Shown here: one piece after another, positions 1-36,833 of the stretch | Position numbering within the stretch: the stretch's first letter is position 1 | How the letters are laid out: each line of letters opens with the position of its first letter | DNA from: a virus | Taxonomy: Duplodnaviria; Heunggongvirae; Uroviricota; Caudoviricetes | Direction: 5' to 3' (one strand) | Length of the DNA: 36,833 nt | Virus record (IMG/VR): IMGVR_UViG_2571042372_000004 | Location: 1 to 36,833 of that record | The notes under the pieces: model-generated | Seen by the model: only the letters and a program-made list of their open reading frames with translations | Database searches by the model: none | What the model was told of the DNA's origin: nothing | Program-made: the position numbers and the translations under genes

Positions 1-1215
1 TTATTTTTCAACCTCTGACAGGGGTAAGTAATGAGATGTCTGTAATGTCAAACTCTCTATCTCAAAGGAAATGTTGCTGATATTTTGACCTGCAAATTGC
101 GGATGCCACTCAGCGCCAGGGAATAACATTTCCGCAGAAGTAGCAACTATAGGGTCAATAGCATTAAGATAATGTAACTTATCAGGTGCGCTGTGTAACA
201 GTAACCACTGCAACTCCACTGAAGGATTTGTAAAATGTTCTAATAAATGAAAGTTATTATGTAGTACGCTTAGTAAAAAACTGGTTTCGTATACTTCCGT
301 TACATATTTCCACCCCTGATATTCAGGTGTATTTTCATAAACAATACCCATACCTTCACAATCACTATGTCGAACTGCTTGTGGTGATAATAGTTGCAAA
401 AGAGACAAAACATCGTCCGCATATTTTTTAACTGGATGACGATTTTGCTTACCTTTTATTTGATCAATTTCAAGTGAATCACCAACAACATTGAGAGCAA
501 TAGTAACATGAGGAATATTATTATTATCACGCAAACTGAATAACCGTAATTTATGTTGCTCAATTTGATTTGCATAATACTCACCATAACCACCGGTAAG
601 ATTTTTTCGATCATCAAACTGGCCTACGCAATGTTGCATATGCCATGATTCATAAGCCATTTCACGACGAAGGTTCGAATGACTGGCATCAAACTCAACA
701 ATTTTTCCGTCTGGCACATCAAGTATTGACTTTACAGTATTTTGTTCACTCGGCTGCCACCCTTTCTCGCGTCGTTGAAGCATCTTTTCATGCTCTTCTT
801 CACGCATTCTGAACGCAACGTAGCAGGTTATGCGCTGTAGTTTTGATTCCAGACGGGTACCACATTTCCTGGAAAGAAATTCCACCAACTCCCGTTCTTT
901 GGTTAATATTTGTTGATGATCGGTTTCGATATAATAAAGTGTCGCAGTTGATACTGAGGCAGTATTAAACTTCGATACCAGCCATTCCGGGATTACATCA
1001 TCATTTTTATTAAACAGTGAATATTCTGCAAGCGAGTTAATTTGTTGCACCATTGGAAAGTCACTAATTAGCCATCGATAAAAATGGTTGAGTAACCATT
1101 TTTGGATGGTCTCATTATCCTGGCGAAACAGACTTCTTTGCAAAATTGCTGTTTTTACTTCCGGGGCATTAATTACATCCCTTGCATTATAATTCTGGTG
1201 AATATTTCCAGTCAT
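1..1215 (-). CDS. hypothetical protein, AT-rich accessory gene (possibly PcfJ-like; domain call tentative)
   Basis: Complete 404-aa ORF (ATG at 1213-1215, stop at 1-3). Strongly AT-rich compared with adjacent yegQ. Contains the motif ESWHMQHCVGQF, which I tentatively associate with PcfJ-like proteins. Outside the prophage. Confidence 0.55.
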   Translation of the reverse strand: MTGNIHQNYNARDVINAPEVKTAILQRSLFRQDNETIQKWLLNHFYRWLISDFPMVQQINSLAEYSLFNKNDDVIPEWLVSKFNTASVSTATLYYIETDHQQILTKERELVEFLSRKCGTRLESKLQRITCYVAFRMREEEHEKMLQRREKGWQPSEQNTVKSILDVPDGKIVEFDASHSNLRREMAYESWHMQHCVGQFDDRKNLTGGYGEYYANQIEQHKLRLFSLRDNNNIPHVTIALNVVGDSLEIDQIKGKQNRHPVKKYADDVLSLLQLLSPQAVRHSDCEGMGIVYENTPEYQGWKYVTEVYETSFLLSVLHNNFHLLEHFTNPSVELQWLLLHSAPDKLHYLNAIDPIVATSAEMLFPGAEWHPQFAGQNISNISFEIESLTLQTSHYLPLSEVEK

Positions 1216-1702
1216 AACATCCGCCCGTGTTTATTATATCACTCAAAGCAATAATTGTTGACTATAGATTTTTTATCTAAATCAGCATGGTTGCAGGTAC
1301 ATACTCAAGTAAGCCACTCAAGAAAATAACGTAAACTCAATAGTGGCAGCGTCACAAACTTTGGAAATTATGTCTTATATTTGCAGTTTATTTTAGTGAA
1401 TAATTGAGATAAATGACATTATTTTACATCCTCAATAATTCAGGCTGTAAGAGGACGGCAAATACATTCATAATTATCAGGGGATGAACATTCAGGAAAG
1501 TAGTCAGTATCGTCAACTTTTTCTTTTATCACTACATGAAGATTTCGTGTAGATACTCCCATCTCTGCCACTTCTCCCCTCACATTTACACTGGAGCTAA
1601 ACCCGCCGATTGCGCTACAATGCCCGCCCTTAAAGTGGGGGCACTCCCCTAACCGCTTCATCAGGTGAAGCGGCTCTGACCTGTCATCAGAACGAGAGAA
1701 TT

Positions 1703-3064
1703 ATGTTTAAACCGGAACTCCTTTCCCCGGCGGGAACGCTGAAAAATATGCGTTACGCTTTCGCTTATGGCGCAGATGCTGTTTATGCGGGCCAGCCGCG
1801 TTACTCCCTGCGTGTACGCAACAACGAATTCAACCACGAAAATCTTCAGCTCGGCATCAATGAAGCCCACGCGCTGGGGAAAAAGTTTTATGTCGTGGTC
1901 AACATTGCACCGCACAACGCCAAGCTGAAAACCTTTATCCGTGACCTGAAACCGGTGGTGGAAATGGGGCCGGATGCGCTGATTATGTCCGATCCAGGGC
2001 TGATTATGCTGGTGCGTGAACACTTCCCGGAAATGCCAATCCACCTCTCGGTACAGGCTAACGCCGTAAACTGGGCGACGGTGAAATTCTGGCAGCAAAT
2101 GGGTCTGACCCGCGTGATCCTCTCTCGCGAACTGTCACTGGAAGAGATTGAAGAGATCCGCAATCAGGTGCCGGATATGGAGATCGAAATCTTCGTTCAC
2201 GGCGCGCTGTGCATGGCCTACTCCGGTCGCTGCCTGCTCTCTGGCTATATCAACAAGCGCGACCCGAACCAGGGCACCTGCACCAACGCCTGCCGCTGGG
2301 AGTACAATGTCCAGGAAGGGAAAGAAGATGACGTCGGCAACATCGTACACAAGTACGAGCCGATTCCGGTGCAAAATGTTGAGCCGACGCTGGGTATCGG
2401 CGCGCCAACCGACAAAGTGTTTATGATCGAAGAAGCCCAGCGTCCGGGCGAGTATATGACCGCGTTTGAAGATGAGCACGGCACTTACATCATGAACTCG
2501 AAAGATCTGCGCGCCATCGCCCATGTTGAACGCCTGACCAAAATGGGCGTGCATTCGCTGAAAATCGAAGGCCGTACCAAATCTTTCTACTATTGCGCAC
2601 GCACCGCGCAGGTTTACCGTAAAGCTATCGATGACGCCGCTGCGGGCAAACCGTTCGATACCAGCCTGCTGGAAACGCTGGAAGGTCTGGCGCATCGTGG
2701 CTATACCGAAGGTTTCCTGCGTCGTCATACCCACGACGATTATCAGAACTACGAATACGGTTATTCGGTTTCTGACCGCCAGCAGTTTGTTGGTGAGTTT
2801 ACCGGTGAGCGCAAGGGGGAGCTCGCGGCGGTAGCGGTGAAAAATAAATTCTCCGTTGGCGACAGCCTTGAGCTGATGACGCCGCAAGGCAACATTAACT
2901 TTACCCTTGAGCATATGGAAAACGCCAAAGGTGAAGCGATGCCGGTCGCACCAGGCGATGGTTATACTGTGTGGCTCCCGGTGCCGCAGGATCTTGAGCT
3001 AAATTACGCGCTGCTGATGCGTAATTTCTCCGGGGAAACCACGCGTAACCCCCACGGTAAGTGA
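1703..3064 (+). CDS. yegQ: peptidase U32 family protein YegQ (TrhP, tRNA hydroxylation-associated)
   Basis: 453-aa ORF with recognisable YegQ sequence (MFKPELLSPAGTLKNMRYAFAYGADAVYAGQPRYSLR...; Cys-rich CMAYSGRC...C..NAC segment). GC-rich host-type composition. ATG preceded by a GAGAG-type RBS. Confidence 0.93.
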   Translation: MFKPELLSPAGTLKNMRYAFAYGADAVYAGQPRYSLRVRNNEFNHENLQLGINEAHALGKKFYVVVNIAPHNAKLKTFIRDLKPVVEMGPDALIMSDPGLIMLVREHFPEMPIHLSVQANAVNWATVKFWQQMGLTRVILSRELSLEEIEEIRNQVPDMEIEIFVHGALCMAYSGRCLLSGYINKRDPNQGTCTNACRWEYNVQEGKEDDVGNIVHKYEPIPVQNVEPTLGIGAPTDKVFMIEEAQRPGEYMTAFEDEHGTYIMNSKDLRAIAHVERLTKMGVHSLKIEGRTKSFYYCARTAQVYRKAIDDAAAGKPFDTSLLETLEGLAHRGYTEGFLRRHTHDDYQNYEYGYSVSDRQQFVGEFTGERKGELAAVAVKNKFSVGDSLELMTPQGNINFTLEHMENAKGEAMPVAPGDGYTVWLPVPQDLELNYALLMRNFSGETTRNPHGK

Positions 3065-3095
3065 TTAATTTCGATTATTTTTCCCGGATGGGAAA

Positions 3096-3117
3096 TTCTT
3101 AGAAACCGATCACATAC
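3096..3117 (+). promoter_or_regulatory. putative CRP site of the cyaR promoter (degenerate left half-site)
   Basis: Sequence tTtctTAGAaaccgaTCACAta is centred about 42 bp upstream of the inferred CyaR 5' end. Right half-site TCACA is perfect; left half TTAGA matches TGTGA at 3 of 5. CyaR is known to be Crp-activated. Confidence 0.35.
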
Positions 3118-3148
3118 AGCTGCATTTATTAAGGTTATCATCCGTTTC

Positions 3149-3235
3149 GCTGAAAAACATAACCCATAAAATGCTAGCTGTACCAGGAACCACCTCCTTA
3201 GCCTGTGTAATCTCCCTTACACGGGCTTATTTTTT
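3149..3235 (+). ncRNA. cyaR: CyaR (RyeE) small regulatory RNA
   Basis: Sequence GCTGAAAAACATAACCCATAAAATGCTAGCTGTACCAGGAACCACCTCCTTAGCCTGTGTAATCTCCCTTACACGGGCTTATTTTTT matches CyaR as I remember it, including the CCACCTCCTTA seed-like stretch and the terminal hairpin CCCTTACACGGG plus U-run. Lies directly downstream of yegQ as in E. coli. Exact ends approximate. Confidence 0.88.
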
Positions 3236-3236
3236 A
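3209..3236. repeat. attL core: 28-bp direct repeat aatctcccttacacgggcttatttttta
   Basis: Identical 28-mer occurs again at 36161..36188. It overlaps the CyaR terminator. Its reverse complement contains AAAAAATAAGCCCGTGTAAGGGAGATT, which I recall as the phage P2 att core. Confidence 0.85.
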
Positions 3237-3300
3237 CGCGTAATACAATGAAATAAAAGGATTTATTTCTGGTCACGTCCACACATTGACCACATCGACA

Positions 3301-3323
3301 AAAAAGCCCCTCGACTGAGGGGC
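3301..3323 (-). terminator. rho-independent terminator downstream of ogr
   Basis: On the minus strand: hairpin GCCCCTC-AGTC-GAGGGGC (plus-strand 3306..3323) followed by TTTTT (plus-strand AAAAA 3301..3305), just downstream of the ogr stop. Confidence 0.6.
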
Positions 3324-3336
3324 TTCCTGTTTGTAA

Positions 3337-3555
3337 TTACATCCACATAATTTGCTGCCCTGACGGCAACGGGTGCGGCCTTACGGCGTGGACTTCTCCC
3401 GGCTTCACGATGTATCGCTGTACCGACTCATAAGTGATGAACGTGGCGCTGCAATTCACGTTCTGGCACTGGTGATAACGCTCTTTTGTCGTGTCAGTGA
3501 TATAGCGACTTGTACGCGCATGTGCGGCATGCTGGCATAAAGGACAATGAAACAT
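3337..3555 (-). CDS. ogr: Ogr, zinc-finger activator of P2 late transcription
   Basis: 72-aa product MFHCPLCQHAAHARTSRYITDTTKERYHQCQNVNCSATF... with CxxC...CxxxxC zinc-finger pattern. Start chosen at the internal ATG (3553-3555) preceded by an AAGAGG RBS; the ORF track extends 21 codons further upstream. Confidence 0.88.
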   Translation of the reverse strand: MFHCPLCQHAAHARTSRYITDTTKERYHQCQNVNCSATFITYESVQRYIVKPGEVHAVRPHPLPSGQQIMWM

Positions 3556-3636
3556 CGCGAGCACCTCTTCCGGTTTTGTTGATGGTGCCATTTTAGTTAA
3601 TTTATCCTTATAAAACAAACAGATAAAATAAAAACA

Positions 3637-4800
3637 TCACCCATCATCTTCTGTTTCGTACTCCACATCAGAAAGCCTGACCTCAAGCTCTAAGGACGTC
3701 GTGAAGCCGCTATTATTCAGAAAATGTGTCACCTTAGTGATTGTCCAGTCCTGCTCGTCTATGACGCGCTTAAAGCCTGATACTTTGACCGGCGTTTCCG
3801 TGTAAATATCTGCCCGACCGGTAGCCAGGCTGATGGAGAACTCCGCAACGCCCCGTTGCAGTTTATCCCACTTCGCCTGAGCGGCGCGCATGGCCTGCGC
3901 TTTTGTGGCATATACCGTAGTCAGGGCAAAAACATTGTCAGCCTCACCAGCCATGTATTCACCTTCGCGCGCTTCCGGTACTTTTGGCGCTTTCTTCTGC
4001 GTGACTGGTTTCGCTTTCGGGTGCTCCAGTGCGCGCAGGTGTTTCTCTTTCTTTTTGCGTTTCAGTTTTACCTTCTGCTTTTGCGGCTTCGGGTCTTTGG
4101 TGTGTAACCACTTTGCCGTTACGCCGGTATAGGCTCCACGGTCAGCAATCGCAAAATGATGGCGGTCGCCGTCGCTGCGGGTTATGGTGACCTGCGGGAT
4201 TTTTTTACCGCTGGCCGTCACCCCCTGCCCCGCTTTGAGAAACAACAGTTTTCCCATTTTTACCGACACCTCACCGCCGTTGCGTTCTGCAAGACGGGTC
4301 AGGAATTTCGCATCAGACTCCTGCGACTGGTCGATGTGCGGGATTTTAATTCCGGCCAGTGACGGCGCGACACTGGCTTCCAGCTTGTTACGGGAGGCTA
4401 TCGCCTCAACAATCGCACCGAGCGTGGTGTCATGCCATGAGCCTTCACGGCGGGAATTGAGCGTCCCGCGAAAATCTGCACTCCGGGCGCGGATGGTGAC
4501 CACATCCGGTGCGCCCCGGTGTTCAACCTCATCAACGGTAAATTTCCCTTTGCATACCAGGGCAAAACCTTTCCAGCCGATATACACCGTCAGAACAGCA
4601 CCACGAACCGGCAGTTCGACCTGCCCGTCGGCATCGTTCAGTTCAATATCAAGCTGGTCAGCCTCAAAGCCCCGGTTATCCGTCAGGGTCATGCTCATCA
4701 GACGGTCGCTGATATTGCCGGTAATATCCCTGCTGTCGAGCATCAGCATGTAATCCGGCGTCAGCGTACTGCCTGCATCAAATGTCAGCGCATCCAGCAT
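3637..4800 (-). CDS. D: tail protein gpD
   Basis: 387-aa ORF matching P2 gpD length and position (between ogr and U). Confidence 0.88.
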   Translation of the reverse strand: MLDALTFDAGSTLTPDYMLMLDSRDITGNISDRLMSMTLTDNRGFEADQLDIELNDADGQVELPVRGAVLTVYIGWKGFALVCKGKFTVDEVEHRGAPDVVTIRARSADFRGTLNSRREGSWHDTTLGAIVEAIASRNKLEASVAPSLAGIKIPHIDQSQESDAKFLTRLAERNGGEVSVKMGKLLFLKAGQGVTASGKKIPQVTITRSDGDRHHFAIADRGAYTGVTAKWLHTKDPKPQKQKVKLKRKKKEKHLRALEHPKAKPVTQKKAPKVPEAREGEYMAGEADNVFALTTVYATKAQAMRAAQAKWDKLQRGVAEFSISLATGRADIYTETPVKVSGFKRVIDEQDWTITKVTHFLNNSGFTTSLELEVRLSDVEYETEDDG

Positions 4801-5279
4801 TATCCCGCCCCCGTCATACCCGTGAATCTGGTCGCCACACTGCCAGCCTTACCGATGAGCGATTCCGCCTGTTTACCGATATCGCCATAAAGCGCGGCCA
4901 GTGATTCATCCACGCGGGTGAGCGACAGCGTAAAATCAATTTTCCGGGGTGTGCCGTCTGCAAAGAAAATACTCCCTGTTTCACTCACCCTGCTGATGAC
5001 ATACATGCCGTAAATCATGCCGGTGCCATCCAGCAACGGCCACGCCCGGCCTTCCTCTGCCATCAGCCTGAGCGTGGTCATCGTCAGCTTCCCGCCGGTC
5101 AGTTCGGGATAAAGCACGCCGGCAAGCGTCATGTTTTCCTCACCCACACCGAGAAACTGAAAGGCATCCCGTTTACCGATACGGGAATTTGACGGCCAGC
5201 GATAATCTGATTCACGCTGCATGGTCTGGTGTGGCAGCGTCTGGCGCATAAAAACAAACATACCTAACGCGAGCATCAT
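4800..5279 (-). CDS. U: tail protein gpU
   Basis: 159-aa ORF; P2 gpU size and synteny. Its stop overlaps the D start. Confidence 0.88.
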   Translation of the reverse strand: MMLALGMFVFMRQTLPHQTMQRESDYRWPSNSRIGKRDAFQFLGVGEENMTLAGVLYPELTGGKLTMTTLRLMAEEGRAWPLLDGTGMIYGMYVISRVSETGSIFFADGTPRKIDFTLSLTRVDESLAALYGDIGKQAESLIGKAGSVATRFTGMTGAG

Positions 5280-5293
5280 TTTTCGTCACCTCC

Positions 5294-7741
5294 TTAACCG
5301 TCATGCATCATGCTGGCACGGGCACGCGCACGTTTATCCCGCTCGTATTTTTCGAGCGCATCCTGTAACTGGCGGTCAAGCTGTGTCCCCGGCGCAGTAC
5401 CACCCGTCAGGCTGATGTGATATTCGTTTTTACTCTGGTCCACATAAGAGCGGCCAGCCGGTGCCGTGACTGGCTGATAAGCCTGATAGCCTGCATAAGA
5501 GCTGGTCGCCGGAATATAACCACCGGTGCCATACGTGGCGGCATGAGTTCTGGCGGCGGTCTGGTCAAGTGTGTCTGACTCTTTGTTGATGACCCCGAGC
5601 TTTTCCAGTACCCAGTCAATACCGCTGCGCAGTTTGTTGAACGCATTAAGCGGCAGCATCAGCGCGTCAGCCAGTGCCTGCCCGAACATGACGCCCGTAT
5701 CACGGCAACGGTTCAGGGTGTCCTGGGTGGCTTTGACCGGGGCAATCAGGTTTTTAAACCACTGCCACGCGGCCTGTAACTTTTCGCCCAGCCAGTCAAA
5801 CACCGGCTTAAGTGGCGTGAACAGTTCCCCCACCGGCGCAAATGCCGCTTTCAGCCCTTCAACCACACCGCCAAAGAATGCGCTGACAGGCTCCCAGTAT
5901 TTACGGATAAGCAACGCCCCGGCGACAATGGCGGCCACCACGGCCACAACCGGCCAGCTAATCGCCCCGATGGCCGTCATAACAGCACTACCAACCGTCG
6001 TGAAGATTGCCCCCATTGCGCCTGCTGCCGCGATAATGGCATTGATGCCGGTGATAACCGGCCAGGCTACAAGACCAATGGCACCGATGATGCCAGTAAG
6101 CGCCAGCGCGCCACCGACAATGAGGCCGATGGTTGACGCCAGTGATTTGTTTTTCTGGATCCAGCCGTCGAGTTTTAACACATACTTTGTGGCCGTCTGA
6201 GTGAGCTTACGCAGTGCGCCTTCCTGCTGGTCAAACAGGTCAGTCCCCACCGCCTCATAAGCGGACTGAAACTCCTTAAAGTCACCGCCGAGGTTGTCCT
6301 GCATGATATTTACCAGTTCTGCGGTCTTTCCGTCTGAGGCTTTAAACGCAGCGGTCAGTTTGTCCAGCTTTCCGGTTGACGCGGCAGTCATCAGCACAGC
6401 GGCGGCTGAGCTGGCCTCCTCCCCGAAAATGGTTTTCATGTATTCGGCCTGCTGGGCAGTACCGAGCCGGTTTTTCTCAAAACTGGCCTGCATTTCTTTC
6501 AGAATGGTAAATACTGGTCGGGTGTTTCCCTTGCTGTCTGAGGTTTTCACACCAAGCTCTTTCAGTGCATCCCACGCTTTTCCCGTCGGTGCCTGCAGGC
6601 GGCTTAACACGGCACGGCTTCCCGTCCCCGCCATTGAGCCTGTGATTTTTGCATCATGCAGCGCCCCGACCATTGCGGCGGTTTCTTCAATGCTGACACC
6701 GGCATTTTTTGCCACAGGTGCGGCATAGGTCAGCGCATCGCTCATGCCGTCAAAATCGGCGGCGGTTTTGTTCATCGTCATGGAGAGAACATCCCCGATA
6801 TGAGCGACCTTATCGTTTGAAAGCTGAAAGGCGGATTTCATCCCCATCAGCAGGGCGGCGTTTTCTTCCATCGTGCGGCGGTTCGCCAGCGCCATATTCA
6901 GCGTGACCGGCGTTGCCGCCTGAATGGCATCAACATCCCCACCCGCTTTCGCGATGATTATCTGTGCACCGGCCGCATCATCCGCCGAGGCGGCGGTATT
7001 GTCGCCGAGCTGGCGCGCCTGTTTGCGTAGTGCGGTCATTTCGGCGGAGTCTTTTGCCACTCCGAGCACGGCCTGCAATTCTGAGTTTTTCTGCGCAAAC
7101 TCATAACCGGGCATCAGCAACTTAACTCCGGCCATCGTTCCCGCCGCCGCAATCCCCACACCGGCAGCGCCCACTGAGGCCATATTTCCGGCCAGTTCCT
7201 TTCCGGCCTGATAACGCTGTTTTACTGCGTTAAGTTTTGCCTGTTGTGCACTGACACGCGCCAGTGCGTCACGCTGACGGTTAAGCTGTGCGGTGGTTTC
7301 ACTGATACGGTTTTTCAGTCCCTGCTCATCATGTGCAAGATTGCGGGTATTAATTCCCACAGCGGCCAGTTCCCGCTGCTGGCGTTTAACGGAATCCGTC
7401 AGGCGGTTATATTTCGCCTGTAAGTCCTCCGCCGCACGCTTTGCGGATTCCAGCACTTTCGCCTGAGCACGTGTCGGACGTTCGGTATTTTTAAACTGTG
7501 TGGCAAGGGCTTCGGCTTCCTGCCGCGCCTTTTCAAGTGCATGACCAGTCACGGCGAGCTGTGCACTGGTCTTGCGAAATCCCTCAATACGGGACGCCTG
7601 ACCGTTCAGCTCGCGCAGTGATTTTTGTGTTTCCCGGATATCCCCCGACAGCGATTTGCTCGCTGTGCGGATGGATTTAAACGGGCGGGATGCCTGGTCA
7701 ACAGCCCTGAGCAATACCTGTAATTTTACATTGTTACTCAT
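5294..7741 (-). CDS. T: tail tape measure protein gpT
   Basis: 815-aa ORF rich in Ala/Gly with coiled-coil N-terminal region and hydrophobic central segments, typical of tape measure proteins. Lies between E/E' and U. Confidence 0.9.
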   Translation of the reverse strand: MSNNVKLQVLLRAVDQASRPFKSIRTASKSLSGDIRETQKSLRELNGQASRIEGFRKTSAQLAVTGHALEKARQEAEALATQFKNTERPTRAQAKVLESAKRAAEDLQAKYNRLTDSVKRQQRELAAVGINTRNLAHDEQGLKNRISETTAQLNRQRDALARVSAQQAKLNAVKQRYQAGKELAGNMASVGAAGVGIAAAGTMAGVKLLMPGYEFAQKNSELQAVLGVAKDSAEMTALRKQARQLGDNTAASADDAAGAQIIIAKAGGDVDAIQAATPVTLNMALANRRTMEENAALLMGMKSAFQLSNDKVAHIGDVLSMTMNKTAADFDGMSDALTYAAPVAKNAGVSIEETAAMVGALHDAKITGSMAGTGSRAVLSRLQAPTGKAWDALKELGVKTSDSKGNTRPVFTILKEMQASFEKNRLGTAQQAEYMKTIFGEEASSAAAVLMTAASTGKLDKLTAAFKASDGKTAELVNIMQDNLGGDFKEFQSAYEAVGTDLFDQQEGALRKLTQTATKYVLKLDGWIQKNKSLASTIGLIVGGALALTGIIGAIGLVAWPVITGINAIIAAAGAMGAIFTTVGSAVMTAIGAISWPVVAVVAAIVAGALLIRKYWEPVSAFFGGVVEGLKAAFAPVGELFTPLKPVFDWLGEKLQAAWQWFKNLIAPVKATQDTLNRCRDTGVMFGQALADALMLPLNAFNKLRSGIDWVLEKLGVINKESDTLDQTAARTHAATYGTGGYIPATSSYAGYQAYQPVTAPAGRSYVDQSKNEYHISLTGGTAPGTQLDRQLQDALEKYERDKRARARASMMHDG

Positions 7742-8161
7742 TCGTGTTTCCGCTTCGCCGGAGCGCCTTTTCGCGCCATGTGATGAGTTCGGTCAGGCTC
7801 ATGGGATACAGTTCTGATGGCGGCCAGTGAAATATCACTGCCACATCCGCCATCAGGTCATCGACCGAGAGATTTTTCGGGAACGTCACTGCACCGAGTT
7901 CGGCGACAAAAAACCGACCACCTTACCGGCCAGCGCCACAAGGTCAGGCAGTTCCAGCGCGGCGACTTCCTGCTCGGTCAGCATCGGTGCCGTCATGCGC
8001 GGCAGCACCTTAATCAGTGCATCGACTTCAGAGTTCGCGACCGCAGCCAGACTGACACCGCGCAGCGTCCCGGCACTGGGTTTCATCAGCGTGACCTGTT
8101 CGATGACCTGCTCACCACGCCTGACCGGATTGTCCAGGGTAATCACATTTTCTTTGTTCAT
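7734..8161 (-). CDS. E+E': gpE+E' tail chaperone fusion, made by programmed -1 ribosomal frameshift
   Basis: Slippery heptamer T_TTT_TTG on the minus strand (plus-strand 7907..7913) lies 8 codons before the E stop. Reading the -1 frame from there gives VAELGAVTFPKNLSVDDLMADVAVIFHWPPSELYPMSLTELITWREKALRRSGNTNE and ends at TAA (7734..7736), overlapping the T start. Translated by hand. Confidence 0.65.
7886..8161 (-). CDS. E: tail assembly chaperone gpE
   Basis: 91-aa ORF MNKENVITLDNPVRRGEQVIEQVTLMKPSAG... ending ...GKVVGFLSPNSVQ; P2 gpE size and position. Confidence 0.88.
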   Translation of the reverse strand: MNKENVITLDNPVRRGEQVIEQVTLMKPSAGTLRGVSLAAVANSEVDALIKVLPRMTAPMLTEQEVAALELPDLVALAGKVVGFLSPNSVQ

Positions 8162-8217
8162 GGTTTTCTCACTTATGAATCGGGGTTAACCGGTCAGCCA
8201 GGCTGACCGGATGAAAA

Positions 8218-8736
8218 TCACAGGCCGATATTGCGGCGGTGTTGCTCCAGCCGGTCGACGCCGTTCACCTTCTCAATCATGTTGATAGTATCAATTTCGA
8301 CCAGCTCCTTACCGTCTATCGTCAGCCGGAAATAGGTGCAGACCACGGAGATTTTCGACTCGGTGTCTTCTCCCTGTTTACCCTCACCGGTGTCGATTTC
8401 TTTCTGACGTCCACGCATGACCACCTCGACGGCCACCGTTTCGCCGGTATCGTCACGCTGGTAAGAACCGGCAAAACGAATCGGCACGGCATCCACACCG
8501 GTTGCGGCGTAAAGCTCCCAGATAACCGAATCCGGGAAGCCCCCGAGCGACCACTCCATTGACAGCGCATCGTCATCAAGGCCGAGGTCTACCGGTGCGC
8601 TTCCGTTCATCCCCGCACCGCGATAGTTTTCGAGTTTACGGGTCAGTTTTGGCAGCGTGACGGACTTTGCAACGCCCTGATAGCTGTAGCCGTTCAGAAA
8701 GACGTTCATTAACTTGAGTTTGCGCGGCATTGCCAT
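8218..8736 (-). CDS. FII: tail tube protein gpFII
   Basis: 172-aa ORF; size and synteny of P2 FII, directly downstream of FI. Confidence 0.88.
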   Translation of the reverse strand: MAMPRKLKLMNVFLNGYSYQGVAKSVTLPKLTRKLENYRGAGMNGSAPVDLGLDDDALSMEWSLGGFPDSVIWELYAATGVDAVPIRFAGSYQRDDTGETVAVEVVMRGRQKEIDTGEGKQGEDTESKISVVCTYFRLTIDGKELVEIDTINMIEKVNGVDRLEQHRRNIGL

Positions 8737-8748
8737 CGGTCAGGCTCC

Positions 8749-9939
8749 TTAATTGCTGTTAACCGAGGTGACCAGATTTGCCAGGTATTTATCGGTAATA
8801 CGCTGGCGCAGGGTCAGGTTTTCGAGAGGAGGCACCGGGGTATAGTCGTAGTCGATATACAGTTTTCCGGCCTTGAGGGTTTCCGCATCGTTGGATTCTT
8901 CGCTGAACCAGCAGGTCGCATCCACGATATAGCCGTTTGTTTTCAGCTCACGGAATTTGGCATTGATGCCGTCAACGATGTCGCGAATCAGCGTTGCGGT
9001 GATGGGCTTGTCCACCGCCCACATGTGCGCCTCAGCCATCGTATCGGCCAGCACCTGCGCGGTGCGGGTGTAGTTTTCAAAGAGGAACAGCGGGTCATCA
9101 GAGCAGGTACGGTTACCCCAGAAGCGGAAACCGTCACGGCGAATCAGCGTTGTGACGCCTGACTCATTCAGCAGGTCAGCATCGGTGCCGGACTCCTGCA
9201 AATCCCAGAATACAGATGCGCTGATGCCGGTAACACCGTTCACCCCGACGTTGGACAGCGTTTTATGCCAGCCCTGCTCCTGGTCGATTCTGGCACGCAG
9301 ACCCAGCGCACGGGCGGTGGCATACGCGGTGGCGGTGGTACTGGCAACCGTATCCCATGCGAGGAAATCCGGCCAGATGACCATCAGCTCACGCTGGCTG
9401 AAATTCTGACGGTAGGCTTTCACCTCGGAAATGGTTTTACAGCCCCATGCGCTGATATACCCGAAAGCGCGCAGCTTCTGACAGACTGATGCCAGTGCAA
9501 CAGCCACCTCTTTGGTGTCCAGTCCCGGCACGCCGAGAATACGCGGTTTAACACCGGTTACCGACTCCGCCGCCAGCAGGGCTTTCAGTCCGGTGTACTG
9601 ACCGTTTTCGTCGGTGGTGCCGATGATATTGGAAACGGTCTGCGCGAGTTTCGTTTCCTCGTCGTCGCCGGTGCCGTCTTCCACACGCACGACAACGGTG
9701 ACCGGTTTTGACTGGTCGGCGATGGCCTGCAACGATGCCGCCAGCGTGCCTTTTTTACCAGCCTTTGCAATTGCGCTCTGCACATTGGTAATCAGCACCG
9801 GTTTATTGATGGGGAAGGTTTCCGCATCCGCATCGCTGGCCGTGCAGACCATGCCGACAATGGCTGTGGATACGGTGGAAATGACGCGGGTGCCGTCGTT
9901 AATCTCCAGCACCTGCACGCCGTGATGATAGTCACTCAT
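8749..9939 (-). CDS. FI: contractile tail sheath protein gpFI
   Basis: 396-aa ORF; size and synteny of P2 FI. Confidence 0.9.
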   Translation of the reverse strand: MSDYHHGVQVLEINDGTRVISTVSTAIVGMVCTASDADAETFPINKPVLITNVQSAIAKAGKKGTLAASLQAIADQSKPVTVVVRVEDGTGDDEETKLAQTVSNIIGTTDENGQYTGLKALLAAESVTGVKPRILGVPGLDTKEVAVALASVCQKLRAFGYISAWGCKTISEVKAYRQNFSQRELMVIWPDFLAWDTVASTTATAYATARALGLRARIDQEQGWHKTLSNVGVNGVTGISASVFWDLQESGTDADLLNESGVTTLIRRDGFRFWGNRTCSDDPLFLFENYTRTAQVLADTMAEAHMWAVDKPITATLIRDIVDGINAKFRELKTNGYIVDATCWFSEESNDAETLKAGKLYIDYDYTPVPPLENLTLRQRITDKYLANLVTSVNSN

Positions 9940-10030
9940 CCGTTTAACTCCGTGGTTAATGGGTGCAACTATTTTCCATTGGGTAGTACATGAGACGCTA
10001 TTTGACCTGGCTGGTCAGTGGATGAAACAA

Positions 10031-10062
10031 CAGATAAAGAAAAGGCGGGCAATCTGCCCGCC
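10031..10062 (-). terminator. putative rho-independent terminator downstream of the 230-aa cargo gene
   Basis: Perfect 8-bp stem GGCGGGCA/TGCCCGCC (10044..10062) with a T-rich tract on the minus strand immediately after it (plus-strand AGATAAAGAAAA 10031..10043). Confidence 0.45.
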
Positions 10063-10198
10063 TGTCCTGATTTGTACACACTCATTTTCCGACTGACAAT
10101 TTACATAGCCAAAACGCTATCAAATCTGACTGCCTGTTTTGAGCGAAGAGGAACCTGAGATTGTGGTATGCTAATTTATGGGGAGCAGGTCAATTGTA

Positions 10199-10891
10199 TT
10201 AGTTATCTTTTTGCCTTTCTTTATCCCATTTCTTTACAGTGGTCTGATACCACTCTTCACGTGCTCGTTGTTCCTCTGCTCTGTCACTTGAATTATAGTT
10301 GTCTGTTTTAATTTTTTTGCTTCCCTGGGAAATCGGCCTCCAGTCTTCTCTAATCTTTTTCATCTGCTCAGCTATCTGTGTCATTGGACTCCTTGCACCT
10401 AAGTAGCTAACCCCCTCGAAAGAAGCCATATCATAAGAATACTCATTCCGCTCTCTTTCAGTTGAGCCCGGCTGTTTAGACCAGCTAATACTAACAGAAT
10501 AAACTTGATCTTTAATCTGGTCATACTTACAAAGACTGCTGTTGAGGGAATGGCCGTTTTTCAATACGCTAACCTTGCTAAATGGTATACCTTTATTTTT
10601 TCTATGTTCTGCATTAACCAGTGGGGGATTAAATCCGACTTCAATATCATAGGCTGGGGCATTTCCGGTATTAGCAATATTGATATCAAAATAAAAAGCA
10701 GCCCAAGAATTTGGTTCAAGAGTCACAACGACATGAGGTTGAACTGATGCGTCAACCATCCTTTTTGTCTCGTCTGCTAATAGCCTTGTTACTCTCCACA
10801 AGAAAAATGTAGCAACTGCTGTTAGCAATGCTGCCAAAGCGGAGATAAGTGTACTTACTGTGTTTATATGCTCTGCGATAAATTCGATCAT
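10199..10891 (-). CDS. membrane-anchored hypothetical protein (cargo gene at the P2 Z/fun position)
   Basis: 230-aa ORF, AT-rich. One predicted N-terminal transmembrane helix (VSTLISALAALLTAVATFFLW) followed by basic residues (RVTRLLADETKR), suggesting a cytoplasmic body. Highly charged C-terminal tail. No family recognised. Confidence 0.7.
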   Translation of the reverse strand: MIEFIAEHINTVSTLISALAALLTAVATFFLWRVTRLLADETKRMVDASVQPHVVVTLEPNSWAAFYFDINIANTGNAPAYDIEVGFNPPLVNAEHRKNKGIPFSKVSVLKNGHSLNSSLCKYDQIKDQVYSVSISWSKQPGSTERERNEYSYDMASFEGVSYLGARSPMTQIAEQMKKIREDWRPISQGSKKIKTDNYNSSDRAEEQRAREEWYQTTVKKWDKERQKDN

Positions 10892-11379
10892 GAGTTGTCC
10901 TTGGGGGCGTACTAATTGTTTTCAATACTAAAATAGCGCCGGGCTTGAAAAATTGCACACTTATGGTTCGATTTACCTCAACAGTTAAGGCTTCTACTTC
11001 CCCCATGCACCTCACCCAGCCCAAGACGGTATGAGGTCTGACAAAGAACTTCCTGACACTTGAAAACGAGGCAACGGCTAGGGTTTCTCGTAGGGCAAGG
11101 ATTGAATACGAAGCCTGTATATTGCTCCGCAAACGCTGCTGAGGGCAGTTTAAATGTTGGGCGTTTATGTAGCCTTTCACTCACCAGCATGAGTTCAATG
11201 TCTGTGAGTTACCGACAACAATATAAAGAGGGTGGCATCATATATCCAAGCTAGAGTCAAATCCTCCAACTGGTTTTATGATCAGTGTCAATTGTTTGAT
11301 TATTGAACGTTTACGAAGCAGCACGGGAGCCATATAACTAATGGGCAGGTATAAGCCTGTATCACGAGGAATCAGTAAA

Positions 11380-11559
11380 ATGGCTGATGATAAGACCAAA
11401 ATCGGTACCCCTGACAATGATTTAATAAGTATCAAACAGGATTACGAGAGACGTGATTGGGCTGAAAAGTTTGGAGTTAGCGAGGCCAAACTTGTTCAAG
11501 CCGTACAGGCTGTAGGTCATTCGGCTAAGAAAGTACAGGCATGGCTTAAAGACCATTAA
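11380..11559 (+). CDS. small DUF3606-like protein
   Basis: Start set at ATG 11380 with GAGGA RBS 9 nt upstream (the ORF track begins at 11341). 59-aa product contains DWAEKFGVSEAKLVQAVQAVGHSAKKVQAWL, which resembles the DUF3606 signature as I recall it. AT-rich. Confidence 0.6.
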   Translation: MADDKTKIGTPDNDLISIKQDYERRDWAEKFGVSEAKLVQAVQAVGHSAKKVQAWLKDH

Positions 11560-11565
11560 TATATG

Positions 11566-11589
11566 AGCGCCTTTCTAGGCGCTTTTTTC
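11566..11589 (+). terminator. rho-independent terminator after the DUF3606-like gene
   Basis: Hairpin AGCGCC-tttcta-GGCGCT followed by TTTTTT, 7 nt after the stop codon. Confidence 0.6.
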
Positions 11590-11611
11590 TTTGTCCTTTG
11601 GGAGATGATTT

Positions 11612-11890
11612 ATGGCTAATAATTTATTTATTACTTACGACCTCATTAAAACGAAAGATTATGCGGCTGTGTATGATGCAATTAAATCTTTAGGAAATTG
11701 GGCTTTAACAACTGAATCGAACTGGTATGTTAACTGTAGTTACTCTGCCGAGGATGCAGCCAAAATTGTGAGGGCGGTCATGGATAGTGATGATAAGCTT
11801 ATTGTTGTAGACGCAACCAATAACTCAGCTTATTGGTACAATCTCTCAGATGAAGTTAGTAACCAAATTCTGACTGAGTGGAACAAGTAA
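11612..11890 (+). CDS. hypothetical protein (92 aa), cargo gene at the Z/fun position
   Basis: 92-aa ORF, AT-rich, with GGGAGATGA-type RBS upstream. No recognisable family. Followed by a strong hairpin. Confidence 0.6.
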   Translation: MANNLFITYDLIKTKDYAAVYDAIKSLGNWALTTESNWYVNCSYSAEDAAKIVRAVMDSDDKLIVVDATNNSAYWYNLSDEVSNQILTEWNK

Positions 11891-11892
11891 TT

Positions 11893-11915
11893 AAAGGGGG
11901 TGGACAGCCCCCTTT
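11893..11915 (+). terminator. stem-loop or putative terminator after the 92-aa gene
   Basis: AAAGGGGG-tggacag-CCCCCTTT perfect 8-bp stem, 2 nt after the stop codon. The U-run is weak, so this may be a bidirectional or processing hairpin. Confidence 0.4.
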
Positions 11916-12110
11916 AATTCAGAAACTATCATGATTGAAACATTAAATATACTGGGTTAATTCTTTCATCCTTGCTCCCTTGCTATATGTCCTGAAAGCG
12001 TCCTTTTTAGCCTTCTGCTCAGTATATCCGGTAATGGCACAGAGCGGACTGCCAGATTAGGCTTTACTCTGTGCCATAGATATGTAAGCTCACACCAGAG
12101 TTCATACAAC

Positions 12111-12638
12111 TTATTGCGGCATTTCCGGCCATTCAGGATTTGCAGGATCCACACGACTGACCAGAACGCTGTAGCGTTCCCATGCCTCCAGTCGACTGCG
12201 CTCCTCATCTGTTGCCATATTCAGCCTGACAGCGCGCTCCAGTGGCAAAATCACGGATTCGGCTTCGGAAAGCAAAGTTGCCTTTTGTGATTCTGCCAGT
12301 TGCTGCTGTTCGTCTGCCGTATAAATCCGCTTAATCACTGCACCATCCTTAAACATCCATTTACCTGAGTCATCAGCACGCCGGTTGGCAGTAATATCAG
12401 GAACCTCAACAACGCTAAAACCTTCAGGATTAAGCGTTGAAGCATCTCTGGTGATAGCGACAATAATATTATTTTCATCGTAAACAATCTTTATTGTGTC
12501 TGGCTGAAAGTTCTTCACTTCCTCATACCAGTTTTTTCCGTCCTCAGAGTAAAGCCAGATAACTCCGTGTTTCTTTGTTAACTCATACTGTTCCAGTGTT
12601 TTAGCATTACCCGCTTTTATGTTCTTTAAGTGCATCAT
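12111..12638 (-). CDS. G: tail fibre assembly protein gpG
   Basis: 175-aa ORF immediately downstream of H; P2 G size and synteny. Confidence 0.85.
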
Positions 12639-12639
12639 A

Positions 12640-14814
12640 TTAAACGCTCGCTACATTATACCAGGTGCCATTTATATACTTTTGGACGGGTCTGTAATAA
12701 ACACCCGCTATATTATCGGCAGAGTTGGAACCTGTATCCTGAACATTAATACCAGACAATACATGACCTGATGGGCACTGGAAATTCCATGTTTGCCAGT
12801 TGTTCACTCCATAATATTGCTGTGAACCAAGTCGAACATCTTTCACATATCTGGAATCAAAATTGCCATAGTTGCCGGGAATAACTTGCGAACCACAAAG
12901 CCAGTTACCGTTATTATCCATGTATGCCTGACCATCGGTGCCATTGGCTGTCCTTGAGTTATTAATCATGTAGATGCCAAATTGCTTATTTCCCAGACCG
13001 CCAATCATAAATTTGCGGTCGGCATGGTCCTGACGGAGCAAAGCCTGAGCACCATCAGTGGATACCGCATTACGTCCAAAAATAACATTCTGGTCACGCA
13101 TATGAATCCACATGCCTGTGCTGCTGTTAATTGCAAGGCGGTTTGCGTACACCCATGCGTTAGTTGTTATATCTCCTGTAACATCCAGAGCGTGCCCCAT
13201 AGTTATGCGACCAGTTCTGAGATTCAACGAAAAGGGGCGTAGTGGCCCGATATCACCATTTTCCCCCTCATTCTCTCGTGTGGGGATAATATGCAGGCAT
13301 TCTTCAGAACGGCGAAAAATAGCACCAAAGGATGAATTAAAGATTCTCAGTGCATTGACTGTCGATATTTTTACTTCACTGCTGAAAAGGGCTTTAACAA
13401 GGACAGACAAAGCATCCCATTTAAGATTCATCAGGTCTTTTGTTGTGGTGCCCTGACGGCTTCTCCATTTGAAATATTCATTGCCGTTGTCGCCTGTTTC
13501 AAACCACATGTATGAATCAGTGTCACCATCGGCATCATTTTTAAATCCAATCTTCGCCCAGTCAGTATTTCGAATCCAGGCAAGGATTGAGTCGTTTTCA
13601 AAAGTAAGTCCACCGGACAAGGTATCGCCATTTTTTTGCACGGCGTTCCCGGCTCGGTTTACCGTTTCCTGTAAACCGAGATATTCGATAACGGCGGCAA
13701 CGGTCGATTTAGCCAGAATATCCCGCCCGACTTTTGTCAGGGTCGCCAGGCTGGCAACATCATTCCCCGTAAAATACGGAAACCTGTCTGCCGCAGTAGC
13801 AAGCCCCGCCAGCGCCGTCAAAGTGGCATCTTTCGGTTGCTTACCCGCAAGCGCATTAGTCATGGTGGTAGCAAAATTCGGGTCATTGCCCAGCGCCGCC
13901 GCCAGCTCGTTCAGCGTATTCAGTGCGTCAGGCGACGAGTCTACAAGGGCGGCAATCGCGGCCATAACGAAAGCCGTGTTTGCGATCTGAGTATTATTCG
14001 TTCCCTGTCGCGCAGTTGGCGTCGTTGGCGTTCCGGTCAGTGCAGGGCTGTTTAATGGCGCTTTCTTGTTCGTTTCATCCATTACCGTCTTAACGGCTTT
14101 TGGTGTTGCGGCGAGCGTTTCAGACATGCTGTTGGTCGCACTACTTAGCTGGACAAGACCTTTTCGCGCTGTGGTAGCGTCCTGTGCGGTATATTTCCCG
14201 TTAGCAAGGTCATATGCGGCCTTAACCGCTTTCGGCGTTGCGGCCAGTGTTTCAGACGTGCTGTTGGTCGCATTGCTTAACTGAGTAAAACCTTTTGCGG
14301 TCAGCGAGGCGTCCGGGTGACGTCGTGACTGTTCATGCTCTGCAATTTTGTCATCAACGTAATCCTGCGTCGCCATCACCGTTGTGGTGTCAATGGTCAG
14401 CTCCACTGAGGCCACACTGCTGACGATGATGACCATGCGGCAGGTCTGCGAACGCCCTGAGCCTTCGGCAAGGGTAGGTTTATAACTTTCGGCCATGTTC
14501 GCCACGGCAATTAACGTTCCCGCATCATCGTACAGGCCAAGCTCTCGCATCCAGAAACCGCCCACCTCCGGCGGAATAACCAGCTCTGCGATAATATAAT
14601 TACTGTTTCGTTTGTCCTGGCTGATTTTGTTCAGCGCATGTCGCCAGACTTCGTGGATAAGCCCGGTCTGTCCGGCATCCGGGACAGGCAATTTACCACC
14701 GCCATCCCCGACGGCCATCGTGGTAATGTTGACCTTCCGCCCTCCCGGTGCGGTTGCCGCTGCCAGCTTTGCTGCACCGGCAGTGGTGATAACGGTTTTG
14801 AATTTTGTGCTCAT
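12640..14814 (-). CDS. H: tail fibre protein gpH
   Basis: 724-aa ORF with a conserved N-terminal region and internal repeats ([16 protein letters not shown] twice). Lies between I and G. Confidence 0.9.
14089..14330. repeat. imperfect ~132-bp tandem duplication inside the tail fibre gene H
   Basis: cttaacggcttttggtgttgcggcgagcgtttcagacatgctgttggtcgc... at 14089 recurs as cttaaccgctttcggcgttgcggccagtgtttcagacgtgctgttggtcgc... at 14221. In the protein this is a 44-aa repeat. Confidence 0.7.
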
Positions 14815-14824
14815 TATTCCTCAC

Positions 14825-15355
14825 TTATCCGGGGTAAACCGTAATTACATCGCCGTCATAAGCCACACCACCGACGAACAGGTAGCCGGGAATGTCCCGG
14901 GTAATGTTCAGGCCAATAAGGTGGCGGCTTGCAGGTTTGGCATCAGCAATCAGCCGTTCCATTTCCTGATACATTGCCTCTGTGATACCGCTTTCCAGTA
15001 CACCAATATCAAGCCGGAAGGTGCCGGGCGGGTCACTGTTTTCCCACCACTCCGTCACGTTGATGAGATAGCCGAGCGGCTCCACCACACGCCGGATTGC
15101 ACCTATCGTGCCCTTATGACAGTGGATGAAATAGGCATCGCGGATAACGGCGCGTTTGGTCGCTTCCGGCCACTTTTCATCCCATCTGTCGACCGAAAAC
15201 GCCCACGCCAGCCACGGCAGCAGATTTGCCGGGCAGGTGTCCGGGTTCCACAGTTCACGAATCCTGACCGGCGTTTTTTCAATTTCCGCACAGGCTTTTG
15301 CGGCGGCAACTTCAAGCGGTGATGAGCCGGTCGGCAGCAGTCGCGAATCACTCAT
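14825..15355 (-). CDS. I: baseplate protein gpI
   Basis: 176-aa ORF; P2 gpI size and synteny. Confidence 0.88.
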   Translation of the reverse strand: MSDSRLLPTGSSPLEVAAAKACAEIEKTPVRIRELWNPDTCPANLLPWLAWAFSVDRWDEKWPEATKRAVIRDAYFIHCHKGTIGAIRRVVEPLGYLINVTEWWENSDPPGTFRLDIGVLESGITEAMYQEMERLIADAKPASRHLIGLNITRDIPGYLFVGGVAYDGDVITVYPG

Positions 15356-16256
15356 CCGAGCCTCCGGTCACGACGCGGTATTCGGTACAGAAAGACGCCT
15401 GCGTGCTGTTAAGCACGATATCGGCCAGCGGTGCAGCCAGTTCGACACGCTGCACGCCTTCCACATGCAAAGCAGCATAAATGGCAGACAGACGGATGTC
15501 GCGCCCCAGCCGGTGCTGTGCCGTGATGTACGCTTCCAGTTTTTTCACGGCGGCAGCGCGGATGGGTTCGCTTTCGGGACCAGGGTAAAGGTAAAGCGTG
15601 GCGTTTATCTGGTATTCAACGATGGCGGCAGACTGTACGGTCACGCGGTCGGCCACCGGTCTGACGTCCTCGCCATTCAGGGCGTTACGTACCACGGCCA
15701 GCAGGTCTTCGGATGCCACACCGTTATTTTCACGTGACAGCACAGAGATGGTGACGCAGGCCGGAGAAGGACTGGTGACAGAGATATCCGCGACACGCCC
15801 GTCGGCACTGCGACCATGATACTGATAGGCACCCACCGACCCGGCAACGCTTAAACCTTCAAACGCCTGCTGAATACGCAGACGATAATCGGTGTCAGAC
15901 TCCATCACTGCCGGTGTCGGCGGGATGGTCGAATCATCTGCCGGGGTGATAGTCAGGCGTGTGGTGTTGTAATTGGCACCAATCACATCAAGGTCATTAC
16001 CGGCAGCACAGGCCAGCATCACCGCCCGTGCGGCCTCATTCACACGCTGACGCCAGATAAGCTCACGATAAGCATTTTCCTCCAGCAGTTTGACGAGAGG
16101 TTCGGATTCCAGCGTCAGGGTACGGGCGACCGCCTCCTGCTGGTCTTCCGGGTAAAGGGAAATTAGTGTCGCCTTGCGTTCGGCAAGAATGGTTTCAAAG
16201 TCCAGCTCCTCGACCACATCCGGTGCGGGTAGCTGGTTCAGGTCGATAATCGGCAT
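15348..16256 (-). CDS. J: baseplate wedge protein gpJ
   Basis: 302-aa ORF; P2 gpJ size and synteny. Overlaps the I start by 8 nt. Confidence 0.88.
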   Translation of the reverse strand: MPIIDLNQLPAPDVVEELDFETILAERKATLISLYPEDQQEAVARTLTLESEPLVKLLEENAYRELIWRQRVNEAARAVMLACAAGNDLDVIGANYNTTRLTITPADDSTIPPTPAVMESDTDYRLRIQQAFEGLSVAGSVGAYQYHGRSADGRVADISVTSPSPACVTISVLSRENNGVASEDLLAVVRNALNGEDVRPVADRVTVQSAAIVEYQINATLYLYPGPESEPIRAAAVKKLEAYITAQHRLGRDIRLSAIYAALHVEGVQRVELAAPLADIVLNSTQASFCTEYRVVTGGSDE

Positions 16257-16260
16257 GGTT

Positions 16261-16608
16261 TCAACTCACAGGGATGGTTAACGAAAGTGGCTGGCCGGTG
16301 TCGTTGTGCTGGCCGGTTAACGTGACCGTCATTCGCCCGTCAAAACCGCGCTCAGTGGTGACGGATGACAGGGTGACGCGGGGTTCCCATTTCAGCACAG
16401 CCATGTAACAGGCGACCTTAATCTGCAACTCAAGCGCCGGAGTCTGCGGCTGGTCAATCATTGACGCCAGCAACGAGCCGTAATCTCGACGCATCACCCG
16501 TGAGCCGACGGGGGTACACAGGATATCGCCGATACTCTGGCTGATATGCTCAAGGTCAGTGACAGTCAGGCCATCACTGCGATTCATTCCGAGATAACGC
16601 GCTGTCAT
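16261..16608 (-). CDS. W: baseplate protein gpW
   Basis: 115-aa ORF; P2 gpW size and synteny. Confidence 0.88.
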   Translation of the reverse strand: MTARYLGMNRSDGLTVTDLEHISQSIGDILCTPVGSRVMRRDYGSLLASMIDQPQTPALELQIKVACYMAVLKWEPRVTLSSVTTERGFDGRMTVTLTGQHNDTGQPLSLTIPVS

Positions 16609-17240
16609 AAAGGACTCCCGGTTGTGCCGCCGCTGTCGCCGGGGTGTTTGTGGGTATGCAGTACCTTACCGTTTGATGAGAGTTCACCGCCGGTGTGTTC
16701 AATGTTGCCGCGCATCGTCCCGCCCTTCCGTACTTCCAGCGTGCCGGTAATCAGCCTGTTGGTGCAGACCACCTCCGGCGTGTCCAGAGTGACACGGGTT
16801 GATGCTTTCACCGTGACCACCGGCACCGTGGCAGTAACAGAATCAGAAGCCGTCACGCTGGCCGTTTTAATTCCGCTTACCGTCAGTGCACTGGTTTCGG
16901 GTTCATACTCAATCACCGCCCCGTCAGGGAAACGGATATGCAGGGCATCAGCCGACGCAGACGGCGCAGGGTTATCGCCGGAATAAATCCCCGGCAGAAC
17001 GAACGCCGTGTCGAGTTCACCGCCCACGGCCAGAATCAGCACCTGTTCCCCCACGGAAGGTGCCCACCATGTGCGCGAACGTCCGGCGCGATGGGTCAGC
17101 CACTGAAGCCAGTCGGTGCACATGCCGCCGGTCTGCACACGGCAGCGACCGGCTTTAAGGTTGGTTTCGACGACAAGGCCGGTACGAATCATGTTGCGCA
17201 GTGCGCGCGCGAGTTCCTGAATATTTGCGAGAGTGTTCAT
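16605..17240 (-). CDS. V: baseplate spike/assembly protein gpV
   Basis: Start set at the internal ATG (17238-17240), giving a 211-aa product beginning MNTLANIQELARALRNMIRTG..., consistent with P2 gpV length. The ORF track extends 12 codons upstream. Confidence 0.85.
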   Translation of the reverse strand: MNTLANIQELARALRNMIRTGLVVETNLKAGRCRVQTGGMCTDWLQWLTHRAGRSRTWWAPSVGEQVLILAVGGELDTAFVLPGIYSGDNPAPSASADALHIRFPDGAVIEYEPETSALTVSGIKTASVTASDSVTATVPVVTVKASTRVTLDTPEVVCTNRLITGTLEVRKGGTMRGNIEHTGGELSSNGKVLHTHKHPGDSGGTTGSPL

Positions 17241-17317
17241 AACGGGAAGGATGCCGCTGGACGATACCAGCAGCAATCATGGAGGATTCTGTCAGCTGTG
17301 ACACAACATAATAAATA

Positions 17318-18073
17318 TTAGTTGTAGCACTTCTCTATAATCTTCATACACTCCTCATGAGCTAAATCATGGCTGTCAAATTCTTTATTAAAAAAGAAGA
17401 AAAACGCCTTCTTAACCTGAGGCATTTCAATAAAAATAAATTCATCAACCTTATGAAAGAAATGAAAACTCTTGTTTGATGTTTCAAAAACCATCAAAGA
17501 ATTATGTTTTTTATCCTTCCATTTCGACATCAGATTGCGTCGCGATTTTCGTATAATCCTGAAGACATCCCCCGGCGTCGTATCGACATTCCCCCAAAAC
17601 ATTGCAACCGGGAAGTTTGCAAGGAACGGGATATAATCACCACCTTTATACCTGAGAAAGCGGTTCCGCAAATCCATTAATTGCAACTTAAAACCCATGT
17701 ATTGCAACCACCATATGATGCAATCATACTCATAATCTGTTAACTCCTCTCCCCTCTTTTCCGTAAGAAATTTCTTCAGGTTATACTCAAACACTCCCAG
17801 CAAATCAGAATTGCACACTCTGCATGCTGGTACAGTGGCTTTAATGTAATGAGTTGACTGATTATTCTTTTTATTAATTAAAGATTTTTCAGCATTTGAC
17901 TCAAAGGCCCACTGAGGAATAATGTGCTCACGAGTAATATCGTCAGAACTCCCGCATAACACACATATATCAGCATTATGGTCAGCAATAATACAATCCA
18001 TAACTTTCTTTTGAGAGTGCTTTACTCTTTTTCTCAAAATAGAAAACTTTTCATCCATAAACACCCGTCTCAT
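17318..18073 (-). CDS. HNH nuclease-domain protein (AT-rich moron between S and V, the P2 orf30 position)
   Basis: 251-aa ORF, very AT-rich. N-terminal HNH pattern CVLCG...DITREHIIPQW...N...ACRVCN (two CxxC pairs flanking a conserved His). Start ATG overlaps the gpS stop (ATGA), implying translational coupling within the late operon. C-terminal ~150 aa unassigned. Confidence 0.75.
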   Translation of the reverse strand: MRRVFMDEKFSILRKRVKHSQKKVMDCIIADHNADICVLCGSSDDITREHIIPQWAFESNAEKSLINKKNNQSTHYIKATVPACRVCNSDLLGVFEYNLKKFLTEKRGEELTDYEYDCIIWWLQYMGFKLQLMDLRNRFLRYKGGDYIPFLANFPVAMFWGNVDTTPGDVFRIIRKSRRNLMSKWKDKKHNSLMVFETSNKSFHFFHKVDEFIFIEMPQVKKAFFFFFNKEFDSHDLAHEECMKIIEKCYN

Positions 18074-18528
18074 ATAACATCTTTCGATAGAATCACTAAT
18101 AACTCCCTTTCTATCAATTGTATAGATTCCTTGTCAAAACCAAATAACTCACGAACAGGATATTCCACCACAGCACTATTACGCCCCGGCTTATCCTTAA
18201 GCCCTAATTGATGTACTCGCGCAATTCGTTGCACTCCGCTGGCAAACTCCACCACCGCCGCACTCTCGCTACCTGTTGCTTTCATAAACCGGTTAGTGCG
18301 TAATTTCACAAACATTTCCCGCTTTATCCGGCCTTTCTTATTTCGCACTGGCTGGTTTTTTCTCGGTACATACGGCGTACCATCCGGGCCTTTTTGTAAT
18401 TTAATTCGCTGCTGCTGGCGCTGGCGCAGTTTCTTCGCAATATCTACCGCCAGTCGCCGACGCCCTGACGGTGACAGCGACTCAATCAGTCCGGTCAGCC
18501 GGTCTTCAAAACGCTTAAACTCATTCAT
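18070..18528 (-). CDS. S: tail completion protein gpS
   Basis: 152-aa ORF; P2 gpS size and synteny. Confidence 0.88.
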   Translation of the reverse strand: MNEFKRFEDRLTGLIESLSPSGRRRLAVDIAKKLRQRQQQRIKLQKGPDGTPYVPRKNQPVRNKKGRIKREMFVKLRTNRFMKATGSESAAVVEFASGVQRIARVHQLGLKDKPGRNSAVVEYPVRELFGFDKESIQLIERELLVILSKDVI

Positions 18529-18988
18529 CCCACTTGCTCACCAGTTCGCCATTGATATACAGCTCCATCGGGCGGGTAACCGGCTCCGGCGGCGGAGGTT
18601 CAGGGATATTCTTCACATGCAGCGCGCCGTCCACCTCACTGACCAGCGTGCGCTCGGTCAGCATCAGGCTGATGCTTATATCAAAGCTGCTGTCATTGTT
18701 GATGTCTGCATAAAACGTGAAGCCCTTTTTCTGGCCTTCGTCGGTGGTCATGATGTCGGGCTGATTTTCCCGTAGCCACGCCAGCACCGGCACGATGAGC
18801 AGGTCAAAATCACCGGTAAAGTCGGTCACAATCACATTGAGCGTGTAACGCTTTTCGAACGACAGCGACGTCGCCAGTGTGGAGGCAATACTCCCGTTAT
18901 CCACGAATATCCGCAGCATATCGGGGTTAGTTTTCAGCACCGTGACGGCATCAGTCAACGCCCTGCGCAGGCTGTCGGGTTTGAGCAT
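18521..18988 (-). CDS. R: tail completion protein gpR
   Basis: 155-aa ORF; P2 gpR size and synteny. Confidence 0.88.
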   Translation of the reverse strand: MLKPDSLRRALTDAVTVLKTNPDMLRIFVDNGSIASTLATSLSFEKRYTLNVIVTDFTGDFDLLIVPVLAWLRENQPDIMTTDEGQKKGFTFYADINNDSSFDISISLMLTERTLVSEVDGALHVKNIPEPPPPEPVTRPMELYINGELVSKWDE

Positions 18989-19241
18989 CGTTTTCGTCCT
19001 GACAGTGTTTAATCATTTTTACCTGGCTGGCACAGCGTGCCAGCGCGTTCTCAAGCTGCCTGATATCAGCACTTAAATCGCCGTTCGTCTGCGGGTCACT
19101 GCCCGGCATCGGGCAAAGACTCACTTTCGGGCAGGCGTTGGCGACAATCACTGGCGTCGGTGCAGGCCGGACGCTGGTGCAACCGGCGCACAGCATCAGG
19201 CAGGTCAGCACCGTACCAGCGGCGAAAATCTTCGTTTTCAT
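18951..19241 (-). CDS. lysC: LysC, Rz1-like outer-membrane spanin (lipoprotein)
   Basis: Start set at the internal ATG, giving 96 aa beginning MKTKIFAAGTVLTCLMLCAGCTS (signal peptide with Cys). Begins inside lysB in another frame, as in P2. Confidence 0.55.
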   Translation of the reverse strand: MKTKIFAAGTVLTCLMLCAGCTSVRPAPTPVIVANACPKVSLCPMPGSDPQTNGDLSADIRQLENALARCASQVKMIKHCQDENDAQTRQPAQGVD

Positions 19242-19521
19242 TGAGTAACCTCGTGATGGTTTTCTCGCGCTGTGCTTCACGCTTCGCGGCGTTTTCCAGT
19301 TCCTGACGCAGTGCAACCTGCGCCAGCTCGTTTTTGTCTGCCCTGGTGATGGCAACATGAAGCTGATTTTTCAGCATGGTGATGGTCGCCTGCTGCCCGC
19401 TGGCGACGTTGTTCGCCCTGTCCAGCGAGGCGCGCAGGCTGGCGTTTTCATGCTTCACCAGAAACAGCGCCGCCACCGCCAGCGATAACAACACAACCAT
19501 CACAATCATCAGCTTTGACAT
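19096..19521 (-). CDS. lysB: LysB, Rz-like inner-membrane spanin
   Basis: 141-aa ORF with N-terminal transmembrane segment MSKLMIVMVVLLSLAVAALFLV and coiled-coil body. P2 lysB size and position. Confidence 0.8.
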   Translation of the reverse strand: MSKLMIVMVVLLSLAVAALFLVKHENASLRASLDRANNVASGQQATITMLKNQLHVAITRADKNELAQVALRQELENAAKREAQREKTITRLLNENEDFRRWYGADLPDAVRRLHQRPACTDASDCRQRLPESESLPDAGQ

Positions 19522-19934
19522 AGTTCCCGCCCCTCAAAACGCTGACGGCAGGCCGTACGTATCAGCCGGAAGAACACCGACGCCACGAGGTAAATCAGCG
19601 CAGTAAAAATCCACCCGGCGGCAACCAGCGAGATAAACGTCGCCACCATCACCACCAGAGCCGCCGCCCGTCTGCGCCACGGCACCGGCTGCAAAAACAG
19701 CGACGTGACAATCTTCACGGCCAGCGATTCCGGCGGCAGCTCCCGTCCGTAGCGTTCCAGCACATACTCCGTGGCATACACGCCGACACCACTGGCAACC
19801 ACACAGATAACCGTCGCCAGAATCGCCCAGGCAGCGACAAAATTGACGGCCACGCTCTGCGGGTAAATCAGGGACAGTGCCAGCATCAGCGCCAGTGACA
19901 CGTTCAGCATCAGTGAAAGGGATAATTTCTTCAT
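19509..19934 (-). CDS. lysA: LysA, membrane protein of the lysis cassette
   Basis: 141-aa ORF with several hydrophobic helices; position between K and lysB. Confidence 0.8.
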   Translation of the reverse strand: MKKLSLSLMLNVSLALMLALSLIYPQSVAVNFVAAWAILATVICVVASGVGVYATEYVLERYGRELPPESLAVKIVTSLFLQPVPWRRRAAALVVMVATFISLVAAGWIFTALIYLVASVFFRLIRTACRQRFEGRELCQS

Positions 19935-19948
19935 GGTGTTTACTCCGT

Positions 19949-20446
19949 TTAAGCCGGTACGCCGCCGGCGGTACGCCAGACGGTGACCAGTTTTTCCAGT
20001 GAATGCTCACGCTGACCGTAACCGGCACCCGGCAGGGACGCCCAGATATTGCGACAGCGTGAAATGGCGCGTTCAATGCGTCCCACCCGGATGTCATCCA
20101 GTGCACCGCGTTCGCGGATCAACTGAATGGCAAGTCTGTCCTGTGACAACGGACTGAAATCCGGCAGGGCAAGCTGTTTGCGGTAGTGCGGCCAGAACAG
20201 GTAAAGCTGCTGATAGCGACCGGAGGCCGTGGATTTTTCACCGCGACGGTTAAACACCTTCGCCGGTCGGCCATGCGCGAACGGGTGGTCACTGTAGTCG
20301 GTGAAAATTTCCGGCTTCCCGTCCAGTCCGGTGACTATCACGTCATAGCCCCGGTTTTTCGTCAGCGGATGATTCGCCGTCCCTTCGGACACGGCCAGCA
20401 TGTCGAGAAAGGCGGCGATATTCTGGTGCGTGTTAATTACCGGCAT
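19949..20446 (-). CDS. K: endolysin gpK (lysozyme-like)
   Basis: 165-aa ORF; P2 K size and synteny, directly after holin Y. Confidence 0.88.
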   Translation of the reverse strand: MPVINTHQNIAAFLDMLAVSEGTANHPLTKNRGYDVIVTGLDGKPEIFTDYSDHPFAHGRPAKVFNRRGEKSTASGRYQQLYLFWPHYRKQLALPDFSPLSQDRLAIQLIRERGALDDIRVGRIERAISRCRNIWASLPGAGYGQREHSLEKLVTVWRTAGGVPA

Positions 20447-20727
20447 TACGGTTTCCCCCTGCCCTTAAAGCGGCGCTGAATGGCAATCTCAATCACCTGA
20501 TAACCGGCGATACCCAGCATGGAGCCGATGCCGCACACCGCAGGCAGTGACAGGTCAGGAAACTGCACCAGAACAACACCGGCAACCATCGAGACAAAAC
20601 CACCGAGCAACATGCGCCCGATAAACAGACGCGGGGTGATGGGTTCACCACCGGCAAGCACCTTGCCGACAACAATCAGCACCCCAATCATGAAAAGCGA
20701 CAGGACGCTTTTTTCTTCTGCTGTCAT
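20446..20727 (-). CDS. Y: holin gpY
   Basis: 93-aa ORF with multiple transmembrane segments and a basic C-terminus (RRFKGRGKP). Confidence 0.85.
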   Translation of the reverse strand: MTAEEKSVLSLFMIGVLIVVGKVLAGGEPITPRLFIGRMLLGGFVSMVAGVVLVQFPDLSLPAVCGIGSMLGIAGYQVIEIAIQRRFKGRGKP

Positions 20728-20730
20728 GCG

Positions 20731-20934
20731 TTACTCCCACAGATTGACAGTTTCAGCCACGGGCGCGGTCTGAACGTCGGGCAGTTCGACGGCGGTGCCG
20801 TGTGGCAGCACCGCACCCAGTTCAGACAGTCCCGGATTTGCGGCGAGCACGGTCTCAACCACGCCCTCAGTGCGCCCGTAATACCGGACACAAATGGCGT
20901 CGAGCGTGTCGCCCTGTAGCGCAAAGGTCTTCAT
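20731..20934 (-). CDS. X: tail protein gpX
   Basis: Start set at the internal ATG (MKTFALQGDTLDAICVRYYGRTEG...), 67 aa. That ATG overlaps the gpL stop (ATGA). Confidence 0.8.
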   Translation of the reverse strand: MKTFALQGDTLDAICVRYYGRTEGVVETVLAANPGLSELGAVLPHGTAVELPDVQTAPVAETVNLWE

Positions 20935-21443
20935 CAGATTTGACTCACGATGCAGCGCGGCTTGTCCTGGATACGCGCCACCGCCCAGCGCATATCCCGC
21001 CACAGCTCATCAATGGTGCTGTCTATGCTGTCGGCCTTTTTGTCGCCTTTCGCACTGGCATCCACGCCGCGATAACGCTCATAAAGCGACGCGGTCGCCA
21101 TCGCACACACGGCGCGCTCGTAGTAAAAAACCTTGATGCTTTCACCGTCGATGTCGTCCGCCGGGACGTCCGCCAGACGCGTAAAACCGGCGGCAATTTT
21201 CTGTTCGCGATACTCGTACAGCTCCGCATTCGTCTCCGCCATGCCTGACTTGATGGCCTCTCGCAGACGGGCGGGGGCGACGGTCTGCTCAAGGCGCATA
21301 CGTTCCCGGACGCGCTTCGGGTCGATATCGGGAAAAAAGAACGTGTTTTTAATCACCGGCTCGTCGCCTGCCGGTTGCGGGATGACCACCGTACCCTCAC
21401 CGGGCACGGGAGCCTCCTTTCGCGGAATAATCAGCGTCATCAT
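20934..21443 (-). CDS. L: capsid completion protein gpL
   Basis: Start set at the internal MM (MMTLIIPRKEAP...), 169 aa; P2 gpL size and synteny. Confidence 0.85.
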   Translation of the reverse strand: MMTLIIPRKEAPVPGEGTVVIPQPAGDEPVIKNTFFFPDIDPKRVRERMRLEQTVAPARLREAIKSGMAETNAELYEYREQKIAAGFTRLADVPADDIDGESIKVFYYERAVCAMATASLYERYRGVDASAKGDKKADSIDSTIDELWRDMRWAVARIQDKPRCIVSQI

Positions 21444-21542
21444 GACTACCTCTGAAAAGTCGGGCGGTGGACGCCGGTGCAGTGTCAGGTGATTCACCCT
21501 CACTGACCGGCGTGCCGCCCTGGCGCGGGGCGCATTCGGTTG

Positions 21543-22280
21543 TTAACTGGCTTTCTTTTTCGGGCGTCCACGTTTTGCCGGTGTCGCACTCCGGGTCTTA
21601 CGCGGGGCGCGGGTGACCGCTTTTGGCTCCGGCTTCGGTTTCAGCTCCCGCTCCAGTCGTTCAATCTCTTTTTTGACGCCTGCCTGACCGTCGAGCTGTG
21701 TCGCACGTTGCAGGTGTGCCAGCGCACCTGCGGCATCACCACCGTCACGCAGAAACAGACCGGTGATTTTGTGCAGCTTTGCGCGCACTTCATCAGGCAT
21801 GTCAGCCGTGGCGGTCAGTTCAAGGGTGTCCGTCAGCAGGCGGGGATCCACAGACTCACCGGCAGCGTGAGCGCGCATGGCCGCAAGCGCCACCTCCTCG
21901 GTGAACATGTACGGCGGGGTGCGGCGGTGTTTACCCGGCATGGTCAGACCGTACTTCAGGGCATAACGGGCAATCTCCAGCGCACCGGCAATATCGCCGG
22001 TATCCAGACGCCACAGCATGACCGTCATCAGAATGTCATCCTGTGCACCTTTGCCCTGCTCCAGCACGCCGTTCACCCACGGCAACCAGAACGGCAGCAG
22101 TTCGCGCTTTTTCGCGGCCTTCAGCTCTTTTGAATAAATCGCTTTCAGTGTGCGCTGGTCTGCGGCGAGCTTAACCAGCATCTGCTCATAGACAGTTGCA
22201 TGTCGCAGCGGGGCGGCTTCCCGCTGCGCGGTCATCGCTGCCGAGACCCGCATCATGTGGCGCTGTGCGGGACTCGTCAT
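21543..22280 (-). CDS. M: terminase endonuclease (small) subunit gpM
   Basis: 245-aa ORF with a basic C-terminal tail; P2 gpM size and synteny. Confidence 0.88.
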   Translation of the reverse strand: MTSPAQRHMMRVSAAMTAQREAAPLRHATVYEQMLVKLAADQRTLKAIYSKELKAAKKRELLPFWLPWVNGVLEQGKGAQDDILMTVMLWRLDTGDIAGALEIARYALKYGLTMPGKHRRTPPYMFTEEVALAAMRAHAAGESVDPRLLTDTLELTATADMPDEVRAKLHKITGLFLRDGGDAAGALAHLQRATQLDGQAGVKKEIERLERELKPKPEPKAVTRAPRKTRSATPAKRGRPKKKAS

Positions 22281-22283
22281 CGG

Positions 22284-23357
22284 TTACGCTCCCGGCTCTG
22301 CGGTCGCCTTAGCCGGTGTGGAGAAATCACCGACCTTAATTTTTTCCACCAGACAACCGGCGGCGTAGTCTTCCACCACGTAATCAATGTTCATTGACTC
22401 GTAGTTCTCCACGCGGTCGAGTTTCGGGTTTTCCTCAATCACGCGGCGATGGCTGTCATCCATGTAGTAGATGGACAGGTTTTCCAGCTTCGTGATGAGC
22501 ATCGCATCCGCCGGGAAGTACGGGACGCGTACCGCTGGCAGGTTGCCGATGCGTTTCTGGCTGATGATGACGTCAGCGGCCAGCATTTCGCTGTTGTCCT
22601 GCTCCCTGTTGACGATGGGGAAATACTTGTCCGCCAGTAGCTGACGCCCCACAATCACCACAAGGTCAGGGTCTTCCTGATACCACGGCTCAATCAGGTT
22701 GTTGGTCGCATCCATCACCAGTGCATCGAGGCTGGCATAATCACCGCCCTTACCCACGCGGATGACCTCAGAGGTCGTGTGACCTTCCTCGTCAGTAACC
22801 TTGCTCATCACGCGCGCCGGGGCTTCATTGCGGTATTTCTGCAGCCAGCCGACCGCCACATCCTGCAGCATCTGGTTACTGCTGCGGTCAGAGGTTTCGG
22901 CACGCCTCACGCCGTTAAAACCGGCCATGATTAAATCAAGGGACTGGCGTTTGATAATGGCGTTACGGACACGGAGCTGGAAATCCTGATAACGCGCCCA
23001 CAGGTCCAGCGTTTTGTAGCGGATATAAAAATCGAAGTTAATCTGGTCGCATTCGTACTTGTTTGACGCCAGCTTCGAGAAGTCCTTCGGCTGACGCTCG
23101 GTGCCACCGGCGGTGTCGGTGGTGCTGGCGATGGAGCCGGTGACACCGATGCCAATTTTTTCCCCTTTCATTTCGCTGACCGGCACAATGTTGATGCGGG
23201 TCAGAAAGTCAGAGGACTCCTGCATGGTGTTCATCAGGGTCTGGGTGACCGACGGTTCAACGGTGAATTTTTTCGACACATCACCGGCGTCGATGCCGTT
23301 CAGTTCGGCAACACGGGACAGGTAAGCATTAAATTTAAAGCGGGTTTCCTGGCGCAT
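22284..23357 (-). CDS. N: major capsid protein gpN
   Basis: 357-aa ORF; P2 gpN size and synteny. Confidence 0.9.
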   Translation of the reverse strand: MRQETRFKFNAYLSRVAELNGIDAGDVSKKFTVEPSVTQTLMNTMQESSDFLTRINIVPVSEMKGEKIGIGVTGSIASTTDTAGGTERQPKDFSKLASNKYECDQINFDFYIRYKTLDLWARYQDFQLRVRNAIIKRQSLDLIMAGFNGVRRAETSDRSSNQMLQDVAVGWLQKYRNEAPARVMSKVTDEEGHTTSEVIRVGKGGDYASLDALVMDATNNLIEPWYQEDPDLVVIVGRQLLADKYFPIVNREQDNSEMLAADVIISQKRIGNLPAVRVPYFPADAMLITKLENLSIYYMDDSHRRVIEENPKLDRVENYESMNIDYVVEDYAAGCLVEKIKVGDFSTPAKATAEPGA

Positions 23358-23415
23358 AGTTTTTCCTGAAATTAAGGGTTAATCGTGAAGGTTTTCCCGG
23401 ACTGACTGACGCCGG

Positions 23416-24270
23416 TCAGCAGTTCGTCATCAGGGCGTCACCGCCACCACCGGTGGCCTTGCTGCGGCGCTGCTGGGTCAGACTTTCGGTGTGGTCGAGA
23501 CTGTTTTTCAGGCGGGTGAATGCCTGGCTGGTTTCATCCGCCCTGTCAGTCACCTCCTGCTTAAGTGCGGAAAAGGCGGTTTCCATCTCAGAGAGGCGCT
23601 GCTCAGTGGCGCTCAGTTTTTCCTGCACATGTTCAGCAACAGCGGTCACCGCTTCATGCACGTCATTCAGACGGGCGTCATCGCTGGCCTGTTTGCGGCC
23701 AAAAATGGATTTCACCTTTTCGGTCAGGGCGGTGAACACGGTTTCAGGCAGGTCTTCAAATTCCAGCTCAACAGGCGTTGCCACTGAAATCAGGTTTTCA
23801 GGGCTTAATTTGAAGCGGTTCAGGGGGTTGTGTTTTGCCGTGCGGCAGAATTCCAGGTATTCCGTGCCGAGGCTTGCCGGGTCATCGGTGACGGCCAGAC
23901 CCACCAGATAACATTTGCCGGTGTTGGCAAAGTTCGGCTGAATTTCCATTGAGGTGTAGACCTTCTGCGCGGCCTTGTTCATCGCGATAAGGTCATCGGT
24001 CGGGGTGATTTTCGCAAACAGCGCCCATTTGCCTTTCAGCGCCGAATCATCGTCAATCTTTTCGGCCTTCAGTTCGGCCACATCGCCATAACGCTTAAAA
24101 ATACCGTCAGGCAGGATGCCGCGCAGATGTTCCAGGTTAATGCGGCAACCATAGACTCGCGGGTCAAAGGTTTCGGCCATTTCCTGAATATCCTGCGCAC
24201 TGATGACACGCCCGTCACAGGTGTCACCCTCAACGCCGATACGAAAGAATTTTGAGACTTTTTTTGCCAT
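23416..24270 (-). CDS. O: capsid scaffolding protein gpO
   Basis: Start set at the internal ATG (MAKKVSKFFRIG...), 284 aa; P2 gpO size and synteny. Confidence 0.85.
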   Translation of the reverse strand: MAKKVSKFFRIGVEGDTCDGRVISAQDIQEMAETFDPRVYGCRINLEHLRGILPDGIFKRYGDVAELKAEKIDDDSALKGKWALFAKITPTDDLIAMNKAAQKVYTSMEIQPNFANTGKCYLVGLAVTDDPASLGTEYLEFCRTAKHNPLNRFKLSPENLISVATPVELEFEDLPETVFTALTEKVKSIFGRKQASDDARLNDVHEAVTAVAEHVQEKLSATEQRLSEMETAFSALKQEVTDRADETSQAFTRLKNSLDHTESLTQQRRSKATGGGGDALMTNC

Positions 24271-24443
24271 TGTCAGGAGTCCTGAATAGTGATTAGAGGA
24301 GTCACATGTCGGCATCAGTTTCCCGACGATGCGCATCCTCCGCCATCAGTCCCGGATGGCTTATCACTGACACAACAGCACCTTAGCGAATCGCGGGGCG
24401 CGACTCAGTAGCCTTGCCGTGTATTCATCACGGCGAGGTATTC

Positions 24444-26216
24444 ATGACCATCACCACAGACACCACTCTTTTACACGACCCGCGTCGTCAGGCGGCGCTG
24501 CTGTACTGGCAGGGATTTTCCGTGCCGCAGATTGCCGCCATGTTGCAGATGAAACGCCCGACGGTGCAGAGCTGGAAACAGCGCGACGGCTGGGACAGCG
24601 TTGCCCCCATCAGCCGTGTCGAAATGAGTCTGGAAGCGCGGCTGACCCAGCTCATCATCAAACCGCAGAAAACCGGCGGTGATTTCAAGGAAATTGACCT
24701 GCTGGGACGCCAGATTGAACGACTGGCACGGGTAAACCGCTACAGCCAGACCGGCAACGAGGCAGACCTTAATCCGAACGTCGCTAACCGCAACAAAGGC
24801 GGGCGGCGCAAACCGAAAAAGAATTTTTTCAGTGACGAGGCCATCGAAAAGCTGGAGCAGATTTTCTTTGAGCAGTCTTTCGATTATCAGTTGCACTGGT
24901 ATCGCGCCGGGCTTGAGCACCGCATCCGCGATATCCTGAAATCCCGCCAGATTGGCGCGACGTTTTATTTTTCCCGCGAGGCGCTGCTGCGCGCCCTGAA
25001 AACCGGTCATAACCAGATTTTTCTGTCGGCCAGTAAAACGCAGGCGTATGTGTTCCGTGAATACATCATCGCCTTTGCCCGTCTGGTTGATGTTGACCTG
25101 ACCGGTGACCCGATTGTCCTGGGCAATAACGGCGCAAAACTGATTTTTCTCGGCACCAACTCCAACACCGCGCAGAGCCATAACGGCGACCTGTACGTCG
25201 ACGAGATTTTCTGGATCCCGAATTTTCAGGTGCTGCGTAAGGTGGCATCAGGTATGGCCTCACAGAGTCACCTGCGATCGACCTATTTCTCCACCCCGTC
25301 CACGCTGGCGCACGACGCCTACCCGTTCTGGTCGGGTGAACTGTTCAACCGGGGACGCGCCAGCGCCGCCGAACGCGTGGAAATCGACGTCAGTCATAAC
25401 GCCCTTGCCGGTGGGCTTCTCTGTGCGGACGGCCAGTGGCGGCAGATTGTCACCATTGAGGACGCCCTGAAAGGCGGCTGCACGCTGTTCGACATTGAGC
25501 AGCTCAAACGCGAAAACAGCGCCGACGATTTTAAAAACCTGTTCATGTGTGAATTTGTTGACGACAAGGCGTCGGTGTTCCCGTTCGAGGAGCTGCAACG
25601 CTGTATGGTCGACACGCTGGAAGAATGGGAAGACTATGCGCCGTTTGCCGCCAATCCGTTCGGCTCCCGCCCGGTATGGATTGGTTACGACCCGTCACAC
25701 CGTGGCGACAGCGCCGGATGCGTGGTGCTGGCACCGCCGGTGGTGGCCGGTGGCAAATTCAGAATACTTGAGCGTCACCAGTGGAAAGGCATGGATTTTG
25801 CCACTCAGGCGGAATCCATCCGCAAACTCACCGAAAAATACAACGCCGAATACATCGGTATTGATGCAACCGGCCTCGGTGTCGGCGTGTTCCAGCTCGT
25901 GCGCTCGTTCTATCCCGCCGCGCGCGATATCCACTACACGCCGGAAATGAAAACCGCAATGGTGCTCAAGGCAAAAGACGTTATTCGCCGTGGCTGTCTG
26001 GAATATGACGTCAGCGCCACCGACATCACCAGCTCGTTTATGGCTATCCGCAAGACCATGACCAGCAGCGGACGCAGCGCCACCTATGAGGCCAGCCGCA
26101 GCGAGGAAGCCAGCCACGCCGACCTCGCCTGGGCGACCATGCACGCCCTGTTAAATGAGCCACTCACCGCCGGTATCAGCACCCCGCTGACATCCACCAT
26201 TCTGGAGTTTTACTGA
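24444..26216 (+). CDS. P: terminase ATPase (large) subunit gpP
   Basis: Start set at ATG 24444 (GAGGT RBS), giving 590 aa beginning MTITTDTTLLHDPRRQAALLYWQGF...; the ORF track start at 24414 is a TTG. Divergent from O, as in P2. Confidence 0.9.
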   Translation: MTITTDTTLLHDPRRQAALLYWQGFSVPQIAAMLQMKRPTVQSWKQRDGWDSVAPISRVEMSLEARLTQLIIKPQKTGGDFKEIDLLGRQIERLARVNRYSQTGNEADLNPNVANRNKGGRRKPKKNFFSDEAIEKLEQIFFEQSFDYQLHWYRAGLEHRIRDILKSRQIGATFYFSREALLRALKTGHNQIFLSASKTQAYVFREYIIAFARLVDVDLTGDPIVLGNNGAKLIFLGTNSNTAQSHNGDLYVDEIFWIPNFQVLRKVASGMASQSHLRSTYFSTPSTLAHDAYPFWSGELFNRGRASAAERVEIDVSHNALAGGLLCADGQWRQIVTIEDALKGGCTLFDIEQLKRENSADDFKNLFMCEFVDDKASVFPFEELQRCMVDTLEEWEDYAPFAANPFGSRPVWIGYDPSHRGDSAGCVVLAPPVVAGGKFRILERHQWKGMDFATQAESIRKLTEKYNAEYIGIDATGLGVGVFQLVRSFYPAARDIHYTPEMKTAMVLKAKDVIRRGCLEYDVSATDITSSFMAIRKTMTSSGRSATYEASRSEEASHADLAWATMHALLNEPLTAGISTPLTSTILEFY

Positions 26217-27250
26217 TGAGCAAGAAAAAAGGGAAAACACCGCAACCTGCGGCAAAAAAAATGACCGCCAGCGCCCCGAAAATGGAGGCATTCACCTTTG
26301 GTGAGCCGGTGCCGGTACTCGACCGCCGTGACATTCTGGATTACGTCGAGTGCATCAGTAACGGCAGATGGTATGAGCCACCGGTCAGCTTTACTGGTCT
26401 GGCAAAAAGCCTGCGTGCTGCCGTGCATCACAGCTCACCGATTTACGTCAAACGTAATATTCTGGCCTCGACATTTATCCCGCATCCGTGGCTTTCACAA
26501 CAGGATTTCAGCCGCTTTGTGCTGGATTTTCTGGTGTTCGGTAATGCGTTTCTGGAAAAGCGTTACAGCACCACCGGTAAGGTCATCAGACTGGAAACCT
26601 CACCGGCAAAATATACCCGCCGTGGCGTGGAAGAGGATGTTTACTGGTGGGTGCCGTCCTTCAACGAGCCGACAGCCTTCGCGCCCGGCTCCGTGTTTCA
26701 CCTGCTGGAGCCGGATATTAATCAGGAGTTGTACGGCCTGCCGGAATATCTCAGCGCCCTTAACTCTGCCTGGCTGAATGAGTCGGCCACGCTGTTCCGC
26801 CGCAAGTATTACGAAAACGGCGCACATGCCGGATACATCATGTACGTCACCGATGCCGTGCAGGATCGCAACGATATCGAAATGCTTCGCGAAAACATGG
26901 TGAAGTCGAAAGGCCGCAACAACTTTAAAAACCTGTTTCTCTATGCCCCGCAGGGGAAAGCTGACGGCATTAAAATTATCCCCCTCAGTGAAGTGGCGAC
27001 GAAAGACGATTTTTTTAATATCAAAAAAGCCAGCGCCGCTGACCTGCTGGACGCGCACCGCATCCCCTTTCAGTTGATGGGAGGCAAGCCGGAGAACGTC
27101 GGGTCGCTGGGAGATATTGAGAAAGTGGCAAAGGTCTTTGTCCGCAATGAGCTTATCCCGTTACAGGACAGGATTCGGGAAATAAACGGCTGGCTCGGTC
27201 AGGAGGTCATCCGCTTTAAAAACTACTCACTGGACACTGACAACGGCTGA
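26216..27250 (+). CDS. Q: portal protein gpQ
   Basis: 344-aa ORF; P2 gpQ size and synteny. Start overlaps the P stop. Confidence 0.9.
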   Translation: MSKKKGKTPQPAAKKMTASAPKMEAFTFGEPVPVLDRRDILDYVECISNGRWYEPPVSFTGLAKSLRAAVHHSSPIYVKRNILASTFIPHPWLSQQDFSRFVLDFLVFGNAFLEKRYSTTGKVIRLETSPAKYTRRGVEEDVYWWVPSFNEPTAFAPGSVFHLLEPDINQELYGLPEYLSALNSAWLNESATLFRRKYYENGAHAGYIMYVTDAVQDRNDIEMLRENMVKSKGRNNFKNLFLYAPQGKADGIKIIPLSEVATKDDFFNIKKASAADLLDAHRIPFQLMGGKPENVGSLGDIEKVAKVFVRNELIPLQDRIREINGWLGQEVIRFKNYSLDTDNG

Positions 27251-27255
27251 ACATC

Positions 27256-27277
27256 GCCGCCTGCGGGCGGCTTTTTT
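27256..27277 (+). terminator. rho-independent terminator after Q
   Basis: Hairpin GCCGCC-tgcg-GGCGGC followed by TTTTTT, 5 nt after the Q stop. Confidence 0.65.
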
Positions 27278-27419
27278 ACACCCTGTCATCACGCCCTCAC
27301 ACGCTCACCACCGCACAAAACATCCCGCAGACACACCAACGCCCCGGCGCACAATCTAAACGCCATCACGACGCGCTCAGACGCTGAAAAAATAAAATCA
27401 GCACCACCGCCAGCGCGCA

Positions 27420-27438
27420 GTGCTTTCCCCGCCTCGCC
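27420..27438. other. cos site (19-nt cohesive-end sequence)
   Basis: gtgctttccccgcctcgcc is the reverse complement of GGCGAGGCGGGGAAAGCAC, which I recall as the P2 cohesive end. It lies just downstream of Q, as expected. Confidence 0.8.
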
Positions 27439-27767
27439 CGCCCGCTTCATGGGGCGGTTTTAATGCAGTTGCATGAGTACGTTGAATCCTCGCTAGCTGT
27501 GACGTAAAGCAATGAGGACGCATAACTTTGACACATGCAAAACCATGCACCTGATACATGCATAGTTATTACTTTGTAAAAACATAAAAAAAGGAAATCC
27601 CATGAACAAAAATCAAACTATTAATAAAAATTTTTATATCTCTTAGAACAAAAGATTTTGCTTGAACAAAGTAAACTTCTGAGGTAGATCTTTATCGTTT
27701 AGCAAAATAATTCATGTTAAACAGCTTAAATATTTATACAATATCATTGGCAATGATGAGGTTTTAA

Positions 27768-29987
27768 ATGGAACTTAAATTAAAGAATATAACCAGCTAT
27801 AAGAAAGATAGCTTCACGACTCTTAATCTCTCAAAAAAAATTAATATACTTTATGGTCACAACGGTTGTGGAAAATCAACCATATCTAATTATTTCTATA
27901 ATCCAAATAACACGGACTACAAAGAATGCGAATGTCCTTTCATAGATACTTTTCGCCTATTGGTTTATAATACTAAGTTTGTTGAGGATAATTTTTATAA
28001 TGCAAAAGAGCAAAAAGGAGTATTCACTTTAAGTAAGGAAAATGCTGACATTGAAAAAGAATTGTTGGAAAAAGAAGCTATAAGACAAGACCTACTTACA
28101 AAATACAAAGATAAAAAAAACGTTATTGAGCGTTTAATTAAAGATAAAAACAATAAAGAAAATGAATATATTGATTTAATATGGAATAAAGCAGAACCTT
28201 TTAGATCATCTGACTTAAAGAACTTGATGAAAGGTCAGTTAGGAAGCAAGAGATCATTTTATGAGCAAGTTAAAAAAGCCCCTCAAACCACTGACGTTAA
28301 CATCGAGTCACTTGCTCAAGAATATAGTATTCTTTTAAAGAACAAAGATAAATTCACTGCATCAATTACACCTTTAGAAAAATATATCATTTCAGAAAAA
28401 GATAAAGAATCTTTATCCACTCCGATTATAGACTCAAGTAATAGCTATTTGTCAGAAACAATTAAACAACTTCAAAACCTTGACTGGGTGAAAAAAGGGA
28501 AGGAATTATATTTAAATGGCACATGTTGCCCATTCTGCCAAGAAGACACTATTAAAGACAAATTTTTAGAAGCAATTGAATCTATCTTTGATGATAGCTA
28601 CTCCAAGAAAGTTGACCAAATACGCATTATCAGATCGTCTTATGAATCCGCTACCATAGATAATTTAAGAAAAATAAAACAAGAGATTTCATCTTGTGAA
28701 TTAATCACCTCAAAAGAAAAAGATATAACATCATCTCATATAGCGTTATTAGAGGAAATAGCAAACAAAAACTTAAAATTGATGTTAGATAAAATCAATA
28801 ACCCATCTATATCTATTATTTTGGAATCCAATAGCGACCTTGAAGCAAAGGTAGTTGATAATATAGCAGAGTACAACAATAGAATTAAAGAAATAAATAT
28901 TAAAGTCAAACAATTTAAGGATAGTGAAAAGTCTATACGTTACAAAATATGGGGAGCAATAAGAGAATTATGCAACGCTGAGTTTGAAGCTTTCTCAAAA
29001 TATGAGAATGACTATAAAATCATTTATGAACAATATCAACTTGAATTAAATACCATAAAAGAACAAGGAGATAACAATAGCAAAAAGATCAAAGAGCTAC
29101 GCGATCAAATATCTAACATTGATGCAACCATAGATTCTATAAATCAACGTCTAAAATTATTAGGAATTTATGGTTTTAGCATAAAAAAACACACTGAGAG
29201 CAATGATAAATATATTATATCACGTTCTGAAAACACAACAGATAAAGATGTATACAGATCTCTTAGCGAGGGTGAAAAAACTTTAATTACCTTTCTCTAC
29301 TTTCTGGAATGCTGTAAAGGTAAGACAGATAAGAATGATACGGATATGCGAGATGTATTTATCGTTATTGATGATCCAATATCCAGCCTCTCTCAAAATT
29401 ATGTGTACGATATTGCTTCAATAATTCACCATGAAATAATCAACAATAACAAAGCAGTAAAGAAAACATTAATACTCACACATAACCTTTATTTCTTTCA
29501 TGAACTTATCAAATTAGCTCCTAGAAGCAAAGAAGATAGAACATTCAAGCGTGATTATTATCTTGGACGAGTAACAAAAAATGAATATAGCATAATTACA
29601 GAAATAGAGAAAAAGAGCATTCAGAATGAATACCAGTCCCTATGGCAAGTATTAAAAGATGCGAAGGATGGAAGGGTAAATAAAGTTATAATACCTAACA
29701 TCATGAGAAATATACTGGAATACTACTTCGCATTTGTTCATAGAACGGATGCATTACAGACAGAGTTAAATAAACTTGCTAGCGATGATAAGAATAATGA
29801 TTTTAGAGCATTTTATAGATACATTAATAGAGGTTCCCATTCAGATGCAGTTAATATCACAGACATGGGAGATATATCTCCAGAGAAATATATGGAGCAA
29901 CTAAAAACCATTTTTCGTATGACTGGTGATGAAAAACATTATTTGAAAATGATGGACGAAGAGGAAGAGAAAACCGTTACCGCTTAG
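27768..29987 (+). CDS. ABC/Rad50-like ATPase with coiled-coil CxxC insert and C-terminal putative nuclease domain (RloC/PrrC-like); defence candidate at the tin/old position
   Basis: 739-aa ORF, extremely AT-rich, GAGG RBS. Walker A GHNGCGKST; ABC signature LSEGEK; Walker B DVFIVIDDP; H-loop-like LILTHNLYF. A long K/E-rich predicted coiled coil between Walker A and signature carries CPFC (zinc-hook-like). C-terminal segment has R-x3-E (RNILE) plus downstream His residues, reminiscent of the PrrC/RloC anticodon-nuclease triad. Confidence 0.85.
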   Translation: MELKLKNITSYKKDSFTTLNLSKKINILYGHNGCGKSTISNYFYNPNNTDYKECECPFIDTFRLLVYNTKFVEDNFYNAKEQKGVFTLSKENADIEKELLEKEAIRQDLLTKYKDKKNVIERLIKDKNNKENEYIDLIWNKAEPFRSSDLKNLMKGQLGSKRSFYEQVKKAPQTTDVNIESLAQEYSILLKNKDKFTASITPLEKYIISEKDKESLSTPIIDSSNSYLSETIKQLQNLDWVKKGKELYLNGTCCPFCQEDTIKDKFLEAIESIFDDSYSKKVDQIRIIRSSYESATIDNLRKIKQEISSCELITSKEKDITSSHIALLEEIANKNLKLMLDKINNPSISIILESNSDLEAKVVDNIAEYNNRIKEINIKVKQFKDSEKSIRYKIWGAIRELCNAEFEAFSKYENDYKIIYEQYQLELNTIKEQGDNNSKKIKELRDQISNIDATIDSINQRLKLLGIYGFSIKKHTESNDKYIISRSENTTDKDVYRSLSEGEKTLITFLYFLECCKGKTDKNDTDMRDVFIVIDDPISSLSQNYVYDIASIIHHEIINNNKAVKKTLILTHNLYFFHELIKLAPRSKEDRTFKRDYYLGRVTKNEYSIITEIEKKSIQNEYQSLWQVLKDAKDGRVNKVIIPNIMRNILEYYFAFVHRTDALQTELNKLASDDKNNDFRAFYRYINRGSHSDAVNITDMGDISPEKYMEQLKTIFRMTGDEKHYLKMMDEEEEKTVTA

Positions 29988-30234
29988 GCCGCATATCATC
30001 GGGTTGGGTAAGAACGACGGTGTTCACACACCGTCTCCCACTTACCGAAACGATAGCGATTGTACTGACGTACTTTCACTAACTTTAACATGAGATTATC
30101 TCCATGCCAGCACTATTGTTGCCAATAGCAGCCTTTACACCCTTTGTATAAAGCTAATACCAAGAGCAATGCAAGGATACCCCAAGCGGTAACTGGCGTG
30201 GATTCTAGAGCAGCCTAACTAAAAAATCAAAGCA

Positions 30235-32502
30235 TTAATTAAATCCCGGCCACTCATCATTTACCGGATACCTGAAGTTTACCCCCTCATAATTTACGGT
30301 TGCCCCACGCGCCAGCGCCTCAAGCTCCCATCGCTGAGGCCTGATACCGTTCTGACCAAGGTCAACGCGGATACGGGGGATTTGCATTCGTTCCGACCGG
30401 GTCAGTCTGGCCGAAGGCGCAATTTCATGCGGTTTTAACGGGCTTCCGTTTCTTTGCTGACGATTTGGTGTTCTCAGTTCGTGTTTTAATGCCCCCCTGA
30501 GCGCCCTCACGACATCCGGGTCATTCCATTCGATAACACCGTCATCGACCAGATTAAGCACGGCTGCGGCATGTTCAGAAGGTGTGGGAGCCGTTAACGA
30601 AGTATCACTGCCGGTGAACTTTCCACAGTTATTGACAGGACTCCGAGGCGCGGCGATGCCGCTTTTTAAAGTCAAAGGCTCAACGACCGGAACTTTCGGC
30701 ACAATGCGCCAGTCCGTCGTTCTGGTGATATGAATATGACGCGCGCCGAGATGCGGCGCGTAAATGCCGACCACTCTCTCGACTTCTTCCTCGTACTCGT
30801 TAACGTCATCCGACGGGCTACGGGCAACCCTGACAGTCTGACAATCGCGCGGGACATTTGCCCCACCCTGCGCGCTGATATACAACGCAAAATCACCACT
30901 GTCTGCGGCAGCGCGAGCAGCCTCGACGCGTTCGTCAAACTCATCAGCAATACTGACGCCGCGAGGCAATTTGCGTAGTTCACGGTAAGCCCCCATTGTC
31001 GGCAGTCCAACCGTTTTAAATTGCGGGATGCGCCACGTTGACGCCCATGCGGTAACAGCCGCGGCAGTATCTTTAAGCGGCTTACCGGTATCGTTATCGA
31101 GCTGACCATCCAGTGCATAGCCGTCGATATTTTTTGAAATGTATTTCGCGATATATCCCGCAGCACCGCCCCGGTTAAGGTGCTTTGCCTGAAAACGGTT
31201 TCGCGCTGCTCCTCTTTCGTCGCCATCCTCTTTGAGCGCATAGCGACGCATGATTTCGATAATCTGGTTACGCTGGCGCGAATTACAAAAAAGCATCATA
31301 TGCCAGTGCGGCGTTCCGTCGTGGTGTGGCTCGACGACACGCAAACCGTAGACCTGTAAATCATTATCCTTGAATGCCGTGCGCATCAGGCTCCAGATGC
31401 GGCAGAGATAACGCTGCGCATCCTTTGGATTAAATGCCTCATCGTTCCAGCCGTGATTAAGCTGAACGGTTTTACTTTCGCCTTTTCTGACCTGACGAGT
31501 CGGGTGATACTTTGACGGCGCAGTCAGCGTGATAAACATCCCCACATCACCCTCTGCGGCGGCGTAACGCTCAATACCGGCAATGGTGTTCATCAGCTCC
31601 ATCCGGCGAATTTCAGGATTAGAAATACTGCCCATCACCTTACTGATAAGGTCGATGCGCTCGCCGGTTTCCCTGTTTTCAAGGTCACACGATTTAAGAA
31701 ATTCCAGATTTGCCTGGCGGCGCGCACGCACATCACGAATGGCGTGTTTACTGGCATAAGGAGAACGGTCTTTATTGACCTCCCCGACAGCTATCAGTAA
31801 CGCTTCATGCCAGCGCATACGCTGGCCTTTAAGCTGATGAGTCCACCACTCATCGTTAAACAGACGGGCAATGGCAGAATATGCCTGCCTCGTGGTCATC
31901 TGCCCTTTACGGTATTTTTTCCAGTAGAGAGGGGAAATATTGAAAGCACGTGCAGCGCCAGCAACATGACCATAGAGGTGAGCCTGCGCCTCATCCGTAA
32001 ACAGCGATTCTTTTTCGCCATGCGCATCCACCCAGGCATCGCTGAGTTCCTCATACATCATGAAAAGCTGCGATGAGATACGGGCAGCAAACTTTTTCAG
32101 CTCCTTGTCATTCATTCCCGGCAGGCGCGCATAGTGGTCACGCTCTGCCAGAAACAGCAACGACGCGTCGGTGTTCATTTCATGGCGCTGATTCACACGC
32201 TCAATGCGCGGCCATAAACGACGCTGAAAAGTGGATGTGAGGAAATAAAACCCGTGTACCGGGCTTTTATTGCGCCGGATGTAGTCATAGCGTGAAGTAA
32301 ACAGCGAGCGCAAAAAGTAAGGCAGGCGGTTAATCGTGGATAAAACACCTTGCACCTGACGCATCTCGTCACGTGTAAGGGGTCTTTCGCGCCCGACGGC
32401 CTCGCGTGGCGCGTTCCATGCATAAGCACCGGTAAACGCCTTACCGGTGCCTGCAGCAAATGCTGAAGGAGGGACAAAACGCCCGGAGGCTTTAACGGCC
32501 AT
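30235..32502 (-). CDS. A: replication initiation endonuclease gpA (rolling-circle)
   Basis: 755-aa product with start set at the internal ATG (MAVKASGRFVPP...); the ORF track extends 14 codons upstream. P2 gpA size and synteny. Confidence 0.9.
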   Translation of the reverse strand: MAVKASGRFVPPSAFAAGTGKAFTGAYAWNAPREAVGRERPLTRDEMRQVQGVLSTINRLPYFLRSLFTSRYDYIRRNKSPVHGFYFLTSTFQRRLWPRIERVNQRHEMNTDASLLFLAERDHYARLPGMNDKELKKFAARISSQLFMMYEELSDAWVDAHGEKESLFTDEAQAHLYGHVAGAARAFNISPLYWKKYRKGQMTTRQAYSAIARLFNDEWWTHQLKGQRMRWHEALLIAVGEVNKDRSPYASKHAIRDVRARRQANLEFLKSCDLENRETGERIDLISKVMGSISNPEIRRMELMNTIAGIERYAAAEGDVGMFITLTAPSKYHPTRQVRKGESKTVQLNHGWNDEAFNPKDAQRYLCRIWSLMRTAFKDNDLQVYGLRVVEPHHDGTPHWHMMLFCNSRQRNQIIEIMRRYALKEDGDERGAARNRFQAKHLNRGGAAGYIAKYISKNIDGYALDGQLDNDTGKPLKDTAAAVTAWASTWRIPQFKTVGLPTMGAYRELRKLPRGVSIADEFDERVEAARAAADSGDFALYISAQGGANVPRDCQTVRVARSPSDDVNEYEEEVERVVGIYAPHLGARHIHITRTTDWRIVPKVPVVEPLTLKSGIAAPRSPVNNCGKFTGSDTSLTAPTPSEHAAAVLNLVDDGVIEWNDPDVVRALRGALKHELRTPNRQQRNGSPLKPHEIAPSARLTRSERMQIPRIRVDLGQNGIRPQRWELEALARGATVNYEGVNFRYPVNDEWPGFN

Positions 32503-32767
32503 ATGAGCCAAAAGCCTCTGAACAACGCCTGCTGAGTTGCTCAACCTGCGCGTTTAAATCAGCAAAAGACTTTGCGCTTCCGGTCAGAATATCGTGATGC
32601 ATCAGGCCGGAAACGAGCTGGCTTAATTTCGGATAATAACCAACCACCGCCAGCCATTCCTGACCGGCGTTTTTACCGCTTTCCGCTCTCTTTTTCTCGT
32701 GGAGAATAAACTGAAAGCTGTCACTGGTAACGACATAACGTTCGCCAATTTCAATACGAATACTCAT
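32492..32767 (-). CDS. small phage protein (P2 orf83 position)
   Basis: 91-aa ORF in the early operon between the TraR-like gene and A; position equivalent to P2 orf83. Confidence 0.6.
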   Translation of the reverse strand: MSIRIEIGERYVVTSDSFQFILHEKKRAESGKNAGQEWLAVVGYYPKLSQLVSGLMHHDILTGSAKSFADLNAQVEQLSRRCSEAFGSYGR

Positions 32768-32988
32768 GCCGTTCTCCGGTAATGTTTGTTTTTTGCTTCA
32801 AAGACTGACTGGCAGGAAACACAACGCGTGGCTGACGGATAAGCCGCACGACGGGCAGCAGGTATTGGCGCGTCACACTCTTCGCAAACCAGCGCAGAAG
32901 CACCGCAATGTTTTACCCTTGCCGCGTTAATCTGACGCTCCAGTAATTCAGCCTGTTGTTCCTGAATAAAATCTACGTTGTCCGGCAT
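32764..32988 (-). CDS. TraR/DksA-family C4 zinc-finger protein (P2 orf82 position)
   Basis: 74-aa ORF with CxxC...CxxC (CEECDAPIP...CVSCQ) at the C-terminus, typical of the TraR/DksA zinc finger. Confidence 0.7.
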   Translation of the reverse strand: MPDNVDFIQEQQAELLERQINAARVKHCGASALVCEECDAPIPAARRAAYPSATRCVSCQSVFEAKNKHYRRTA

Positions 32989-33293
32989 TACCAGCTCCTT
33001 TTGTCGTTAAGTTTTTTAAATTCATCAGCGCAATAGCTGGCAATTTCTGTCGTTAATTTCGTCAGTTCATCCACGGAGGAGATTTGCTTGTGAAATACAG
33101 CGCGTTTAACAAGTAAATTGACCACATCAGACAGGAGGTTTAATTCATTCTGATAAATCGCGATAACAGATTCAGTGATGTCGCGTTTTTCTTTATCAAG
33201 ACAAAGTTGAATAAGAGACAAATCGCCATTTTTCATAACGGCGATTTTTAAGGCGTTATTCAGTAATACAACTGAATGAGAACAGGACATCAA
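32988..33293 (-). CDS. hypothetical protein, AT-rich (P2 orf81 position)
   Basis: 101-aa ORF clearly more AT-rich than its GC-rich neighbours. Start overlaps the upstream stop (ATGA). Confidence 0.6.
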
Positions 33294-33514
33294 AGCACCT
33301 CCCCGCGAGACAATCCGATATTGTGAAATTTTTCCGACTCCTGACTGAGCAGCTCGACTATCTCCACGCGGGATAACTCCGCCTTTGTGATGTGGCGAAT
33401 CATGGTGTCAAGATGAGAAGAAAAGCGCGTCGCAGCGTCAGCCTGTGCTTCGGTTCTGGCCTGTTGCAGCAGTAATGCGTATTTACCGCACTGATTTTCA
33501 GAAACTGTATGCAT
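33290..33514 (-). CDS. small phage protein (P2 orf80 position)
   Basis: 74-aa ORF immediately downstream of B in the early operon. Confidence 0.6.
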
Positions 33515-33577
33515 GACTTTCTCCAGGCAAAAAGAAGCCCCGCACGATTAAGTGCGTTAAAAACTCTGGTTAATTAT

Positions 33578-34078
33578 TTAATGCAGATATTGCTCTGGTT
33601 TTACCGACGTCAGAATTGTCGGTGCATACTCAAACAGGCTGAATAATTCACGTAATGCACGGAATAAAGCATCACGCCAGTAACATGATTCTTCATTAAT
33701 TCGCCAGTATGGCTGGTTGAATTCTTTTTCAGTCAATCCGGCATGCATAAATAAAGTACGACGCTGACTGACTGTTAAAAAACTAATATATGCATACTCA
33801 CTTGCGCCAACCTGACGGCGTTTTGAGAATGCCCCACGCAATTCATCAATTGCACAAACCAGCCGTTCACGTTCGACGTCGTTCATTTCTTCAAAACGCA
33901 TCGTTGCGTGACGCTGTTTTAACTGCGCATGGAAGCAAACCGTTAACCGTTCGCGCTCCATCATCTGATTATAATAATCACATGTATCCTGCCAGCGAGG
34001 AACGGCAAGATGCTTACCAATTATCCGGCGCATAGCTGCTGGCTGTTTTTCAACGAGATTGAGCGTCATCACTGTCAT
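33578..34078 (-). CDS. B: replication protein gpB (helicase loader)
   Basis: 166-aa ORF; P2 gpB size and synteny. Confidence 0.85.
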   Translation of the reverse strand: MTVMTLNLVEKQPAAMRRIIGKHLAVPRWQDTCDYYNQMMERERLTVCFHAQLKQRHATMRFEEMNDVERERLVCAIDELRGAFSKRRQVGASEYAYISFLTVSQRRTLFMHAGLTEKEFNQPYWRINEESCYWRDALFRALRELFSLFEYAPTILTSVKPEQYLH

Positions 34079-34269
34079 TTCCAGACCCTCCGGCTTTTCA
34101 GAAAGGTCAGAGCCTTTTTTAACGGACTCTGTTTTTTGGTGCGGATAATGATTCCCTTACGCCCCTTACCGTGGGTGATGGTGAAGTCAATCGCCCTGGG
34201 GCTTTCGTTACGCAATAACTGAGCAATACAACGAGGCTCATTCATACGGTTCTCCTTAACGTGGTTCAC
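34075..34269 (-). CDS. small phage protein (P2 orf78 position)
   Basis: 64-aa ORF between cox and B, overlapping both by a few nt; basic. Confidence 0.5.
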   Translation of the reverse strand: MNHVKENRMNEPRCIAQLLRNESPRAIDFTITHGKGRKGIIIRTKKQSPLKKALTFLKSRRVWK

Positions 34270-34531
34270 CGAGACCTAACCACATCAACCAGCCGTCACG
34301 AATCTCTTTAGGACGGCTTTCATAAGCCAGTTTTAGTCCGTTATTCCATGCCGGAAGGTATACCCAATATTCACCAGCACGCCCCGATACTGACTGAGGG
34401 TCAGTAATCTCAATAACTGGTAATTTCCCTTTCTCAATCATGCCCCTTACAGCTCTTGGAGTTTTACCAATGAGTTTTGCAAACTCCTGATAAGGCACGG
34501 CATCAGTCACGCTTACAAGCTGTCTATTCAT
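34256..34531 (-). CDS. cox: Cox (excisionase and transcriptional regulator)
   Basis: 91-aa ORF ...VTDAVPYQEFAKLIGKTPRAVRGMIEKGKLPVIEITDPQSVSGRAGEYWVYLPAWNNGLKLAYESRPKEIRDGWLMWLGLGEPR, matching P2 Cox as I remember it. Divergent from C. Confidence 0.9.
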   Translation of the reverse strand: MNRQLVSVTDAVPYQEFAKLIGKTPRAVRGMIEKGKLPVIEITDPQSVSGRAGEYWVYLPAWNNGLKLAYESRPKEIRDGWLMWLGLGEPR

Positions 34532-34556
34532 CTGCTACGATTCTCCCTTAGTGCTT

Positions 34557-34575
34557 CTAATGGCTCCTAATGGCT
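34557..34575. promoter_or_regulatory. putative C-repressor operator: direct repeat ctaatggct x2 at 10-bp spacing
   Basis: ctaatggct at 34557..34565 and again at 34567..34575, in the divergent cox/C intergenic region. P2-type repressors bind direct repeats overlapping the early promoter. Confidence 0.5.
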
Positions 34576-34652
34576 AATTATTGCCTAAAAGGATAACTCC
34601 AGAAGCACAATATTTCACACCATCAGCAAGAAATTACGCAATCGGAGTAATT

Positions 34653-34952
34653 ATGTCAATAGACGTTTCGGAGAAGTTGAAGCTAATCCGTGAATCTGAA
34701 AGGTTAAACCGTAAAGAATTCAGTGAATTAACTGGTGTAGCCTACAGCTCACTTTCGAGCTATGAGAGCCGGTCAAAAAACGCTGGAGTTGAAGCCATAA
34801 TGAAGGTCTTACAACATCCCAGATTTACTAAATATACTTTGTGGTTCATGACTGATCAGGTAGCTCCAGAAGCCGGGCAAATTGCGCCCGCTCTCGCACA
34901 CTTTGGGCAAAACGAAACAACGTCGCCCCACTCCGGTCAAAAGACTGGTTAA
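34653..34952 (+). CDS. C: immunity repressor C
   Basis: Start set at ATG 34653 (GGAG RBS), 99 aa. C-terminus ...FTKYTLWFMTDQVAPEAGQIAPALAHFGQNETTSPHSGQKTG matches P2 C as recalled. Same strand as int. Confidence 0.85.
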   Translation: MSIDVSEKLKLIRESERLNRKEFSELTGVAYSSLSSYESRSKNAGVEAIMKVLQHPRFTKYTLWFMTDQVAPEAGQIAPALAHFGQNETTSPHSGQKTG

Positions 34953-35067
34953 CAATTTATCGTGAATATATTCATCACAAGTGCCTACTATTGGTGGCTA
35001 AATTTCAGCCACCACGAAAAAAGCGATTAGTAGTAGCAAAAAAAAGTACCACTCGGAGGGTTTTCTG

Positions 35068-36081
35068 ATGGCAATCAAAAAACTCGATGATGGTCGATAT
35101 GAAGTGGACATCCGCCCTACTGGACGTAACGGAAAACGCATCCGTAGGAAGTTTGATAAGAAAAGCGAAGCTGTCGCTTTCGAAAAATACACGTTGTACA
35201 ACCACCACAATAAAGAATGGCTATCAAAACCAACAGACAAACGACGTCTGTCGGAACTGACACAGATCTGGTGGGATTTAAAGGGTAAACACGAAGAGCA
35301 TGGGAAATCTAATCTTGGAAAAATTGAAATCTTCACAAAAATAACGAATGACCCATGCGCATTTCAAATCACGAAATCCCTTATCAGCCAGTACTGCGCC
35401 ACCCGAAGAAGTCAGGGTATTAAACCTTCGAGTATCAATCGTGATTTAACATGTATTAGCGGCATGTTTACAGCCCTGATTGAAGCGGAGTTATTCTTTG
35501 GTGAGCACCCTATCAGAGGGACAAAGAGGCTTAAGGAGGAAAAACCAGAAACAGGCTATCTCACACAGGAAGAAATTGCCTTACTGCTTGCAGCACTTGA
35601 CGGCGACAATAAAAAGATTGCGATTCTTTGCCTGAGTACAGGAGCACGTTGGGGAGAAGCAGCTCGTTTGAAAGCAGAAAATATCATCCATAACCGCGTA
35701 ACGTTTGTTAAAACGAAAACAAACAAACCACGCACCGTCCCGATCTCAGAGGCTGTTGCCAAAATGATCGCGGATAACAAACGAGGTTTTTTATTCCCTG
35801 ATGCTGATTACCCTCGCTTCAGACGAACAATGAAAGCAATAAAACCGGATTTGCCAACGGGGCAAGCCACACATGCACTAAGGCACAGCTTTGCCACTCA
35901 TTTCATGATTAATGGAGGAAGTATTATCACACTACAACGGATACTAGGTCACACGCGGATTGAGCAAACTATGGTTTACGCTCATTTTGCGCCAGAGTAC
36001 CTTCAGGACGCCATTTCTCTTAATCCGCTAAGAGGTGGTACTGAAGCCGAGAGTGTCCACACAGTGTCCACAGTAGAGTAA
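35068..36081 (+). CDS. int: tyrosine integrase (P2 Int family)
   Basis: 337-aa ORF with the tyrosine-recombinase C-terminal motif region (...HALRHSFATHFMINGGSIITLQRILGHTRIEQTMVYAHF...). Lies adjacent to the attR core. Confidence 0.95.
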   Translation: MAIKKLDDGRYEVDIRPTGRNGKRIRRKFDKKSEAVAFEKYTLYNHHNKEWLSKPTDKRRLSELTQIWWDLKGKHEEHGKSNLGKIEIFTKITNDPCAFQITKSLISQYCATRRSQGIKPSSINRDLTCISGMFTALIEAELFFGEHPIRGTKRLKEEKPETGYLTQEEIALLLAALDGDNKKIAILCLSTGARWGEAARLKAENIIHNRVTFVKTKTNKPRTVPISEAVAKMIADNKRGFLFPDADYPRFRRTMKAIKPDLPTGQATHALRHSFATHFMINGGSIITLQRILGHTRIEQTMVYAHFAPEYLQDAISLNPLRGGTEAESVHTVSTVE

Positions 36082-36160
36082 CGTTTAAGGGCTTTCAGTG
36101 GTAATTTATGCCGCTCAAACCCGCATTGTACCGTTGAAAGCCCCTACTGGTGACACCCTA

Positions 36161-36188
36161 AATCTCCCTTACACGGGCTTATTTTTTA
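36161..36188. repeat. attR core: 28-bp direct repeat aatctcccttacacgggcttatttttta
   Basis: Identical to 3209..3236; 80 bp downstream of the int stop. Confidence 0.85.
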
Positions 36189-36515
36189 TGCATAAGCCCT
36201 ATCCCTGGTCACCGTCTTCCATTGACCACATCGATAGAATCCTCCTTCATAGCACGATGCTTTTCACTTATCGACATCGTGCTCGCACAGGTTCCGGTTA
36301 CGCACAGCCAGAACGCGCATGTTTGACGCTTACCAAAAAATGAACCTAAAGCATTGGAACATTTTTGACATCATTTTCTGATGGCTGCATAAAATAAAAA
36401 TTCTGCTTTAGTTTCATCTATCTGTTTGTCATTATTACTCACATTCAATAATGGTGTTGAAGAATATCCCATCACAGATAAAATAAATATGTGCATGGTA
36501 GTCTTGAATCTATTC

Positions 36516-36833
36516 TCACTCTCCACATTTGAATGTCAGACGAGCGACGCCATGTAATCCTGCACCTTCTGTCTTCAGGTCAACTATCTGCATTTTTTTG
36601 CCCTGAGTAACACAGAAATGAACTGCATCATTTTTTACTATATTTTCTGCACCAGATATTCTACCCCTGGCTAAAGAAGCTTCGGCTTCGGTGTAGTATT
36701 GGTTATCGAGTTTACGCTGAATATTACTTTTATATGCAAGACCAAATTTACCGATACTTGTCTCATCATTATGTACAGCACACCCAGACATAAGAAAAAC
36801 ACTAATTAATGATATAGCAGCTATCTTTTTCAT
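36516..36833 (-). CDS. yegR: lipoprotein YegR
   Basis: 105-aa ORF MKKIAAISLISVFLMSGCAVHN... with lipoprotein signal (LMSGC lipobox). Start codon is at the window edge. Host flank. Confidence 0.85.
   Translation of the reverse strand: MKKIAAISLISVFLMSGCAVHNDETSIGKFGLAYKSNIQRKLDNQYYTEAEASLARGRISGAENIVKNDAVHFCVTQGKKMQIVDLKTEGAGLHGVARLTFKCGE

Follow-up and report, generated by a model that had tools for sequence, protein, structure and literature searches.

A P2-type prophage integrated at the terminator of the small RNA gene cyaR, with the gene intact

How can a prophage lie in the terminator of a regulatory small RNA gene while the gene itself remains whole? The question is raised by a viral record of 36,833 nucleotides (IMG/VR IMGVR_UViG_2571042372_000004; this whole stretch is referred to here as the window), in which a P2-type element begins directly at the end of cyaR (ryeE), the gene for the small RNA CyaR. 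We examined the gene, the two junctions between host and phage, the phage itself, and the corresponding locus in other genomes. The answer, of which we are very nearly certain, is that a complete P2-type phage integrated through its attP core at the identical 3' end of cyaR, and that the exchange rebuilt the gene exactly.

The use of cyaR as a target of P2 has already been published, and the arrangement as such is known. Archer et al. (2011; PMC3032704) give "cyaR RNA" as the place where P2-type elements are inserted in three E. coli strains, W (Wphi2), K-12 (ogr-D') and B (P2*B), and Bobay et al. (2013; PMC3603311) refer to E. coli ryeE as a previously known phage target, citing Wassarman et al. 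(2001). To go by the published listing, Wphi2 and P2*B share the insertion target and the phage type with the prophage described here and differ in strain and cargo. The integrase (Int) of P2 is a heterobivalent tyrosine recombinase that binds both core and arm sites, and integrases of the P2 type mostly use sites other than tRNA genes (PMC3448106). CyaR of K-12 and Salmonella is expressed from a CRP-dependent promoter in a cAMP-CRP-dependent manner, and its regulation of targets depends on Hfq (PMC3333887).

The small RNA gene is intact at its junction with the prophage. It occupies positions 3149-3235 on the plus strand, and all 87 of its nucleotides are identical to the annotated cyaR of K-12. 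The Rfam model RF00112 (CyaR/RyeE) matches 3147-3232 (+) over model positions 1-85 of 85, untruncated, with 100.7 bits (E 3.6e-19) against a gathering score of 47, and it is the sole RNA family that Rfam finds across the window. A previous sequence-only reading of this DNA had held CyaR to be intact at the left junction, and the full-length match and the identity to K-12 bear this out; the span that it gave the feature, 3149-3236, has the right location, except that the RNA ends at 3235 and position 3236 is the last base of the repeat described below. The promoter region (3093-3148, +) is identical to that of K-12, and in the 120 nt upstream of the gene there is a single mismatch to K-12, at 3092. 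Host genes enclose the locus on both sides: yegQ/trhP lies upstream (1703-3064, +), carries the Pfam domain Peptidase_U32 together with its C-terminal domain and is annotated in matching E. coli genomes, and yegR, also annotated in matching genomes, lies on the far side of the prophage (36516-36833, -). Upstream of yegQ, a 404-aa ORF at 1-1215 (-) corresponds to a PcfJ domain-containing protein in a matching empty-site genome, and K-12 has yegP at this place.

Both ends of the element are marked by one 28-nt sequence, AATCTCCCTTACACGGGCTTATTTTTTA, which is present in two exact copies at 3209-3236 and 36161-36188, with flanking mismatches immediately on both sides. Exact 28-mer pairs are expected by chance at about 1e-8 in 36.8 kb. 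The 27-nt attP feature of P2 (AF063097, 24356-24382) is found without a difference at 3209-3235 and at 36161-36187. In P2 nomenclature, the cyaR junction bears the name attR (POB') and the int junction the name attL (BOP'); the core at attL is an orphan copy of the CyaR 3' end. The exact repeat, the match to P2 attP and the empty site considered below all agree with the sequence-only reading that a prophage lies in the cyaR terminator with a 28-bp att core.

How much of the terminator the core contains can be read from the structure of the hairpin. The rho-independent terminator of CyaR (3200-3235, +) was delimited by a terminator scan, by folding and by the structure line of the Rfam model; it has an 11-bp stem (3200-3210 with 3217-3227), a loop at 3211-3216 and the tail UAUUUUUU. 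The core, which starts at 3209, extends from 2 nt of the 5' arm through the loop and the 3' arm to the U tract, and nine of the eleven bases of the 5' arm are host-only. That the core comprises the last 27 nt of CyaR and the U tract, as the sequence-only reading had it, is thus correct, but of the terminator hairpin, which it had also assigned to the core, only the 3' half is included. On folding, the 42-nt frame that ends at the cyaR core reaches -15.9 kcal/mol (z -6.1), and the equivalent 42 nt at the int junction reach only -3.5 kcal/mol (z +0.8), values by which a terminator formed by the orphan core was ruled out.

A four-way alignment of the two window junctions, the empty site and the attP of P2 follows the scheme BOB' x POP' -> BOP' + POB'. 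The left junction is composed of the left host flank, the core and the ogr side of P2 attP, and the right junction of the int side of P2 attP, the core and the right host flank. On the ogr side lie a region matching the IHF site of P2 attP (3234-3267, mapped from AF063097 24324-24357, with 5 mismatches to P2) and the arm-type Int binding site of the P arm (3271-3298, an exact match to "Int P arm" at AF063097 24293-24320). On the int side lie the arm-type Int binding site of the P' arm (36047-36073, an exact match to AF063097 24470-24496) and the Cox-binding region of attP (36071-36144, an exact match to AF063097 24399-24472). The attP rebuilt from both junctions is identical to that of P2 at 256 of 263 positions, and five of the seven differences fall in the IHF-site region. 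The tyrosine integrase encoded by int (35068-36081, +; Pfam Int_N and Phage_integrase) is identical to P2 Int at 336 of 337 residues. The prophage thus shares its 27-nt core, arm sites and Cox sites with P2 as integrated at the primary E. coli site, and its Int is 99.7% identical, in keeping with the proposal of the sequence-only reading that this is an integration of the P2 kind. The cyaR site is presumably locI, the preferred site of P2; locI is reportedly described as such by Barreiro and Haggard-Ljungquist in 1992.

The unoccupied locus was examined with a query of 1,182 nt, made up of the left flank, one core and the right flank, against 5,426 complete E. coli genomes. This sequence is contiguous at 100% identity in four of the genomes and at 99.9% in many more, and the empty-site genomes annotate yegQ/trhP and then yegR, with nothing in between. 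Because the empty site is contiguous in other genomes, the duplicated 28-mer is exactly the insertion boundary; an alignment of this kind is the check that the sequence-only reading had itself proposed. Occupancy was counted with probes at a threshold of at least 80% of the probe. A 120-nt probe centred on the empty junction is contiguous in 4,208 of the 5,426 genomes, Nissle 1917 among them, and this number replaces a count of 4,565 unoccupied genomes obtained with the 1,182-nt query, which was too high because the search joins pieces up to ~1.1 kb apart and so includes K-12-type remnants of 0.6 kb. By the same threshold, the junction yegQ-cyaR-core-ogr is present in 1,127 genomes and the junction int-core-yegR in 65.

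Between the two cores lies a P2-type body (Peduovirus; 3237-36160), defined by nucleotide identity to P2-like phages and by ORF colinearity; the element measures 32,952 bp with one core copy counted. Its late region (3237-28000) is 97.8% identical to phage R18C over 95% of its length and 96.8% identical to P2 over 82%; across R18C, P2 and Wphi the identity is ~97% with 82-95% covered. The early region is 96-98% identical to P2-like phages over 55-73% of the query. The order of the ORFs matches that of P2 (ogr-D-U-T-E-FII-FI ... H-G ... capsid O-N-M-L, P-Q, A-B-cox-C-int), and the ORF list contains P2-sized frames for all structural, lysis, replication and control genes, all of which look intact. 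Among the control genes are ogr (3337-3555, -), which encodes the late-gene activator as a 72-aa protein (Pfam Ogr_Delta, 1.1e-21) and is convergent with cyaR; cox (34256-34531, -), for the excisionase and repressor of Pc (Pfam Phage_Cox, 1.7e-42); and, by Pfam, a helix-turn-helix repressor-like ORF at the position of C. As far as its sequence tells, then, the prophage is a complete P2-type temperate phage.

It differs from P2 in its accessory cargo. The interval between the portal gene Q and the replication gene A, which in P2 is the old/tin defence hotspot (described in PMC13586616), holds a gene for a 739-aa protein at 27768-29987 (+). This protein matches Pfam AAA_13 (2e-102) and the PADLOC candidate defence family PDC-S06 (5e-253), with a weaker PrrC-like match at the C-terminus (3e-14, PADLOC), and probably represents an anticodon-nuclease-like or other ATPase defence gene in place of old/tin. 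The ~2 kb from the tail sheath gene FI to the tail fibre gene G (10199-12208), the Z/fun accessory hotspot of P2, likewise hold different genes here, namely ORFs of 230, 142, 92 and 80 aa, and these four were without a match in Pfam or PADLOC. Within the ORF of the tail-fibre gene H (12640-14814), two 76-nt direct repeats (14089-14296) are 83% identical and 132 nt apart.

On the phage side of the cyaR junction, a further hairpin follows. It is the rho-independent terminator of the ogr transcript and the F operon (3303-3326, -), annotated in P2 at 24265-24288 and identical to it at 23 of 24 positions; its stems are 3304-3312 and 3317-3325, and it folds at -21.7 kcal/mol. On the minus strand the stem is followed by UUUUUUG; the plus-strand tail is just CCUGUUUG, a weak T tract. 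The sequence-only reading had noted this hairpin at 3301-3323 and had tied it to readthrough from cyaR into ogr. The hairpin is real, but it is the minus-strand terminator of ogr and the F operon, and since ogr lies on the minus strand and converges on cyaR, readthrough from cyaR would run antisense to ogr and not into it.

These features suggest how the gene could be used as a target and yet be kept. Int and IHF would have carried out site-specific recombination between the attP core and the 27-28 bp of identical sequence with which cyaR ends, within the interval yegQ-cyaR-yegR. In the phage attP, loop, 3' stem arm and U tract of the CyaR terminator are copied exactly; since attP repeats the last 27 nt of cyaR, the junction on the ogr side (attR) regenerates the gene base for base. 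At attR, the promoter, the body of the RNA and nine of the eleven 5'-arm bases come from the host, and what remains comes from the shared core. The displaced host 27-mer would end up at attL, beside int, as an orphan 28-mer predicted to be unable to fold into a terminator. CyaR transcription would end at its own rebuilt terminator, and about 70 bp further on the terminator of ogr and the F operon faces the opposite way, such that the two units would converge without overlap. The strand exchange would have fallen somewhere within the identical core sequence.

Comparison with K-12 connects this account to a strain in which the small RNA has been studied. It was in K-12 that CyaR was defined, and the window agrees with K-12 at every base from 3093 to 3332, a stretch that runs from the cyaR promoter through cyaR and the junction to the IHF site, the P-arm site and the terminator of ogr. 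In the annotation of K-12 MG1655, the cryptic prophage PR-X (ogrK, yegZ) directly follows cyaR; both P2 and PR-X occupy the same host interval, yegQ-cyaR-yegR, as the prophage here. K-12 matches the window at 97.8% from 3035 to 3849 and then jumps to 36170 onward, a segment that consists of the distal 19 nt of the second core and the same right flank. PR-X has kept only ogr and the 3' end of D, whereas the prophage in the window is complete, and the ogr-D' remnant of K-12 is thus a deletion derivative of the arrangement seen here, with ~3850-36169 lost. A 169-nt AT-rich stretch at 36342-36510, located between the host flank next to the second core and yegR in the window and in the empty-site genomes, is also absent from K-12, where the alignment jumps from 36341 to 36511.

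The remnant in K-12 bears on whether the element in the window might itself be defective or domesticated, its junctions being frozen scars like ogr-D' from which excision no longer takes place. Most E. coli genomes with the cyaR-ogr junction are without its int counterpart (1,127 against 65), so that decay is common at this site; K-12 is a deletion derivative of exactly this layout; and the IHF-site region differs from that of P2 at five positions. The same five differences, or nearly the same, are however present in K-12, in E. ruysiae and in another E. coli record, which suggests an allelic variant rather than decay. In addition, the element has the full P2 length of 32,952 bp and P2-sized ORFs for all gene classes, its Int is identical to that of P2 at 336 of 337 residues, cox is intact, and no difference from P2 is found in the core, in either arm site or in the Cox sites, so that a defective remnant is in our estimation unlikely. 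A much smaller chance still is given to the view that a pre-formed lysogenic segment was brought in by transduction or homologous recombination, with the flanking genes or the P-arm-like host flank treated below as possible points of exchange, rather than by an Int event in this lineage. The right host flank is indeed ~75-87% similar to the phage P arm, and near-identical junctions in other strains mean that the whole block could move horizontally. Yet at each junction the change between host and phage sequence coincides exactly with the edge of the 28-nt core, and the arm region is without mosaic structure, which is the signature of site-specific recombination; an inherited lysogenic segment would, moreover, leave the nature of the structure unchanged. 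From integration at the core as the preferred account, we infer that Int catalysed the recombination in this lineage and that the prophage would still be able to excise.

An intact sequence could still be accompanied by altered function, if after integration CyaR transcripts ran on into phage DNA, if there were antisense interference with ogr, or if the CyaR 3' end were formed differently. Downstream context can affect the efficiency of a terminator, the sequence from 3237 on is that of the phage, and the T tract of the second hairpin is weak on the plus strand. The CyaR terminator with its U tract is nevertheless unchanged, and K-12, where CyaR was established as an RNA of 87 nt, is identical over 3093-3332, including the 96 nt of phage-derived sequence downstream. 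A functional change to CyaR therefore seems highly improbable. CyaR would be made and terminated normally in the lysogen, and the identity to K-12 is the strongest available argument for this.

Other phages are known to use the ends of small RNA genes in a comparable way. In 186-type and Fels-2/SopEPhi phages, which use tRNA and tmRNA sites, and at sdsR/ryeB in Salmonella, attP likewise duplicates the 3' end of a small-RNA gene and the gene survives; as here, the core at the tRNA/tmRNA and sdsR/ryeB sites overlaps a hairpin (PMC3448106, PMC3603311, PMC3333887). The target here is the terminator of an Hfq-type small RNA, in contrast to the tRNA-like fold of the tRNA and tmRNA sites. The locus can serve as a textbook case in which a temperate phage targets the terminator of a regulatory small RNA and brings a replacement 3' end, such that lysogeny spares the host gene. 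For annotation, the element can be delimited to the single base, as 3237-36160 with one copy of the core added, cyaR should be recorded as intact, and the second 28-mer should not be taken for a functional small RNA fragment.

The host flank beyond the second core carries a trace of what may be an older occupancy. Positions 36189-36240 are homologous to the IHF/P-arm region of P2, as found by repeat analysis, alignment and blastn. The right flank and the phage IHF/P-arm region are 75% identical over 40 nt as members of one repeat family (D3), blastn gives 87% over 31 nt between the flank and the P-arm region (E 3.5e-5), and in the alignment the two are colinear with one 16-nt gap. Unoccupied sites of E. 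coli and Shigella have this flank as well, and Escherichia sp. MOD1-EC7003 (~560-660, -, of locus L024) has a longer and less decayed arm, a full-length intermediate, that keeps bases of the IHF region missing from E. coli. That this flank represents a decayed P2-type arm is well supported by these comparisons, and the common "empty" site of E. coli is probably the worn-down attR of a much older P2-type occupant; the fossil P arm is in this sense a small evolutionary footnote on repeated use and decay at the locus. Similarity to the P arm was not found in the cyaR flanks of Kluyvera, nor in the host flank of the P2-type prophage at cyaR of E. ruysiae, from which it follows that the relic is not needed for integration. 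An Ogr-like pseudogene in the right flank (minus-strand "LCVTGTCASTMSISEK", resembling the second zinc-finger half of Ogr) was considered and rejected, its best tblastn match having E = 19; tblastn of Ogr against 36189-36520 returned nothing, and the P-arm similarity at the DNA level alone remains.

Two inverted repeats were also seen in this flank. One is a perfect 9-bp repeat, AGCACGATG ... CATCGTGCT, at 36251-36259 and 36275-36283 in the host flank between the core and yegR, with a 15-nt spacer and without an adjacent T run. The other, an 8-bp repeat (GGGCTTAT / ATAAGCCC, 36175-36182 / 36192-36199), spans the boundary of core and host at the int junction and in the empty site, and its fold of -10.5 kcal/mol (z -1.7) is not significant.

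The distribution of the core beyond E. coli was surveyed by exact match to the 27-mer, with one genome per species. It was found at 21 loci in Escherichia, Shigella, eleven Kluyvera lineages and two records labelled Enterobacter hormaechei, and each of these loci represents a CyaR-like 3' end or else belongs to a P2-type prophage as its int junction. In Kluyvera intermedia and in one record labelled E. coli, cyaR is followed by a P2-type arm that has diverged, which implies that relatives of P2 use the same target there. Among the 27-mer loci, the 5' arm of the terminator stem varies (GCCUGUGU, GCCCGUGU, GCCCGCGU) and the 3' arm is constant. The variable pair is U.G in E. coli, C-G in most Kluyvera and a C.A mismatch in K. 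sichuanensis, in which (locus L011, ~2083-2130, -) the 5' arm GCCCGCGU faces the unchanged 3' arm ACACGGGC. One might take the empty attB to be a fossil attR and suppose, further, that P2-like phages keep the 3' half of the CyaR terminator invariant while the 5' arm drifts; this combined proposal we consider unlikely. The homogenisation that it would involve, in which each integration swaps the phage 27-mer into cyaR and so holds the 3' half constant across Escherichia, Shigella, Kluyvera and some Enterobacter records, is a weak idea: the loci were selected by an exact match to the 27-mer, which by itself makes the 3' arm invariant, and constraint is not shown by it. Three of the records (L004, L015 and L005) are at odds with their labels: CyaR in the two Enterobacter hormaechei records is identical to that of E. 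coli, and in the E. coli record ECDA1023 CyaR resembles that of Kluyvera and a diverged P2-type arm comes after it. Mislabelling or horizontal transfer may account for these records.

Follow-up and report, generated by a model that had tools for sequence, protein, structure and literature searches.

The DNA lying between the tail sheath gene FI and the tail fibre assembly gene G of this P2-like prophage is an accessory cassette of about 1.9 kb, which occupies the Z/fun cargo slot of P2 and in which, from sequence comparison, three small genes of unrelated origin have been brought together. We think it probable that the cassette is a Z/fun moron, a mosaic of independent genes carrying cargo for conflict or defence; the three genes (A, B and C), expressed from the prophage, would most likely serve in conflict with other mobile elements. 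As an anti-phage candidate the cassette is reasonable but unproven. Rather than a co-evolved three-component system, it would be a young mosaic of two parts. Gene A, with a promoter of its own, would be the first; the second, comprising B, C and the final codons of an integrase gene, would come from an enterobacterial integrative island, from the end next to its integrase. After assembly, the whole block would have passed unbroken among prophage hotspots and a site in a chromosome. The window referred to below is the whole stretch of DNA analysed, 36,833 nucleotides in length.

A preliminary description of the window had pointed to a low-GC block of three genes between FI and G of P2, and the block is real, with all three open reading frames intact and where they had been placed. 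The GC content of the whole cassette is about 40%, and the values range from 0.38 to 0.47 across 10000–12100 versus 0.54–0.60 in the sheath and tube genes. As assigned by Pfam, the left flank is the tail sheath gene (8749–9939) and the right flank is the gene of a Caudo_TAP tail-fibre assembly protein (12111–12638). Both flanks can be aligned with P2, with Wphi and with numerous P2-like prophages whose cargo in the slot is different; in the alignment with Wphi and with Shedu- and HNH-bearing prophages, the backbone common to P2-like genomes with other cargo continues until about 10146–10150 and resumes at about 12024–12035. The cassette belongs to the P2 Z/fun hotspot, where it stands at the FI–G position in place of the cargo of its relatives. 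All three genes are under purifying selection, with dN/dS of 0.0–0.4. The features of the region are the following:

10140–12050, no strand: accessory cassette (A, B, C and integrase stub), filling the P2 Z/fun cargo slot
10043–10063, minus strand: intrinsic-terminator-like hairpin downstream of A, from a terminator scan, in the conserved P2 backbone
10199–10891, minus strand: gene A, 230 aa, open reading frame; phrog_11802 at E = 3e-147
10898–10902, minus strand: ribosome-binding site of A, AAGGA, read from the sequence and coinciding with the AJ512682 annotation
11220–11248, minus strand: candidate sigma-70-like promoter of A, TGGATA-17-TATATT, from a scan; its −10 is the minus_10_signal of AJ512682
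11310–11338, plus strand: possible promoter of B and C, TTTACG-17-TATAAC, proposed by eye
11380–11559, plus strand: gene B, 59 aa, DUF3606; Pfam PF12244, phrog_10779, RefSeq WP_001406733
11565–11594, plus strand: intrinsic terminator between B and C, an eight-pair stem followed by TTTTTCTTTGT
11612–11890, plus strand: gene C, 92 aa, stand-alone, open reading frame with a modelled Cas2/VapD fold; phrog_1090
11893–11914, no strand: G/C-rich hairpin after C, likely a bidirectional terminator, from the terminator scan
11940–12035, minus strand: dead 3' stub of a tyrosine integrase, about its last 35–42 codons, found by tblastn with the integrase of island L014

The island, put forward as a candidate for a novel superinfection-exclusion or abortive-infection module, had already been sequenced, as GenBank AJ512682 (the Z-region of P2-EC53, deposited with Nilsson, Karlsson & Haggard-Ljungquist 2004) and in phage R18C: the cassette DNA is 99.2% identical to the former and 99.6% to the latter, in the same FI–G slot. 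ORF1 of AJ512682 is gene A, and was labelled by the depositors 'putative lysogenic conversion protein'; in that entry the reading frame of B is interrupted, because the copy is a pseudogene or because of errors in the sequencing, which explains why only ORF1 was annotated. At the fun(Z) position of R18C, two short plus-strand ORFs, one of them DUF3606, were called morons of unknown function (PMC6823313); by sequence, these two correspond to B and C. In the supplements of Rousset 2022 and Vassallo 2022 the three RefSeq accessions and the term 'DUF3606' are absent. The cassette is carried by about 100 of the 5,426 complete E. coli genomes, and near-identical copies are also found in 19 IMG/VR contigs and 13 metagenome contigs; P2-like prophages are present in roughly a third of the complete E. 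coli genomes. Thus, the cassette is one of the commoner uncharacterised occupants of the Z/fun slot.

It has been recognised that the Z/fun slot is a hotspot for cargo and defence genes (PMC9519451; bioRxiv 10.1101/2024.10.15.618418), and it has also been described as 'mixed purpose' (bioRxiv 10.1101/2024.10.15.618418). Other P2 prophages carry here Shedu, an HNH nuclease or a protein whose RefSeq product name is SMEK-domain protein. Moreover, the lambdoid slot in which the cassette also occurs is filled, in another strain, by TetR, adenosine deaminase, NTP pyrophosphatase and SIR2 genes. A defence role is plausible from the location. The earlier remark that the gene set matches no described defence system was borne out, as none of the three proteins gave a significant match to the models of PADLOC 2.0, whose library (PADLOC-DB 2.0) dates from 2023; sequence searches of A, B and C against solved structures gave nothing below E = 0.04.

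As had been described, A and the B–C pair are divergently arranged, with a spacer of 450–490 bp. The site at 11220–11248 was the only promoter-like site reported by the scan of 9900–12200 and, if used, implies a leader of about 320 nt for A, whereas the site at 11310–11338 was not reported because the last base of its −10 is C. No promoter is visible between the terminator of B and gene C, so that C would be expressed by read-through. That each gene has its own terminator agrees with the hairpins that follow B (11565–11594, a clear one with a T-run) and C (11893–11914), but does not hold for A: the hairpin at 10043–10063 cannot be considered its own, since it is located 136 nt past the stop codon, inside the backbone common to P2 phages with other cargo. 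The same junction of C with its hairpin separates C from a convergent full-length integrase in the E. coli islands L014–L019. A search of 9900–12200 against Rfam gave no credible match, and the leaders of A and B fold no better than shuffled sequences (z = 0.19 and −0.69, respectively).

The 230-aa product of A shows one hydrophobic helix at about residues 12–32 and, in its last 75 residues, 16 K/R and 13 D/E, in agreement with the single N-terminal transmembrane helix and the highly charged tail attributed to it. Profiles of Pfam, NCBIfam and PADLOC gave no match to A; copies 100% identical to it are named 'DUF8453 domain-containing protein' in RefSeq, and the Pfam scan performed here left A without a match. 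In 29 homologues, K+R average 0.24 in the N-terminal flank of the helix and 3.6 in the C-terminal flank, a distribution from which A is predicted to be a single-pass inner-membrane protein with N-out/C-in topology and its bulk in the cytoplasm. The AF2 model (pLDDT 82) consists of a helix (2–49), seven strands (54–154) and further helices (161–229), and on this basis the cytoplasmic part is predicted to be an Ig-like beta-sandwich followed by a charged helical C-terminal tail. The N-terminal helix is highly conserved, and dN/dS of the gene is 0.16–0.41. In the explanation that we favour, A would be a self-contained single-gene factor that works at the membrane, in exclusion or abortive infection, with its sensing part in the cytoplasm and its conserved transmembrane helix as the means of action.

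Homologues of A were found in alpha-, beta- and gammaproteobacteria, where they travel with integrases, resolvases and mobilisation genes. Across 72 species-level loci there was no recurrent neighbour, the commonest being present in 5 loci, and the 130 neighbour proteins at divergent A loci were products of mobile-element genes, two or three methyltransferases and housekeeping proteins, with no clear enrichment in defence genes, an observation that does not favour conflict cargo. A paralogue of A in Nissle 1917, adjoining an AbiJ-NTD4 gene, was also considered. It is about 190 aa long, has no transmembrane helix and abuts transposase fragments, and it was discounted as evidence because of the missing helix and these fragments.

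The assignment of the 59-aa protein B to DUF3606 was fully upheld: PF12244 is matched at E = 4e-18, with 65.3 bits against a cutoff of 24.3, and the full 54-position model is covered. The open reading frame opens at 11341 (72 aa), and the 59-aa form starting from the ATG at 11380, which has GAGGAA 8 nt upstream, is that annotated in RefSeq. B is probably alpha-helical, judging by eye, and its best PADLOC match reaches only E = 0.027. Its dN/dS is about 0–0.03. A recent replacement of B by recombination was considered, given that B is 96.6% and C 76% identical to the island alleles, and was rejected because dS of 0.41–0.58 with dN of 0.014 indicates that B is old and highly constrained. In Pseudomonas, DUF3606 genes lie among KGG, hemerythrin, Mn-catalase and CinA genes, and in the E. 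coli islands B is preceded by a gene that looks KGG-like by eye, its match to Con-6 of Pfam being sub-threshold. These contexts point to stress physiology, not defence, and as such they count against the explanation that we prefer.

They also bring forward a different one, with a modest chance of being correct, namely that the cassette is cargo for lysogenic conversion or stress fitness with no anti-phage role, in which, as examples, A would alter envelope physiology and B would be a general-stress protein. The label given to ORF1 by the depositors of AJ512682, the DUF3606 neighbours in Pseudomonas, the KGG-like gene (sub-threshold for Con-6) beside B in the E. coli island, the 'mixed purpose' of the slot (bioRxiv 10.1101/2024.10.15.618418) and the A neighbourhoods not enriched for defence genes would all agree with it. 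On the other hand, the main home of the cassette is in cargo slots of phages, in which it takes turns with validated defence genes; moreover, C has in its model a nuclease-type fold with catalytic-type residues, and the association of A homologues with integrases, resolvases and mobilisation genes also speaks against this explanation.

Whether the three genes form a system was evaluated by their distribution. Co-occurrence was confirmed in every near-identical copy found, but was lost among divergent homologues: A, B and C are found together only in copies at or above about 92% identity. At about 130 divergent A loci, B was present in none and a C-family gene in one; among the 72 species-level loci of A, B and C accompanied it only in the Pantoea leporis copy of the same cassette, and about 60 divergent metagenomic loci of A had neither. 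The exception is Pseudomonas machongensis, in which a C-family gene (HMM E = 1e-13) is placed immediately upstream of a 44%-identical homologue of A; this independent C–A tandem counts against a mosaic of independent genes. Neither A nor C accompanies the homologues of B in Yersinia, Burkholderiales and Pseudomonas, and at 18 viral C loci outside the cassette B was found at one and A at none. Co-occurrence across divergent homologues and contexts, by which a multi-gene defence system is judged, is therefore not supported.

The composition of the cassette suggests how it was put together. Positions 11269–12038 are about 79% identical to the islands L014 and L016, in which the integrase next to B and C is of full length, and the stub is 62% identical over 42 residues to the DUF6538-type integrase of L014 (tblastn, E = 1e-10); no copy of the cassette has more of the integrase than this stub. 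Four settings were found: the P2 Z/fun slot, a divergent P2-like contig, a Rac-like lambdoid prophage and the chromosome of Pantoea leporis. The copies in the three settings other than Z/fun are 94–97% identical in nucleotide sequence and start at the same base (TGAGCGAAGAG), and by these alignments the cassette moves as one discrete block with the same left end, its ends recurring in all four flanking contexts. Such an intact spread through four contexts also fits a functionally linked unit. The flanking 'inverted repeats' annotated in AJ512682 (10065–10155 and 12023–12135) were found not to be complementary, with an alignment score of 14 versus a shuffle mean of 13.9, and neither target-site duplications nor convincing terminal repeats were found at the ends of the cassette.

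The view initially proposed, that A, B and C are one new multi-component anti-phage system, in which a membrane effector would work as a unit with a small regulator and with a sensor or effector resembling a nuclease, appears to us unlikely. It would account for genes that are always together in near-identical copies, for a block moved intact into four contexts and present in two phage cargo hotspots, and for the tandem of Pseudomonas machongensis. By contrast, co-occurrence disappears below about 90% identity, most homologues of B and C lack the other two genes, the genes belong to two divergent transcription units with an internal terminator separating B from C, and a dead remnant of the integrase is carried with them, as would follow from linked DNA being transferred in one block and not from selection for a system.

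Gene C had been said to be of no recognisable family, and this is true for the curated sequence profiles (Pfam and NCBIfam), but not for the fold, which is Cas2/VapD-like in the model and by which C belongs to this superfamily. Against PF09827 it scored 12.7 bits, below the gathering score of 23.8; 15 of the 31 family members match the Cas2 profile, with a best E of 1e-3 and all of them below threshold, which counts against the explanation that we favour. The best PADLOC match of C was Cas2_II, at E = 0.019. With E. coli Cas2, C shares only 8% identity, and its fold is the generic ferredoxin-like one, for which many unrelated proteins are found at similar Z. The residue D10, at the end of strand 3–10 of the model (the end of beta-1), is invariant in 31 close homologues and is D or E in 46 representatives from a library clustered at 50% identity; S36, between strands 29–34 and 37–42, is invariant in the close homologues and S or T more widely. 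VapD uses a catalytic Asp and Ser, and the motif of BPSL1038 is D11(X20)SST (PMC11980593, PMC10491678). In its model, C appears to have retained the acidic residue and the Ser/Thr expected where VapD has its catalytic pair, and is a putative nuclease. Its family comprises about 2,500 clusters, mostly alone, in phages and islands, and the domain fusions observed give no functional hint. In the mosaic explanation, C would be a small nucleic-acid-cleaving protein, and B, co-transcribed with it, may modulate it.

The proximity of B and C could also reflect a type II toxin–antitoxin or addiction pair, with a VapD-like nuclease toxin, a DUF3606 antitoxin and A as unrelated cargo, the pair serving to stabilise its carrier or to abort infection, which we consider rather improbable. 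In its favour, a small upstream gene followed by the 92-aa gene of Cas2/VapD fold mirrors the vapX–vapD layout, unrelated antitoxins are known as partners of VapD toxins (PMC11980593), the pair is kept in two contexts between which C is 71–76% and B 96.6% identical, and the catalytic-type acidic residue and Ser/Thr appear conserved. However, most C-family genes occur without B and homologues of B occur without C; the C genes at loci L025 and L059–L061 have no small upstream gene, and others have an unrelated basic protein of 42–55 aa. Moreover, a strong terminator lies between B and C, and B, probably helical by eye, would not resemble VapX and VapY, which are SH3-like barrels (PMC11980593). 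It is very improbable that C is a counter-defence look-alike of Cas2 interfering with spacer acquisition by the Cas1–Cas2 complex of the host: phages commonly carry the family, but the 8% identity to E. coli Cas2, the generic fold shared with unrelated proteins at similar Z, the catalytic-type residues pointing to an enzyme rather than a decoy and the presence of the family also in chromosomal islands argue against it.

A bolder form of the explanation in terms of conflict cargo, which we put forward tentatively, is that at least one of the genes is a new anti-phage factor. This could be A, as a membrane-anchored, cytoplasm-sensing, single-gene DUF8453 immunity spread through Proteobacteria on mobile elements, or C, as one of the phage-borne stand-alone nucleases of Cas2/VapD fold that would make up its family of about 2,500 clusters, possibly a living example of the pool proposed as the source of the Cas2 of CRISPR; in addition, the cassette, which lacks a working integrase, would have been moved precisely between hotspots by an undescribed recombination. 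Several of the defence systems validated so far come from the two cargo slots of P2. Should A or C give protection, a function would be given to the widespread orphan families DUF8453 and phrog_1090, and a stand-alone protein of Cas2/VapD fold would join the phage-encoded conflict genes; if neither protects, hotspot position alone would be weak evidence for defence, and linked cargo genes need not be a system.

When compared to known systems, the cassette shares with the Z/fun cargoes (P2 fun, Shedu, HNH, the SMEK-domain protein and the Vassallo PD systems) the slot, the low-GC moron character and the alternation among prophages, but resembles none of them in sequence or profile. With the Z-region of P2-EC53 and the morons of R18C it shares the same DNA, and neither source gives a function. 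The enterobacterial integrative islands (L014–L019 and L049) have the same B–C–integrase order, with B 96.6% and C 71–76% identical; their integrase is full length and they lack gene A, whereas the cassette keeps the stub only. With respect to the small ferredoxin-fold nucleases VapD, Cas2 and BPSL1038, C shows an extra invariant Asp, D61, not described there; in contrast to VapD systems it has no VapX, VapY or VapW partner, and in contrast to CRISPR Cas2 proper it has no cas1, its neighbours being the DUF3606 gene, gene A and tail genes. A repeat array or CRISPR was sought in 9940–12200 and not found. Single-pass membrane proteins for superinfection exclusion or abortive infection are known among prophage morons, for example HK97 gp15 and the lactococcal Sie2009. 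A has no detectable homology to them and its bulk is predicted to be cytoplasmic, so that the likeness would be architectural only: as in those morons, A is small, has one N-terminal transmembrane helix and is separately transcribed in the tail-gene region of a temperate phage.

The low-GC cassette in the P2 Z/fun position of this prophage is very probably a mosaic of independent genes moving as a unit; it is a sensible anti-phage candidate, and not the conserved three-gene exclusion or abortive-infection system proposed in the preliminary description. The layout reported there was confirmed by the ORF list, the GC profile (0.38–0.47 over 10000–12100 vs 0.54–0.60 in the adjoining tail genes) and the Pfam matches of the flanking genes: three ORFs, here called A, B and C, between FI and G, with A on the minus strand and B and C on the plus strand, forming two divergent transcription units.

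8749–9939, flank, tail sheath (Phage_sheath_1 match)
10043–10063, hairpin 136 nt downstream of A, in conserved P2 backbone
10199–10891, minus strand, gene A, 230 aa (ORF list)
11248–11220, minus strand, promoter-like site for A, the sole site reported by the scan
11341–11559, plus strand, ORF of gene B, 59-aa form from ATG 11380 (ORF list, RefSeq annotation)
11565–11594, terminator directly 3' of B, clear in the terminator scan
11612–11890, plus strand, gene C, 92 aa (ORF list)
11893–11914, G/C hairpin 3' of C (terminator scan)
11940–12035, minus strand, integrase stub, last ~35–42 residues (62% identity, E = 1e-10)
12111–12638, flank, tail-fibre assembly protein (Caudo_TAP match)

A GAGGAA ribosome-binding site stands ahead of the B ATG at 11380, and RefSeq annotates the same 59-aa form. 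Each gene had been credited with its own terminator; this applies to B and probably to C, whereas the hairpin beyond A belongs to the P2 backbone. The promoter-like site, which would give A a leader of ~320 nt, falls on the −10 signal marked in the AJ512682 deposit. Since one cassette variant (L041, L075, L158, L159) carries a ~313-bp insertion in the A–B spacer, at window ~11117–11119, the length of the spacer is not constrained. All three genes are intact and constrained, with dN/dS of 0.0–0.4 among the cassette variants.

The island is not new: the same block had been deposited as AJ512682, 'Bacteriophage P2-EC53 proviral Z-region' (99.2% identity), and noted in phage R18C (99.6%), where a pair of short ORFs on the plus strand, one encoding a DUF3606 protein, occupies the fun(Z) position and was described as morons of unassigned function (PMC6823313). 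In AJ512682, A is ORF1, named 'putative lysogenic conversion protein', and it is annotated alone because the B copy (L001 1473–1646) is split between frames; every other copy of B is intact, and the split in this 2004 GenBank record is probably a sequencing error. Near-identical A and near-identical B–C were found in ~100 of 5,426 complete E. coli genomes, and P2-type flanks in 1,730 of the same set. The Z/fun slot is a recognised hotspot (PMC9519451; bioRxiv 10.1101/2024.10.15.618418), and the RefSeq accessions of A, B and C are absent from the supplements of Rousset 2022 and Vassallo 2022; in related prophages the slot holds a Shedu nuclease, an HNH endonuclease, Wphi orf44 or a SMEK-domain protein (RefSeq product name). 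Sequence and location were already known; the present analysis contributes the modelled fold of C, the predicted membrane topology of A and its taxonomic range, the remnant of the integrase, the mosaic reading and the four contexts of the cassette.

As had been stated, none of the three proteins matches a described defence system, at least among the models of the 2023 PADLOC library. They would be expressed from the prophage and take part in conflicts among mobile elements; that at least one of them is anti-phage is possible, if somewhat less likely than not. A conversion or stress cargo outside defence we consider rather unlikely. Protein B, correctly described as DUF3606-like (Pfam DUF3606, E = 4e-18), is by its sequence a bona fide member of the family and is expected to form a small helical domain; a sequence search against solved structures found no structural relative. 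The neighbours of a Pseudomonas DUF3606 gene are KGG, hemerythrin and catalase genes. Small genes of stress type adjoin DUF3606 in two lineages far apart: in Pseudomonas they encode KGG proteins (L072 3094–4539), and in an E. coli island (L014 4282–4944) the 82-aa protein adjacent to B is KGG-like by eye, with a sub-threshold Con-6 Pfam match (E = 0.0096). This hints that the neighbourhood of B is of a stress-protein type rather than a defence type.

A genuine three-component system is unlikely. To judge by the loci compared, A, B and C appear to belong together at shallow depth and not at greater depth: every copy with A at least ~92% identical keeps A, B and C, their order unchanged, which speaks for such a system and for the co-occurrence looked for, while the divergent homologues of A, B and C are mostly without partners, which speaks against both. 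When one genome per species was scanned, B and C accompanied A at one of the 72 loci, the Pantoea leporis copy of the same cassette, and the most recurrent neighbour family was present at 5. In ~60 further divergent A loci from a metagenome scan B or C was found in none. Outside the cassette, among the ~130 divergent A loci, B and C are lacking but for one A–C pairing, in Pseudomonas machongensis (L107), where an A homologue (5977–6699, 44% identical) has a distant C-family gene (5688–5945; VVSYDL motif, HMM E = 1e-13) immediately upstream and is followed by an IS fragment and then a 909-aa ATPase. The neighbours of A homologues include integrases, a Mob/Prim-Pol element and IS elements, and the 130 proteins encoded near them belong variously to mobile elements, methyltransferases and housekeeping functions. 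Homologues of B occur without A and C in Yersinia ruckeri (77%), Burkholderiales (61%) and Pseudomonas (55%), and the non-cassette C loci of IMG/VR have B in 1 and A in 0 of 18.

Over 11269–12038 the window shows ~79% identity to E. coli integrative islands, at the end where their integrase lies; there, the counterparts of B (96.6% identity) and C (76%) sit directly beside a full-length tyrosine integrase of DUF6538 type. Every cassette copy has this integrase reduced to the same stub, so that the right half would be a captured B–C–'int fragment joined with A. Against the island alleles, B has dS 0.41–0.58 and dN 0.014, and C has saturated synonymous sites and dN 0.16–0.26; the B–C alleles are old. 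The assembled block extends from ~10140 to ~12041–12050, and its start base (TGAGCGAAGAG...) is common to four contexts.

Context 1, E. coli P2 slot: window and R18C
Context 2, divergent P2-like contig: L159 1529–3755
Context 3, Rac-like lambdoid prophage, DUF977 gene to hok: L226 4799–6753, six complete E. coli genomes
Context 4, Pantoea leporis chromosome, budABC to glyoxalase/WYL genes: L075 4536–6755

The L226, L075 and L159 copies share 94–97% nucleotide identity with window 10140–12050. P2 genomes with other cargo have a common backbone up to ~10146–10150, resuming at ~12024–12035, and the non-P2 copies thus overlap it by ~10 bp on the left and ~10–25 bp on the right. The cassette moves precisely, without a working integrase, and no terminal repeats or target duplications were found at its ends. 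The lambdoid slot, which carries the cassette in strain BCE049, holds in SA31-1 (L227 3071–6144) a TetR regulator, an adenosine deaminase, a non-canonical purine NTP pyrophosphatase and SIR2; the content of this DUF977 gene-to-hok interval suggests a second phage cargo hotspot.

The reading we prefer for A is that of a factor for exclusion or abortive infection which acts at the membrane as a single gene, because mobile elements carry it without partners, the transmembrane helix is conserved beyond the need of a mere anchor, and its globular part would be cytoplasmic, where phage components appear. The single hydrophobic N-terminal helix and the charged tail (16 K/R and 13 D/E in the last 75 residues) were as described. 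In profile searches its sole family match was phrog_11802, with no Pfam, NCBIfam or PADLOC family; newer RefSeq records name identical copies 'DUF8453 domain-containing protein', and a literature search found no mention of DUF8453. Homologues of 30–50% identity occur in alpha-, beta- and gammaproteobacteria, and in their alignment the transmembrane segment, TAVATFFLWRVT, stands out for its conservation, beside a beta-rich domain bearing an NTGNA motif. Mean K+R beside the helix is 0.24 in the N flank and 3.6 in the C flank (29 homologues), which by the positive-inside rule predicts the N-terminus outside and the remainder in the cytoplasm. The AF2 model (pLDDT 82) has a long helix (2–49), a seven-strand sandwich (54–154) and C-terminal helices. 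A diverged A copy (~75% nucleotide identity, ~190 aa) was observed in Nissle 1917 (L027 5908–6480) and ~460 other E. coli genomes; it begins just past the transmembrane helix, touches transposase fragments, lies beside an AbiJ-NTD4 gene in an island near fec, and is probably an IS-truncated remnant.

The other cargo slot of P2 is flanked by portal gene Q (26216–27250) and replication gene A (30235–32544), and a further low-GC patch (0.44) was noted.

27768–29987, plus strand, AAA_13 ATPase, 739 aa, 30% GC, between Q and replication gene A
17318–18073, minus strand, 251-aa ORF in the low-GC patch

In PADLOC the ATPase falls into the candidate family PDC-S06 (E = 5e-253), and its C-terminal part resembles PrrC (E = 3e-14); at the old/tin position the prophage thus already has a gene that is a candidate for defence. 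The 251-aa ORF, with no Pfam or PADLOC match found, is at what we take to be, probably, the P2 ORF30 position. It recalls the 741-bp ORF of unassigned function that R18C has at its ORF30 position (PMC6823313).

B may modulate C, with which it is probably co-transcribed through an attenuating terminator; just as well, it could be a small protein of stress type unrelated to C. A B–C toxin–antitoxin pair seems quite improbable. Some non-cassette C genes are preceded by an unrelated 42–55 aa basic protein, others have no small neighbour. This basic protein (MAKKTVVRSAITGQFV..., no Pfam family found), unrelated to DUF3606, precedes the C-family gene at the same spacing (L028 4814–4942; L048 2814–2942; L020 4777–4944), standing in the place of DUF3606 in other integrative elements.

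For C the favoured reading is a small nuclease of VapD/Cas2 type; that it is a Cas2 decoy is very improbable indeed. The preliminary description had assigned it to no recognisable family, which is true of the curated profiles, since PF09827 scores 12.7 bits (cutoff 23.8) on C and matches 15 of 31 family members, at sub-threshold level only; however, C is a member of phrog_1090, and it falls in a family that numbers 2,529 clusters when grouped at 50% identity, mainly of 90–100 aa proteins. Its beta-1 ends in (S/T)-Y-D-L; D10 is invariant in close homologues and D or E across the family, and D61 is invariant throughout. By its modelled fold and catalytic-type residues C would be Cas2/VapD-like, and because of the sub-threshold profiles it is not called Cas2 or VapD. 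VapD catalysis uses Asp and Ser (PMC11980593), and BPSL1038 carries the motif D11(X20)SST (PMC10491678); D10 and S36, the conserved Ser/Thr position of C, appear to correspond in position both to the catalytic Asp/Ser of VapD and to the BPSL1038 motif.

Follow-up and report, generated by a model that had tools for sequence, protein, structure and literature searches.

What does a long intergenic gap between two cargo genes of a prophage encode, if anything? The window, meaning the whole 36,833-nucleotide stretch of viral DNA analysed here, is a P2-like (Peduovirus) prophage, and the gap separates a 230-aa gene on the minus strand from a DUF3606 gene on the plus strand. The original prediction allowed for divergent promoters together with a structured RNA (an antitoxin, regulatory or decoy RNA), or else for a decayed gene remnant. 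Comparison with chromosomal islands and other prophages makes us highly confident that the gap is a recombination or deletion scar composed of relic gene fragments, and is neither an RNA gene nor a protein gene.

The gap and its surroundings

The 5' end of the 230-aa gene at 10891 and the DUF3606 start at ATG 11380 define a gap of 488 bp, from 10892 to 11379. The start at 11380 is preceded by a Shine-Dalgarno sequence, GAGGAA (11366-11371, 8 nt 5' of the ATG), and RefSeq annotates an identical 59-aa DUF3606 product. An alternative in-frame ATG at 11341 was rejected, as no ribosome-binding site precedes it and the Pfam match already covers the 59-aa form from residue 4 on. The features discussed below, with pieces of the gap lettered A to D, are as follows.

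10140..12094, no strand: whole transferable module, 94-96% identity outside P2
10199..10891, minus strand: 230-aa cargo gene (N-terminal transmembrane helix; RefSeq 'DUF8453', phrog_11802) bordering the gap on the left
10892-11025: piece A, made up of the 230-aa gene's leader and of island backbone whose usual place is ahead of a serine recombinase
10892..10938, minus strand: proximal leader of the 230-aa gene, with Shine-Dalgarno AAGGA at 10898-10902; travels with the gene
10939..11025, no strand: backbone part of relic A, which in intact islands separates the left accessory slot from a serine recombinase gene
11032..11116, plus strand: relic B, a 12-nt leader and about 24 codons of a pre-capsid gene (phrog_21723), with nucleotide homology to islands L014 and L044
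11117..11119, no strand: B/C deletion junction with GTA microhomology; long forms have 312 bp more here
11117..11254, plus strand: relic C, 3' end of an endonuclease VII gene (PF02945, phrog_423), its final 46 codons and stop codon
11220..11248, minus strand: sigma-70-like match, antisense inside relic C; its -10 is the 'minus_10_signal' of GenBank AJ512682
11255-11379: piece D, putative promoter and leader of the DUF3606/92-aa operon, with homology from 11269 on
11269..11286, no strand: degenerate palindrome ACTGGT-N6-ATCAGT, a candidate operator
11310..11338, plus strand: candidate promoter of the DUF3606/92-aa operon, with -35 TTTACG at 11310-11315, a 17-nt spacer and -10 TATAAC at 11333-11338
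11380..11559, plus strand: DUF3606 gene (59 aa), right flank of the gap; Pfam PF12244, E 2e-18
11612..11890, plus strand: 92-aa gene (phrog_1090), co-oriented with the DUF3606 gene
11931..12056, minus strand: tyrosine integrase relic, about 45 C-terminal codons with an internal stop; right end of the former island

The cargo slot that holds the gap is bordered by the tail sheath gene (8749-9939, minus strand) and the tail-fibre assembly gene G (12111-12638, minus strand). It is the non-essential Z/fun variable region of P2-like phages: the DNA inside is foreign to P2, P2 backbone borders it on both sides, and other P2-like phages match the flanks only. Two variable loci in P2-like phages are attributed to Nilsson, Karlsson & Haggard-Ljungquist (2004), as cited in PMC9122126. 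Across its entire length the cargo is 99.2% identical to GenBank AJ512682 ('P2-EC53 proviral Z-region, ORF1') and it is 99.6% identical to that of phage R18C; it was found in 99 of 5,426 complete E. coli genomes. The AJ512682 record bears annotations for the 230-aa ORF1, for its ribosome-binding site and for a 'minus_10_signal' within the gap. It annotates nothing further there, and the DUF3606 and 92-aa genes carry no annotation. What is new here relative to that record is the relic origin of the gap, the existence of a long-form intermediate, and occurrence outside P2. The left and right 'inverted repeats' of AJ512682, compared by blastn-short, are not repeats of each other and share 5-7-nt matches only. 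Literature searches returned no mention of 'P2-EC53' and nothing useful on DUF3606, and a search of plasmids gave no relevant match.

Other parts of the prophage also carry cargo. The second cargo hotspot of P2, which separates the portal and replication genes (window 27768-29987), holds a gene for a 739-aa AAA_13 ATPase (Pfam E 2e-102), in place of which a close relative of the prophage has a TIR-domain gene. A 251-aa ORF without a Pfam match (17318-18073) sits between baseplate gene V and a morphogenesis gene; it is missing at that position in the close relative L019, which points to another small cargo insertion.

In size and composition the gap is as the original prediction described it, a spacer of some 490 bp that is not notably AT-rich. 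RefSeq annotates a 99.7%-identical prophage, and there the equivalent gap measures 491 bp, longer than any other intergenic gap. Those next in length (466, 329, 292 and 259 bp) all belong to cargo or early regions; structural genes are separated by no more than about 100 bp. At 44.5%, the GC content of the gap exceeds that of each of the three cargo genes (40.0%, 42.8% and 36.9%) and is below the 49.9% of the whole window. Relics B and C have GC contents of 48% and 45%, and the higher value for the gap follows from their derivation from coding DNA.

The short ORFs inside the gap (29-142 aa, both strands) had been described as looking spurious. Pfam and PADLOC scans assigned none of them to a family, and two minus-strand ORFs that span position 11117 are broken in long-form copies. 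The plus-strand ORF 11060-11254 is a chimera whose end is a genuine endonuclease VII relic. In favour of a small protein made from a short ORF such as this 64-aa chimera, the frame is open in the window, and a 3-bp indel polymorphism keeps it. Against this, it would start at a TTG with no ribosome-binding site, it joins a B stretch read out of context to an endonuclease VII tail that lacks the catalytic core, the chimeric frame is absent from long-form copies, and it belongs to no Pfam or PADLOC family. We regard a small protein as scarcely credible.

Origin of the pieces in chromosomal islands

A sensitive DNA search with the gap alone gave different relatives for its different parts. The pieces were traced by comparison with intact islands, represented by L008 (E. 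coli E2348/69), L015, L014 and L009. From the left, these islands consist of a tRNA-Leu gene, the left accessory slot, backbone A, a serine recombinase gene, a DEAD helicase gene and several small genes; the right part continues with the pre-capsid gene, the capsid gene, an HNH gene, two small genes, the endonuclease VII gene, the right accessory slot and an integrase gene on the minus strand. The window has the 230-aa gene, A, B, C, D with the DUF3606 and 92-aa genes, and the integrase relic, in the order and orientation of the intact islands. Genes of AbiJ, DUF3800, TIR and YafO type occupy the accessory slots of the donor islands, which also carry genes for an integrase, a DEAD helicase, a major head protein (phrog_267), an HNH protein and endonuclease VII. 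No portal gene, terminase gene or helper was identified for them. By gene content the donor islands appear satellite-like.

Homologues of the 230-aa gene occupy the left accessory slot of islands beside tRNA-Leu (leuX islands; L004, L005/L008, L016). Piece A is 80-92% identical to DNA upstream of such homologues in E. coli leuX islands and Kosakonia (L004, L005, L006 and L016 compared), and the homology ends abruptly at 11025 in every comparison. In intact islands A runs on into about 460 bp of non-coding DNA and then the serine recombinase gene (Resolvase domain). Island L006, which has other cargo in the slot, shares 10939-11025 only and has lost 10892-10938; 10892-10938 therefore belongs to the 230-aa gene and 10939-11025 to the island backbone. 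Piece A was also considered as one of a pair of sites for the serine recombinase, and this was rejected because it is single-copy in L008, L015, L016 and the window.

The non-coding gap of about 460 bp between the left slot and the serine recombinase gene of the islands (3054-3515 in L008, the E2348/69 leuX island; present in L004, L006 and L016 too) shows conservation from E. coli to Kosakonia. Within it lies a perfect hairpin, CCCAGCC-N3-GGCTGGG, and Rfam gave no match. The A/B junction of the window falls in the position of this hairpin.

Relic B is 83% identical at the nucleotide level to L014 5001-5079 and L044 1319-1396. Its start codon is mutated from ATG to AAG at 11044-11046. A tblastn search with the L014 pre-capsid protein matches the Pantoea copy of the module at 74% identity (E 2e-6). 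In L044, the homologue of B and the endonuclease VII gene are collinear and lie 2.6 kb apart.

Relic C matches island endonuclease VII at 59% amino-acid identity by tblastn (E 2e-8), with the stop at the identical position, and at 73% nucleotide identity by blastn. The segment that remains matches the family. The catalytic or zinc-binding core (residues 63-109 in the island proteins, ~18-66 in the profile) is absent, residues 98-142 alone being recognisable, and in-frame stops occur upstream. C is an endonuclease VII relic and not a gene.

A less decayed version of this region exists. In Pantoea leporis (L017) and in three viral contigs (L032, L033, L043), the module is present at 94-95% identity with 312 extra bp at the B/C junction. 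The extra DNA extends C into a nearly full-length endonuclease VII pseudogene, in which residues 1-11 lie in one frame and residues 9-123 and beyond in another, with a 4-codon deletion; the long-form copy aligns over residues 1-123 at 72%. All three genes are intact in long-form copies despite the 312-bp indel in the gap centre. Loss of the DNA between two GTA triplets at the junction turned the long form into the short form seen in the window. The original prediction's option of a decayed gene remnant is thereby borne out for some 220 bp in the middle of the gap, which are fragments of two island genes with a less-decayed intermediate.

Piece D has a different set of relatives. From 11269 on, it is 82-91% identical to DNA upstream of DUF3606/92-aa genes, or of 92-aa genes, in the integrase-bearing islands L013 and L007 and in viral contig L039. 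The integrase relic matches the L007 integrase at 60% identity (tblastn, E 4.5e-12). In native islands the palindrome of D is perfect, ACTGGT-N6-ACCAGT, and lies beside a divergent 82-aa gene (phrog_5079). In all copies of the module the palindrome is degenerate and the 82-aa phrog_5079 gene is absent, from which we infer a former operator that is now decaying.

Several observations concern the genes downstream. In L007 the 92-aa gene directly follows the same promoter, without a DUF3606 gene. In the window, despite the operon-like look of the two genes, a terminator-like hairpin with a T-run lies between them at 11565-11584. The 92-aa protein has sub-threshold, nearly full-length Cas2-like matches (Pfam CRISPR_Cas2, E 0.15; PADLOC Cas2_II, E 0.019), which may reflect a Cas2/VapD-like fold.

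The two cargo units occur apart in native islands. Islands L005/L008 and L016 have the 230-aa gene without the DUF3606/92-aa pair, and islands L013 and L007 and viral contig L039 have the DUF3606/92-aa side without the 230-aa gene. This separation argues against a shared regulatory hub. Because the units come from different accessory slots, their functions are probably independent and they do not form one divergent system.

Promoters, constraint and the question of an RNA

The predicted promoter of the DUF3606/92-aa operon is the candidate TTTACG-17-TATAAC in D. The pattern TTTACG-17-TATAA(C/G/T) is invariant in 31 copies representing 11 sequence variants, save that the spacer is 18 nt in L007; these copies include L007, L013 and L039, where coding DNA is only 69-82% identical. 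The candidate thus combines sigma-70-like spacing (within 16-18 nt) with conservation and a downstream ribosome-binding site.

On the other side, the promoter of the 230-aa gene most likely lies within A, the piece that accompanies the gene in native islands. Inspection by eye gives only a weak candidate there at best, TTAACT at 10988-10983 and CATAAG at 10965-10960 with 17 nt between them. The divergent promoters that had been proposed are plausible: the D side has a sigma-70-like site invariant in 31 copies, but the 230-aa side has no confident site.

The one sigma-70-like match that a promoter scan returned in the region is the antisense site 11248-11220, and if the 230-aa gene were transcribed from it, the gap would serve as a regulatory 5' untranslated leader of about 320 nt. 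Its -10 hexamer coincides with the GenBank 'minus_10_signal', and TATATT is present in all copies examined. A single match, however, is fewer than the 5.0 expected from shuffled sequence. Of the 24 other copies, 21 have a spacer of 20 nt between -35 and -10; it is 17 nt in the remaining 3 and in the window. The position of the site is within the endonuclease VII relic, and the native leuX-island context of the 230-aa gene lacks it, the upstream DNA there being different beyond 11025; in long forms it is 312 bp further off; and the leader it would create gives no fold signal. The site is probably not a conserved promoter, and we think it improbable that the 230-aa gene depends on it.

Divergence of the gap was set against synonymous (pS) and nonsynonymous (pN) differences in the flanking genes.

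Window against non-P2 prophage copies: gap divergence 5.1-5.3%; flanking-gene pS 0.028-0.073; pN 0-0.018
Window against long-form copies: gap divergence 8-10%; flanking-gene pS 0.028-0.090; pN 0-0.033

Since gap divergence is close to the synonymous rate of the flanking genes, the middle of the gap is evolving roughly neutrally. B is the fastest-diverging piece, at 7.6-15%, and the gap centre tolerates the 312-bp indel as well as a 3-bp ATG/CAT slip. The stretch 11269-11315, which takes in the palindrome and the start of the promoter, is 91% identical to L007, against 69% for the adjoining 92-aa coding DNA. In these comparisons the core of D is the sole part of the gap with a conservation signal. 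The persistence of the short form in at least 99 E. coli genomes is compatible with neutrality and no proof of it. At the slip site itself, a trinucleotide at window 11235, the window and 3 of 24 other copies are one unit shorter than the remaining 21.

The proposal of a functional structured or regulatory RNA (antitoxin, decoy or sRNA) acting on a flanking cargo gene has in its favour the length of the gap, its being less AT-rich than its neighbours, and its place between cargo genes without an assigned function. The Rfam 15 covariance models were searched at E<=10 against window 9900-12200 and two homologous island loci. The only match in 10892-11379 was a partial snoRNA of 27 nt, at 15.5 bits against a gathering threshold of 95, which is a chance match. 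Beyond the gap the search returned hairpin and terminator look-alikes only, and in the homologous island regions nothing. Absence from Rfam is compatible with an undescribed RNA, but the gap is also no more stable when folded than shuffled sequence: z is +0.71 for the plus strand and -0.16 for the minus strand over its whole length, and every 120-nt sliding window on both strands gives a z above -1. The sole standouts in folding are the flanking terminators at 10043-10063 and 11889-11919, with z from -3.8 to -4.6. A repeat search of the gap gave 10-13-mers at chance level and no direct-repeat family longer than 12 nt. A type III antitoxin of the ToxI kind would have tandem repeats of about 30-40 nt and a terminator; the gap has no such repeats, and no terminator-like site lies inside it. 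Copies of the gap differ by 2-10% only, too little for covariation to show; its pieces have different homologues elsewhere, and there is no candidate helix in which compensatory changes could be compared.

The alignment with homologous islands turned up the pre-capsid and endonuclease VII relics; the middle of the gap diverges about neutrally, and the conservation signal is confined to the core of D. Neutral-rate divergence, tolerance of both the 312-bp indel and the 3-bp slip, and the coding origin of the pieces, which already explains the higher GC, add to the lack of any Rfam, fold or repeat signal. The structured RNA is not upheld, and we judge a functional RNA in the gap to be very improbable.

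A probable collapsed island as mobile cargo

Outside P2, the module 10140-12094 was found in a non-P2 prophage, a Pantoea chromosome and viral contigs. The non-P2 prophage copies (L010, L011, L034-L038) have DUF977 and DUF1627 neighbours. In Pantoea leporis, the long-form module (L017 5105-5404) lies among metabolic genes and adjoins a 99-aa fragment of a second integrase; this copy is a degenerate chromosomal island remnant and not a P2 prophage. The junctions within the module are identical in P2, the non-P2 prophage, the Pantoea chromosome and the viral contigs, so the composite is older than its insertion into P2.

The history we favour is that the cargo, from about 10140 to 12094, represents the collapsed skeleton of a satellite-like integrative island. 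Internal deletions would have removed the island core and joined its two accessory ends, leaving between them backbone A, 24 pre-capsid codons (B), 46 endonuclease VII codons (C) and then the native D promoter and leader. Working parts would remain only at the ends of the gap. On the left these would be the ribosome-binding site and a promoter of the 230-aa gene within about 135 bp, and on the right the TTTACG-17-TATAAC promoter and the GAGGAA ribosome-binding site for DUF3606; the central 240 bp or so, B and C included, would be inert debris. Two independent cargo units would then be transcribed divergently from the ends of the gap.

Serial internal deletion of one island is the simplest history. 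The gap would still be relic DNA if two cassettes from two different islands had been joined, each with its flanking scraps, and some of the evidence leans that way: A to C match islands of leuX type, while ygeQ-adjacent islands (L007/L013) are the nearest relatives of D, the DUF3606/92-aa genes and the integrase relic, and none of the 5,426 complete E. coli genomes has an intact donor in which endonuclease VII adjoins DUF3606. Yet each of the five pieces keeps the order and orientation that it has in the canonical island layout. The junctions common to P2, the non-P2 prophage, Pantoea and the viral contigs place formation of the composite before the P2 insertion, and an integrase relic only 60% identical to the L007 integrase implies that the true donor is unsampled. 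A two-island origin is a serious possibility that we nonetheless hold to be the less likely one.

The ends of the module bear on how it moved. The left end is sharp at 10140 (10140-10159, TGAGCGAAGAG...) and identical in the P2 Z slot, the non-P2 prophage, the Pantoea chromosome and a viral contig; the right end varies, at 12041, 12050 or 12094. A AGAGCGGAC-like motif occurs near both ends (window 10140-10159 and 12041-12049), and GACTGCC is found in the P2 flank at 10127-10133 and again at 12046-12052. These features may be the trace of site-specific or microhomology-mediated capture. A bolder reading takes the 1.9-kb 'mini-island' to be a cassette that is still transferable, or else supposes that transcription of its relic stretch yields an antisense RNA or long leader which modulates the membrane-protein gene. 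We rate this as distinctly improbable; if the cassette version were true, satellites would have their two accessory slots fused and carried together, by a site-specific mechanism, to hotspots in helper phages.

With this result a candidate non-coding RNA is struck off the list. Where phage cargo slots contain long gaps of normal GC, these can turn out to be remnants of coding DNA and not RNA genes, a point to bear in mind in any hunt for new RNAs in such gaps. The locus is also a tangible example of cargo passing between satellite-like islands and P2-like or other prophages across genera (E. coli, Pantoea and Kosakonia), with a visible deletion series. Cargo common to satellites and P2-like phages has been described by Rousset et al. 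2022 (PMC9122126).

Among known systems, the likeness to type III ToxI-like RNAs and type I antisense RNAs is one of position only, a non-coding stretch beside a gene for a small membrane protein. Unlike those antitoxins, the gap has no tandem repeats, no stable or conserved structure and no Rfam match, and it diverges neutrally. With the Z/fun region of AJ512682 it shares the slot, from the tail sheath gene to G, and cargo at 99.2% identity. The donor islands resemble phage satellites and PICI-like islands in having the phrog_267 head protein, HNH, endonuclease VII, integrase and variable accessory slots, whereas the window holds only the debris of such an island. A further parallel is with pseudogenes and deletion scars in prophage and island cargo regions, which likewise show truncated coding sequence, a lost start, in-frame stops, a frameshifted intermediate, a microhomology junction and neutral divergence. 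Nothing essential separates the gap from such decay, except that here the fragments keep the order of a whole island, and the cargo of about 2 kb reads like an island in miniature.

Follow-up and report, generated by a model that had tools for sequence, protein, structure and literature searches.

What is the role of the AT-rich gene with an HNH-type nuclease motif that lies between the tail completion gene S and the baseplate spike gene V of a P2-like prophage, and how did it come to be there? The question is raised by a 36,833-nt stretch of viral DNA (called the window here, at its full length), which is a P2-like prophage whose late genes run on the minus strand. E. coli chromosomes, e.g., NZ_CP058714, are 100% identical to the window over the compared stretches. 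A first sequence-only reading had described a 251-aa AT-rich open reading frame (ORF) between gpS and gpV, and the composition bears this out: overall GC is ~0.36 in the accessory ORF vs 0.55 in the flanks, and 0.29-0.43 vs 0.53-0.59 per 100 nt. The ORF is an exact match to PHROG 10503 (phrog_10503), which carries no annotated function, and corresponds to ORF16 of phage R18C. The features discussed below are collected in Table 1.

Table 1. Coordinates of the accessory ORF, its flanking features and the second cargos of related loci. Positions refer to the window unless another locus is named.
Feature	Position	Strand	Remarks
Accessory ORF	17318..18073	-	251 aa; 246 aa from the conserved start; probable HNH_5-related His-Me finger protein
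Predicted nuclease core, codons 37-88	17810..17965	-	C37xxC40, E49-H50, P53, W55, N70, C84xxC87-N88
Start region of the accessory ORF	18056..18073	-	ATGA/S-stop overlap at 18070-18073; family-conserved ATG at 18058..18056
gpS, tail completion, mosaic allele	18070..18528	-	Pfam Phage_tail_S, E 6e-29; upstream of the accessory ORF
gpV baseplate spike	16605..17240	-	96% identical to P2 V; Pfam Phage_base_V and Phage_spike; downstream of the accessory ORF
Imported cassette, unaligned to P2-type coliphages	17278..18303		blastn; 3' 230 nt of S, accessory ORF and upstream part of P_V
66-nt block upstream of V, presumed Ogr-dependent P_V promoter	17241..17306	-	matches the whole S-V spacer of "empty" phages
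Second cargo, 216 aa	L008 6926-7576	-	no PADLOC match
Second cargo, 272 aa	L083 4317-5135	-	hydrophobic N-terminal stretch; no PADLOC match

The proposed translational coupling to S through an ATGA overlap holds in part. The plus-strand tcat at the S stop reads ATGA on the minus strand, so that the accessory ATG overlaps the stop codon of S; an in-frame ATG in this position is restricted to the window lineage and one other. Most homologues start at the equivalent of M6 (MDKKF...), 11-27 nt past the S stop and after a short Shine-Dalgarno-like spacer, and in the window the corresponding ATG sits 11 nt past the S stop. Coupling to S is close, but the ATGA overlap itself is lineage-specific. At the other end, the stop codon of the accessory ORF is followed by an 11-nt spacer (17307-17317), and the accessory ORF plus these 11 nt are placed between the S stop and a retained 66-nt block. 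The gpV ORF spans 16605..17276, with its likely ATG at 17240.

The P2 record gives the transcriptional context of this arrangement. The O operon ends with S and a putative terminator behind it, and V opens an operon of its own after an activator-binding site; Orf30 lies on the opposite strand, between the O-operon terminator and the activator-binding site at the start of the V operon. As S and V belong to different transcription units in P2, with V read from its own Ogr-activated promoter, the initial placement of the gene "inside the tail operon" is inaccurate. The "empty" phages L-413C and fiAA91-ss have an S-V spacer of 66 nt, the counterpart of the retained block of the window, which is presumed to be the Ogr-dependent P_V promoter, a function taken over from the P2 annotation; it has a TGT-N10-ACA dyad near its 5' end. 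Simple scans of five lineages revealed no recurrent dedicated sigma-70 promoter upstream of the accessory gene (weak sites occur in two of the five, none above shuffled expectation), and a simple scan of the window gave no convincing coding-strand sigma-70 promoter in the S tail. Similar scans for a terminator after the accessory gene found none in the window and none consistently in four other lineages, and an Rfam search found no RNA elements. The simplest inference is that the late O operon would be extended at its 3' end by the gene, whose expression would be translationally coupled to S. The constant tight coupling suggests late expression, and if expression is late only, the product would not protect a lysogen.

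Conservation across the family supports the HNH motif of the sequence-only reading, whose zinc and catalytic residues are retained on alignment. In 27 full-length sequences, down to 27% identity, C37, C40, E49, H50, P53, W55, N70, C84, C87, N88, L92, W122 and K129 are invariant. The four cysteines form two CxxC pairs flanking the finger and are invariant in 36 N-domain sequences as well. E49, H50 and P53 correspond to the catalytic-His (D/E)H..P strand, and N88 stands straight after the second CxxC; the resulting CxxC...(D/E)H..P...CxxCN pattern is present in all 57 sequences examined. As the invariant residues include exactly the zinc and catalytic positions of HNH fingers, a His-Me finger is very probably present. 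The window protein matches Pfam HNH_5 (PF14279) below threshold (16.2 bits, E 0.0099; 20.5 bits for the isolated domain; cut-off 27.5), and when N-domain pieces of relatives were scanned singly, 34 of 36 matched HNH_5 at E<=0.05, with a best value of 3.3e-9. HNH_5 is placed in group 1 (and group 8) of the His-Me finger classification (PMC5714182).

Structure-based searches gave less. PDB fold searches with the AlphaFold model (pLDDT 91) returned no HNH structure and no counterpart, and a full-length profile searched against PDB sequences found nothing. An N-domain profile gave weak matches to PDB sequences (E>=0.15), 5 of 12 of which were HNH proteins, and the two halves of the motif align weakly, in the right order, with 4h9d, an HNH endonuclease of Geobacter. 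His50 and the second CxxC are separated by an unusually long insert of ~34 residues with a beta-hairpin, and the structural Asn that is canonical just before the second CxxC is Ala or Thr here. This substitution, the sub-threshold Pfam score and the fold searches without an HNH structure would fit a protein without nuclease activity, in which the Cys4/His motif is a structural zinc ribbon of a regulatory or binding protein. Such a role is very improbable, given that E49-H50 and N88, which are catalytic and not zinc-binding positions, are invariant down to 27% identity and that HNH_5 matches occur family-wide with E down to 3e-9. From its sequence, the accessory protein is probably a His-Me finger nuclease.

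Outside the HNH-type region, the rest of the protein had no Pfam, NCBIfam, PADLOC or PDB match, in agreement with the early impression that the C-terminal part is unrecognisable. NCBIfam gave no match to the accessory protein as a whole, PADLOC yielded only noise at E>0.02 for it and nothing for distant relatives, and Pfam revealed no DNA-binding module of the NUMOD or HTH type. A word-indexed search for relatives returned 44 clusters, nearly all from Enterobacterales. An exhaustive profile search returned ~25 full-length clusters at the 50% level, together with ~870 representatives, mostly 300-360 aa long, that have only positions ~25-135 in common with the accessory protein. In this N-domain-only set (P0118-P0192), the C-terminal part differs from that of the accessory protein; one member among those scanned, the 595-aa P0186, carries a C-terminal OTU cysteine-protease domain. 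Thirty sequences of the set were read (10 of them scanned against Pfam and PADLOC, 5 against NCBIfam), with no curated family match.

The S gene of the window is a mosaic. R, V and W of the window are 96-99% identical to their P2 counterparts, and S only 55%: residues 1-25 of S are identical to P2 S, and the remainder resembles S of other accessory-gene carriers. A comparison of two Klebsiella-type phages, one with the gene (L037) and one empty (L046), delimits the exchange more closely. Their sequences agree at 96% until 50 nt short of the S stop and resume this agreement 49 nt ahead of the V ATG. The 65 nt between these two points in the empty phage, which comprise the last ~17 S codons and upstream P_V sequence, give way to 840 nt in the carrier. 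Across 81 aligned S proteins (the window and 80 IMG/VR loci), the last ~17-45 S residues co-vary with the following cargo, not only for the accessory gene but also for Pycsar, PDC-S59 and several unidentified cargos. In the window (18074-18303) and in loci L018-L097, each cargo type carries its own version of the S C-terminal helix. A strict linkage between S allele and accessory gene was considered and rejected, as the same S middle part occurs with Pycsar and PDC-S59; only the last ~17-45 S codons travel with the cargo. Around the gene, a search for flanking repeats that would mark transposition or site-specific insertion found only short chance repeats.

The S-V junction is occupied by many other cargos. 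In the hotspot survey, for which 80 IMG/VR loci were selected by S protein, about 40% have an S-V gap of 75 nt and the others one of 820-2861 nt. These longer gaps contain ~20 unrelated AT-rich cargos (GC 0.32-0.42) on either strand. PADLOC recognised among them Pycsar PycC (E 1e-128), PDC-S59, PDC-S45, PDC-S51, PDC-S33, a PDC-M68A HNH protein, AbiC and an LmuA-like protein, in loci L034, L035, L067, L068, L069, L076, L084 and L090. About 10 more cargos have no PADLOC match, e.g., a 720-aa ORF in L061 and a 495-aa ORF in L097. Pycsar lies directly after S and co-oriented with it, like the accessory HNH-type gene, so that a position behind S is no argument against a defence role. In some Klebsiella-type and related phages, the HNH-type gene and V are separated by a second cargo, which is encoded on the other strand (Table 1).

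These boundaries bear directly on the possibility that the gene encodes a free-standing homing endonuclease, which would be expressed late, cut the S-V junction (the S tail) of co-infecting empty P2-like phages and have its gene inserted into them through recombinational repair; immunity of its own genome would come from the divergent S tail. An HNH-type protein between conserved late genes, co-oriented and with no promoter of its own, is what this explanation expects, and the same site is used in 47 of 50 viral loci. In addition, phages that are otherwise 96% identical and differ in the presence of the gene differ exactly in the last ~17 S codons, which resembles co-conversion or target immunity, and the T4 Mob endonucleases share a His-Me finger group with HNH_5 (PMC5714182). 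The S-tail difference that can be read as target-site immunity is, however, a general property of cassette exchange at this junction: the S tail is likewise replaced beside cargos other than nucleases (Pycsar, PDC-S59 and others), and ~20 unrelated cargos use the same site. The insertion is not precise, and precision had been proposed earlier as a test of homing: 65 nt are replaced by 840 nt between near-identical phages, and other cargos behave likewise. Together with the missing NUMOD or HTH module and the evidence on selection and distribution given below, this makes homing improbable.

In P2-type prophages of E. coli, the gene is rare. It occurs at 79 places in 77 complete E. coli genomes, compared with ~1797 places in 1574 such genomes for a P2-type V, and is therefore present in ~4% of these prophages. 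It is not in P2, L-413C, fiAA91-ss and most other phage records, and phage R18C is a viable carrier. A role as a structural component of the tail, for which the gene would be a conserved part of it, was rejected on this rarity. Of 50 IMG/VR loci that carry the gene, 47 are P2-like, with 45%-100% identity to the window protein. In all 47, the gene begins 0-27 nt after S, and its distance from V is usually ~81 nt (up to 153 nt), except in the four loci with a second cargo. Compared with the window copy, the gene averages 65% identity, S 66% and V 76%, and the divergence of the gene correlates loosely with that of the backbone (rho 0.39-0.49). That the gene is as divergent as S gives no sign of the recent sweeps expected from homing; the pattern fits long residence and cassette shuffling. 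Sixteen of 17 E. coli-type alleles are intact, with a median dN/dS of 0.16, i.e., under purifying selection, which also counts against homing. One E. coli-type allele (L024 and L142, the same IMG/VR contig) has a 1-nt deletion, by which the protein ends at residue 93, and the database also contains truncated entries of 126-228 aa.

Most family members are found outside P2-like phages as stand-alone genes, contrary to the notion of a phage-restricted element. In a collection with one genome per species, 130 stretches encode a relative, and S and V are absent from 77 of the best 80 of these; no conserved neighbour or partner gene was found across the best 80 of 130 genomic loci. The family spans Proteobacteria, Bacteroidota, Desulfobacterota, candidate-phyla bacteria and Firmicutes, and the hosts of the non-P2 members include Vibrio, Shewanella, Flavobacterium, Chryseobacterium, Desulfobulbaceae and candidate-phyla bacteria. 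Of the non-P2 contexts examined, three have PADLOC defence genes close by. A Pseudoalteromonas island combines a homologue with AbiGi (E 4.5e-30) and ThsB (E 2e-60), in a Psychromonas lambdoid prophage the homologue adjoins an AbiZ-like gene, and in an Erwinia region resembling a conjugative element (Tra genes and integrase) it lies near a PifA-like KAP NTPase with a weak PADLOC match (E 3e-8). On a Bacteroidota chromosome, the homologue is a lone gene. A family that lives mostly outside phages, with no fixed neighbour and in places beside known defence genes, counts against a homing endonuclease.

The same distribution bears on a nuclease that serves the lytic cycle of the phage itself, by host DNA breakdown, packaging help or countering host defence. 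In HK97-like phages, HNH proteins beside terminases help DNA packaging. A comparable connection may be seen in a Firmicutes-type phage contig, where a 40%-identical homologue lies in an accessory region between BRO-like and terminase small-subunit genes, ~1.5 kb upstream of the latter, and homologues spanning 45-100% identity stay closely coupled to the late gene S. A lytic-cycle function is nevertheless distinctly improbable: the gene is dispensable, as its presence in ~4% of P2-type prophages implies, in the window it is ~3.5 kb from the terminase gene M and >6 kb from P, most homologues are chromosomal and outside any phage, and the searched libraries (Pfam, PADLOC, PHROGs and NCBIfam) revealed no likeness to known anti-defence proteins. 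A terminase-associated packaging HNH protein of the HK97 gp74 type was rejected, given the distance of several kb from M, P and the portal gene Q and a presence in 79 of ~1797 copies.

The best explanation is that the accessory gene is a single-gene candidate for a nuclease of defence or inter-phage competition, a reading of moderate probability. The defence moron of the sequence-only reading fits this evidence. The hotspot content, the three non-P2 contexts with defence genes, the patchy stand-alone distribution, purifying selection and dispensability all favour a conflict role. Counting for defence in particular are the residence in a hotspot that holds Pycsar, AbiC and PDC systems and the position near AbiGi/ThsB, AbiZ-like and weakly PifA-like genes; this neighbour-gene argument rests on a handful of contexts. 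On the other side, the protein matched no described defence family in PADLOC, the 47 P2-like loci all have the gene 0-27 nt behind S, no dedicated promoter recurs in the five lineages scanned, and the HNH_5 score of the window protein is sub-threshold.

In mechanistic terms, the gene is a cargo cassette of the S-V hotspot and encodes a putative stand-alone nuclease. Its predicted scaffold of helical bundle and beta-sheet would hold a His-Me finger of the HNH_5 type, with a Cys4 zinc site, His50 as the catalytic residue and Asn88 as metal ligand. The scaffold may restrain or direct the nuclease, and the protein would cut the nucleic acid of competing mobile elements, i.e., of another phage or a satellite. 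In P2-like phages, transcription would extend from the late O operon into the cassette, and translation would depend on the close coupling to S; low-level expression in lysogens is possible from signals within the cassette-borne S tail. Late expression would fit a role in competition or against satellites better than classical prophage immunity. A more far-reaching proposal makes the gene the founding example of stand-alone defence nucleases that form a widespread family with a hitherto undescribed scaffold (~130 species full-length and ~870 cluster representatives with the N-terminal domain in common), fired late as an anti-satellite or anti-phage weapon. The nuclease would then act while the phage grows lytically or once the late genes of the helper are trans-activated by a P4-type satellite, as a weapon against satellites and competing phages and not as a classical defence expressed by lysogens. 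This wider proposal seems unlikely.

The protein family and its scaffold are new. The variability of the hotspot is known, but its defence content has been little explored. That the gene occupies the variable position of P2 orf30, as noted from the start, is confirmed by the P2 record and the R18C paper (PMC6823313), which had already recorded the accessory ORF as a 741-bp hypothetical "moron" replacing ORF30. The same paper gives P2 Orf30 as "261-bp-long" (PMC6823313), which looks like a unit slip, as the NCBI record (L014, the P2 reference, 1440-2225) has a gene of 786 nt that encodes 261 aa. The old/tin and Z/fun hotspots are well covered in the literature, and hotspots "within the tail genes" receive passing mention only (PMC9122126, PMC9519451, PMC13586616, bioRxiv 10.1101/2024.10.15.618418). 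The window itself carries cargo at both of the better known sites. At old/tin, between the portal gene Q and the replication gene A, a 739-aa ORF (27768-29987, plus strand, GC ~0.29) matches PADLOC PDC-S06 (E 5e-253) and has a PrrC-like C-terminal region. At Z/fun, between FI and G, an AT-rich stretch (10199-11180, minus strand, GC 0.39-0.44) has two ORFs, of 230 and 142 aa, neither of which matched PADLOC. The left edge of the window beyond tail gene D (1-3064) contains ORFs unlike P2 genes and with no PADLOC match, namely one of 404 aa on the minus strand that runs to the window end (GC 0.34-0.40) and others of 453 and 259 aa.

The S-V (orf30) junction is a slot for defence cargo that has been far less studied than old/tin and Z/fun. 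Its cassettes overwrite the C-terminal tail of the essential gene S and the activator-proximal part of a late promoter, and they provide a useful case for cargo exchange without loss of essential functions. If the accessory protein is an active nuclease of defence or competition, it would represent a compact single-gene system with a new scaffold.

Among known proteins, the closest likeness is to HNH_5 (PF14279) and other His-Me finger group 1 nucleases (Geobacter 4H9D and McrA), with which the accessory protein has the CxxC...(D/E)H..P...CxxCN signature in common. The aligned motif halves are ~10 residues apart in 4h9d, whereas ~34 residues separate His50 from the second CxxC in the accessory protein, and, according to the predicted model, the accessory finger is embedded in a ~250-aa scaffold of helical bundle and beta-sheet that has no PDB counterpart. 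In defence loci such as Septu (PtuB) and SAVED-HNH (Cap5), an HNH nuclease is the killing or clearing module. PtuB and Cap5 work with partner ATPase or sensor proteins, in contrast to the accessory family, which has no conserved partner and no PADLOC match. The T-even MobA-E endonucleases belong to the same His-Me finger group (PMC5714182), lie between conserved late or middle genes and rely on upstream transcription, as the accessory gene appears to do. Unlike them, the accessory gene is inserted imprecisely, encodes no recognisable DNA-binding module, occurs mostly outside phages and bears no signature of sweeps. P2 Orf30 differs from the accessory gene in that it lies on the opposite strand, follows the annotated O-operon terminator and has no PADLOC match; the two are likened by site and composition, both being AT-rich and non-essential genes of the S-V hotspot. 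The other S-V cargos (Pycsar, AbiC, PDC-S33, S45, S51, S59 and M68A) belong to protein families unrelated to the accessory protein, and most of them lie on the other strand or bring their own upstream sequence, several hundred nt long, but they occupy the same slot as AT-rich one- or two-gene cassettes, some with their own S tail.

Follow-up and report, generated by a model that had tools for sequence, protein, structure and literature searches.

A probable stand-alone RloC-type anticodon nuclease gene in the cos-proximal hotspot of a P2-like prophage

The gene and its setting beside cos

The window, i.e. the whole stretch of DNA analysed (36,833 nt), is a virus record of the Caudoviricetes (IMGVR_UViG_2571042372_000004). 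Between the end of its portal gene (gpQ, position 27250) and its replication endonuclease gene A (positions 30235..32544, minus strand) is one open reading frame, here termed the rloC-type gene. Table 1 gives its coordinates and those of the features discussed below. An earlier note on this DNA, made from the sequence alone, described a lone and very AT-rich gene between cos and gene A, at the tin/old position of P2, and the open reading frame (~29% GC) is found as described. The cos core string to its left, GGCGAGGCGGGGAAAGCAC, is also present in P4 cos-proximal clones (Rousset et al. 2022, Table S2).

The GC content is 0.29–0.31 over the rloC-type gene vs. ~0.55 in the flanks. Because ~8% of random codons would be stops at this composition, a chance origin of the open reading frame is essentially impossible (by arithmetic, a chance run of 739 codons has a probability of ~e^-62). 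A GAGG Shine-Dalgarno sequence is present at positions 27758–27761, 6 nt 5′ of the gene. A promoter scan gave a number of sites no higher than in shuffled controls.

An open reading frame scan of the intergenic DNA around the gene showed no further open reading frame of at least 60 aa, and the short ones of this region are within GC-rich cos/backbone sequence. A hidden partner open reading frame was rejected on this basis, in agreement with the absence of a partner gene in the earlier note. Distant Vibrio homologues are likewise single genes, and these are in unrelated variable islands. No hsd or mod/res genes are found near the rloC-type gene, which is flanked by the portal gene on one side and gene A on the other.

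The encoded protein is identical to RefSeq WP_021520307.1, which is labelled “AAA family ATPase”, and at nucleotide level the gene is 100% identical to the sequence in E. coli LD93-1. Across 20 complete genomes the allele is conserved at 98.9%–100%, and the cluster to which its protein belongs comprises 417 sequences. Some E. coli genomes carry truncated or IS-disrupted copies.

A P2-like prophage of E. coli APEC O1 carries a related gene in the identical slot, with gpQ (portal) and gpA on either side. Its product (WP_000423308.1, 738 aa) shows 65% identity over the full 739 aa, and all motifs are common to both proteins. It is a distinct allele, with ~70% nucleotide identity. Sliding identity between the two prophages is 0.9–1.0 up to position ~27476, 0.4–0.8 in the cassette and 0.87–0.97 from position ~29975; the cassettes are divergent from immediately right of cos until the final few codons of the gene.

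Table 1. Features at the cos-proximal locus of the window. Residues termed invariant are so in an alignment of 32 homologous sequences (identity down to 25%).
Feature	Position	Strand	Remarks
P2-type cos core, GGCGAGGCGGGGAAAGCAC on the minus strand	27419..27437	-	Backbone landmark left of the cassette
AT-rich cargo cassette	27477..29985	.	Segment that varies among P2-like prophages with different rloC alleles; from GC profile and sliding identity
rloC-type gene	27768..29987	+	ATG start, 739 aa; from open reading frame list
Walker A/P-loop GHNGCGKST, aa 30–38	27855..27881	+	G30, N32, G33, G35, K36, T38 invariant
Helical insert splitting the ABC head (coiled-coil/zinc-hook region), aa ~93–446	28044..29105	+	AF2 helices 93–141 to 403–446
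CPFC zinc-hook motif, C254 and C257	28527..28538	+	C254, P255, F256, C257 invariant
ABC signature LSEGEK, aa 499–504	29262..29279	+	L499, S500, E501, G502, E503 invariant
Walker B/D-loop DVFIVIDDP, aa 529–537	29352..29378	+	D535, D536, P537 invariant, then S540
H-loop (linchpin) His572	29481..29483	+	H572 invariant, LTHN context
Putative anticodon-nuclease (divergent HEPN-type) domain, aa ~615–739	29610..29984	+	
Arg647-X3-Glu651, putative triad (MRNILE)	29706..29720	+	N644, R647, E651 invariant
Ser690-His691, putative triad (NRGSHS)	29835..29840	+	S690, H691 invariant

ATPase head, helical insert and C-terminal domain

The Walker A, CPFC, LSEGEK and Walker B motifs are at the positions claimed earlier and their key residues are invariant. 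The Pfam models AAA_23, SMC_N and ABC_tran match the N-terminal part with the Walker A site, and AAA_13 matches aa positions 16–716 (E-value = 2e-102). The best Foldseek matches of the model in the PDB are Rad50 heads, together with SMC heads; among solved structures, those nearest to it are of Rad50, SMC, Lamassu LmuB and the retron Ec83 ATPase.

The insert alone matches positions 92–465 of AAA_13, and also the LmuB model, weakly. A profile of the hook region compared with the PDB gave two P. furiosus Rad50 zinc hooks (1L8D and 6ZFF, E-value ~0.006) as its two best matches, with CPFC aligned on the Rad50 CPVC. These matches, with those of the head, uphold the Rad50/RloC-like architecture proposed in the earlier note. 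Of the long coiled coil that it proposed, the helical insert and its invariant CPFC are present, but AlphaFold models this insert as a segmented assembly of helices and not as one smooth coil. The CPFC motif is in a loop near the midpoint of the insert.

A C-terminal nuclease module had also been proposed, of ~150 aa. Such a putative module is present, but it is ~125 aa long and follows a beta hairpin. The arrangement R647-X3-E651-X39-S690-H691 fits the published rule for RloC, Arg-X3-Glu-X36–52-His, in which Ser often precedes His (Davidov and Kaufmann, 2008). The likeness to PrrC and RloC noted earlier for an R-x3-E...H pattern is supported and can be stated more exactly: the spacing E651-X39-H691 is within the published range and the Ser is directly before the His. 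Under the same rule R647 and E651 correspond to R320 and E324 of PrrC and to R692 and E696 of the Geobacillus kaustophilus RloC (GkaRloC).

The PADLOC PrrC model matches the full protein over aa positions 456–734 (E-value = 3e-14). The fold assignment of the C-terminal domain is weak. The model displays a beta hairpin and then helices, with no alpha/beta TOPRIM sheet, and the TOPRIM, OLD, GajA and AriB models do not match the protein at E-values up to 1–10. An OLD/TOPRIM identity, which the earlier note had raised as an outcome that would count against its reading, was rejected on these grounds.

Two observations run against the RloC reading. The isolated C-terminal 130 aa (positions 610–739) give no match to the PADLOC PrrC model at E-values up to 10. 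In addition, the Arg of the HEPN Rx4–6H form is not conserved family-wide: this protein has R684-x6-H691, but distant homologues have Y and D in place of R684 and R688. R647, 44 residues upstream of H691, is the Arg that is invariant in the domain.

Relationship to RloC and to other ATPase families

RloC was defined as a protein with PrrC-type ABC motifs, a CXXC-bearing coiled coil inserted between the Walker A and signature motifs, and a C-terminal triad; family members are 658–897 aa long and are usually unlinked to a type I/III restriction-modification locus (Davidov and Kaufmann, 2008). The rloC-type protein has the ABC motifs, the CXXC insert and the triad, its size is within this range, and its gene shows no restriction-modification linkage. 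The combination of a Rad50-like head, a CPFC hook and an invariant Arg-X3-Glu...Ser-His triad in an all-helical C-terminal domain argues for an RloC-type nuclease.

The assignment has direct precedents. The APEC O1 protein is listed as an RloC orthologue of 738 aa (YP_852004, no. 51 of Table S1 in Davidov and Kaufmann, 2008), with the remark “flanked by phage replication initiation, capsid”, and the authors of the family name it “E. coli APECO1 RloC”. By position and description this is probably also “APECO1_4465”, the ABC-HEPN prototype of Anantharaman et al. (2013). The exact protein studied here, WP_021520307, is in Table S5A of Rousset et al. (2022), where its family is system 5 of the P2 hotspot, ranks fifth there in frequency (420 of 18,150 loci) and is annotated “RloC-like”. 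In that work the P2 hotspot is an experimentally supported anti-phage locus, and the RloC-like family is absent among the systems that were cloned. Judged by its sequence, the rloC-type gene belongs to RloC, a family described before, and is catalogued, not new.

Searches of other collections gave few labels. The PADLOC model PDLC04886 (PDC-S06) matches aa positions 2–732 against profile positions 4–725 of 727 (E-value = 5.1e-253). PDC-S06, scored as a single-gene system, is a computational candidate label without a described mechanism; it overlaps in practice with RloC, the older family. No NCBIfam model covers the protein, and the PHROGs match is an “unknown function” family. Searched singly against PDB sequences, the protein gave nothing relevant, a full-family profile gave weak P-loop and coiled-coil matches only, and no solved PrrC or RloC structure was found for comparison in these searches. 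A second, profile-based homologue search yielded mostly the same clade, plus unnamed proteins of ~800 aa.

The studied enzymes, GkaRloC (YP_146738) and Acinetobacter baylyi RloC (AbaRloC, YP_044948), likewise combine an ABC ATPase, a CxxC-hook insert and the triad in one polypeptide. Standing alone, not being tied to a restriction-modification locus and lateral mobility are also properties that the P2-borne protein shares with RloC. The P2-borne protein is shorter (739 aa vs. 804 and 826 aa for GkaRloC and AbaRloC) and, unlike these, is encoded in a P2-like prophage, at the hotspot next to cos; its activity, tRNA targets and trigger are predicted ones.

E. coli PrrC (EcoPrrC, P17223) shares the ABC motifs and the logic of the nuclease triad. 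It is however ~400 aa long and has no coiled-coil/zinc-hook insert, which accounts for ~350 aa of the P2-borne protein. PrrC is always within a silencing type Ic hsd locus, in contrast to a gene in a prophage hotspot with no hsd. RloC is also distinguished from PrrC by having no Arg after GKST, as published, and the same is seen in the P2-borne protein. PrrC uses GTP/dTTP and nicks rather than excises (Klaiman et al. 2012, 2013); neither property would apply to the P2-borne protein. Rad50/SbcC and Lamassu LmuB have in common with it the fold of the ATPase head and the CxxC-hook helical insert, but they have much longer arms, separate nuclease subunits (Mre11/SbcD and LmuA) and no C-terminal RNase domain.

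Predicted function and alternative readings

The gene probably encodes an anticodon nuclease of the RloC type that works alone and that a P2-like prophage carries, as cargo for lysogenic conversion, in its defence hotspot near cos. Its most likely role, from the comparison with studied family members, would be that of a nuclease triggered by DNA breaks or DNA ends which aborts phage infection. RloC activation is DNA- and ATP-dependent and can be brought about by double-strand break induction (Klaiman et al. 2012, 2013). Mutation of R692, E696 or H737 abolishes GkaRloC activity, and hook mutants at C291 deregulate it (Davidov and Kaufmann, 2008); C291G reportedly makes the nuclease more toxic and insensitive to zinc.

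By extrapolation from the biochemistry of the Geobacillus and Acinetobacter enzymes, the ATPase/zinc-hook switch of the nuclease itself would keep it silent in the lysogen. ATP hydrolysis would be stimulated by linear DNA or double-strand breaks, e.g. from infection by a competing phage, and this would switch the nuclease on. It would then cut particular tRNAs at the wobble position, or excise that position (the studied orthologues act on tRNAs for Glu, Gln or Lys); translation would stop and the infection would be aborted. Wobble excision, as opposed to a nick, would defeat tRNA repair of the T4 type. Such a system needs no partner gene, because sensor, switch and effector share one polypeptide. 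The substrate choice and wobble excision of the P2-borne protein may differ from those of the studied enzymes.

A related but unlikely alternative is an RNase of the PrrC/RloC lineage, gated by its ABC ATPase, that acts on targets other than the wobble position (other tRNA sites, mRNA or rRNA) or is triggered by a phage protein or a nucleotide. Substrate-recognition residues have been established for PrrC only (Davidov and Kaufmann, 2008). The segmented helical body of the insert is not a plain Rad50 arm and could bind a non-DNA ligand, and P2 Old, at the same locus, reportedly cuts tRNAs at different positions after sensing DNA, which suggests that effectors here are varied. Against a different trigger are the zinc hook and the Rad50-like head: these are the parts of RloC tied experimentally to activation by linear DNA (Klaiman et al. 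2012, 2013), and in the insert studied here no features are more strongly conserved. It is much less probable that the protein is a Rad50/SbcC- or LmuB-like ATPase acting on DNA, or a recruiter of a host nuclease, with a non-catalytic adaptor as its C-terminal domain. The closest structures, the weak LmuB match of the insert and the weak C-terminal fold assignment are all compatible with an adaptor, but N644, R647, E651, S690 and H691 are invariant at 25% overall identity. Such invariance marks a catalytic site, and these residues match those whose mutation abolishes the RNase activity of RloC (Davidov and Kaufmann, 2008). Nor is there a nuclease partner gene at the P2 locus or at the Vibrio loci.

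There is a slim chance that the gene is silent or decaying cargo, currently functionless in the lysogen. Its very AT-rich DNA would be a likely target of H-NS silencing, no promoter is seen above chance, and broken copies occur in E. coli. In contrast, the copy in this prophage is intact, has a good Shine-Dalgarno sequence and keeps all catalytic residues, and the near identity of the allele across complete genomes and the size of its cluster also speak against decay. A diverged P2 old, i.e. an OLD-family ABC ATPase with a TOPRIM nuclease, shares the genomic position and an N-terminal ABC ATPase, but the C-terminal results given above and the CxxC helical insert, which is absent from Old, reduce its probability almost to nil.

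An RloC-type nuclease at this locus adds little as a finding: its family, with a syntenic orthologue from an E. coli prophage among the listed members, dates from 2008, this very protein was catalogued for the P2 hotspot in 2022, and PADLOC detects it. Its value is practical. Phage exclusion by canonical RloC is put forward as a proposal in the papers on it (Davidov and Kaufmann, 2008; Klaiman et al. 2012, 2013), and no phage-challenge or other experimental data on P2-borne RloC alleles were found in the literature. The P2-borne allele would be of use as a test system: it is native to E. coli and tractable, and its 2.5-kb cassette can be lifted out of a prophage that is well understood. It is rather unlikely that the P2-borne clade will furnish direct in vivo proof of abortive infection by RloC, and show that the cos slot repeatedly recruits non-homologous fusions of DNA-sensing ABC ATPases with tRNases (a TOPRIM domain in Old, a HEPN-type domain in RloC). 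In a bolder variant, suggested by the predicted model, the segmented insert could be a compact sensor of a signal other than DNA ends in general, e.g. a protein of phage origin or the cos ends of P2 itself. If the insert does sense a non-DNA-end signal, the trigger would be new.

P2 Old, which normally fills this slot and which, according to a recent report, is an abortive tRNase activated by DNA, shares the hotspot with the rloC-type gene and is likewise a single protein with an ABC-ATPase sensor fused to a nuclease. Its effector is however a TOPRIM domain and not the helical domain of PrrC/RloC, and it is without a zinc-hook insert. Old and the P2-borne RloC are functional analogues and not homologues beyond the ATPase. 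The same P2 locus swaps two unrelated effector folds that apparently do one job.

Gene and genomic position

The reading frame of 739 aa that an earlier note had placed at 27768-29987 is recovered exactly in the ORF list, on the plus strand, and is termed rloC here. The P2-like prophage gene set of the window comprises integrase, Cox, C-type regulator, gene A, portal, terminase, capsid and tail genes. As had been described, rloC lies between cos and gene A, i.e. in the gpQ (portal)-gpA hotspot, and is very AT-rich, with a GC content of 0.29-0.31 vs ~0.55 in both flanks. Arithmetic shows that ~8% of random codons would be stop codons at this base composition, thus rloC is not a chance reading frame. 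GAGG is present 6 nt upstream of the ATG. A partner gene had been reported absent, and the intergenic DNA around rloC indeed contains no second credible open reading frame; rloC is a stand-alone gene. E. coli LD93-1 has the identical gene with matching neighbours (WP_021520307.1, annotated only as "AAA family ATPase").

Features of the window (nt) and of the RloC protein (aa; segments from the AlphaFold model, invariant residues from the 32-sequence alignment)
Feature	Position	Strand	Remarks
ORF, 404 aa	from window left edge	-	weak PcfJ-like match, GC 0.37-0.38
Peptidase_U32 gene	1703..3064
ORF, 230 aa	10199..10891	-	10000-12100 island
ORF, 142 aa	10752..11180	-	10000-12100 island
ORF, 92 aa	11612..11890	+	10000-12100 island
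Tail-fibre assembly gene	12111..12638		Caudo_TAP
ORF, 251 aa	17318-18073	-	between baseplate and tail-completion genes
Portal gene	end 27250		left of rloC
Hairpin terminator			left of rloC, with portal gene end and cos
P2/P4 cos core	27419-27437		left of rloC
rloC	27768..29987	+	739 aa
Replication endonuclease gene A	30235..32544	opposite to rloC	right neighbour
N-lobe	aa 1-88
Helical insert	aa ~93-446
ATPase C-lobe	aa 470-585
Beta hairpin	aa 597-612
Bundle	aa 621-728		six or seven helices
Walker A	G30, N32, G33, G35, K36, T38		invariant
Zinc-hook motif	C254, P255, F256, C257		invariant
ABC signature	L499, S500, E501, G502, E503		invariant
Walker B	D535, D536, P537		invariant
H-loop	H572		invariant
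C-terminal domain	N644, R647, E651, S690, H691, H724		invariant

RloC family membership and domain architecture

Two of the profile checks proposed in the earlier note gave positive hits with the full protein: Pfam AAA_13 matches end to end (aa 16-716, E = 2e-102) and the PADLOC model for PrrC covers aa 456-734 (E = 3e-14). Within PADLOC the protein belongs to PDC-S06, a candidate family of single-gene systems (E = 5e-253). In PHROGs the family carries no description beyond "unknown function", and no NCBIfam model covers it. Full-length homologues of 720-765 aa are found in Enterobacteriaceae (54%-70% identity), in Vibrio and Neptuniibacter (36%-39%) and in Chlorobi and other metagenomic sequences (25%-34%); the JGI label of one is "wobble nucleotide-excising tRNase". 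The chain length is within the RloC family range (658-897 aa).

Conservation was read from a 32-sequence alignment of homologues, and the AlphaFold model (mean pLDDT 82) was built on the same alignment. Invariance coincides exactly with the functional positions, among them the Walker A, signature and Walker B motifs and the C-terminal R-x3-E...H arrangement recognized previously. A CPFC-bearing coiled coil had also been proposed. In the model, CPFC is in a loop (aa 249-263) with ~160 helical residues N-terminal and ~190 C-terminal to it, a predicted placement with the topology required of a hook at the end of an arm that folds back on itself, but the model splits the ascending arm into short helices. 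The Rad50-like architecture is supported: a Foldseek search of the PDB ranks Rad50 heads first, followed by SMC and cohesin heads, the retron Ec83 ATPase, Lamassu LmuB and PtuA. A hook-region profile (aa 205-320) searched against all PDB sequences gives Pyrococcus furiosus Rad50 zinc hooks as the best two matches (1L8D and 6ZFF, E ~0.006), with their CPVC aligned to CPFC.

The isolated C-terminal segment (aa 610-739) hits PDC-S06 models as well as the C-terminal part of AAA_13 (E = 5e-18, with a score higher than the gathering threshold); it shows no match with the PrrC model. A separate model of aa 585-739 has a pLDDT of 81 and a pTM of 0.75.

The interpretation given in the earlier note is supported. 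By sequence, the gene is an already catalogued RloC family member. Orthologue 51 in Table S1 of Davidov and Kaufmann (2008) is that of Escherichia coli APEC O1 (YP_852004, 738 aa), flanked by phage replication initiation and capsid genes; the same laboratory later used the wording "E. coli APECO1 RloC", and in Anantharaman et al. an ABC-HEPN protein from APEC O1 is presented as characteristic of prophages. In a P2-like prophage of the APEC O1 chromosome, a 738-aa "AAA family ATPase" (WP_000423308.1) is encoded at 925932-928148, with gene A on one side and the portal gene on the other; it has 65% identity to the window protein end to end. The hotspot catalogue of Rousset et al. (2022) covers all E. 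coli genomes. Table S5A of that study lists the exact accession (WP_021520307) as "AAA_13"; in Table S5B the AAA_13 single-gene system, with the note "RloC-like", is fifth (420 of 18,150 loci), and it is absent from the systems cloned and challenged.

Proposed mechanism and alternatives

The mechanism is modelled on the biochemistry of the Geobacillus kaustophilus and Acinetobacter baylyi orthologues (GkaRloC and AbaRloC). The nuclease would be held off by the ATPase/zinc-hook module and switched on by linear DNA plus ATP hydrolysis, or in vivo by double-strand breaks. In tRNAs for Glu and Gln, for instance, it would then incise and excise the wobble nucleotide, which would block translation and resist T4 Pnk/Rnl1 repair. 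A lysogen may in this way meet competing phages by abortive infection.

GkaRloC loses its anticodon nuclease activity when any one of the triad residues R692, E696 and H737 is mutated, and this activity is deregulated in the hook mutant C291G (Davidov and Kaufmann, 2008). The window protein displays R647-X3-E651-X39-S690-H691 and the hook C254xxC257. A related RNase with another target or trigger is an unlikely reading; silent cargo is highly improbable, and so is an SMC-like protein that acts on DNA and has a non-catalytic tail. P2 Old, the usual occupant of the rloC slot, differs in its TOPRIM effector; a 2026 preprint describes it as a DNA-activated abortive tRNase, and the slot therefore appears to swap analogous devices. 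An OLD-type nuclease was rejected as the identity of the window protein.

Distribution, cassette boundaries and other islands

The window allele is present at 98.9%-100% identity in 20 complete E. coli genomes and, together with diverged alleles, in 113 of 5426, chromosomal in every case. Some E. coli copies are truncated or IS5-interrupted, among them a 546-aa form with 1244 member sequences; this suggests that a gene which may be toxic has been inactivated repeatedly. In Vibrio splendidus contigs a 39%-identical homologue (gene at 6001-8199) stands alone in a variable island that is not a P2 prophage. It adjoins a phage-integrase-family gene in one strain, and after it comes a conserved series of small genes that lack annotation, with a weak DUF4145 match among them.

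Identity to the APEC O1 prophage is 0.9-1.0 over the portal gene end, terminator and cos up to ~27476, 0.4-0.8 across the leader and rloC, and ~0.9 again from ~29975, a few codons ahead of the stop; the swapped unit is therefore ~2.5 kb. The right recombination junction (29975-29987) appears to be inside the last rloC codons. P2-borne alleles with an overall identity of only 54%-70% all terminate in ...(V/A)TA, and the DNA downstream of that is near-identical; the junction would lie within this conserved C-terminal "...VTA" tail. Two leader blocks (27528-27550 and 27661-27694; TGACACATGCAAAAnCAnGCAC and CTTGAACA...AGGTAGATCTTTA) are kept between the window and APEC O1 alleles in diverged surroundings. 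These may be promoter or operator elements; neither block stood out in a generic promoter scan. A hairpin with a 7-bp stem (30016-30035, GACGGTG-TTCACA-CACCGTC), 29 nt past the rloC stop, lies in backbone DNA that is also conserved in the APEC O1 prophage. A T-run is missing after it on both strands, so it does not qualify as a canonical intrinsic terminator.

A second low-GC island (10000-12100, GC ~0.41) is directly downstream of the tail-fibre assembly gene, at the site of P2's Z/fun cargo slot. The 17318-18073 stretch (GC ~0.43, GC skew strongly negative, -0.27) is in the P2 orf30 cargo position. Pfam and PADLOC give no match for the three open reading frames of the former or the 251-aa one of the latter. 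The left end of the window (1-3064) is probably host or other-island DNA.
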